From positions 1 through 54,592 of the forward strand of contig RBZT01000398.1 of assembly GCA_003693705.1 (NCBI GenBank): 54,592 bases of DNA, given 5' to 3'. A program made the translations under genes and the position numbers. Below are positions 1 to 54,592 of this stretch, one piece after another (within the stretch, counting starts at the first letter, position 1; every line of letters starts with the position of its first letter). This DNA is from Polymyxa betae A26-41. Lineage: Eukaryota; Protista; Endomyxa: Phytomyxea. The notes beneath the pieces are model-generated. The model searched no databases and was not told the DNA's origin. It saw only the letters and a list, made by a program, of their open reading frames with translations.

Positions 1-181
1 TGGCCTACAGCCACGGTGGATGAAAACTCCGCCGCGGAGTTTACCAAGGTATGAGAGCGCCCTAATAGACTCGAGTATTTAAAGATCAATTTTCACTTCT
101 AATACATCTCATTCTGTTATTGATTGTGTTCGGCTCACATCGTTCTGAATCGTAGCCGCTCACCGAGCGAGAAAACCAACA
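1..181 (+). mobile_element. 3' part of an LTR of the ~330-bp LTR family (runs off window start)
   Basis: Shares 'cattctgttattgattgtgt..gctcacatcgttctgaatcgtagccgct' and the AAACTCCG-N3-CGGAGTTT palindrome with copies at 19518 and 32127; ends ..CCAACA at 181. Confidence 0.85.
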
Positions 182-186
182 TTATA

Positions 187-3100
187 CACTTTAAAAGCTG
201 GAAAATGGCCAATTTTGATCAATTCTATAATTCAAAAATTAATCTAGAATCGCTGAAATTTGCAGTCGCATTCGGAATGACCCAAACCCTAGCCCGCAAA
301 AAGGTTTGCGCGAAATTCGCGCTCTGGACCTCGTCGTCGCTGATTGCGTTTCCTTCCCGATTCAATGGCGTCTCTGGAGGAGTTCTTCGATAATTACGAT
401 GATTCAGCGTCCGATATCTCGGAAGACGATACTGAAGATGAAACCTTACAGTGGAGTTATGTTACAGCTGCTCAAATGGGCGAAGTTTCAGTTGTAACGA
501 CATCGCTGGATGGGATGCTTTATGAAGACGCTGTTCGTGAGATTCGAGCCGTCTGCCGCAATGTGAGGCAGATTCTGACCAAGTCCAGCAACGCTGAGGT
601 TACATTTGATGATATCGTAAACTATTTTCTATCTGCGCTTGCTGGTAACCTGTTTAGTGCTGTTCGAGAAGGTCTACCATCAGGTAACGTTACTAACCCT
701 AAACCCTAAACCCCAAAATAGACCTGTTGCTTTTTAGGGCGCGCTCCAGTAGCAGGAACCGATTTGGCAGCATCTATTAAGGTTATCGGGTATCTCTCGA
801 TATATCGAACAACGCCAACACGTTTCTTTGATCATGCTAAACGTTCTCTGTACCCCATCGCTTCTTCATTTGACCAAGACTCTTTTCTGAAGATTATGAA
901 ATACTTGAACGCTCGCAGAGATTCGGATAATGGCAGTTCGTGGGACTGTCCATTTGCGGTTGGCACAGGAGTTCGGGCAACGGAGCAGGCGGTAACCGTT
1001 GCTTCATGTAGATTGGCTTATATTCGTGGCGTAACGTCTATAGCTCTGGATGACGACCAGTATCGTCTGACTTCTGCTCTGTCGGAGGATATGGGTTTCA
1101 CAAGGGATAACAACCCTAAGAAAGCTCTCGGCGTTGTATCCTCTGTGGTTCTTGGAATGAGACTTCTGGGCAAAGGGAAAGTTGTTCTGACATTGTCAAG
1201 GTTATCCTGATGTGGATGCAATCTGCTGGCCTTCCTGAACACGTTCAAGGGCTTAATGAAACGATTGCTATGGATCGAGGTTACTTACTTCCTGGACTAA
1301 TTGAGTATCTCTGTGAGCGAGGGTTTCACATAATTGACACATTTAAACGCATCAAATCTGCGCCTTTTGCCTTCGGTGGCATTGCTCACAGCAACTGTCG
1401 TCTGGTGATGGACAAAGGTGCTAAAAGCATATATGTTGCTCGAAAGAAGTTTGCTGACAAATGGGTGTATGGTATCGCCTATCGTGGTGGACGGGGAAGA
1501 GTCGCAATGCATTTTTCAACCGCACCAAAGGACTGCCATCTGGGTCCTCAGACCGAAACGTGCTGACACATTCACGGTATCTGAAACAGACCATCTAATG
1601 ATTCAAACCTCGGTTGACAAAAATACTGATTGTATAACACGCAGCCAAGGTGGCGCTGAATGGCATATTTTGCGGGTCGGGTCCATCACCTCAACCGTTG
1701 CTCACGTTGTTCTTTCTAACTGTTATGACCGGTTTGATACCCCCGTCGAGCAGGAGCTGCTATCTATCATTGGAATCACAGGACGGAGAAATCTCCCTGC
1801 TTTCGATCGAGACGATTTAAACCACAGAACTGTGTCAGAGTTACGGATCCTGTGCAACTCTAGGAATCAGAATTCTCGGGGAAACAAGAAGGATCTAATC
1901 GAGCGACTGCTCGAGCCCACGGAAAGCTTACCTCTTAGTAACGTTCGTCTGACTGCAAGTTTGATGGAGAAGTGGTTTATGAAGCCTTTCACCAACTCTT
2001 ATATGAAGTTAGGAAGCGTCAATGAATCGAACATTCGTCGCGCGTTGCCGGCATTCTTTGATGATCATGGCCAAGGATTCCGCATTATGGGAGATATTGT
2101 AGAATTTCTGCGAAAGAGGTCAGTGGACGGCAGTAACGACAATCTGATGGCAACATCTATCGACGGCGTAATGGTTTTGAATCCTCCAAGTTCGGATGGA
2201 TCAGCAACGTTCGTATGTATTCTGGAGCTGAAAACTATGACAGCGCATCAATCTGTTGAAGATGCCCACAGGCGATTAGATGAAGCTTCTATTCTGACCT
2301 CAACTTTGGGACAGCGTCTTTTTGTCACATCATTCGATCATCCTTTGATTCGAAAATTGGTCTTTACTCCGGCCTACAGATCCCAGGTTCTGCATCATTG
2401 TTCTGTCGCTTCTGTTGACCATTGCCTGTATGTTGTAGCGAGCACGAGCAGCGTGATATATTCACTTCTGATCCAGGTATCTCGAGATTGTCGAGCCTTG
2501 TTTTCGTCAATGCTTTTGACCAAATGTGCTGAGCACTCCCAGTACTTTACAGGTTTAGAATCTCCGAATCTAGTTGATCTTCGACCTACTGGATTCGGGC
2601 ATGCTGTGGATTTGCACACTGTTCAAATCTGGAGCAAATTGCAGCAAGCTTTTGAATCCTGCCCGGCAGCGTACGAGCAGCCCGTTGCTTCCAGCTCATG
2701 ATTTCGTGCCATTTGTGGTCGATCATTGGAATCATTTCAAAGGTGGCCAGGATATTGTTTCTAGAATTTTGGCAAATGTCAAAATTGACTTCCGGTCATT
2801 AACCCCTCGGGCGTTCATCTATATCCGGTTCATCATGGTTTCTTTGATGGACTCGCATATGATAAACCGGCTTTTGCAAGTCGAAAGTGAGCTCGCTCAC
2901 TTTTCGACATACAAGCAGTTGAAACAACGCCTGAACCGCTTATCTTCTTTCTCTGATTTCCTGCAGAAGTTCACGGAAACTTGGACTCCTTCGCCGTCAT
3001 TTATCAACTGTATGCAGGACGCTGCTGAGCTGGGAACAGGTGCCTCTGCATTTTAGCGCAAGCTCCTGGAAGAAACGTTTTTGCTTGGCTGAATGGACCA

Positions 3101-3479
3101 GTGGGACGGGTGACTCGTCCTCGCACGGACGTCTACCATGAAATCCAGCATGGCGGAACACGGCGCTGGTGCCCTATATGCAACACTCAAACCACCGCAC
3201 GATGTATCATTTGCGGCGTGACTGCTTGCGTTCAAACTGCAGGACTTTGGACACGATCCTGCATGGATTTAATGCACACTGCTGACGGTTTAGTTCAAAG
3301 GGTCCGTCCGAAGAGAGACCCTCACCAGCGCGGTAGAAGAGGTCGTCGCCGATCGCTTACGCCTCAAAGTGAGCGAACGCGACGGCAGCGAAGCCAGAGT
3401 CCAGAGCAGGACTCCTCTGCTCAAGCACAGCCTCGAACTCGACGTCAGAGAGCTCAATAAACCCTTTTTTCTTATAGTG
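187..3479 (+). mobile_element. piggyBac-like DNA transposon with TATA target duplication
   Basis: TATA(183-186)|CACTTTAAAA...TCTTATAGTG|TATA(3480-3483); short imperfect TIR (8/10); one long transposase gene fills the element. Confidence 0.75.
365..3460 (+). pseudogene. piggyBac-like DDD transposase with internal YqaJ/lambda-exonuclease + SAP domains and C-terminal Cys-rich domain (frameshifted)
   Basis: Acidic N-terminus; GT-AG intron 684-737 joins ORF 344 in frame to ORF 764; IALDDD (D at 1049), IAMDRGY..LCERGFHIIDTFKR (D at 1273), PFVVDHWNHFKGGQD (D at 2751); SQGGAEWHILRVGSITST, MKLGSVNE, TSIDG, LELKT, YRSQVLHH; SAP TVSELRILCNSRNQNSRGNKKDLIERLL; CPIC..RCIICGVTAC..SCMDLMH; frame changes near 1200, 1540, 2680, 3060. 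Confidence 0.8.
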
Positions 3480-3499
3480 TATATTATTCACTATAACGC

Positions 3500-4644
3500 A
3501 TTTCCCCAGTTATTGCGGGGCCGCGCAAACCCTAACCCCTACCCCTCGATTGCGAAGGCTCTGTTTGAGCTACAATAAAATTTTTACATAGACATGTAGA
3601 GTATTGCAAGGGCATCATCAGGATAGTATTGGTTGGGGCTCAGACGCTCCCTCTGAGTTTTAACAGATTGCTAAAAACGAAAAGTGCATAATATGCATTC
3701 CACGGACTGCGGATCAGGGCTATGCAGCCCTCAGGAAGAGTTTTTGCTGGATTCAAAAGTTTGGGCTGTAGCACTCTGCTCATCTCGGCGTCGCTCCAAG
3801 AACCAGGGTAATTATCTTTACCCCAGATCAAGCAGCCATCGAAACCATAACATAAAACACCTGCAACTCAGGTCACATGCAGCCAGCCTATTTACAAAAA
3901 CTGTGACGATAATCTGAAAGATGGTTTGCTACACATACCATTATACATTGCATTTTGTGAGTCAGCGTCGGTTGGCTCTTGGACAGGCAGATTCAGGCCA
4001 TCAGCTACTCCGAAACAACCCTTTACAAGTTGAGATTATTTGTGAGTATTATCATGGATTTTACCTTGATCAGTGGTTCCCTTTCGTGACAGAAATTCGC
4101 CCATGTGCGTTGCTCTTCGAAAGAGGGCCATAAAATTAAAGCCTGATCGATTTCCATCAGTGCAAAGGATAATGAAAATTCCGCATTGGCTAATATTCGA
4201 GAAAATGTCGCTGGTGGAACACCAAATTATTTGCATAGTGAATTACGTCGAATTTCAGCAGTGTTAAAATGTAAAAGGCATCCCAGTTCCGCATGCCGAT
4301 GCATAAATTTAATAGGTCGTCCTCGTTTACCAGGCCCATTTCGAACGACATAATGCTTATCAAAAACGATAAATGATAGTCAAATGAATCATAATGCTTA
4401 TCAAAAACGATAAATGATAGTCAAATGAATCAGGGTCAATCGAGATAAAGTTAATAAAACTTCCACGATCTCGGCTGTGATACAGAGTATACCACGGCGA
4501 ATCAGAGGAGTCAACTATCGCATTCGTTGTAAGATAGTTCCTTTCTCGATCAAGCATTCTCAGCCGCATCAGCCAAAGCAGACGGTGCTGTTGCCTACGT
4601 CGCCAAATACGATGCAATACACCCCACTTCAGTCGTTGTTTCAT
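3500..4644 (-). pseudogene. PIF/Harbinger transposase remnant
   Basis: N-terminal 'NYLTTNAIVDSSDSPWYTLYHSRDRGSFINF' and 'WGKDNYPGSWSDAEMSR' (PGSWxD motif); multiple frameshifts; 3' limit approximate. Confidence 0.75.
4349..4432. repeat. 41-bp perfect tandem duplication inside the transposase remnant
   Basis: cataatgcttatcaaaaacgataaatgatagtcaaatgaat x2. Confidence 0.95.
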
Positions 4645-4789
4645 TTTTTTGTGTCATTTTTGGTGATACACCAGGCCTCTTCAATTTTGGTAAACTATTG
4701 GACCGTTCTTGAAATTCAATACAAGAATTCCTAGACTAAATTGACGCAACCTGTCAGCCGGTAACAGTGTCAAAAATGTTAGACTTCGA

Positions 4790-5030
4790 CCTCCCAGATC
4801 TAGGATTTTGAATCGAGCCAGAGGACCCTTTCTAGATTCCTAATTATGTAAACAGGGCGCTGTATTAGATTCCTTAGATTCGAATCCGAATCTTTCCTGA
4901 GAACAGCCACCAACAGCGCCATGGACAAACCCTTTCTAGATTAATATTAAATAAACCTGGCGCTGTATTGAATTCAAATCCTAATCTTTCTTGAAAACCA
5001 GGGCGTTGTATTAGATTTAAATTCTAATCT
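4790..5030. repeat. TE subterminal-type repeats
   Basis: GGCG(C/T)TGTATT x3, repeated TAGATTC/GAATC motifs, ACCCTTTCTAGATT-like x2. Confidence 0.6.
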
Positions 5031-5861
5031 AAAAAGAGCCATCAACAGCGCCATGAATTCCTAAAGGCGCTGTCGTGCCTCCACGCGGCGCTCCTCCCGC
5101 TCGAATGCCAGCTGGGCGGCGCGCAGTTTCCTCACGCTTTGACTCAGCCTCGCGGCGTTCGTAGGCTTCGAGTTTCCATCGCGCTTTTCGCTGCAATTCC
5201 GCTTCACGGCGTTCATCCGCCTCCATCTTCATCATCAACATGGTACGGTCCTCTAAGTCTCCAGTATCCGTGATCTTGCATTTGTGGCGCAGCGGTAAAG
5301 GCGTCACTGTTCCGGACGATGATGTGGGTTTCATCCTACCAGGCGCTCACGTGCGTGGTGTTGCCTTCTTCTCCGAGTTTGTAGAAGACGTAGCACGTGC
5401 TGCGGCAATTGGCGTGCTGTTAAGGTCACGTGATGCCTCAATTGGCGTGCTGTTGATGTCATCATTTTCAATATCCGAAACGTCGCCCAGCGACCATTCA
5501 TCCGCATCACCGTTGCTTTCCGGTTTTTTTCCTCGATGTCAGGCTCTGCAGGCATTGCGGTATCCAGCATAACACGCGCATTGATCATTCGGTAGATTCT
5601 CTTGGCATCGCGGATATGTTCTGGGCAATTTGGATCTCCAGGAGGGATCTTCTTGTTTCGAAGTTCCCGAAACTTCTTCTTAAGGGCCTCTCCCGAGCGG
5701 TTTTGCCCTGTCGATTTGTTGTAATCGTTAGCTACCAATTCCCATTGATCTCCGCATATCGGCTTGAATATCATGCAGAGCATGTTCAGTATGTGGAGGT
5801 TGTCGATAGTGAAGTTCACAGCTCCTGCAACTCGCCCTTTTTTTATCTTTAGTTCGGACAT
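5029..5861 (-). pseudogene. Harbinger accessory Myb/SANT-like protein (DUF6818-like)
   Basis: GRVAGAVNFT..W..VANDYN..RSGEALKKKFRELRNKKIPPGDPNCPEHIRDAKRI; frameshifted charged coiled C-terminus; divergent from transposase at ~5935. Confidence 0.75.
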
Positions 5862-5934
5862 AGTTTAGCGAAGTGAGCGTTTATTCGCTGCTGCTGCAGT
5901 GTTTATTCGCTGCAGCAGCAGAGGAAGATATTTT

Positions 5935-7309
5935 GATGCTCGAGCCAACATTAGCTGCATCTGAAACTTTGACCGCGACAGTTTCCGTTCCAGGGGAACT
6001 GTTTCTGAGAGGACTACTATCGGGTTGGCAATAATATCTGTTTGCCAAGTTTCTTGGATTGCTAATGTGGCTCCAACTGCTTCTGTTAAAGGCTCGCAAA
6101 CGCGCTCTCGTCAGGGGTGCGGCACGAAAGCGTAACAAAATCCCTAGGGCGTCGCTGTTATGGACAGCCGATTCCCCATGGCGCATGTTATGGGGTAACG
6201 GGCACGATGCCGCGCTTCTGGTGGCAGGGTTTGATCACCTCGCTTTTCGTCAGATACTTGCAAAATTTACGCCCCAGTACATTCGATACACGCCGCATTC
6301 GGACGACGGTGTTATTCGTCTGAGATACAGCAATAGGAGTCGACGTCGCCTAATGCGTCCTGAAGATTGCCTCGCTCTGGTTTTTCTCTGGTGTCGGACC
6401 AAGTAAGAAAGCGGGACCGCATGAATCCACGAGATTGCTAACTGCATGTCAACAGATGTCCAATTTGGGTATTGACGATGATTTTAGAGTATCATCATCG
6501 GTTTGCGAAACTTGGTTGAAGTTCGGCATTCACGTTCTCGATTCAGTCATGGTAAACATGACTGAATCCCGAATTGTTCTTCCAGATGAGGCCACAATGC
6601 CACAATTCATTGACGCAATTCGGCAAAGGCACAATCTGCTAGACAACCTCTGGGCTGTCGTTGACGGTCTCAAGCTCTATCTTTCAGAATGCGGCGACTG
6701 CTTGATCCAAAACGCCTACTACAACGAGTGGACATCGGACTGCTATATCGATAATCTGTTTATATTTACACCTGACGGCTGCATTGCGTTCCGGATATTG
6801 AATGCTCCAGGTAAGTCGCTGGAAAATACGCAATCTGCGCAGAATGACCATGGCGTAGGGAGTTGGCATGACGCCGAAATTGCCAAAGCAGGGGGGCTTT
6901 ACGACATGTTCAATGCAATTTTCGAGAAATTCGGTGCCAAGGTCATCGCCGATTCCGCATTCCCCCTCAAAGCGGGTACGCCAGCAATGCTCGAGTATCG
7001 AAGGCGAACGAACCTGGTCCTAGGAATGCAAGGGAGCTAGGCTACGAGCAACAGCTGACCAACTCCAGGCAGCCGGCTAAGTGGGTTATGCGTGCCTTGC
7101 AACGGGGATTCCCGCGCCTGAAAGCTCGATTTCCGTATGAGGAACGAGGGCACCGATGCGTCGTAATGCGCATGATTTCGGCGCTTCATAACGCGCGCAC
7201 GCGCATGGTTGGCATCAATAAGATCCGCAACGTGTACATGCCCGAATTGGAGCGTGAGGCAGAAGGTCTATTCAACCTTCCGCAGTGGATTGAGGCTGTC
7301 AGTGATTAA
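5935..7309 (+). pseudogene. PIF/Harbinger DDE transposase
   Basis: SPWRMLW..; WAVVDGLKL; NAYYNEW..NLFIFTPDG..NAPG/GSWHD (intron from 6810); VIADSAFP; RQPAKWVMRALQRGFPRLK. Confidence 0.85.
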
Positions 7310-7649
7310 TAAACTGCCGATCCAGTTTTATATTTCCCGAAACAACACTTTATTGAGAATTTAGGAATTGTCTGCCAAAAAATGAATTTCGGGGACCCTT
7401 ATATATTTAGAACTTCCTAAACCTTAATTTGCCAGTCACAGAAATTTAGTCTAGGAATTCCTTAATTGAATTTCAGGAACCGTCCATTAATAATTACCAG
7501 AATTAACGAAAATAGGGTTTGAAAATTTACCAAAAATAAAAGTTAAATATGATATGGATTTTTTTCAAGGACTGCGTGGTATGTGGAGAGGTTGTCGTGT
7601 AGCTGTCTACCTGGCTTTTTTGCAGTCATCTCACCAAGTCAATTCATTC

Positions 7650-8320
7650 CCAATGAGCCGAACTCCGTTTCAGCCTGATCATGAATTGAAATATGGCCCA
7701 AAGATCATGCATATTGACCCAGATTCCAAGCAAACGGTCTCGGTTCGTGGCAGTTTTGTGGGTATTTCGGAAAATATGACTCTGGGGAAACCCGAGCTCG
7801 ACAACAGTCAAACAGAATCAAGACCTCAATCGATCGTTGCGCTCGTAGATCGCGTAAGTAGTATGTGTACGATGAGGAACGCAGAAAATCGCCCGATCGA
7901 AGATGACTTCCCTTCGTTTTCCACGATTCTTATGCAAGTTACGGGGCAGAGATTTCGGACCATTGCTGGAGAGATACCGAAAACGTTTCGCGACTGTCTA
8001 CATCGAATCACATCTGAGAAACGACATTGTTTAAGGCTTACGAAAATGACACAGCATTGCAATAGGCAATTGAGCAGTGTTGCGAGGTTGATCCGTTCGA
8101 GAAACACTTGAATATCAATGCTCTTGTATAATGGACGATTTTCGACACTTCAGTCGTTTGATGGGCCTTGTTTACAGTATTTCTGAATACATCTTCTGTC
8201 GAAACCGATTTTTCAGTCGTGGGATGGGAGAAGAATAAGAATCGGGAGTCATTTCAGACATTTTATTAGAAGACGCTTCGCAAGCTAAGCAGTTAGATCA
8301 GCTCCAACATCTGAAATTGA
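7650..8320 (+). pseudogene. Internally deleted hAT-like transposase remnant
   Basis: N-terminal 'RTPFQPDHELKYG..VSVR' and C-terminal 'VETDFSVVGWEKNKNRES..QAKQL' resemble oomycete-type hAT-like transposases. Confidence 0.5.
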
Positions 8321-8808
8321 CGGATTTCGACAGCTGCATGTTGCTTATATAATAGAACCTTAAGCAAAACAGAAATACCAAATTAAACAAAATAAGATCC
8401 ATAAATGTACCAAAATTAGCTTATTCATGATCTCAGCCACAAAGTACGCTGCTTGATCAGAGACATATATTTTTGACTTTCCGAATAGAGAGCGCCATTG
8501 CAATAAAGCATCTACTGTAATTGCTGTATTTGGCACAATTACAGGCTTAAGTAAGACCAATCCAGAAAAATCATCTCGAATGACGAGAATCCATTGGTAG
8601 TTCAAAGAACTCTTCAATTTATGCATTATATATAAGGGCTCGTCTGGACGCCACGGTTTATTCTCAGCCTCAATAACCTGTATATCTTGATAAATTTCAA
8701 ATATTACGATATCTGTATTTATCTCAATAAAAGCGCAATAGTGCTCTGTCTGGGCAACCAACACCGTCGCTAATCTTAATCTACGTGTTCCGCTAATCTA
8801 CGTGTTAC

Positions 8809-10090
8809 GATGGCTCCGTCGTCGAAGAAACATTTGGTAATTCATGATTTGCAACAGCGCCTGAGGCGTCAGGCCTTAATCAACAGACTTATAACATTTT
8901 ATTGCTCCAACTATCTGCTAAAGCAACCGAAACACGACTCTCGGCTGTCAGGTGCAATGTGGGTTATAGAACTTTTAAATGGCAACTCTGAGCGAATGAT
9001 TGAGAATGCTCGGATGGATCCTGATGTTTTTGGGAAACTTGTGAAGGAGCTGAGCACAGAGGGTGGCCTGACCCCGACAACAAACGTTTCGCAAGAACAG
9101 GTAATGATATTTCTCGTGTTTGCCGGTCAAAGAACAACAAGTAGGACTCTTCAAGAGCGCTTTCAGCACTCGGATGAAACAATAACCAGGTGAATGAACT
9201 GCTAATCATTATGATATATTGTGTATGCTTATTACAAGTCATATAGGCATCTGTATGCAGTTGTAGACGCTATACTCAAGCTGGCTGGAAAGTACATCTC
9301 CATTCCAGAACCAGGATCTCCCTGTCCAGAGGAAAATGCCTCTAATCCTAAATTTGCCCCTTATTTCTCAAATTGTCGCATGGCCACAGATGGAACCCAT
9401 CTTCCTGTATGGGTTCCAGCCTGCAAATGCGATGCATTTAGAGGACGTAAAGGACTTACTCAGAACGTCCTTGCGTCCTGCTCGTTTGATTTACAGTTTA
9501 CGTATGTTTTAGCAGGTTGGGAAGGAACAGCTGCCGATGGTAAGCTTATGGTAGATGCTCTTTCGAAAGACTATAGGGTGGATGAAGGCTTCTACGATTT
9601 GGGTGACGCCGGATTCGCTTTAACCCCTTATATGTTGAACCCATATCGCGGTGTGAGATATCATTTGAACGAGTATGCAAAGGGTAGCAAAAAGTAGGTT
9701 ATTTATGGCTTTGCAAATATACAATTTTTACGAGAGTAGGCCCCAAACGAAAAAGGAGCTTTTCAATTTACGGCATTCGAGTCTCAGAAACGCTATAGAG
9801 CGAATAATTGGTATTCTGAAAAAACGGTTCCCTGTTCTAATCGCTCGAATGCAGTATCCTTATGAATTCCAAGTTTCATTGGTAATCGTAATATGCGTTT
9901 TGCATAACTTTATTCGCAGGAACGGCGGCGAAAAAGACCCTACAACAGGCTTTGGGTAGACGGTAATCATCGTGAGCCATGCAGTGAAGGGATTCAAGAA
10001 GCTGCCGAATCTGGTCAAGCAAAACAAATGCGAGACGATATCGCAACAAAAATGTGGGCAGATTACAGTCGGTACATTTGTAGAAATTAA
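8809..10090 (+). CDS. Harbinger transposase (HARBI1-like; spliced, probably damaged)
   Basis: RMDPDVF..EQVMIFL..LQERFQHSDETITR; ATDGTHLP; QNVLASCSFD..GWEGTAADG; LGDAGF..PYRGVRYHL; ELFNLRHSSLRNAIERIIGILKKRF; introns starting ~9190 and ~9694. Confidence 0.9.
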
Positions 10091-11088
10091 AACGATTTCG
10101 AAATTTGGTCACCTACCCAAAGCAATTGCAAATGCGGTTTCATACGTAGGAAAATCCTCGCCTTTGCCTCTTCTAATACAACATTGAAAGCTTGGACTTT
10201 TTCGAAATCATCCAGGTCTAGGCCGTCAATAACATCCACGGCGAGCTCGGATGCATTCTCCTTCGCCTGTTTTTTCTCGGGAGATTCGGTGACTAGCTTT
10301 TCAAGAAATTCATATCCCTGTTCGCTAATCCGATTCATCTGGTCCAATGAAGCTGCAAGTCTACTTGCTCCGTTTTCCCGAATTCGTTTTGGGCGAATTC
10401 GCTTAGCGCTGATGGCAGATGAAGGAGTCTTCAAATCTGTTGCTTCCACAGATACTTTCCGCGCCAGCGGCTCTTTTTCGGCATTATTATCCGAATCATT
10501 GCTAAATTCGCTATCGTTATTCGGCGATTTAGAAGCGACAGCGACTATTCCGGTCGAAGAGGCAGCTGAGTTCGCGAACGCTCCGACCGCTATAGTGTCT
10601 TCGTAAAGCTGTTCAAGCAAAGGGAATAAAGGAAAGGGTGTACTTCTCCATTTCTTTGTTTTTGGATGTTTCTACATATCAAGGTCAACTTCGCAAAGAA
10701 ACCCTAACATTGACATACGTCGATGTAATCTGCCCAAACTGAATCTGAAGCATTGCGATGTGACGAGAAGAATCCCACCCGAAACCGCTCATTCCTTTGA
10801 TAGATCGAACTATATCGTAATCTTTTCGTAACTAAAAGTCGGGAACTAAGCCTATCAGTGGACGTCTTTATATAGGAAGAACCTGGGCATTTCGGGTCTT
10901 TAAATGGTCCCGATCGTAGGAGAGTTTGAATTCAGAATTGAGTTTCTGCACGGCCGCTTCCCAAGCTTCTTTTTTAAAAACCAGACTGAGCAAGGCGACC
11001 TAAAACATTGACCTGGTGGACCATCTCAGTGACCCAGCACACGTCCTGCTCCTCGGACCATGACGCTCGAGTTCGCTCATTCTTCATA
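10087..11088 (-). CDS. Harbinger Myb/SANT-like partner protein (spliced)
   Basis: RASWSEEQD..FKKEAWEAA..; SGFGWD..; TKKWRSTPFPLFPLLEQLYEDTIAVG; convergent with transposase. Confidence 0.8.
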
Positions 11089-14000
11089 TCGCCTGTCTCA
11101 ATAACAAGCGCCGCAATTCTCAATATTAAATATTCTTGGTCCGGATCAGAATAATTTTACTCCAATTTTCCATGATATATTATTGCATTATTGCGTCTGC
11201 CCAAACACCCTAGCGAAAAAATTTATCACGATATCGCAATATATCGTGATGTTATCGCGATTTTCAGATTATTCCGTGGCGTCCAGACGAGCCCTAAATC
11301 GTCAAAATGAAGAACCTCATTAGGTTTCGTTCCATGGCATGCGGATCCAAGAGATCGAGGAATACGAAATCCTTTCCTCGTTGGAACACAATGTAGACAA
11401 GAAGAGAAGACATCTTTGATATTTTGCGTCATACTGACCCAGTATACCCAGTTTTTGTAGCATCGCCAGTGCATTTTTAAAAGAGAGATGACCACAGTGA
11501 CAGCCGGCATGAGCTATGATGCACAGACGTCGCTTCAAGTCAATACTCTGTACTGGTATAATTATTCGGTTATGTGTATCAACCAATAATCCATCAGATT
11601 TTTTAGCAATATTGCTATCAAAATAATGGACACTTTGCTCATTTATTATTTCAGACGGGTCTGGCCAGACTAAATTTTTGCACGGTTGAACACGAACAGT
11701 TGAGGTTATCAACTCTGTCGGGTCGGTGTCAAAAGAATCAATAGATTCTCTCAATGCTTTAATATGAACAATTGGCTAATGGTCAGAAAGACCTGACCCC
11801 CATCGAGATAACAAGTCAGCCCAGTGGCTATCTTCGCCAGGGATATGATGTTTTATAAAATTATAATCTCGTAACTCAATCCCCCAGCGTATTAGTCGCT
11901 CAGCTGACTGTTTAGCGCATTTCAGAGGGCTATACCTTGAAATCAGATTCCGATGATCTGTGTATAGGTGAAATGGGCAAGACATCAGTAATAAATATGA
12001 TAGCTTTCTTAGCGTATCTTGCATAGCAAAGGCTTCTTTATCGATAGTTGCCCAGTTCAGCTCAGAGCAATTGAACCGGTGTCCAACAAAGCCCAGTTGT
12101 TGATGACATTGTTGATGAATTGGTTTATTGAAATCATCTAATGGCATTTCAGTAACAACTCCAGAACTAGCATGATAACTTGCGTCACAATAAACACATT
12201 GAATCATGTTTTCACAGGGATATGCTAACTCTTCTGCACCAGAGATTGCTTGTTTCAAGTTATTGAAATCATTCGTATGAATGTTATTCCAGCCGAAGCG
12301 TTTTAGATCGATTCGACTAGCTACCTTTTTTGTACGACGTGGTTGCAATTTCACGGCTCCCTCAAGAATATTTTGGAGATTTACAACCAAATTATTATAA
12401 TTAGGCATAGAACGAGCAATCCATTGTGATGCCATGAGAATTTGTTGATTCGTTGGAATAAGCATATTCACCAAGGCGGCGATTCGTTCAGGGTCATGTT
12501 TTACACCTGTGGAACTGAATATTCGTCCACAAAATTTTTAGCTTGTTTTAAATAAAATTGACATTTGTCAATATTGAATTTTAAGTTAAAGTTCTCAGCT
12601 AACTCTAAAGTTTTTCTAAGTATGCTAAACCATATTTGTTCAGTATCAGCATAGCCCAACAAATCATCAATCCAAATGATAAAAGATTTATATTGCATAT
12701 TTCAAAAATTTTCAGCCATTCGAACCTGAAATTGGGTAGCCGAATTTAAGGCTCCTTGGATCGACCTTGTAGGTGTAAATACAGCTCGATCAATCATGAA
12801 TGAAAATATATCTCGACACTTCTCATCTAAAGCCATAATCCAAAAGCCTTAAAAAGCATCAAGAATAAACCAAAATTTTGATCCTGATAAATACTGAACT
12901 ATAGACTCAAGAAAAGGCATTGGCCATGAGGTTGATTCACATTGAGCATTGACAGATCGAAGGTCTACGACCATTCTATAGCCTTTTTCTTTCTTCACGA
13001 CTTGAACAGGACTTGCCCATTCAGCATTATAATTCTCCTATATGAGTCCATATTTTTCTAAGGAGTCAGTGAGGTCTTTCAAGAACTCACTCTGCTCTTT
13101 TGTCGTGCCTTACAGCGAACTGCCTTAGCACCAGGTTCCAAGTTTGTCAGAAACGGGGTAACCGATGCTGGAGCATCAGGTCCCAGTTTAAGTCTGAATA
13201 CATTTGGTCGAAGCATTAGCAGCTCTAATAGCTGTTGTTCGTATTCTGATGACATGCCGTTAGCACATGCTTCTTGTACTTTAGTAATTAAAGATGAATG
13301 AATTTCTGTTTGTGCATCCTGCCCAATATCAGGAGATACTTGGACAGAATCAGTAAATAATTTATCACTATTATTAGTGTGGGATGCAATTAAAGTATCT
13401 AAGGCGGTTTTGGGATTAATACCTAGGGATATTAATAAATCATTCCCAAGCAATAGGTCCTCACTCATACTGTCCCATACCAGGCAACGTTGGTGTGGTA
13501 TTAAGAGCTTGCCCGTTTTAGTTTCCAGCATGATATCAATATCAATGGATTGCCTGATAATTGTCATTTGACTATTAGGTAATTCAAGAGTGATGTTATC
13601 CTTTAGGGAATTCACCATCAACTGTGGTAATATCTCACGGAGTGAATTACATAATCTTCCTGATATTATTGTAGCGTCAGTGCCGCTATCAAGAATGGCT
13701 TTGGATGTCAATTTGCCATCTGCTAAATAAACAATAATAGTTCCATTCTCATTACTAGGACTATCTAGAACCTAGCAAGCCTGATATAATGAAAATCTGC
13801 CTTAGCTTTATTTTTTAAACTTTGTTTGTCTAATTTGAATTGCTCAAGCAACTTTTTCTTTTCATTCGGGCTGGGCCGCTGAGGACAAATTTTTCTTGTG
13901 ATGGCCTACTGTATGGCATTTCAGGCAAGTACTTGTTTTTCGGGGCTTCTTTGCCTCTGACTGACCTCTAGAGCTACTACCAGGAAAAGCACATTTAGAC

Positions 14001-15156
14001 CCAAAAGGGCCATTTGGCTTAAACCGCTCCTTGTCACGAAGTTGATGCTCGAAGTGATCACCTTTCTGCAACATCCATTCGATGAATGCAGAATGATCCG
14101 CCTGCTGAGCAGGACGATTGAGCAGGACGATTGAAACGAACATACGAAACCATTTCCTCTTGATAGGCTTTTGGTTTCAAAGCGTCCACAAGGAATTCAG
14201 TATAGTTCTTAATCCCGTCGCTGGTACCGTAAAAAAATCGTTGCCAATTATGTAGCTGGATCAATTTCTCCATTTGTTGAACTAGATCTATGATTCTCGC
14301 CTGAGGCTTCAACTTCAAGTTTAACTTCAGTTCAGAGGCCATGACAATCGGAATCTCTCGATGGGTTGAAGTGTCCTTAGCCATATACGAATCTAACCAA
14401 TTCAAAAAGGCTTGATCGGTCAGTTGGCTCTTCTCGATCTTCATAAGATGCTTTAGAATGACTGACAGGAGATTGGGTTCAACCATAGTAATGATGCTTT
14501 GTGGATCAGCTGAAGGACCTGCTCCTTGCCGTCGAGCTAACTCGAGAATATCGCAATACCGAAGATATTTCTGCTTGAAGTCAACAATGTCTCGGATGTC
14601 GAGAGTCTTTAAGCGTGGAGGTTCTCCTGGTTTCACCAGTAATGCTGCAGAAATTGCAGCAGATTCTGCAGAAGGGGGCAGAATCGGATTGGGAGATGGT
14701 GCCGGAGTGGAACTGTTCGTTCCAATGACAAATTGAATTCAGGAGTTGAGACCTTCAAAACGTCTTGCATTTCCACATCATTGGTTACATTCCCAGGAGT
14801 CTCAGCTTCATTCGACATGTTGTTAAATCCGCTACAGAGATCTCTGTGTGGGGGTTTCTTATCAAAGGTCAAATTCAGTAAAAGTATTCTGAATTAAAAT
14901 CCTAGCAATAAGTAGATGAATCATCGTAGAGTATGCAGCACCAGTCATTTAGAGCACGTCCAGAATCAGTTATCAGGCCACGTAATAATCCCGCAATAAT
15001 TCCCATACAGTTTCCATCCGCACTCCGTAGTTTCCGGAAGTTACGATGACTCACGGTCGCTCTAGTAGCTGCAGTTCCGGAGCGTAACGAGCATTCCTTG
15101 ATCTGTTCAATAGCGACTATAGCCTTCCCTTTTTCTGCTCGTACATCTGCCCTAAA

Positions 15157-15959
15157 ATGTCCAACGTTGAAAGCCAAAACTCGTCATCTCCTTTGACGAA
15201 GACAGAAACCAACGCGAATTCAAAGAAACGAGGAAGGAAATCTAAGTCTGGAAACACTGGTGCTGACTTGAGGTGGTCCGTTAAAATTGTGGAGTCGCTG
15301 TTACGGCTACGACGGGTGGAACATCTTCGATATTTCCAGAGCAAACAGAACCCGAAGGCAGCTGGCGAAGGGTGGGCGATAGTGCTCAAAGATTTCTGCC
15401 AATAACTCCAAATCGTAGTTCCTCTTATCAAAATCCGATCGAATTATGATGCCCTACTGAAAAAATGGCGTGATTTCGGTCCTTGAAAGGGGAAGGAGAC
15501 TAAAAAGACAGGTAACGTGAAACCTGACCGCAACACCCTGGACGATCTCATACTTGACCTGATTGCACCGTATTTCGCAAAATCCCCAGGAACTGGATCT
15601 GACCTTGGCCAATCGACCGACGACGTGATCACTGAGGACGCGGGTGACGAATCTATCATTAGCTATTCTGGCGATGACGGTCAGGACAGCGAGCCATCAG
15701 CATCTCGGAAGAAGAAACTACCGAAACCGAGTCCTGACGATGCGGTGAAAAAATGGAAAATGCCTTTGCAATGGTCTCCAACAGCGTTGCCGATCTTGCC
15801 AAAGCCGTCGGTGCGGGATCTTCCCAGAATCTGGGTTCCTTCATCCTTGAAAGTCGCAACGTCATGCCCTGTGTTCAGCAGCCAATTAAAAACAGTACAA
15901 AAATCCAGTTGACGATGCTGGAAGCGTTAAAGAACCTGTCGCCTAACGGCGGCGTTTAG
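15157..15959 (+). pseudogene. Harbinger Myb-like partner protein
   Basis: LRWSVKIVESLLRLR..F..GWAIV..LKKWR..KKTGN; internal stops; convergent with transposase. Confidence 0.65.
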
Positions 15960-17251
15960 TTGATAAATACACCTTGACGATATCACGTCGCAACTTTGCT
16001 GCCTCCCCTTCTATAGCTCCTGGCGGTGAAGCATTATTGCCGCCACGAGAATCCTCAGGATCGGTGGGATCTTCAGCTTCGTCTTCAATATCTATTGGGA
16101 AGTCGTCATTCACCGAAATCACAGCATTATTCAAAATTATACACGTCTAAGTGATCCGAGCTGCTTTAATGCTGGCCAATTTTTTGATTCGGCCACTGCG
16201 AAAGCCGTTTTGTAGTCTCCCTGGTCGATTCAAAGGAGCTTTGGACAGTCTAAAACGGTTTTTTAAAAGCCCAAATGCCGCCTCGACAGTAATACGGGTT
16301 CTGGAATGCAAATAATTGTAGTTCTTTTCGTCCGGCGTCATCGCGTCGGGGATTTGTAGGGCGTCAAACAATGGGCGTACAGCTGATATCCAGCATCGGC
16401 GAGGATGACCTTGTTTGGAGGAAGCACGTGATGAATCGTTCGCCCAAACTCAGAACGATTATACACACCTTTATTATTCTCAGCAACAGGCCTCATAGCA
16501 AAACTTCTGAAGCGCTGTTTGTAGTCCACAACACATTCAGCGTTGATTGCAGGTCAGCCCTTTCGGCAGTACCAGCCTTCATAGTCAAATGGGCGTTCTA
16601 TCTCTATTAAACTCCCATCAATCGCCAAACAAGCGTCAGGAAAGCCGCATATTCGTTTAACTTTGAAGAACAAAGCTAATCAAGAAGCGAATTCAATTCA
16701 GGAAGCATCTCTTGAATAAAGAACTTTAAGAGAAAACTCGTCCAATAATGACAGGAAAACGTGATCCCGATTACCTGATGAAAAAGACGCATGGTATATC
16801 GGAGCTGAAAGGCAGAATCGCTGCTGTATACGACATTGCAACGAGGGTTTAGAATGTTCGCCAAATTGAAAGGCCTGCAATCTCATTAGAAGTCATAAAG
16901 GAACAGTATGTGTCTTTACATTCGCACGACCGTTTCAATCGTCGGATTCATATCTATACAATCCGCATTAATATCACGATCGAAGAATAGTCAGGGTGAC
17001 TAGATGTCGGTCAGAGATTGTGCTCGACGAAAGCGAATACATAATAGCGTGATCGAGGGCGAGTTTCTCCCGCACTCATCCATGCCGATAATGGGCTTCA
17101 GGATTTGTAAACGTCTTTGATCGAGCGACGGCGGGTTCCTTGGCAGTGATGCCTAACTTAATGTTGAGAGACAAGCTGAAAACTGTTCCAATACGTCTCA
17201 TTACATCAAGGCGAGACGACACATTAAGCAATTGATCGATGGCTGCAGCAT
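15943..17251 (-). pseudogene. PIF/Harbinger transposase
   Basis: CLAIDGSLIEIERP..GWYCRKG; VILADAGYQL..LTPY; YNYLHSRTRITVEAAFGLLKNRFR. Confidence 0.9.
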
Positions 17252-17749
17252 GGTAATGGCGACAACGAACGGGAGACCTTTACTACCTGCTGGAGCCGAT
17301 CATCTTGGCTGCTCATCAAAGCAACCATCTAATTGATTGGCAACACCGGCAGACATCCATTGCTAATTCGGTAATCAGCAAATTGACTTCAACGGAACAG
17401 ATGGAAACTTACGCAGATAGCATTTGTTCAGGGAAAAATTGGATAAGCACCAATGTATGCGATAAGATGACTAGATAGACGCCGCTAAATTGAAATATCG
17501 AATAATGGAACTATCTAAACTTGGAATGAGCGAACCAAAACATCGTTGTAAATACATGCCTCATTTACAAGATCTGAGATGAATGAAATCCCGAGCTTGA
17601 TCGGGGTAGAATGTACACTCATCAGGTAGTACGGTTCGTTAGGGTTAATTGGTAGACGTAGATTGCATTGGGCATTCTTGAGCCGTAAAAAGCCATCAGA
17701 TGATGGCTCCACATCGAAATGCCCGTCGCTATCACCAAAAGAGGCCTAA

Positions 17750-18950
17750 GGCAATGTAAACTTGCGACGAAGTATTTCAGAGGCAGGGAGACCAGGTTAG
17801 AGATGTTGGCAGAATCGAACTGGCGAGTGCTTTCGAGGCCTGCGAGATGTGTATGGAGCGACTTGATCAGCGCCTCACGAATGCTGCCTGGCTCATTTAG
17901 ACTTTGGATGCCTATATGAATACAATCAGGAGATTAGTAGATGCTCAATACTGACTAACATCTTCAAGGATTCGATCTCAGTAATGGTGACATTGCACGC
18001 TGTTCTCTGCAGCGAATGCAAATTCTTGCAAGATGAATTGTCCGAATAGACAGTTGGGGCGAATAAACAGAGCTCGACCTGCTACTCGAGCGTTATGGTG
18101 TGACATTCGATGGAGATTATAAAACCAAACAAGACACTCTTGATCGTAATCGATGGCAAACATGTGGCTAACTAACTGAAGTTCCATATTGTCATGGACG
18201 GGATCAAAATAAACTAAGCCAAGAAATTACAAACTGGCAAAAGTACCGATGCAATCATGGAATACCGAAGAAGACCAGCGATAGAGCAGTCCGTTGTTCA
18301 GCCGCCGTATTTGCTCTGCTCCGCATGGATCGGTGCGTCCAATCGTCTCCTTAATTTCGTCGAGCGCATCTGTTTGACCTGGCACCAGAGCGGAAAGATA
18401 TTAGGGACCATTGTTAAAACGGCGCTTTGGCCATAGTAATAGAGAGCCAAGCTTAGTACTTCTTAACATCTTACGAGCGTTGTCAATCGTCGTCCTCCAT
18501 CACGCGAGTCAGCATGCACAAGAGATAGGCGAGTCTAAGAACTTGGGAATGAGATCACTTATGTAACATATTTGATTAGGGCGCAGCCTGCTAGACGTAA
18601 ACCTCTTACCTCATACTATTGGTAAGTGATCCGTTTGCCAGATGTCATAACGTTTCTGGTTTATCTCGGTCACATCTTAAAGACCTCGATATCGAGGTAT
18701 AATTCCAGCGATCTCGTTCTAAAGTGGTTGTGTTCCTGATGCTGGACGTTTCCATAGGAGGACGCGCTTCTAAGCCATTTATCGCATATGTCAAACTTCA
18801 TTCGTGCCGTGTGAATGTAGCCTTCTGTAGCTCGTCATTCTCACGCCGATCATAATATCGACCGCAGGAATATGCTTGGGTTAAGAGGTTTCGATCCCAC
18901 GAAAACCCCAAATCGATGGCGTATTGCTATTCAGAACCAATGTCCAGGTC
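17750..18950 (+). pseudogene. Degraded SF1 (UPF1/SEN1/DNA2-like, AAA_11/AAA_12) helicase
   Basis: Manual translation: IFKDSISVMVTL; GNEITYVTYLIRAQ (ends 18586); intron 18622-18682; IEV*FQRSRSKVVVF..RVNVAF (18808-18825) then shifted ARH; limits approximate. Confidence 0.5.
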
Positions 18951-19010
18951 GCTAAGTTTACGATGTGATCTGTTGCAAACGGCAAGTGAAAACAACATGA
19001 TGACTGTTTA

Positions 19011-20110
19011 TTAGTATCTGTCATCATCCAGCGTAACGCTGAAATCCACCGAGACTCGGCGGCCCTCGCTAACAGTTGGCGACTAACAGATGAAACAAAC
19101 ATAATTAGCACAAGGGGATTGCTATATGTCCTCTGTCCTTACTCGGTAAACTATGGCACTGCTGAAAACGAAAACATCGCCAGGAACCACGGATACAGAA
19201 TGCGAGGCGCCCAGGCCGTCTTGAAATGCAAGAAAGGGCCTATGAAAGACCATTAAGAACAAGGCTTACCCTGTTTGCAGCTCTACGTTGTGGTAGATCT
19301 CTTTAAAACCACCCAAACGGTATATGTTCTCGGTAAGGATCCCATATGTTTGGGATAATTTTCCTCCCGAAACTCAATGTCCCAACGTTTTTTTATACCT
19401 CCCCCATTATGATAGTTTAGTCTTCAGCAATAACCCAAGTTTTGGAAATTGATATCATTAAACGTTCAAATGATAGGATACCTCGGCCGTGCACACGAAC
19501 AAAGATTGTTCTGAGGCTGTTGAGCAGGAAGCCAATCTCGTCTACGATACGTGCTGCCGCTCGACTAGTATCACTACATTAACCGACAATCAGGGGACAT
19601 CAAGCCCTCCAGTGCTGATGGAAAACTCCGACACGCATTTCCTCTCCACTGGCAATACAGTGCCGGCTGGGCAGCAGCCATTGTACATATAAACTCCGCC
19701 ACGGAGTTTCTAAGTATATGAAGCAGGCCCTATTTGTGCAGTCTATAGAACGCTGACTTTCTTATTTAATACATTCATTCTGTTATTGATTGTGTTTAGC
19801 TCACATCGTTCTGAATCGTAGCCGCTTCCCGGAGCGAGCATCGCAACAAAGGAGGCTACGACCCGGATTACCGGAAGAACCAGTCGGTGCCATCCACAGT
19901 TTCAGAATCAGAAAAATACCGAGTCGATTGAATTGTTGATTTGCAAGGCCACGAAGGCACACCACTCCGTCTGGAATAAGGACACGAAGGGTAACAAATT
20001 CAAGCAATAACCAATTCGGCTAATAGGAAATACCTCAGGCAGTGCACGAAATCCCTCTCTGTAAAATCTAGTAATGATACGTTCAGTTGCAATCCGATTG
20101 GCACGACAAC
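19011..20110 (-). pseudogene. PhyH-like 2OG-Fe(II) dioxygenase pseudogene interrupted by a solo LTR
   Basis: Spliced (introns 19083-19142, 19240-19269): LNYHNGGGIKK[R]WD..TYTVWVVL..QTGPFLAF..VVPGDVFVFSSAIV[Y]RSPTVSEGRRVSVDFSV..*; upstream FYREGF. Confidence 0.65.
19518..19848 (+). mobile_element. Solo LTR (331 bp)
   Basis: TGTTG...CAACA; collinear with 32127-32458; TSD imperfect (gaggc before, gaggc 3 nt after). Confidence 0.9.
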
Positions 20111-20259
20111 AATTTTTTTTAAGGGTGGAGCCTCTCGAATGTCAGAATTACCTTTGATGAAGGTTCCATAGCATCACATATTATTAGCAGGATAAAGAGG
20201 TTGTTACCCTGTTTGCGTCAGGAACTTCATGGGTTTGGGTTCCCATTTCCCTAGTATTA

Positions 20260-22200
20260 CAGTGCGAGTCACCTTAAAGTGACATTTGTTTCAAACTGGT
20301 TTAAAAAAATGAAATTTTCGTGAACTAATTTGCTTTTTTATTCGATTCTCGATTTTTTTATTCTAATTCTTCATAAATGCGCATCGGAAATCGCTGATGG
20401 TTTTTGTATTTCTTAACAGCATATTCTATTTGACGAGATGTCAAAGGCTTACCTTCTTTGTCTCTCAGACAATAGGCGTGCATATATCGATAACATTTTC
20501 TGGCAAAACGCCTGATTTGAGAGATCTCGACACTTTTTAAAGCCAATGGAACATCGATTTGAAGGTCCGTAAAAGATTAAGTGCAATTGCGAGGCGTGAA
20601 TGGCTTACAGACGGCCCAGAACATCCCAATCAAGTTGAATTCGCAAGATTTCGGATAAAAATCGATCTTGAATCCGTCATGGTTCTCAATGACATCCTGG
20701 AGCCATTCCTTTCTGCTCACGAAAATCCGGTTGTTCACTCAGAAATTGTCGGGCTCCTTGAAGGGATAACGTCCAGTCCCATAACCCCCTTCCCTGCAAT
20801 ATTGATTTTAGCCCCAAAGGCTGCCCATTCCCGTTAACCATCTTCTGAGTTTTCCTGACACCGTCGCCGTCAATATACCAGCCGTCGCGCTGTGGTTTGA
20901 CATTGACACCGTTCCTTTAACGGAAGAATCTTGGAATTTGACGCATCCGGTGCAAAGGCATGATGATTCTGTGAATCATCGAAGAATCTTGAACATAGGA
21001 ATCACCTGACTCTCAACTTGATTGACGAGGTCAGCATTTTCCAGTATCCATCGCTGTTTTTTCCAGGCTTGATGATAACAAACGATTCTTGGAAACATCA
21101 GGATGCTGGGCAACCAGATCAGGAGGCAATTCCATTAGTCCATGGCATTCACAAAGGAACGCTGAAACCATAATGCTCCTTCCTTCACCTTTTGGCCTAA
21201 GGATGTTACGCTCTTCGTCCATCCAGATAGTCTTACGACCATCGTGGGAGATGAAGCAAGATTCATCATGAGTAACAAGGACGAGCTTTCTTTCGGCTTC
21301 AGCGAGATCGCGCTCGATCACAGTATCCATCTCATCCCCGACAAACTTCGCCATTCGATTTTCATAGATATTCATTCGCCAAAGAAACAGTCCACGATAC
21401 TGCACAACGTCTTCCCGTTCATGACCGTCGTTGTAGACCCCCCGTTTGAATTCATTGTAGCGCAAACCCAAATCGTGCATCCAGCGAACTGCTGTGAAAT
21501 CGGAAATCTTGATGGGATTGCTCATTTTGAGCTTCACATGCATTTGAGATTCGACCCAGTTTGCAAACGAAGCACCACAAATTGTGTCGGGATTTTGCGA
21601 TTGCAGCCATGCTCGGCAGGCAGTTCTGACTTCCTCATCGTGAAGTAGACTCGGCGTTTTCACATGACCCTTGCCGATGAATCGGAAGTCTGTGGTGAGA
21701 TAGAAAGAAATGAGCCCAAAATTTAATTCTGCGACCTTGACAGGCGGCAATTTTATGCCGAAAATGGGTTGAGGCGACTTCGTTAGATGCTGCAATTTTC
21801 CCAATCTTCTTCGTTCAAAGCGTGAGATAAGTCTCGATTGCCAGAAAAGGAACAAATTCGTATTTTGGCATCGTTAGCCTCTGCTCATCCGTCTTATTGT
21901 GTGAAATGTCGGTAATGTGGCTGATCTTCTGTAATGAGTCTGCAACCGAGAGCTTCTGCTGTTCAGATTCGGTATCTGATTGAGACAATACATCACTGGA
22001 CGTTTCAGCATGGACGTGCTGATCACGATCATGATGAACGTTCTGCATTGGGCGGAAATATTGAGTGATCTTTGGAGCATTTGAGATGCTGGATAATTTT
22101 GCATCTTTGGCCTTCCGTATCCTCCATTGAGTCGTACGACTGGATCCTGTGTATGATCCCCGGAGATAATTTCCATGCAAGAGCCAAACGCAGCTTTTTT
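20260..22200 (-). mobile_element. IS630/Tc1/mariner-superfamily transposon with degraded transposase (DGHERxDV type)
   Basis: NDGHEREDVVQYR; VTHDESCF..W..PKGEGRSIMVSAFLC; FFDDSQNH; QPDF; ELD*DVLG; IRRFARKCYRYM..YAVKKYKNH; TA|CAGTGCGAGTCA terminus at 20260; other terminus not found. Confidence 0.8.
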
Positions 22201-22894
22201 ATTTTTTCCGGTTGAGTTTTGCAGAATTGTATTTTGTGAAACGTTAATGTTCTCGCCCTCAGTCGTCGATATAGCGCTATATTGCTTGCTGCTGAAAAGG
22301 TCAACCTCTGTGCTCAGTAGCAATCAGTTTCTGCACAATTTTTTTTGGACACCGAAAATCCGGTTTTTTCCAGTTTTTCCAGTCTCATGTTCGAGCACCA
22401 ACAAGTGCGCACACGCACTTTTTGTCCATTCATGATGTCATCTGTGAACCAAGCTAAATGGTTCTGTGAATACGTCTCCGAAATCATAGGGGCTGCAGCA
22501 GCATCGTTCCGAGCAGTATCATGGAAGAGGAAATGGAAAGCCCATTTCGGGATAAGCTTAAGGGCTTGCTGCGGGTATGGTCCAATATCCGAAATTCCGA
22601 CAAGTACCTGCGCCGAGAGCACCTTCTAATGGGACTAAATTTTCTACAATGTTACCGACCCGAGGAAGTTGCTTGTCCAGTATTTAAGTAGTCAGCAAAG
22701 AATTACAGGAAATGGGTTTGGTTTGTAGTTGAGCAAATCTCAAAACTAGATTACGTAATAAATTTTGCTTTTAAATGATTGGTCTTTTCGTTGACTGTTA
22801 ACGATTCAGATTCAATGGGAAGACCGGTGGGAATATTGGAGCCAGTTAGTGCCATCCTGTACTCTCGATGGGACCGATTTTTGGGTATTTGAAC

Positions 22895-23307
22895 AAGCAT
22901 TATTTAACAAAAACGACAACGAATTGTTACAGAAATTTGTGGAAGAACTGATGAAATACGGATTGGTCTATGAGAATCAGAATTCAAAATGGGCCTCTCC
23001 AGAGGTAGTAGTGAAAAATGCTGACGGCGGAAAACCAATGTGCGTTGATCAGAGGAGTGTGAGTGCTATCAGCGAGAGTACAGCATCTCCCATGCCGTTT
23101 CTGGAATCCATTGTTAACTATTTAGCAGGATCCCGGCACTGGTTCAAACTAGACGCATTCAAAGGGTTCTGGATGATGTCGTTAGCTGAAGACTGTCAAG
23201 AAATGTTCTTCTCATTTATGACAGATAGAGGCGTTTATACGCTAAGAAGGTCCATGCATTGAACTGAACGATCCAGTTTCAGGCTAGGATGGCTGGAGTC
23301 TTTAAAG
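22895..23307 (+). pseudogene. Gypsy RT fragment, same family as 43380-48259
   Basis: QKFVEELMKYGLVYENQNSKWASP..LDAFKGFWMM nearly identical to the ~44770-45150 region. Confidence 0.9.
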
Positions 23308-24430
23308 TTTTGAAATCGGGCAATTGAGAAAATAATAGTGAATACTTCAACTTTCCCCTTCATCGCGGCCATCGACACCAGCAAACGCTGTATCTATAGC
23401 AAGAGTAAATCAAGAGCAAACTTTCTAAGCATGAACCAAGCTAACTACCACAAGATTAAATGACCGGTAGGGCCAACATAGAGAGAGCGGTTTCATAGGA
23501 ATTCGTCAGAAAAATCACAAAACCACATGCAGTCCATGTTTCACAAAATAAAACAACATAATAAACATTTTAAGTGATTAACCTTTGTAACAAAGCGATA
23601 CAATTTTGAAATCGGGCATAGCCGCCCCCGAATGGATGAAAATGAGAACATAATTGTGAATACTTCAACTTTCTTCGTCATCGCGGCCACCGACACCAGC
23701 AAACGCTGTACCAATCGCAAGATTAAGTCCGTAGCAAACTTTCTAAGCATGAACCAATCTAGCTAACTCAAGATTCAAATTATAATCAATCACCGGTAGT
23801 GCCATTATAGAGACAGGGGGTTCAAAGCATAACTTCTGAAAGATCCAAAACCACATGCAGTCCCTATTTAACAGAAGACGACAGCTTATAAACATTATAT
23901 TTTATAACATAATAAAATTGAGATAAAGCGATGAAATTTTGGAATTGGGCATAACCGCCCCCGAACAGATGAAAACTGAAAAGATAATTGTGAATACGTC
24001 AACCTTCTTCGTCATCGCTGCCACCGACGACAACAAAGGTTATACCCATAGCAAGAGTCAGTCAAAAGGAACATTGTGAAGCATGAACCAAACCAGCAAA
24101 TAAAATTTCAAACCAGAAGCAATGACCAGTAGGGCCATTTTTATGACAGAGTGCTAAATTTCAGAGCTTCAGAGAAAACGAACCCATCTATAGATCATCG
24201 TGCATAATAGGTATCATAGTAAAAGCATTCAAAGAAAGCGATGGGAAATTTTGGAATTGGGCATAGCCGCCCCCGAACAGATGCAAAATGAGTAGAAAAT
24301 AGTGAAAATTACAACCTTTGCGATCGCTACCGCCGACCCCAGTAACAAATTTACCTATAGAAAGAGTGATTTACGAGCGAACCTTTCAAGAAAGAATCAG
24401 ACCAGTTAATGACCTTTAAATAGGAGCGAT
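23308..24430. repeat. Diverged tandem array, 4 units of ~300-330 bp
   Basis: Units start ~23308, 23604, 23937, 24249 with TTTTG(A/G)AAT(C/T)GGGCA..CCGCCCCCGAA..GTGAATAC..CATCGC..CCGAC..GCATGAACCAA. Confidence 0.9.
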
Positions 24431-25129
24431 GCGTCTGCGACTTCAATCTCTGCTAGCAGAAACCAAAACCGGTATTGCTGCATATGAAAAGCCTGCTAGC
24501 TAACTTTGAATAACTTCGACATGCATGTGGTCACAGAAGAACCGGCCCGCTCTCGCAGCTGCAGCAGTACAGAACTTGATTACAGCGGTTGTAGCATAAA
24601 TTTCGAGATCATTATCGAATGAGCACCTAAGAAGCATCTTATTCAAATACAGTTTCGCTTTACAACAGTAATATATTTACATTTTCTGGTTATGGGATAT
24701 TGTGATTCACAAACGCATGAAAAAGCAACTGGTTTCTTCACAGAAAGCAGAATTTAGCAGAGCCCTAACAGCGTGGAATGCTACTTCGAAGCGCACTTCT
24801 GAAAAAACGCAGATTTTTTGCAGACACGTCATTATAATGCAGATATACGCATTGATTCACAAAACTCTGCTGATAAATGCGGGAAAAAGCAGAACTGCGC
24901 GTTTCCGATGTTTCACCTGCATTCGATTGTGTGATATTTGAAGTTGACGATTGCTACAAAGATTTCTTTAGGTTGAAATGAGCGTCGTGATCACTGAGGA
25001 GCTAAATAAGCAAGAAACGGTCGATTACCGAGATGGTGTCGTCGTCGATGATTTGAAAGCAGCGGATATCGACAAAGACAATTATGAAGAGAAGCAGCTT
25101 GAAGACGTTGAAGACAACCCTTGTTAACA

Positions 25130-26900
25130 GACCGGCCCACACAATGTCAGTACCTGCGATGTGACGAATTCGGTACTTGTCAGGAAGCAGCTTTGTCGCC
25201 CATCGCTCCCGACGGTTGCAAACTTAACGAAGCTTCTCATTCGCCCAAGCGGACGGATTCATAATGCAGACGAGATTGCGATGGTCGGCGAAGATTGCGA
25301 GCCCCTTCTCCCTCAACAGGAAGTGTCCCAGACGGCCTGTCGACTCGATGATGGGAAACGCGTCCTTCTCGATAGTCGACCAGTTCATTGACTGTCCTTT
25401 GAATGTGGCACTCAAAAAAAACCTGCGGCTCGTGACGTTGTTCGTAGGCGTCCTCCTTATCCACGTCAGCCTCTGGTATCTGAGTGAGCATCATGAACCA
25501 CTGCAGGTCACTAGTATTAGAGAATAAAAAGCGCATCTTCTTACTGTTAGGATGGGCTAGCTGAACCGTGTCAGCAACGAGGACTTTTGCTTTCCGAATC
25601 GTTTTGCGATCCCCTTTGTTCCATCCGGCTTGCTCTAACGAGATCTTATTCATAGCTTTCCGCGGACTCGACCCAGCAAGTTGAGCAGCTTGATTCTTCG
25701 CCTCCTGGAGTAGGTCAATGTGATTCGCGAAGTTGGTATTCGATTAACGAAGCCATCCATTGCGCAGACGAACTGCTGTACGTCGCGTCCAGTCTAATGC
25801 TCTTCCATCGTCGCCAGTGAGTCGACAAGCTTCGAATCGAACCGTATACCTGTTTCGGAAATGATGCTTCCACACCAATGAGCTTGACGATTAAACAAAT
25901 CACAGTGGAGAGCGTTCAACTTTATCCCGTAAAAGTCCAAACGTTTAAAGACTAATCTTACATTCTCCAAAAGTTCAGAAGCGCTCTTTGCAATAAATCA
26001 TCAACCCATAACAACACTGATTTGTAAAGGTGGTCACCCAATGACTCTTGCATTCCCGCCTGGAAGCAAGCGACAGCATCTGTAGCTCCTTGGAAGATTC
26101 CGGACAGAATATACACGCGTTCATCGGTCACGAGCGAGAATAGTTCTTGACAATCTTTCGCCAGCAAGAATTGCCAATAACCCTTAGACGCATCCAGAAT
26201 AGCGAAGAAACTGACTCCGACTAGACGTCCGAGCACTATCTCAAACCAGGGCATCGGCCACGATATCGCCTCCGCTTCTTCATTAATAGCTCGAGGTCAT
26301 TGGTTATAAGGTAGCCGCGTCAGGCTTCCGTACGACAAACACCGGTGATGTAAATCTCGACTGAATGTTCCTATAAATATAGGTCTTAGCCTCCAGTTAT
26401 TTCACGAAATCACCTAAGAAATCAGAATAAATAGGTGGGCACTGTGGAACTCATCTTGATTAGAGACAAATCTCAACAGCACATAGAATAGTTCTCGACT
26501 GTCTTTGCATGCCTTGCGATGCTTGTATTTCAAGGCTTCGCCATAACACGCATCGCTTCTGGCTTCACCGATTGCACTATTAGCTTCGCCTTCTGTTTGT
26601 GACCAGCTTCATGGTTAAAGATCTCAGATCAAACATGTCTCATAACGATGTCATTGAAATCCAAGGAATGCTTCATGAGAGTGGCATCCGTTGCCGGATC
26701 GATAAGTCATACTTCTGCTCGTCCCTGACGATTCTCTCACAGTAGTTCAGGACATCATTAGGCTTGAGCAAGCTTTGGCTTTGTAGATATCGCTCCAGAT
26801 GGCCGTCGGTCATCATCTTCCGGAACATCTCGGATCCTTAGCTCACAGATCACTTGAAGCAACCTCGGCTCGTTTGAAAGGAGCAGACTTATAAGATTAA
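25130..26900 (-). mobile_element. Ty3/gypsy remnant (gag, RT, RNase H; internally deleted)
   Basis: LDASKGYWQF; LLWVDDLL; NWSTIEKDAFPI..FADHRNL; gag-like KAKLIVQSVKPEAMR near 26540-26600. Confidence 0.85.
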
Positions 26901-26902
26901 TC

Positions 26903-28525
26903 TGTTGAAGCCAGAGCAAGTTTTGGAATTCGGATTAATTTGAATGAAGAGAGGCTAAGGTACCTAAATATCACTCGTGCAATGCACGGCCTTTATTTCA
27001 GCTTCAATAGTTATTGTTTATTTAGAGATCTGGTTATATGAGGTAACTGGAACAGGACTTACTTATGGGACCTCTTTCCAGACTCATCTTGGCCAGTAGG
27101 TCCTCGAACTTCAACTCGCCCCCTCTAGGAGCTGGCTGTAGGGTTGTTGATACCGCTCTGGTCCCGGCACCACGTGAGCTTCACTGCGTTCGTAGGTTTT
27201 GTGAGAAAATCTGCAATCATCTCAGCGGGTACGTGATGCAATACAATTTCTGATGCTTTGATCATTTCTTTTGTAGAGTGGAACTTAACATCGATATGTT
27301 TGGTGCGAGGGTCCGCTCTGGAATTCTTACTTAACAGTATGCAGCCTCTATTGTCAGCGTATATTGGTGTGGCCGAATCTTGTTTAAACCCCAAATCAAC
27401 CAGCACTTTTCGAAGCCATACAGATTCCCTGGTTGCGCACATAGTGCAATATATTCTGCTTCGACATATGATAAGGCTCCTGTGCTTTGGAGCTTTGACT
27501 TCCATGAAACTGGACCTCCAGCATACATAAAAATATATCCTGATGCATATTTCCGACGATCTAGGTCCGCGGCCCAGTCTGAGTCCGTGAAACCATGCAG
27601 TGGGTCATCCGGCTGTTTGACATAGTTTAAGGTCATATGCCTTGTGCCAGAAAGGTATCGGAGGACCCTTTGCGCTGCATGCCAGTGTTGTTTGCCAGGA
27701 TTTGATATAAATCTGCACAGGGTGCCAGTAGCAGTGGCAATATCCGGTCTTGTGTTTCCGGCTAACCAATTCAGGCTGCCAACTAGCTCCCCATAGGGAG
27801 TTTGTTTCATTTCCGATTTCTCTGCATCTGTTTGAGGAGCCATTGACATTGATAATTGGTATCCTGGTTGCATCGGAGTTGTGACGGGATTGCATTCACG
27901 CATATTGAATTTGTCAAGAAGCTGCTCGATATATTCTGTCTGATCCAACATGATGGCCCCGTTAGATGCGTAACGTAGACTCATACTTAATAATCAATTT
28001 GGGATACCTAGATCGGTTAAATTCCATTTTGAAGATAATTTGTCCACGACATTATTACATAAGTTCAAATCGCTGTGAACAATGAGCAGATCATCGACAT
28101 GTGTGGCAATCATGATGAGCTGGGATGAGTCTCTATACAAGTAGATGCAGGGGTCTGCTGCTCCTTGTGAAGTTCACGTGTGATGTAAGGAACTTGTCTA
28201 GTTCAGTGTTCCAAACCATTTCTGCCTGTGTAAGCCCGTAAAGTGATTTCTTGAGCTTACAGACTTTATGCTCCAACCCAGGTAATATGAAGGCCTCTGG
28301 TTGAGACATGTATATGGACTGTTCACGGGCGCCGTTTAAGAATGCCCCAACAACATCTACTTGGCGCATCTGCAAACCATGCTGTAATGCGAGAGCGATA
28401 AGAAGGCGTATAGATTGCTGATGTGCCACAGGAGCGAAGGTCTCATCGTAATCAAGACCATATCGTTGCGAGAAAACATCCTGAAACTTAGGAACTTTAC
28501 AAAGAAACTTCCATACTTCTAGCAT
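26903..28525 (-). mobile_element. Ty1/copia 3' half: RT, RNase H, PPT and 3' LTR (26903-27116)
   Basis: DYDETFAPV, QVDVVGAFLNG, LKKSLYGL, HVDDLL, TRPDIA, GFTDSDWA, RTKHIDVKFH, ADFLTK; purine tract AGAGGGGGCG at 27117-27126; LTR TGTTGAAG...CTTCAAC(T). Confidence 0.92.
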
Positions 28526-28527
28526 TG

Positions 28528-29066
28528 TTAAATTTCAGTTTTTTCGACATCTAAATACATCTGATTCGGAGTGGCAGTGATATTGGTATAGTGACCGATC
28601 AATGTGGAAACTTGTGGTTGAATCACTTTTCTCCATTGATTTTGGCAATCGATTTCGGTGCGCTCAGATCCTTCACCGATGACTGTCTTAAACTGAGCAA
28701 AAAATGACCTACGATATTGCTTCGCACTCTGGGACACATCTTTGCTCGAATCGTGGCTAGCGAACACCACTGATCTAGCCATAAAACGTTTTCAGCTGAC
28801 GTCCAGACCTTGCCCTTCAACATTTTCGATGTAGATCAGAGTGAGCTCTTCTCGTCGTGCAGCACGTTCCTGTCGAAGAAACAACGTCGGAACTGGGTGT
28901 CTCGAAGTTTGGCTATCAAGCCAAACTGAGGATTTTGGTTAAGGAATCCAAGAAATGGTGCCGTTGGACGTTGGCTCACCATTGGTGGGGTATTGTTTGC
29001 CAAAAAAGCCCTTGACATTGGCTTTGGTTGCGCATTGGAGATGCTCGAAGGGTGCATGGCAAACAA
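28528..29066 (-). pseudogene. Myb/SANT-like Harbinger partner fragment (NAM-associated / 'GST-T3-like' type)
   Basis: VWTSAENV(shift)MARSVVFASHD..SQSAKQYRRSF..RTEIDCQNQWRKVIQPQVSTLIGHY. Confidence 0.6.
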
Positions 29067-29139
29067 AGTTAGGACCTGATCAGCCTGCTAACGTTCGCTT
29101 CGTTATGCAACTGATGCCAAATACAGCACGGTTTAAATG

Positions 29140-29370
29140 CAAGACGATTCAATACAAGCCGGAAGGCAGAACATTTGAAGAATTTTATTGAAAAACTGCT
29201 ACAGTACGGACTTATATATGAGCCCCCTAATACAAAATGGGCTTCTCCGGTTGTAGTAGTCAAGAATGCAGACGAGGAAAAGCGCATGTGAGTCGATTTA
29301 CGCGCAGTTATCGCCGTCAGTGAAAGTACGGCATGGCCTATGCTAAACAAAATTGTATATTTGGTCTGGA
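29140..29370 (+). pseudogene. Gypsy RT N-terminal fragment
   Basis: EKLLQYGLIYE.PNTKWASPVVVVK..VDLRAV..ESTAWPM. Confidence 0.85.
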
Positions 29371-29374
29371 CCTG

Positions 29375-30700
29375 TATTGGTCCGACCTGTCGTCATATAC
29401 GAACAGATACGCGCACCAACTCCAAGCATTTTCTTGTTTTGCTGTTTTACAAGCGTTGAATTTCTTCTGTGATTGCTCTGAGAAGCGTTTTTCCAACATA
29501 TTTTCAGCAGTCGAGGAAAGTCGTGGTGCTGTTTTTAGAACCAGCCTTGATTGACTTTTTCTCTTTTATGGTCACCGGTTTGCTATCATTCGAATCTTTG
29601 ACAGGTCGAGTGAGCATATCGGCCCATACTTTGAGATGACCGGGAATGTATTCGATGGCGTAGTTTAAACTGCTTAAAAGCAAACTCCATCGGTGCAGCT
29701 TGTCAATAAAATGTCTTTTCAACGGAACTGAAGAAGATTCGGGATTCAAAATAAACTTTAAATTTCGATGATCAGTAACAATTCGAAAAGGACGGTCAAA
29801 AAGGAGATGGTAATCGAAACGATCAACAGCTTTCTATATGCTTATCATCCTCCAGCTCAATTTTATGAAATTTCAACTCAGACTCAATAGCAAATCGAAA
29901 ACGAGCCGGGCGTAATGACGCAAGCAAAAAATTAATATAAGTTTTGGAACCACGATGCGACGTAAACATATCTTCCAACTGATAATCTTCATCGGCTTAT
30001 TCATTCTCGAAATTAAATCAGTAATACGCGCCTGAGGCCGTAAATTGACATTCATTTTCACTTCCGATGCCATAATATACTCAAATTGCATGGCTATGGA
30101 ATCGATCAGCTTTTAACTGATTATCCAGAAACGCCAACAAGGTTTCGTCTGATATATCTTTTTTCTGCTCATTTGTCAAATGAAAATCTTCAATAGTAGA
30201 CCACAAATGAGGATCAATCATTGACTTCAAAGATCGAGGTTTAACAGCTGCCGCCATTCCCTGATCCTGAGCATCCTTGAAACTGTCCTTATAGCGAGTA
30301 ATCTTACGATTAAATGAAACAATTTTTCGAGGATTTAGTCTTCAAAGTCGGTGACCACTCAACTTAAAAAAAAAACAGTAAATTTCGTCTCCTCTACCTC
30401 CATGCTATCAGAGCGAACCCGATCAATCTTCGCAAGATCATCAAGGGTTTGCATCTAAACAGCTCCAGGACATTTAACGTAGTGCTTGTCCATGTAGGAT
30501 GTCAAACTACAAAGATCTTTGTGTAAGCTCCAACCTTTAATAGAAGAAATAAAACTCTGCTTTATATTCATCTCTTAAAGTCTTTAATATTCATCTCGGA
30601 GACTGAAGTTCATCGACCAAATAGTTCATGTTGTCGAGTCGCGCTACGCCAGTCCACACAATAAGGTAGGCTGCATACAGCGAATGTGCGCAGTCGCTCA
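29375..30700 (-). mobile_element. Internally deleted gypsy element (LTR part, gag, RH and IN pieces)
   Basis: Probable LTR end TTTGACA at 30500, gag ATG at 30493; gag similar to 14636 ORF (IMASEVKMNVNLRPQARITDL); IVTDHRNL..KLHRW..IEYIPG..VWADMLTR. Confidence 0.75.
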
Positions 30701-31199
30701 GATTATTTCTGCGTGCACACCTGTTAATGATATCCGATTAGATCTGATATCCGATGTCATGACCAGTACACCGGCAATATCGGTTATCAGAATATCTACG
30801 GTACATGGTCTTCAAATTCCTCACAATGGTTATGTCCCTTCATCCGGTACATGTTGCTCCTGGTGTGCTCCTCCGCAATATGACCGTCCAGCGTACTCTG
30901 ATGCATATAGATTCTATCACAAAAACTGCGTGGAATGTTTGGTTGATCATCATCTCTTTGATGCTTTTGAGAAATGTGACGCTTGGAATAATACGAGTCG
31001 AGCAAACACTTTGTCGCAACTGCTGCATTGCATTGCCTCCATCCTATCTGTGTGAAATCAAATCTCGACCCAAAGACTTCTAACAGAACCACGAACGACT
31101 ATCCGAACAACTTAACATCTCAGTGAAACAAGATGACGAGTTTTTATATAAAGTTGCGACAACTGGAAGTAGGCGCGACCCCCGGAGCGCTTTGTTTAG

Positions 31200-31850
31200 T
31201 CACATATGATTCGTGACAATCGCGATTCTGTGACTGTAGGGACGCCGACCATCGCAGTCTCCTGGTCAAGCAGCATCACAGCTGCACAGGCTGTACGTGT
31301 CAATGCCTGGAACAATTTGGATAAGGTATCAGGTAGAATGTGCAAGATCATGGCGTGTGCACGATTATAAAGTCGTGATTGGGGATTGGGTTGATCCAGT
31401 CCGCCACAGGGGAGACACGTCAACACGGAAGAGACGTCCCTCTGAGTCAACAGAAATGAGAGTGCTGTGTGAGCCGAAAAAGTTTGAAATAACGCACCCT
31501 TAAATATTTTGGATCCGTTTGAAAGCAAAAATTATCGCTAGCACTTCCTCCTTGGGTGCTGAGTAGTTTCTCTCTGACGTGTGCAGCGCCCGTGCGGCGA
31601 ACATGTTATTGAATCGATTGTTCGTAACGGCATTCTTTGAATCATTTCGTAATTGATACAGCGCCGCGTCAATCCCGGTGTCTGAGACATCGGATGCGAT
31701 GCGAAAAAACCATAAAAATCTTGGAAATTTAACAAACATTCAAGCTTGCAACACGTTTTTCAAGGTTATTAAAACTTGACAACGATCCGGTGCTCAAGAA
31801 TATTCATCCAGGCTTGGAAGTTTACGTAGGGATATTAAAGGAGCGTCCAA
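31200..31850 (-). pseudogene. Gypsy RNase H fragment
   Basis: ASDVSDTGIDAALYQ..FAARALHTSERNYSAPKEEVLAIIFAFKR..AHTALSFLLTQ..ILPDTLSKL. Confidence 0.8.
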
Positions 31851-32126
31851 CGAAGAATAAAAAGGTAGAAAGTCTCAGAAGTAATTGATCAACCAAGATG
31901 CTCACTCGATATCGCAAGTTCTGAATCCGTATTCATTCAGAACATGCTGGGCTCGGGGCTCCAGAGCACACCGGAGAGATTATTTGAAAAGTTTTGAAAT
32001 TCTTCAGTCCGAGTCCGGGAGTGACCAGTCGTTGATCGATATTATCAATAACGCCGTGAATGTTTTGCAGGCTTCCACGAACGCGAAAACATTCGTCCCG
32101 CTGTGGGGCGATCTGCTCTTTGCTTG

Positions 32127-32458
32127 TGTTGGGTTTCTCGCTCTGGGAAGCGGCTACGATTCAGGACGATATGAGCTAAACACAATCGATAACAGAAATG
32201 AATGTATTATATAAGAAAGTCAACGTTTTATAGATGCCCCAATTAAGGCCTGCTTCATATACTTAGAAACTCCGTGGCGGGGTTTACATGTACAGTGGCT
32301 GCTGCCCAGCCGGACCAGTACTGCCAGTGGCCAGGAAGTGAATGTCGGAATTTTCCATCTGCACTCGAGGGCTTGATGTCCCCTGACTGTCGGTTAATGT
32401 AGTGACACTAGTCGAGCGGCAGCCAATATCGTAAACGAGATTGGCTTCCTGTTCAACA
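32127..32458 (-). mobile_element. Solo LTR (332 bp) with perfect 5-bp TSD
   Basis: GCTTG|TGTTG...CAACA|GCTTG; homologous to 19518-19848. Confidence 0.95.
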
Positions 32459-32679
32459 GCTTGGCTCAAAAGTTGCGCTCTCAATCATAGCTAGTTTGAT
32501 TGTTTGTATTGGTATAAACCCATCACATTTGAGGGCTCGTTTGGATGTCACGGAATCTTTTTGGCGGAATGTGGGGAATTCCCATGGTCAGAGGTTTTGC
32601 TACCGGACGGGAAATTTCCGGCGCTCAGTTCCGTTCCCGCAGATGTCATGTTTCGATGACCACATGTGAGAATTTTCAA

Positions 32680-34440
32680 ATGGATAAAGATGATGCTCTC
32701 CGGCTATTGCTGCTCCACCGGCAGCGTCGAAATGAACGGGTGGCCCATGCTAGCAAGCATTTCCAGCTGGTATACGTCTACCTTCCTTCTGAAGAGGCCA
32801 AAATCTACATATGATATCCCTGGAGCTGCTTTTGCGAGCAGCATCTCATCAGGACGATCCGAGCTGTCAATAAAACAGTTCCGGATGAGTAGTGAAATTT
32901 TCCGAAAGCTTCTCGTCGAAGTACAAGTAGGTGGGCTCGAACCATCTAGAAACGTTGAATGCGAGGAAAAACTAGCTATATTTCTGTATTTCGCCGGACA
33001 AAAAAAGAATGCACAACAGTGGCTTGCAATGCCGGTTTCAGTATTCTTGGTTTAAACAATTAGCCGGTAATTATTTGTCTTTTACAGTTTTCATGATTTG
33101 GAGTCTCGAATTTATAAACTACCCCAGACCAAGCTTGCTTCTTGGTACAGTAGAATTCCTGATCAATATAGCCCAACTCCGTTAAAAATCAGACGCAATC
33201 CAAAATTGTTCTCATACTTTAAAAACTGCCGAATGGCGGTCGATGGCACGCATCTGCCCATTGTAGTGCCGATTGAGGAAGCCGGTCGTTTTCGGGGTCG
33301 TAAAGGCATCACTCAAAACGTTCTTGCGGCCTGCGATTTCGATCTAAATTTCACATACGTGCTTTCCGGATGGGAAGGAGGTGCAGCAGACGGGAGAGTA
33401 ATGGCTGATGCACTGCAAAGAGGTTACAACGTTCAGGAAGGTTGAAGATTGGAGCGAACATTGTAACAATCATCTGCTTTCAGCTAGGGCTCCGACCGGG
33501 TACTAACGGGTCGGGTACCTGCCTCTATCCGGTACCAGTGACCCGTCCATACAAAATCCTAAAAAAGGTTGCAAACAAACAAAAAATGATGGGATTCTTT
33601 TATTTTTTTCAGATAGCACTTTCCAAACATCTAAGAAGAGGATTCTAGTTTCAAAGAATGTTGCACAAGCCCAATCACGTCACGGCTGCAATTGAATTTT
33701 CGCTCGACAGCGAATGAAGAGCCCGGAATCAAATCAATCGACCAAATGTCTTTTGCCACAGCGCTGAGATTAGGAAACAGTTGAGCGTGTGCTTTTCAGT
33801 AACCTAACGGATCAACTGCAGGATCCTCACATCGTAAATCGGTGTACTTATCCACGCGCAGAAACAAAGTCCGTGCCTATCAAATTACCCGACGGGTATT
33901 CGGGTCGGGTACCACCCCCTATCCGGTACGGGTCGGGTACCACCCCCTATCCGGTACCCGACCCGACCAGTACCCGACCCGGTTTTTCAGGGTACTACCC
34001 GTACCCGGTCGGAGCCCTACTTTCAGCGACAGTGACATTGTGCGTAGAGAAATTCGATTTGGCAGATGCCGGATTTGCCTTGACGGCCTACTTGCTGACG
34101 CCTTATAGAGGAACTCGATATCACCTGAAAGAATGGCAGCAAGGTTCTGCCAAGTATCTCAATCGTTGCCATTTAACCTTAGTCTAATGAATCACGCCCT
34201 AGGCCACAAAATCCAAAAGAACTATTCAACCTCAGGCATGCGAATGTGCGGAATGTGATCGAGAAGGTCTTTGGGGTTCTTAAAAAACGATTTCCTGTGC
34301 TAACCAACCTAGCCCCATACAGTATTGAGTTTCAAAGGGTCCTGGTCATTACGTTATGCACCGTCCATAACTTCATAAGTTTGAATGGAGGAGCAAGCGA
34401 TAAAATCGAAAATGAAGCCGAGGAAGAGTTTAAAAAGGTA
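32680..34440 (+). pseudogene. Harbinger transposase
   Basis: FRMSSEIF..EEKLAIFLY; AVDGTHLP; QNVLAACDFD..GWEGGAADG; LADAGF..TPYRGTRYHL; ELFNLRH..RNVIEKVFGVLKKRF. Confidence 0.9.
33485..34019. mobile_element. Non-autonomous hAT MITE (535 bp)
   Basis: 19-bp perfect TIR TAGGGCTCCGACCGGGTAC; 8-bp TSD CTTTCAGC (33477-84 / 34020-27); CGGGT/ACCCG subterminal repeats. Confidence 0.95.
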
Positions 34441-34765
34441 CTGCCTGCAGGTCAGTGCGAGGAGCTTGTTGTGATCTCCAGCTCAATTAGCACGCTAATT
34501 CGATTTCCAGACGGTGCAGTAATGTTATAGTCTAAATAAACGAGTTTTTTCTATTGCTAAGCGCAATCCGAATATTTTCTGTTAGGAATGAAGCAGCAAT
34601 TTATTGAGTCATCTTCATGTCCCTGACTCTCCATCGAGCTGCATGCTCCGATCTTCCGATCAACCAGTCACCCAGCAGGATGTATTTTGCATTTTAACGT
34701 CTAGTCTACAACGCTCAGCTGACTTTGTAACGTCCAGTACTGCCTTCTCAACGAATCCAGACATC

Positions 34766-35888
34766 ATGAGCCAGAGCTCGACCCCAAAACAACAGAAACA
34801 AAAACAAAAAACACCACGCAGGCGAACCACAATAGCAGAATATTTGCGTATGGTGGAATTCGTGGAAATGGAGGAAAATTTCAAGATACTGACCGGAGGT
34901 GCTGCAAAATGAAAGCCGATGCAGGCGGGACAGAAGCTTACAAAGACTGATGGATTCAAGGCCCTAGCGGATTGGGTTAATAGGAAGCGGAAAGATGCAA
35001 AACGAATATGGACCGACAAGGAAGGCAAGAACAGATGGGAATCGTACATGAAAAGGTATAGGATTGCCAAAAATCTTATCAACGGACAGACAGGATTCGG
35101 TCTCACTGAAAAAGATGCAGACCAAGGAATCACGACCTTGGAAGAGAAAGAGGAGCAATTATGTCCATATTATCGACGTCTGGATGCTCTATTTGGGCAA
35201 AGACAGAATACCCAGCCTACCGTTATCACTGAGATGGGCGCAGCGGGTCTGCCGGCTGACATGGGCGCAGAGGGTCTGACGGCTGACTTCTTTCCATCTC
35301 CTCTATTAGCAGATTATCTAACACAAACAACTCAAGGAGACGATGCTGATGAAAATGGATCCTATGAATGCATCGATAGTGGAATCCTGCCGACATTTCC
35401 AGATGCGTTAAGATCAATGGCCACGCCTACCTCATCGACTCAACATGATCCCATGAATCGTTCAGCGCCAGCTGTTCGAGCTCGGACGAAGAATCAGAGA
35501 GTGAAGAGGAACACCATCAACAATCCCAGGGTAATCGCAAGGGACGATCAACACTCCACAGATCAGAGAGCGCAAGCATCAGGCTACACTTCCTGTGGAG
35601 ATGAGCAAGTTTCCCGGCAATACACCAGGCAGGGACGGGAGACGGCCCATTAAGAGAGTGGACATCACAAGCCTTGCTGAAGCAAACAAAATGGAGCAGC
35701 AAAAGCTTCAAATGAAGCTCGAATACAAAGAGAAGATGCTGAAACTAGAGCAAAAGAAGGCGCAGAGCAGTAGAGTCGGTTCTCAGCAGGCTGCCAAGGC
35801 GGCAATGGTCGCGGATCTGTTGAAAGCCAACATTCCTTGGTAACAGATTGCTGTTGCGGTCGATTTTGTATTCACTGACAAGAGTTAG
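34766..35888 (+). pseudogene. Myb-like Harbinger partner of the nested element
   Basis: EYLRMVEFVEMEENFKILTG..KTDGFKALADWVN..RWESYMKRY..TGFGLTEKDADQGITTLEEK.EQLCPYYRRLDALFGQRQN. Confidence 0.7.
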
Positions 35889-36480
35889 TTGCAGCCCCAA
35901 AATATAAAATTCCTGTTGTTGGATCTCTCGTTTGAAATTGGCATCAGATATGGCGATCTGGTGCCATCGCTGAACTTCATTATCGTACAACTCCATTTGG
36001 CTGCTATAACGTTCCTTGAATCTTTTGACTTTGTCGGCGTCATAGCGGCGGCTGTTAATTATATTATGAAGAACGCAGCAGGCGTTGATCCAGTCGCATA
36101 CAGACTTGACATCCCCTTCTTTGTTGATGAATAGTGGATGACCACGTAGAGACTGCCACCTTCCTTTGAGAATGCCATTACCGTGCTCTGAAACAGCACG
36201 TGCACGGGACTGTTTCTCATTGAACTGCTCGTTCTCTGGCAAAGCAGCTGCTGGCTGACGGTAAGGGACTAGCATCCGCTTTGTGCGAATCCCGAATCTC
36301 CAAGCTGATACTGGCCGTTGGAAAAGAAACGCAGTGGATCCTTGAAAACGGAACCTGGCTCCCACGCCTTTGTATCGTGGACAGAACCAGACCATCCGGC
36401 AATCACGTATCGGATTTGGCAATTATGATCAAACGTTAATATGACGTTCATCGAATACTGGCATTTTCTGCTCCAGTCAA
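35860..36480 (-). pseudogene. Second Harbinger transposase (C-terminal half)
   Basis: SMNVILTFDH..GWSGSVHD..QLGDSGF; FNEKQSRARAVSEHGNGILKGRWQSL..ACCVLHN. Confidence 0.85.
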
Positions 36481-37039
36481 CCTCTCCTGTAGGCCAAAGC
36501 TTTTGTGTTTATCAAAGCGCGCCAAGTTTGATAGGCCTTCGCAAAATTCCGCTTTTAAACTCTGCTTCTAATCATGTTAAAAGCTCTTTAAAAATCGTTA
36601 AAAGCAGAAGTTAAAAGCGGCCGAATGCGCAACTTTGATACCCCTATTATCTGCGAGAGCAGGTTTGATATCAGCCATAACGATGTCGAATAGAGAAATA
36701 TAGAAAGTTTCCGCAGCTCCGCCGTTCCGGTGGAAATTTTCACAACTCAAACTACAGGAAATTTTCCGAGGGAATTCCAGCGATTGTGAGGGAATTCCCG
36801 GCCCGCAGTTTTGGATATTCAAATATGGCACAACCACCTGAAACCGGAATTCCCGTGAATTACTGGGAATTCCTGCGTTTCCGGTGACATCCAAACGGGC
36901 CCTGAATGTCCAACACTAGGAGTTTGTCTGAAATTTGGTTGAGAACTCAGGCTTTCTTGGTATTGCAGCCACATTGCATTGGCAATGTCATCCCTGAACG
37001 ATTTAGCGGTTTCGATTCAAGATTGTTCTCCGCAAAAAT

Positions 37040-37310
37040 CGGTTGGTCGTCATCTTTAACTGTCTGTTGCTGCCGACGAGTCTCGGGCCTCAGCCTCAAC
37101 TTCAATCAAGTCTGGGGATCCTCCGGGAATGCGTATTAAATTGTGAACGGTTGATAGAGTAATGACTAGATTGCTTTGAAATTCTATGCTGAAATGAACT
37201 GGATTGACAAGAACGGAAATCGCATCTTCAGGACGCCGAATGCCCGTTCGATGACGTTTTGTAGGATAGCATGGCAGAAGCGTCCTCAATGGACACCAAC
37301 TTTTGTCACC
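37040..37310 (-). pseudogene. Harbinger transposase C-terminal fragment
   Basis: NVIERAFGVLKMRFP..FSIEFQSNLVITLSTVHNLIR. Confidence 0.75.
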
Positions 37311-37599
37311 ATACTGGGTGGGCAACCACGCACGACTGTTAATTTCTTCCCACCCGAATATAAAAGGGAGAATTTAGCAACAATACATTCATCCAGCTAC
37401 TTAATTGTTTATCTTCAAATCAATTTTCTTATTTCTCAATCTTCACCCTCCATTCTTTCCTTTCCGTTAGACTTCTTTTATTCCTTCAGATTTGCTGCAT
37501 CCTCCAGGACCGCAAGTCTCCCATTTCAATAGGTCTGAATCTCGGAGAGATAAGTACTCAAACAATTCAGAAGATAGTAACTTATTCAGGAAAAAGTCA

Positions 37600-39060
37600 T
37601 GGTTATCTCATAATGGCCATGAGATGAGATATGTCCCAGAAGTGGGAGTTTGCCATCAAGAAACGGCTGCTCCAAATTTTCTGGGAATAAACGCTGGCAT
37701 GTTTTCGAGAACGTGAATCCTGATACACTGAACATCCGTTCTCAAGCATTTGTAGTCCGACGGATAAACCCAAGATCAAAGTAATCTGAGCTTTCGTTTG
37801 CACTGTCCGTTATACGCTTCTTGAATCAACGAATTGCAGCCGCCAACCCTTATCCGTCGGCTGAATGCTCGGGAGAGCTCGCGATTTTGTTCAATTTGGT
37901 ACTCGAGGCATCTTCCAGTGTTTTATCAGTGCTTTTTCTTGACGAGTCAGTGAGGCCTGACCCTTGCACGCTTGCCTTTCTGAGCTTTCACTAAAGCAGA
38001 TTCGAAATCGTGATCACAAATTATATGACTTGGCAATGAGCACGTGCTCATCAAATTCTGGAAATCGCTTCAATGGAGGCTTCCATATAGTTGCGCACTT
38101 GATTAATGTTGAGCGTTTCGTTGTGAAGCTCTTTTGTCGGTATATCACTATCTGACAGCTTTCGACACACGGCTTGAGCAAACGCGCTGTCGCTTGCAGC
38201 CATTTGGAGCTGAGGTGGGGCTATAGTTCCAATGTCTGCTCACAGATTGAACTATCCAGCAATAATATTTTTGTGGATGGCCATCTTGTTGCTTTGCAGA
38301 GCATTGGAGACATGTTTGTTTTCTTTAGGAGCGCAGTTCGAGCTTTCAACTTTGTTTAAACTGCCATGGTCTTTTGAATTTGATCATTGAAATCAATATA
38401 TTGGTGCAACAGCACCACTCCGAGTTTCAGTAAATGACTGGCACATCCGATGAAATGAACATTTGCTGTTTGCGCCGAGCTTTGATTAGCAGAGCAGTTA
38501 TCGTCGATGAGGCAAGCCACTTTGAGGAAAGTTTTACCGTTAAAAGTCCGAATTTAATAGATTATGTCCCAAGAGTTCGCATCAAGACGCTCTTCATCAT
38601 CGAGTGGCGAAATGATAGAAGGAGCCTTTTAAATTGACGTTCCGATGAAGCATCAGAATATACCGGGAAAACAGCCAAGCAAGGGTTCCAGCAGAGCTCC
38701 AACCGGTAAACATCAGGGCCAACTGCGAATCAAAACACTTTTGATCATCTTCCTGTTCAAGGCTAGACGATTTATGGCAGATAAAAGGCTTTCAGCCGAG
38801 ATCTTTTCTATGCGAGGAAATTAGCGAGTAGTATCTTTCTCACAGAAAGAACAGCACCAGGTCGTGCACGAACCGTTCAACCCATGAACGCAATTGTCTA
38901 TCCTTTTTATAAAAGAACTGAGTGATAGGCCCATCATTGCTTCTCCTTGCTTGTTCTAGTGCTTCGTCGTGATCTCGAATAGTGTGCTCCAAGTGGTTGG
39001 CCAACCTCGCCCTTTCTTACGAGATTTCCTGCATTTACATTCCACAACGCCTGCATCATC
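37600..39060 (-). pseudogene. hAT transposase (degraded)
   Basis: DNCSAN..FIGCASHLLKLGV; ATRWPST; C-terminal DLGFI..TTNA*ERMFS..PENLEQ..W dimerization motif; ATATCGG subterminal repeats ~39115-39145. Confidence 0.75.
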
Positions 39061-39889
39061 TAAATCTTCGGATTGACCGAATTCGTAACGATGTCCTTGG
39101 TGAATAGAGGATAATAATCGGATATAAGAATATCGGTTATCGGAATGCGTACTGTAATTGCATTTTAAATTTTAATTCTCTCATTCTCCAAGATAAAATG
39201 TAGGAAGGCAAAAAGTAAGGAGCAATTTTCACAGCGCAGCTCGAAATAACTCATTTTCACAGGCGGGGTCATCTGTTATTGGCTAAGTGTTATGGGCTAT
39301 GAAGCCTATGATAGACTAATGTTCGCATCTTGAGTCAAGTTTCTTCAAAACTTTGTAAAATATTTCCTAAATGGCTGACAACCAATTGAAGAGCATCGAT
39401 ATTCATCTTTCTGTTGTTCACTGCGATAACACTCTATTTTCCGTTAACACATCTGTTTCACGCCAATCGGACCAAAACTGCCTATTGTGGATCGATTTGC
39501 TGATGCGCTGCCGTATTGAAAACCTTGGCAATTTTTATTTTGAGGATTTCGTGGTCCATGGGCGGTTCCGGAAAGTCACATGTGATTAAAACTAATTTAA
39601 GTTCTTGATCATCACTGGACTAGTTTAGGTTTTTGAAGTCAAGTACTGAACCAGATTTTATTAGATTGAAAAAAAAATCTTTCAAAATAGAATTTAATTT
39701 GGAGGTTTTGGCCAGCGTCCACTTTGTTTGCCTGCATTAAAGTTAGAATCAGACGGCGATTTGCTTTGGCCTGCATCCGGATCTCCTATCTAGCTTCGTA
39801 GCGACCGCGCTGCAGCTGCGAAGAAAGCCGCATTTCATCATACCGGCGGTCGTCTGGTGGTCGTTGTAGTTTAAACATCGCCATCATCT

Positions 39890-40590
39890 GCTCTCAACGC
39901 GAGCGAGCTTCTTCTCTTCTGCTTTCCATCACTGCGCCGAGAACAAGTTCATTCTCATGGTCTGAAGTTTTGCGATTCCATTTTAGAGGCGAGCTAGACA
40001 AAGACGGGTCCGGATTCTGTCTGGAAGATATATACACAGCCAGTTTTAGGGGTTGTACAGAATTTTCCGGCACGACCGATTTCGGTCTGGCTAGTCGGAA
40101 TAGGTCTGACTGGCCACGATTTGTATGAAAGTATCGATGGTTGCAGAGGCGATGCGGGGAAGTCTTCCCAGCCCCCAAGCAGTTGTTCGTCGTCGTTCTC
40201 CTGCTCGCTTCCTTCGCTGTTGGCATCCAATTCAACACGCTGATTGATCAAGTTGGCTGCATGTTTGCTTTTCGTATATGAAGGGGGCAGTTGGGATCGC
40301 CGGTATTCACATGAAAACCTTCTTGGATTCAATGGATATTTGCAGCAGTCTTACTTGATGATCTCGTTGCCTTTTCAAATTTCCCATTCAAAGCTAAAGA
40401 GTGGATGGTCGATCGAATCCTGTCATTGCGTAATGCTGGAAAGCAACATTTCACCATTCCACCTGCGAAAGAGGTCGAAGGTCGTAGATGGTGTCGACTA
40501 GTGCTTGCTCTTCGTCGAGATTGAAGGAAATCGCTCCTTTCTGGCGACCCTTTTTAACTCGAGCAGTATCGGCGTGATTTTCTGACAATG
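39890..40590 (-). pseudogene. DUF6818-like Myb partner, same type as 5029-5861
   Basis: KGRQKGAISFNLDEEQALVD..PLSQVEW..GDPNCPLHIRKA. Confidence 0.65.
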
Positions 40591-40699
40591 TTTCAAACTC
40601 CAACCTACCAGAATGCACAATGTTTGGAAAGTGAATAAGGTTGAGTATTCGCTTTAGCATAATTCCAGCATTCGCCCTCGTGGCATGGCCCAAGCTGAA

Positions 40700-40980
40700 C
40701 GCGTCCACAATCGACTGACCCCATATTGGCAAAGGTTGCCGCCCCGCTTCTGGCTGAGATGCCGCCCTACTTTCGCCCTTGTCTAGTGGCAGTTGGTCTA
40801 GTCCGAGTCAGTATTGGGGCGCTGCCGATTGACCGACGCTGTACCTACCAGAATGCGGAGACAATGAGATCCAGAATGGCTACTAGAACGGGTGGACAGC
40901 AGATTGCTACATCGGCAATCTTTTCTGGCTCACTCCGGATTGGTGCATAGCCTATCGTGTATTGAATGCTCCCGGTTAGG
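40700..40980 (+). pseudogene. Deleted Harbinger transposase fragment, same type as 5935-7309
   Basis: ECGDNEIQNGY*NGWTADCYIGNL..NAPG matches ECGDCLIQNAYYNEWTSDCYIDNL..NAPG. Confidence 0.7.
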
Positions 40981-41129
40981 TAATTTGTGTGCTTGTATTT
41001 TGAATAATTATTGTTAGGATCATTAGTGACGTCAGCAAAGTCAACGTATGATTTTTACGCAGTTTCTCAAGTCATACGTTAGATTTCCGGATATGCGCTC
41101 TGAGGACTAATTCCGCTGCGTCTTCTTCG

Positions 41130-42790
41130 TTTGTCAATAGTCATCTCTCAGGTCTAAAGGCTGATGCTCTGGACGTTCCTGCCGATTCGTCGGAGTTGGA
41201 CGAAAGCGACGATTGTTGAAAATCTGAAGACGACTTGTTCTCTGACTTGAACTACGAATGTTGATCCTGAGGTTAGACAACCAATAACAGAATGAACTGT
41301 ATTATTATAAAATGAGAATTATATAGGATAAAGCATACTAGGGGACTTCCATATAGTGTCAAAACTCCGCGGCGGACTTTCCACCTAAATGTGTTCTTGT
41401 CACCCTCCATAGTGTCAGCCCGGTCTCCCTTGTTCACCCTCGCAACTCAGGTTCGCCCGCCCTTCCTTGTGATGAATGTCTGGCTGGTCCCAGTTGCCAG
41501 GAGTTGCAGCCCTTACAGAGGCCACCGGAGCATTTCCAACAGCGATGACGTCCTTGCGGCGCAAGTGCTATCGTTTATAGCGGCCTCTCACAACATGAAC
41601 GCGGAGGCCTGCTCCTTGGCGATAGATTTGCACGAATTTGACGACGATACGCTGCCTGATCACCTGGATGGCGACTTCAGCGTTGATCACCGGAGCCCTG
41701 TTAATGACTTCTTGGAGCAGATTGTTTCAGGTCCCGCCTCCATTTTTACAACCAATCGGGGTTTACTCTGGAGGAATGTCGCGGATGGGCAAATAGTAAG
41801 CATTTATCAACCGCTAATAAAGGCTCTAGGAATTCTCAAAAATTATGTGTCCAATTGTTGCCAACACTGTTAGCAGCATATCAAACGCGGTCGTCCTCCC
41901 CAAGCTCACCGTCGAGCCAAGATTGCTCGCGGCTGTTCTAATGCTTCGGAAAGTGTCTAGATCGAGAATCTTTCAGCAACAGTTTTTCAATGCAGCTAAC
42001 ACAGAAGCAATCATTTCGTGACGAATCTGCAAGATTGGAATTTCTCTCGCTCATCTGCATGCGACGATTGCATATATATTGCAGCACTGTTTAATCGAAC
42101 GATGGCGAAAGAAATGGAAAGGCCAGATGCTGAAAGGCGACGAGAGCTTGCAAGACGAGAGCCTTTTTTTATGGGTGTATCGGGTTCATTGACGGCACTC
42201 TGGTGAAGATCCATCGTCCAACGAATATCGGGGAACACCAGTCCAGGAGATACTACACAAGGCGAAAGAAGATCTCGGGCTTCAACAATTCTATTGATGT
42301 TGACACGACGGGCTCATAATCTACATCGGTCCAGGTTATGCAGGATCATATCACGATATTACTATTCTCAGGCAATCAAAGCTGTATCGGAACTGGCGAA
42401 TCTACGTCACAGAGGACGATGGGCCATATTTCGAATATCTGCTTGGTGATCGTAAGTGGAAGGATTTCTTTTGCTGCTTTTATAACTTTATAACTTCTCG
42501 AAACTCCAGCTGGCTATATTGGGGATGACATGTTTGTCATGCGGCGAATCGATTTAAGGGAAGATGTTGGTGTAGTCGGCCCTTTTCCTAATGCCTTCAA
42601 CAAGCGACATGCTGGTAAACGTATTCAAGCTGATTGGGGTATTGGTGGGCTGAAAAATGAAATGGCGAATCCTCCAGTCCACATTCCCTATGAGCCGAAT
42701 AAAATTTGGGGTCATTATACGATGATGCTGCATTCTGACGAATTTCCAGCATCGAAGGGAGGATGAATTTACAAATGCAAGATTTAGGTA
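41130..42790 (+). pseudogene. Harbinger/ISL2EU-like transposase interrupted by a solo LTR
   Basis: KRGRPPKLT; WNFSRSSACDD; GCIGFIDGTLVKIHRP; GYAGSYHD; YLLGD; FNKRHAGKRIQADWGIGGLK. Confidence 0.8.
41214..41541 (-). mobile_element. Solo LTR (328 bp), diverged relative of the 19518/32127 family
   Basis: ACGAT|TGTTG...CAACA|GCGAT (TSD 4/5); shares CAATAACAGAATG and AAACTCCG-N3-CGGA motifs. Confidence 0.8.
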
Positions 42791-42876
42791 ACGCTGACGG
42801 TGGTGATTGGGATGTCGAAGTGATGGATATGTGACCTTAAACTGTTTATTTCTCAGATACTCATGTTGTACGGCGT

Positions 42877-43335
42877 TCAATTCATGAGAAGCATTGCCTG
42901 AGCTCTAGATTCCTCATCGGTAATGAGGCCATGCACTTCCAAGGCAGCCTTGTTCAGCATTTGGCTCTTCAAACGCTGTTGTATCTCTGGCGATTTTTTT
43001 AGGAGCTTATGCTTCTCAGATTTCTCAAGAAAAAACTTCTCCTGTAACGACGTCTGTGTACGACAATTACTGGCTATAGTCTCGATAGCCAAAGTCGATC
43101 GTGATCGACTTTGGCCTAACCCTTTCTTTGGCATATCGGCGTCGGGCTTCGGCTCTACATTCTCTTCCTGACTGCCCAAATCACTAGCATTGCTACAATC
43201 ATGGCTGCAGTCTCGTTTAGGTCTCTTGGGAGACGGTCCAGTAATGAGATCAAATCGGGCTTGATGCATCACCTTGGAGCGGTTTCGAGAGGCCGAGTTC
43301 CGGGGAGTAACCCCACGCTCGTTGGTATCCTGCAT
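42877..43335 (-). pseudogene. C-terminal part of a probable Harbinger partner protein
   Basis: Low-complexity/coiled ORF convergent with the transposase; no diagnostic domain seen. Confidence 0.45.
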
Positions 43336-43379
43336 TGAACCGTCGATGTTAAAGTTTATTTGTGAAAATCAGCTTGAAA

Positions 43380-46300
43380 TATCAGTCGAAAATGGGAAGG
43401 ATCAGGATATCGAAGGGTAGATGGACGGTTTTCTGTCCTCCGACCTTTCCAACGATGCGCTCATGGACAAGAAGCTGAAGGCCGTTAAGATGGACCCCCG
43501 CATCACACCTCCCAGTGGTCGAGTGATGGCTATGATGATCCGTTTCGATCAGATTGTCGAAGAAAACGGATGACGTTTTCAAAGAAGAAGAAGGGAAGAA
43601 ACGGAAGGTAAAATATTTTCTGAACGCTGTTGAACCTGTAGGTCTTAAGAAGATTATGGAGACCGCGCTAAAAGAGAGCCGAAGCTGTTGTCGCGGCCTC
43701 AGGCGTTCGGCATAATCCTTGAGATGAAGGCCGAGAGCCATGAGACCGCAACAGCGGTGAAGGCGTTTAGCGAAATGAAGACCAAGGGAAAGAAGCGCTC
43801 CCGTGAACAACAGGTAACTGTAATCCGAAGAAACCCCAGAAGGAGAAGGAACCGAAGAGTAAATAAATCGATGAAAACTGTACGCTGGAATGTTTCAGCT
43901 GTCGCAAAATTGGGCATCCGGCCTTTCTGTGCCCAACCCATCCCTTGACTAAAGCGGAAATTCGCACACTTTTGATGGAGAAAGATAATAAATTCAAGAA
44001 GAAACATTCAAAGTATCCATTGGTATGCCGAATTGGGAGTAGGGTAGATGACAAACAAATAGATGTTAGGATCTGTGAAGGTTTATACGTAACAGGTATC
44101 CTAGATAGCGGCGCCACAGCGGTGTCTCTAATACCAAAAATAATAGCCGATCGTGCTATGAAAATTGACCCTACCATAGAGAAGATACAGCTCGCAGAAC
44201 CCGTGCGGTTACGTTCGGGCGATAATGTTACAGAGGTAGTCGTCACTGACGCCGTAACTCTAGACATTCGACTACGGACATGTGCGTGTGAAGTCGTATC
44301 AAGCCGACGGAAGTGCCTGATATGGGATGCACCCAGTGACGAAATCATACTTGGGAGCGACCTGCTTGAAGAACTGGGAATAGAGCCAAAAACTGCACAC
44401 GACGCACATATTTGGCGGAAGAATGTCAGAAACGAAGCTAATGGCACCCAGAGAACTGATGAAGAATCGCCAAACAGTGATATCGAAGAAGGGAGCGACC
44501 AGGAAGAGGGCGCAGTAATTGGGTCCGCGGACCAAACGGAGGTGCGGTCCGAAATTTAAGCAATGCTGAAGAGAGCAGAAGAAAATGGTCTCCCCAAAGA
44601 ATGGCGAAATAAACTGAAGAATTTATTATACAAAATTGAAAAAGCATGGCAGGTGAAGTTAGGGCCAGAACCGCCAGCAAAGGTCACGCCTTTCGTGACT
44701 TAGCTGAAGCCCAATTCACAACCTTACAAATGCCTGGCAAGAAATTACAAACCAGAAGATAGCGAATTCATACAGAAATTCGTAGAAGAATTGATGAAAT
44801 ATGGACTGGTCTATGAAAATCAAAATTCAAAATGGGCCTCTCCTGTAGTTGTAGTGAAGAAAGGTGACGGTGGAAAAAGAATGTGCGTCGATCTGAGAGC
44901 AGTCAACACGATCAGCGAGAGCACAGCGTGGCCTATGCCATTCTTAGAATACATAGTCAACCATTTAGCGGGATCCAGGCACTGGTTCAAGCTGGATGCA
45001 TTCAAAGGATTCTGGATGATGCCGCTAGCAGAAGATTGTCAAGAAATGTTCTCATTTATGACAGATAATGGCGTGTATACGCCTAAAAGGTCAATTCAGG
45101 GCGCTTTAAATTCAGCGACTCAGTTCCAGGCAAGAAATGCGGGTGTCTTTAAAAGCCTCCTTAATAAAGCCTTGATTTTATGGATTGATGACCTGCTGGG
45201 ACATGCGAAGACATTAGATGACTGGTTCCAGTATCTTGAGAAGACATTACAATTGGCCGTAGAAAGTAACATAAAATTTAACGTGAAGAAGTGTGAACTC
45301 TACAGTAGGTCGGCCCAATTCTGTGGACGAAAATTCTCTCCGGATGGCGTAACCCACGACCCGAAAAGGATTGAGACCCTGCTAACAATACCGCAGCCCA
45401 AAACTGCGCGAGACCTGCAGCAATTTCTCATGGCTACTCAGAGGATGAGCCGATCGATTCCAGAATATAATAAGACAGTTAGATGCTTACAAGATATATT
45501 TGAAGAATCAATGAAGAACCAGCCCGCACGAACGAAAAGCGTAGCGAGACAAGTTCGCTTATCGAAGTATGGCTGGGGCCCACAGCATGCGCTGGCTTTC
45601 GAGAAGCTGAAGACCTCGATTGCATATCGTACAAAACTTTATTTCCCAATATGAAAAAGTGTATGTTCACTGATGCAAATGAATACAGTACTTCTGGAAT
45701 GGTTACACAAATTCCGATTGAAGATTCAGAAAAACCAATTGGACTACAGAGACATGAACCGCTACGGTTCGTGGGACATCGGTTTAACGGGTCGGAAGGA
45801 CTGTTGCCGAAAAAAAGAAGGATTTGCCATAAAAGATACAGTGCAAAAGCTTGATTATTTATTGCAATTGAAGAAACCATTTAAACTTTTCTGCGATGAT
45901 AAAAATTTGATACAGATATTTTCTCCGCATCAGGTTTCGAAACCTACTGCGCAGAAATTGCAGAGATGGGCCCAAGAAATGCAGAGATTTCGTTACGAGA
46001 TAGAGCATATCAAAGGCGAAGAAAATTATTCGGCTGACCTCATGAAACGCTGGGGGGCCACTACGGCAGGAGAGGATGGGCCTGTCCTCATAAGAAGAGC
46101 GAAAGTATTGAAGATCACAGACGAAGGGCGAGTACGACCCATGCAAAGGCCTGATTTTGTATGGCCATCGATAGAAGAAGTCAAAAAGGCGCAACAAGAC
46201 TTTTTACAAGTCAAAAACCCTAAATACAATGAAGATGGGTTATCAGTTACGCATGATAAACAGAAGATTACTATTCCTAAAGAAGCTGAAAATTTGAAGA

Positions 46301-48259
46301 TTAGGATTTGTATAATTGCGCATTCAGGCGAAAACAGCGCCCACCTAGGCTATCAGGCTGCTACGCAGAAACTTTCGCAGTATTTGTTCTGGCAAAACTG
46401 CGCAGAAGACATACGAACTTTATGTAACTCGTGTTTACATTGCCTACCAACAAGAGGGGGAATACGTATTCCTAGGACGCTAGGTACACAAATCACGCAT
46501 CCAAATGCAATAAAGTGATCCATATGGACTGGATTTATGTATGGCCAACGAAGAAAAACGGGATTCACGAATATCAGTGGAACTTGATTTTGCGCGACGA
46601 CCTTTCGGGCATCGTGAAGATAACACCCGCAAAGATCCCTGATACAGAGGTCACTGTCGACGCACTGATGGAATGGCGCGCGTTGTTTGGGACCCCGGAG
46701 ATATTGGTCTCAGACATGGCGTGGTACTTTGTGTCCGAAACCATGAAGAAATTTGCGCTGAAGTGTAATGTTACATAACATCTCACTACAGCGTACGGGC
46801 ACTATAATAACGGAAGCATCGAAGTGGTGAATAAGTGCTATCTATCGCTGATGAGAGCACTGCTTTCCGAGTTACTTTTGGACAAGGAATACTGGCCCAG
46901 GTTGAATATCAACGTTGAGCATATGTTGAATCATAGACCGCAGAGCCGACTCAACGGAAACGCTCCCATAACAGTGATGACTGGCTTACAGCCAGATAAC
47001 CCATTAGAAGGAATTTTCAAAAATCCAAAAAATCTTAATTTTATTAAAATAAGAGTGTCGAAAGACCAGATTCAAAAACTGGGAGATGACCTTGAAAATG
47101 CGTTAGAAAAAATGCATAAAGAAGTAGAAGAAACGTCTCGGAAGCAACGAGATGCGAAGAAAAGGACCGCAAACAAATACCGAAGAGAGCCGAATTTCGG
47201 TATCGACGATTACGTATTAGTTGGCATAGCGGAGCCCGCTAAAATGTCCCGACGCAAACTTTCTTAAAGTAGGGCGGCCCGTACCGAATAGTCGCTACAG
47301 AAGACCACTACATATTCGAAGTCGAAAACATCGTGGATTCGCGCAGAAAGTGGATTCACGGAGTCAGGATACGATTTTACGCAGATGACAAACTTAACGT
47401 TACTGAAGAGATAAAAAGTCAGTTTGCACATGATAACGAAAGTTATCAAGTTGAAGACCTTAAAGGATGCCGTCTGAATGCAGACAGCAACCAGTTAGAA
47501 TTTTTAGATGAATGGAGAGGTTTCTCACATGACGAAGACTCGTGGGAGCCACTTAAGACTCTAAATGAAGATATTCCTGCGAAAGTAGAGAAGTATATTA
47601 AAAAGTTAAAGTTAGAAGGCCACGAACTGGCAGAAGAAGCAGCTGGGTTTCTGAAATCCAATTGAAAGTCTATAAATAAATTCATGTTTTTTTCCCACTG
47701 GGTTTTAATGCGGATTTTTTATGTAGACAAGTAAAGAATGGATAAATAGATGCGGTCCAGAAAAAAATTGAAGATTGATCAATTGTTATAAATAAAATAT
47801 TTTTTTATATAGAGAAAAGAAAGATGATGAAGGCTAGCTCGAAGACAGATGGCAGAAGACCAATGACTGTAGATTGAAGACAGATGACTGATGACAGTAG
47901 ACAGACGACCAGAGGACGGAAAGCTGAAAACTAGTTGATCGAAGACATGAAGGAAAACAGACATTGCCGAAACCCTAAAACCCTAAACCCTAACTGTGAA
48001 ACTTAGGTACTATATAAGAACTATTCAAGAGCCAGACGAGTTTTTCGAAGAGGGGAGTGTGTCAATATTTGCAGAATATTTCCAGAAAAAGACTTTTTTA
48101 TATATATAAACGGCCCTATATTCAGGACGACTCCGCCACGGACTCAAATGGACTCCGTGACGGAATAACCGGACTGGAAATGGAAGCTGGAATACAGAAT
48201 TCATTTTAGCCCCAAATCACGAAGATCTGAACCCGTAGATCTGCTACAAGATGTTGACA
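43380..48259 (+). mobile_element. Ty3/gypsy chromovirus (gag-PR-RT-RH-IN-chromodomain), 5' LTR missing; PPT 48047-48057; 3' LTR 48060-48259
   Basis: ILDSGA; LWIDDLLG; FTDAN; IAHSG..HLG..CNSCLHC; LRDDLSG..VSDM..NGSIE; chromodomain YQVEDL..EWRGFSHDEDSWEP; GAAGAGGGGAG then TGTCAATAT...ATGTTGACA; several stops/frameshifts. Confidence 0.93.
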
Positions 48260-50230
48260 TAATTGCAAGATAGTCTTTGACCATCATAATCAACCTGGGG
48301 AAATTCTTCCCATTTACCTGGAGCCACGTCAAAACGTCTCGACTAGACTGCTCAATGGACATAGAGGGATATTCTAGCCAGCGTTTGAGCTCTCCCTCGA
48401 TAGGCTCGGATGATATCGCAGATGTCGCAGCACTTTCATCTGACTCACACAGCGCTGCGATAAGTTTACTTTTCTTCTTTAACGGCTCGTTCTGAGTTTG
48501 AATATTGGCGCAATCGATTTCAGAATTAAATCTGAAGAATCGGGTTTAGAAATACATCAAAATCTTTTCATTTTCGGTTTACCTTTGTTCGTAATTGCTC
48601 TTAAACGCATCAATAACCAAGTTCTTATCAATAGGTTTACGCAATTGACAAGCCGCTCTGAGCATATCAAAAGTATTGTTCCAAAGAGTCTCGACGTCCA
48701 GCGACAAATTGGCTTCCGAAACATTCAGGGATTTACATACCTCAGCAAACTTCTCTTTCATTTTTGGCGAATCTGAATCCTTTTTCCAACCTATTGCGGC
48801 ATCGACGGCAGGTGCTTTCTTGAGCCCATGTTTAATTGCAATCTGCATTCAATGGGCGAAACAGCGAATCAAAACAACTTTACGTTCGTCGGAATCGCAA
48901 TCAACAAAGGAGTATCATTGCGGGATTGGTACTATCATTATCTGCTGTTATCGGCCATATCGAATTCAAAAGATCTGTCAGCATATCACTGACAGACTGG
49001 AATAAGGTTGTTGCAAGCCGATCCGCTGTGTGAGGGTAAAGAACCCTCACGAAAGCGATAATTATGGATTTCATTTCCCATTGGTCAGCGATAACATGCA
49101 ATGTCACAACCATAGAGCCTGTGTATGTAGTCAGAACCGAAATAATACAGAAAATGGTCAATGACCTTTGTTCGCAGCCGACGTCCACATGTCAGTGGTA
49201 ATACTGCATTTGCGATTGCGAACATGTTTCCATAAATACGAACGAACGTCGGGGCGAGCTTGCTCCCATCTTTTCAACACCCAATTCCGGACAGTTTCAC
49301 GACTCGGAAGAGAATAGCCTTCTTCCAGAGCGTCGCAGAAAAGAATAAAGTTTTTCCTGCTCCACAACATTATTGAAAGGGTTCGAGTGATAAACAATCC
49401 AATCAATCAAGTATTGATTAGCTTTGTCACGTCGATGATTTTGGCGGCAGAGACGTTTTCTTCTGGACGACAGTATATTTTGAGACTTTGAGAAACCCAT
49501 CGGTAAGCCGTTTCTGGTTGGGATTGGGATTGTAGAGTCCGGAATGCTTAAGTTGTAAATGATGCCGAACTGTGTAGGTGTTTTTTGTCGACCAGATCTG
49601 TGAATTGCAAATTATCAATTATGACCATATAATGAATGCAAAAATTGTACGGTTTGTCGATTGGACTTGCTTATATACTTATGCTTACAGGCCCAAACGT
49701 TTTCCCCGGACTTATCAATTTCTTCGACATGCAGCCAAACATCTGAGCCAGGTTCCTTGGATAGATTAGAACGCGGAGAACTCGCAGTTCAAACAGAGGT
49801 GCAAGCGTCTGCTTCATCTTTTGGGTCAGGAACTTTGGATACGGCCTCGTCAGCAAAAGCATCCTTTGCTCTAGAGCAGCTCTGAGAGTGCGAATCTGGC
49901 GGAATCTATAGTCTATCTCCAGAATAGCACTAGACGCGAGCGACCGTGCAATCGTGCAACTCGGATGGGCATGGGCTGTGCGGCTGCCACTTCAACTAAT
50001 AAATACGTATCGACAACTAAGTACTCACGAAAGGTCAACTGAGTAATGAAGTTAGCGTTTTGTGTATTGTCATGATTAATCGATCGATTGGGATGATGGA
50101 TAAATCGATTTAGATGTTCCAAAATATCGACTCGGAGTCGACTAAGTCGACTCCAAAACTGTTCTGAGTCGACTCGACTCAACTCGCAGAAAAACCGGAG
50201 TTGACTCGATTTGAGTTTTTAGCAAGTCTA
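48260..50230 (-). mobile_element. hAT element (degraded), terminus at 50230
   Basis: SITTDMWTS; YPHTADRLA; ITADND; IRCFAH; LDVETLWNNTFDML; GACTC/GAGTC subterminal repeats 50125-50215; TAGACTTGC terminus on the minus strand. Confidence 0.85.
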
Positions 50231-51050
50231 GTAATCCGACTTCCTGACACGGATCGAGTTCCTATCGAGATCAGCTCCAGCACCAAAATGTTCCCATATT
50301 TTGCCAAGTTGCATCGGAGCGCTGGATGGAACACACATTCCATCCAAGCCCAGTTCCAACAATTCCAAAGCGTTTCGGAATCGCAAAGGGCTCTACAGCC
50401 AAAATGTTCTGGCTGCATGTTCATTCGATCTGAAGTTCGTATACGTTCTTGCTGGATGTGAAGGTTCAGCATCGGATGCTGGTATCTTTGCAGATGCCAC
50501 CTGTAGAGACTTCGCAATGCCAGCGTGCAAATATTACCTCGGGGACGCTGGCTATGCTTTGAATTCGAAGGGTTTGACTCCATACCGAGGCGTTCGTTAT
50601 CACCTGCGGGAATGGAGTCTGGGCAACTAGCGACCACAAAACGCAAAAGAGCTGTTCAATTTGAGGCATTCTCAACTTCGTAATGCAATTGAGCGGATTT
50701 TTGGCGTTTTGAAGAAGCGTTTTCCGATTCTGACGATGGCGCCTGACTACGCTTTCGAATCACAGGTCAGACATCTGCATGTTCTTACGACGATATGATA
50801 TTTGACATTGTCTTCTGTTCAGGTTAAACTTGTGTACGCGCTCTGTATTTTACACCTGATCTCTGACAATGAGAACGACATGTATTTCTGGAGTCGAGCG
50901 GCTCAACGACGCGTTCTTCGAGTCTTGCGGCAAAGCAATCGTCGTAACATTAGTCAAAGGGTTAGTGGCTCCGCTGAAGCTAATGCTAAACGTTTCAGAG
51001 ATGAAATTGCCCAGCAAATGTGGGAGGATTATCTACAGCACACTGAATAA
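50231..51050 (+). pseudogene. Harbinger transposase (5' part lost at the hAT junction)
   Basis: CIGALDGTHIP; QNVLAACSFD..GCEGSASD; YLGDAGY..TPYRGVRYHL; ELFNLRHSQLRNAIERIFGVLKKRF. Confidence 0.9.
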
Positions 51051-52285
51051 GGTGTCCCTAAATTGCTGGAAATTTATTTCTAGTCCCAAAGATGATTCGT
51101 GGAGGCCAGCCGGTGCGGGGTGATGGATTCCATGATAGTAATCTGGCGACTGACCCATTCATCCCGGGATGCACCATCTGGCATCCCGATGAATAGGAAG
51201 GCTTTGTTCGGCGCCGATAAAACGTCATAGGCTATTGCCATTCATGGGCAGATAGCGTATCGAGGTAACACCGGTGGAGAACGTCCATGGCTTTTCTTAT
51301 GTAGCCAAAGTCCAGATTGCCAGCAAATTCATCTTTCTTTCAGGCTGGCCGTGGCTTTCGACTAATCGTTCGAGGGTCTGCGTAATCAGGAATCCAGCAG
51401 TTTTTGGTGTCGAAGATTTGGGACCGCGATCTCCAGTTGCAGATCGCTTGCGCCCCTCCTCGTTCTGGGCATGCTGATTTCGTCAGAGCTGCTACCAATT
51501 TCATAGGTCGTGCCCTGCGACCATTCATGCAATTGGGACAGTTCAGGACCTAGGTCTGAATCCGAATTCTTAAACAAGCCGAAAGCGTCACTGTTATAGT
51601 CGCCAAAAGGAGCACTTAACGGTAATTCAGATCTTGTCACATCACCAGCATGATCTGGTTTGTCTGGCAACTGCAAAGCTGGTGTTATGGCTGGAGGAGA
51701 GACAGACTCGGCGATCTGCGCCATCGAGACAGCTCCTGCGCCGGTAGCGACAGTACCCTCGAACAGGCTAACCAGATTCTCGAAAAGGGAATAGCACGTT
51801 CCTCGCCATTTACTGTACTTCTTCTTATGCGCCTGCAAGCTGTCAGTTGATGATCGATTGGAATGCTAGTTAGGGTTTAGGGTTTACTTCTTGCAAACCA
51901 TCCCAGACTTCTTCGGAAGAGGTGACACATTGTTTGACTGGATTCCAGCCGAACCCGGATAGGTTTTTCAAAAACGTGATCGCCTTATAGTTTCCTTTCA
52001 ACTAAATACAGGTTATAATCAGCTCAAAATTCAATGCAGGCAAGAAACTTACAGCTTCGTACTTGTCTTTGATTTGAGTTGCCGATCACGGCCCCTCCAA
52101 TTTCTTGTTGAATTTTGCACGATGTTGGTCCAAACAGCTGGCTTAAAGTTTCCATCCGAGCCTCGTCCTTGATCGATTTCATTCTGCAAGAGTTGAACTA
52201 GCCGCTTCTCCATTTTATCTGTCCGGTTCGCTCTGGGCGTAGAACTGGGATCTTCCGACTTCGAATTTCGGCGTTTCGGGGGCAT
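51050..52285 (-). pseudogene. Harbinger Myb/SANT-like partner (spliced); element right end GCCAAACGCACTC|TTA at ~52663
   Basis: RAN(R)TDKMEKRLVQLL..GRGSDGNFKPAVW..QLKSK; SGFGWN; FENLVSLFEGTVATG. Confidence 0.8.
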
Positions 52286-53423
52286 CGTATTTCTAATTGC
52301 ATTATTTTGTAAACTGACAAAAAGCATTGATATAATCTAGCGATTATCGAGCAGAAATCAGTGAGTCAGCATCGCTAAGCAGTGATTCATTATATATTCA
52401 TGCATAAAGCTACAATTGTGCCGGAATGTGGTGTGACCTGAATATTTCGTCACTCCATTAGCTGACATGCACTAGTTCGAAGACACCAACAAAAGCACAA
52501 ATAAAATCAAATTTGTTCAAATGGATCTTTGTCAGAGAAACTGTAGCTTTTATTGGAGTGTTTGGCTAGAAAACTGTGAGAAATCGAAACTGCGGCCAGG
52601 ACCGTAGCAGCTGTAGTTTACGAAAAACCAAGGGTTTGTGCTTGTTTGTTGCCAAACGCACTCTTAGCCAATATCAACATTTTCTATCATCTTCAATTTG
52701 ATAGGGCTGATTGCCCAATTTGGAAATTTTTTCATTGTTGAAGTCATTGAGCTTTTTGAGATATATTTTTAATCCTTGTTTGTATTTTTTTGAGCATTTA
52801 TTGATTGTGAATCTCTATCTGTTATGGATCGTCTCGCTTTTGAAAGCTTATCTGTCTATTGTTGGTTGTTTTATTCTTGTTAATGCTTAGTTCAATTAGG
52901 GTTTAGGGTCCCATAATCGTGCTCTACCTGGAACCCTGCTACGCCGTCATCGTCCTCGTCCTGGACCGCTCCGTGGACATTAATCGTCAAGTTTTTGGCA
53001 GGTCCTTAACGTCATCGGTCAAGCGAGATCTGGCCTGGAGGCCTTGTCGCTGTCATTGAAACGATGCTGGAAATCATCGCGTTTCCTACATTGGTGCTGT
53101 TGGTGATCATTATCTAGCAATCCTGGTCCTGAATGCATTTTATGTGTTAATCTCGCTTCAGAGTTTATTTGCTGTTTTTTATGTTTTGTTAAGCTTTTTA
53201 GCTTTTTAATCGTTCTTCTTTGCTGAACTGTGCTACATGTCCCAACATCTGCTTTTTAACATGAGAATAAATCAATGTTACTAAAACACTTCGTCTTCAT
53301 TTATTGATCTTTATCCTGATGATTTTAGATGCTGATCTCTTCCGATCTTCCTGTTCGAATTGCAAAATAACCTTTCAGGCGTTCGATCTTTCCAAGCATT
53401 ATATTAACTGGCTCAACGGCTTT

Positions 53424-54300
53424 TCAAAATACCCATCTGTGGCAATCTACGCGTCTTTGCACACAATCTGTGGGTGAAATCAGAATGGATCCTTCAATCC
53501 AGTTCCAGGACGGTTGCTCCGCTACGGGGTACGTGGCGGAGTCGTCCCGATTATTAGTGTAGTTTATATATAATAAAAATAAAGGTCTTTTTCTGGAAAT
53601 TACTGTATTAATTGACACACATCGTGACCATTTCATGTTTTCAACTGGCGTCATCGCCTGCACTCTTGGCAAGCCAGTTTCCTCATCAAAGGTGCACCCG
53701 ATTTTTGGATCGTGGAGAGAGCGATACCATTCGACAAACGCCAATTGCATCGGTGAAATATTATGTCCTATGCTGATGATTGTAAACCAGTTTGAAGCGC
53801 TAAACCAGACATCATTTCTGTTTGAAGCCGCTGTCACCCTGACCTGCATCATGTGGTTGTTTGTTTTCAGTGCTCGAGTTCTTTCGTAATCTCGGGATCA
53901 AAACAGCCTTCCACGATGCATCAAGCGGCTGATACTGTCGAAGCGGCCTATTGACAGCTATTACAATCATCTTCAATGCACTTTCTCACGCCAGCACAAA
54001 GCGTTTGATCTAGAAATTCTCAAGAACTAACACTGTTTATTTCTAACAAACTAAAAGATGTAATAAAGCATGGCAATTGAAGAGAGAATTATCTTCTGAT
54101 CAGAATTTTGACCCGATAATAATTTTACCCTACCTTGCAAAGCCTCAGTCAGAGATTTGTCGAAACCGTTACTGGACAGAAACTGGATCAACTCGCCCTT
54201 GTTTTCACGCCAAAACTGGATAGGTTTTTGACGTATTTTCTCAGGCTCCAAGGTGTTTTGAGATTTCCATTATAGGTCCTAACTGCACAACTGTACTGCT
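53424..54300 (-). pseudogene. Possible Plavaka/CACTA-type transposase C-terminal region
   Basis: QLAFVEWYR..DEETGLPRV..CVSINTV resembles the C-terminal LAxVEW block of Plavaka/EnSpm-like transposases; no catalytic core seen. Confidence 0.4.
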
Positions 54301-54592
54301 CGACTCTATGGAACAGGTCTTCGTGAAGTTTACCTATCTACCGTATAGTGCGGGACTTTGTACCCCCCAGTGAAAATTGATGTATATTTTATATTTCTTT
54401 TGTGAGGACATTTATATTGGCGCAAATTAAATATCTGCGTAGGCCGCGTCAAGCCGAGTCGATTGATGTATAGATTTTCAACCTTTGTCTTTTTCTGTGA
54501 TGGTGAGGGGCCTCCATCAGCACCAGCCAGGCGAGGTCATCGACATCGTTGGAGTTGCGTCTGGCGATTCAGGCCGAACCTGTGAGAATCAC

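What the first reader, a model, noticed from the sequence alone, without database searches (positions are those of the whole stretch)
187..3479. TATA-targeting piggyBac-like transposon whose transposase contains a YqaJ/lambda-exonuclease, which itself contains a SAP domain
Seen: one same-strand, spliced, frameshifted gene reads acidic N-terminus, D1 (IALDDD, 1049), D2 (MDRGY, 1273), then YqaJ motif SQGGAEWHILRVGSITST, SAP helix-extension-helix (~1810-1915), MKLGSVNE, SIDG, ELKT, YRSQV, then D3 (WNHFKGGQD, 2751), the piggyBac-like 'FI..MVSLMDSHMI' helix and a C-terminal Cys-rich domain (from 3170). Ends are TATA|CACT..AGTG|TATA rather than TTAA|CCC. Known: the piggyBac insertion domain lies between D2 and D3; YqaJ PD-(D/E)xK exonucleases occur in ISL2EU elements, but as a separate ORF. 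Inference: this is a single-chain transposase-exonuclease, nested three levels deep, that could resect donor or target ends and so imply a non-canonical excision/repair mechanism. The putative nuclease catalytic residues (D, ExK) are all still present. From memory, Repbase lists a TATA-targeting 'piggyBacX' group; whether this architecture is described there needs checking.
Basis: partly seen in the sequence, partly recalled or inferred. Interest (0 to 1): 0.9.

Follow-up and report, generated by a model that had tools for sequence, protein, structure and literature searches.

The report
piggyBac-like transposase with embedded exonuclease
This is a dead copy of a widespread family of cut-and-paste jumping genes in protists and red algae whose transposase carries a second, conserved DNA-chewing enzyme inside its own catalytic domain, which may let it insert at looser target sites than the piggyBac element used in gene engineering.

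Summary
The protein claim holds; the end and target-site claim does not. The window copy is a pseudogene (four frameshifts, left end cut by an LTR element). Intact single-frame homologs exist (856-1391 aa), and family members come from Plasmodiophora, Spongospora, Gracilaria and metagenomes. All 25 representatives spanning D1 to D3 carry a lambda-exonuclease between D2 and D3; 24 also carry SAP inside it. An AlphaFold model of an intact homolog matches piggyBac transposase (Z 25.7) and lambda exonuclease (Z 15.4). Both catalytic sets are invariant at 21-35% identity. The nuclease follows the native insertion domain and does not replace it. True ends are CCC...GGG (right end 3719) with 4-bp NTAN duplications: 29 of 31 flanks have central TA, none is TATA. 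Best mechanism (inferred): piggyBac-type transposition, with the exonuclease trimming 5' ends, either the carried-over 4-nt flap or the donor ends. I found no paper describing this architecture. It may equal Repbase 'piggyBacX', which I could not check. The scan noted it on three other pieces of this genome.

The parts
1..181 (+). End of a different, younger repeat (ends ...CCAACA, LTR-like) inserted into the left subterminal region; the element's true left end lies beyond the contig start
   Evidence: 31 matches in the genome, the best ones stopping at 181-182, with unrelated flanks; neighbouring ORFs in L052 look gag/integrase-like by eye
182..193 (.).
   Evidence: complete palindrome in other copies and in diverged subfamilies
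365..683 (+). Exon 1: acidic, predicted-disordered N-terminus and start of the helical DNA-binding/dimerisation domain
   Evidence: tblastn against P0003; model
684..737 (+). Predicted 54-nt GT-AG intron holding two in-frame stops
   Evidence: same position and phase in L028 (51 nt) and L059 (45 nt); that stretch has pLDDT <50 in P0003; not confirmed by RNA reads
738..1560 (+). Helical domain, RNase H core with D1 (1049) and D2 (1273), native beta-strand insertion domain; 24-nt deletion near 1140, frameshifts near 1175 and 1530
   Evidence: fold match to 6x67
1620..2660 (+). Lambda-exonuclease-type PD-(D/E)xK domain (W 1661, E 2024, D 2162, E 2225, K 2231, Q 2384); 9-nt deletion near 2105 removes the conserved Gly-Leu
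   Evidence: Z 15.9 to lambda exonuclease 3slp, rmsd 3.1 A, 197 aligned; invariant residues
1802..1915 (+). SAP domain inserted inside the exonuclease
   Evidence: Pfam SAP E 9.4e-7; Pfam SAP in 10 of 18 full-length homologs
2700..3030 (+). Return to the transposase: W-N-x-x-K-G-G-x-D3 helix (W 2727, D3 2751) and second half of the helical domain; frameshifts near 2680 and 3040
   Evidence: aligned to T. ni piggyBac P433-D447
3053..3460 (+). C-terminal cysteine-rich domain (from 3170), basic tail, stop at 3458-3460
   Evidence: profile match to piggyBac and piggyBat CRD
3476..3492 (.). Inner right subterminal palindrome (mistaken for the right end)
3683..3699 (.). Outer right subterminal palindrome
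   Evidence: equivalents in L028, L034, L057, L058
3710..3719 (-). True right terminal inverted repeat (CCCTGATCCG on the minus strand)
   Evidence: copies diverge right after it
3720..3723 (+). Right 4-bp target flank, CTAT (fits NTAN)

Best explanation
A decayed copy of an old lineage of piggyBac-related cut-and-paste transposons (CCC..GGG ends, subterminal palindromes, 4-bp NTAN target duplications). Its single-chain transposase carries a conserved lambda-type 5'-to-3' exonuclease, with a SAP DNA-binding module, between the native insertion domain and the D3 helix. SHOWN: architecture, folds, conservation of both active sites, ends, target preference, mobilisation of ~950-bp non-autonomous copies. 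INFERRED from T. ni piggyBac: the DDD core excises by a hairpin and integrates with a 4-bp stagger; the invariant W-N pair (equivalent to Y439/N440, which contact the central T and A of TTAA) would explain why only the central TA is kept. INFERRED, untested: the exonuclease trims 5'-phosphorylated ends held in the transpososome. Most likely (~35%) it removes the 4-nt overhang of the old target site from the transposon ends: piggyBac avoids this step only because old and new sites are both TTAA, whereas with NTAN the overhang usually mismatches the new site. Next (~30%) it resects the donor ends so the empty site is refilled from the sister chromatid.
For: Intact one-frame homologs. All 25 cluster representatives with both D1-D2 and D3 have the nuclease in between, 24 with SAP. 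In 18 long homologs at 21-35% identity D258/D259, D341, D833 and nuclease T462, Q465, W470, R474, T479, G584, N587, E588, G616, L617, S635, D637, E658, K660, R709, Q711, H714 are invariant. Model pLDDT 83, pTM 0.76: piggyBac 6x67 Z 25.7, rmsd 3.9 A, 381 aligned; lambda exonuclease Z 15.4, 203 of 228 aligned, model residues 460-795. In the nuclease block dN is 0.32-0.35 with synonymous sites saturated between subfamilies. Transposase and nuclease trees recover the same three groups. Flanks: 29 of 31 have central TA, 2 TTAA, 0 TATA. Six single-locus copies have perfect 4-bp duplications of six different sequences. piggyBac mechanism and residue roles from PMC7351741.
Against: No biochemistry. 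Lambda exonuclease acts as a processive ring-shaped trimer on duplex ends (own knowledge), hard to fit into a transposase dimer, and a 4-nt flap could be removed by host nucleases. Two or three two-ended copies have mismatched flanks (TTAT/TTAG, TTAT/ATAA), which fits occasional flap carry-over but also decay. The model coordinates could not be docked on DNA, so it is not known whether the nuclease site can reach either substrate.
Confidence: 0.6

Rival explanations
1. Donor-end resection: the exonuclease chews the chromosome ends left after excision, blocks seamless religation and forces homologous gap repair from the sister or homolog, so each jump adds a copy.
For: Lambda-type enzymes make 3' tails for recombination (own knowledge). 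Seamless repair in piggyBac (PMC7351741) gives no copy gain by itself. The ~950-bp internal-deletion derivatives are the product expected from aborted gap repair.
Against: Internal-deletion derivatives are common in transposons without any exonuclease. Copy numbers here are modest (about 27 DNA matches, 40 protein matches).
Confidence: 0.3
2. The exonuclease replaces the hairpin route: the DDD core nicks the transferred strand and the second nuclease cuts or trims the non-transferred strand, as TnsA does for Tn7.
For: A PD-(D/E)xK nuclease serving second-strand cleavage is established for Tn7 TnsA (own knowledge). The omega-loop aromatic equivalent to Y283 is not clearly kept (by eye).
Against: The W-N pair equivalent to the hairpin-contacting Y439/N440 is invariant. 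The fold is closest to processive exonucleases, not to TnsA.
Confidence: 0.12
3. The inserted block is only a DNA-binding or structural module, or serves a role outside transposition.
For: SAP is a DNA-binding domain; no activity was measured.
Against: Metal-binding D/E/K and the 5'-end motif W-x3-R are 97-100% conserved in all homologs that cover them, which argues for catalysis.
Confidence: 0.1
4. One reading: an element bounded by CACT..AGTG with TATA duplications, or such an element nested in a separate CCC..GGG MITE.
For: One coding copy (C754) is bounded on both sides at the inner palindromes, with a near-repeated 9-bp spacer and without outer ends.
Against: The outer CCC..GGG ends accompany the coding region in three diverged subfamilies of this genome and in L057-L059, and the palindrome sequence changes with the subfamily at all its positions. 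No flank is TATA.
Confidence: 0.04

Closest known systems
piggyBac superfamily (T. ni piggyBac, PDB 6x67; piggyBat, PDB 9c0f)
   Same: Fold and domain order (acidic N-terminus, helical domain, RNase H core with D-D-D, beta insertion domain, CRD); KGGxD motif; CCC..GGG ends; internal palindromes; 4-bp duplication.
   Different: About 370 extra residues (exonuclease plus SAP) before the D3 helix, so D2-D3 is 492 residues against 101; target NTAN, not TTAA; ~15% structural identity; Pfam DDE_Tnp_1_7 passes its cut-off in only a minority of members.
Repbase 'piggyBacX' / RepeatMasker class DNA/PiggyBac-X
   Same: The class label is reported for Plasmodiophora brassicae repeats (bioRxiv 10.1101/2025.07.30.667784), a species that holds this family. 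From memory the group is a divergent piggyBac relative from red algae and protists.
   Different: Unknown: no definition or sequence was reachable.
KolobokE (PMC9587614)
   Same: DDE transposon encoding a PD-(D/E)xK lambda-exonuclease-like nuclease.
   Different: Different superfamily; the nuclease lies downstream of the transposase domain, not inside it; TTAA duplications and RR..YY ends.
ISL2EU (PMC4122938)
   Same: Encodes a YqaJ exonuclease.
   Different: Separate ORF; IS5/Harbinger-related DDE with THAP domain; 2-bp duplication.
Lambda exonuclease / YqaJ family (3slp, 3syy, mimivirus R354 5yet)
   Same: Fold (Z 15.9, 15.2, 11.3) and catalytic motifs.
   Different: Here embedded in a transposase and interrupted by SAP; one bacterial YqaJ cluster carries a Rho_N helix-extension-helix module in 68% of members, a possible precedent for the pairing.

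Membership tests
piggyBac superfamily | RNase H-fold transposase with D-D-D triad and KGGxD motif at D3 | tested here: met
piggyBac superfamily | Helical dimerisation/DNA-binding domain on both sides of the core, and beta insertion domain after strand 5 | tested here: met
   6x67 aligned over model 88-931, chain 117-526, Z 25.7; strands 392-434
piggyBac superfamily | C-terminal cysteine-rich domain | tested here: met
   profile hits to 9c0f (E 1e-5 for the whole sequence) and 6x67 CRD
piggyBac superfamily | Short TIRs starting C[C/A/T][C/A/T] (PMC5381638) | tested here: met
   CCCTG, CCCC, CCCA, CCCTA ends in all families examined
piggyBac superfamily | TTAA target-site duplication | tested here: not met
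   4-bp duplication kept, but 2 of 31 flanks are TTAA; consensus NTAN
piggyBac superfamily | Hairpin excision and seamless donor repair | not testable with these tools
   needs biochemistry; only the Y439/N440-equivalent pair was checked
piggyBacX / PiggyBac-X | Sequence similarity to the Repbase or Dfam entries | not testable with these tools
   no entry or defining paper held
   0 of 31 flanks
Lambda exonuclease / YqaJ | Fold | tested here: met
   Z 15.9, rmsd 3.1 A, 197 of 226 aligned; top of 48,161 chains
Lambda exonuclease / YqaJ | Motifs W-x3-R, G-x3-E, S-x-D, E-x-K, Q | tested here: met
   invariant in A2; 36-67 sequences per column; mapping to lambda residue numbers is from memory
Lambda exonuclease / YqaJ | Pfam PF09588 at the gathering score | tested here: not met
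   best E 0.035-0.078
Lambda exonuclease / YqaJ | 5'-to-3' exonuclease activity, ring oligomer | not testable with these tools
   experiment needed
SAP domain | Pfam PF02037 above cut-off | tested here: met
   28.8 bits against 23.9
KolobokE / ISL2EU | Nuclease downstream of the transposase or in a separate ORF | tested here: not met
   nuclease lies between D2 and D3 in one frame

The most novel reading that the evidence does not exclude
An undescribed, cross-supergroup lineage of piggyBac relatives in which a second active nuclease is built into the transposase's catalytic domain and performs a required step of transposition (removal of the old target flap or resection of the donor), uncoupling piggyBac chemistry from strict TTAA targeting.
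Probability: 0.4. Interest if true: 0.85.

Novelty: new variant of a known kind. Interest (0 to 1): 0.72.

Why it matters
Lambda-type exonucleases turn up in three unrelated transposon groups (ISL2EU, KolobokE and this one); the papers I read give no tested function for them. Here the nuclease sits inside the catalytic domain and intact copies exist, including one 4212-bp element that is 100% identical between contigs with different flanks, so the question can be tested with point mutants. The family also separates piggyBac's fold from its TTAA rule, a stated limit of piggyBac as a tool (PMC13461360). A survey of 13,693 piggyBac subfamilies filtered on TTAA-like flanks and reported terminal fusions only; the word exonuclease does not occur in its main text.

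Tried and rejected
TATA|CACT ends: rejected. Secondary insertion of the nuclease block: rejected, as it is in frame, conserved, and present in every long homolog. Chance fusion by frameshift reading: rejected by intact one-frame homologs. Nuclease replacing the insertion domain: rejected. Search for a nuclease-less sister lineage with the N-terminal profile: six hits, none over 439 aa, none informative; that tool sees only 0.55-1.75 times the query length, so this is a weak negative. Pfam alone barely detects the transposase or YqaJ. Ten paper searches found no description of the architecture; the Repbase review, Li 2013 and Yuan and Wessler 2011 were not held.

Full report
OBSERVATION. Pfam finds SAP clearly (E 9e-7) but YqaJ and the transposase only faintly. 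The element is multi-copy in its genome (27.09 Mb, 1001 contigs): 27 DNA matches, among them a 90% copy on C754, a 63% full-length copy on C669 and seven short derivatives. The nuclease block has 40 protein-level matches.

ENDS AND TARGET. Aligned flanks of ten copies stay shared for another 240 bases beyond 3479 and diverge right after CGGATCAGGG at 3719. Non-autonomous copies of 941-996 bp start with CCCTGATCCG (or a decayed form) and carry 4-bp duplications TAAT, TTAG, ATAG and ATAA; one has TTAT/TTAG and one has a decayed left end. The same outer ends accompany the coding region in the diverged subfamilies on C669 and C866 and in metagenomic loci L057-L059. Distant members have CCC..GGG ends with CTAA/CTAA (L069) and GTAC/GTAC (L071, Gracilaria) duplications. 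Over 31 flanks, 29 have central TA, two are TTAA and none is TATA; TA makes up 5% of dinucleotides in the window. In piggyBac a palindromic internal repeat is bound by the cysteine-rich domain dimer (PMC7351741); the same role here is an inference. The window copy has lost its left end: bases 1-181 are the end of a younger repeat, LTR-like, inserted into the inner left palindrome. One copy (C754) is bounded at the inner palindromes on both sides; I read it as a truncation but cannot fully explain it.

PROTEIN. A search of 1.84 billion proteins with an unbroken 335-aa frame from the C669 copy gave 268 hits, including an intact 1074-aa protein, P0003, at 66% identity. Against P0003 the window copy shows four frameshifts, a 24-nt deletion near 1140 and a 9-nt deletion that removes a conserved Gly-Leu of the nuclease: it is a pseudogene. 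Among the hits, all 25 cluster representatives that span D1-D2 and D3 carry the nuclease in between, and 24 carry SAP within it (the profiles were built from family members, and Pfam independently finds SAP in 10 of 18). In 18 long members at 21-35% identity the DDD triad and 17 nuclease positions are invariant. Named sources are Plasmodiophora brassicae (CEP03823, CEP03616), Spongospora subterranea and the red alga Gracilaria domingensis (KAI0559177); the rest are unnamed metagenomes and runs.

FOLD. The family profile's best transposase matches in the PDB are T. ni piggyBac (E 2e-6) and piggyBat (E 1e-5). The AlphaFold model of P0003 (pLDDT 83, pTM 0.76) matches piggyBac at Z 25.7 (381 residues, rmsd 3.9 A), Tn5 at Z 16 and lambda exonuclease at Z 15.4 over residues 460-795. 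The insert folded alone ranks lambda exonuclease first among 48,161 chains (Z 15.9). The native beta-strand insertion domain is kept (residues about 371-435); the nuclease follows it and the chain returns at P819, equivalent to piggyBac P433, before W825-N826 and D833, equivalent to Y439-N440 and D447. Trees of the transposase part and the nuclease part recover the same three groups, though deep branches are weak, consistent with one old acquisition. Between subfamilies, synonymous sites are saturated while dN in the nuclease is 0.32-0.35, against 0.17-0.22 in the DDD core.

MECHANISM. Shown: ends, target preference, mobilisation of short derivatives, conservation of two active sites. One related 4212-bp element with an intact gene is 100% identical between contigs with different flanks, which suggests recent activity; in short-read metagenomes the left and right flanks may come from different insertions. 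Inferred: piggyBac excises through a hairpin, leaving a 4-nt overhang of the old target on each transposon end; Y439, N440 and a pocket for T-3 contact the central bases (PMC7351741). Keeping the W-N pair fits retention of the central TA while the outer bases vary. With a variable target the old overhang will usually mismatch the new site and must be removed, yet six of nine two-ended single-locus copies show perfect duplications. A built-in 5'-to-3' exonuclease is a natural candidate for that step (about 35%). Resection of the donor ends to force gap repair is nearly as likely (30%); a TnsA-like second-strand role (12%) or a non-catalytic role (10%) less so. None is tested, and host nucleases could do the trimming.

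COMPARISON AND NOVELTY. It works like a piggyBac and meets the structural and terminal criteria, but fails the TTAA criterion, so I file it as piggyBac-related and not as a canonical member. Lambda-type nucleases are known in ISL2EU as a separate ORF (PMC4122938) and in KolobokE downstream of the transposase domain (PMC9587614). Ten searches of the held literature found none inside a DDE catalytic domain. The class label DNA/PiggyBac-X is applied to P. brassicae repeats, so this lineage may well be Repbase's piggyBacX (my estimate about 55%); whether that entry describes the nuclease is unknown to me. The scan's first readers noted the same architecture on three other pieces of this genome; those are unchecked notes, not support.

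LIMITS. 

VERDICT. A real, conserved and unusual architecture, with corrected ends and target. New variant of a known kind; interest 0.72.

Noticed in passing
L030:5479-5992 (C754 copy): A ~510-bp element with 19-bp perfect inverted ends and an 8-bp duplication (TTACTGAT) is inserted just before the start codon; hAT-like MITE by these features. A similar sequence interrupts the C823 copy.
   Followed up: partly
L070:1699-6318: Two-ended element whose flanks are TTAT (left) and ATAA (right): they differ only at positions 1 and 4, as expected if an old target overhang was carried over on one side.
   Followed up: partly
L030 (C754), both ends of the coding copy: This copy stops at the inner palindromes on both sides, with a near-repeated 9-bp spacer and no outer ends; unexplained (truncation, or rare use of the palindromes as ends).
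   Followed up: partly
window 281-295, 692-712, 3529-3545: AAACCCTA(A/G) telomere-box-like motifs occur in the 5' region, inside the intron and in the right subterminal region, and are kept in other subfamilies.
   Followed up: no
L064-L068: A 4212-bp family member with an intact 1130-aa gene in five metagenome samples, 100% identical in the pairs compared, with different flanks: a candidate active element.
   Followed up: partly
G000 C607:4214-5308 and C476:10903-12006: Diverged family members (38% and 33%) with long stop-free frames (698 and 532 aa); possibly less decayed; not fetched.
   Followed up: no
L057:3667-3670 and L058:5936-5965: Related genes are interrupted at other positions by short intron-like segments, so intron positions vary within the family.
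   Followed up: no
ESM Atlas, row 2: A bacterial YqaJ cluster in which 68% of members also carry Rho_N, a SAP-like helix-extension-helix module; the nuclease and SAP may have been acquired together.
   Followed up: no
window 4349-4430: Perfect 41-bp tandem duplication outside the element.
   Followed up: no
L028:7600-8400: A second, more diverged fragment of the same family in opposite orientation about 1.5 kb from the C669 copy.
   Followed up: no
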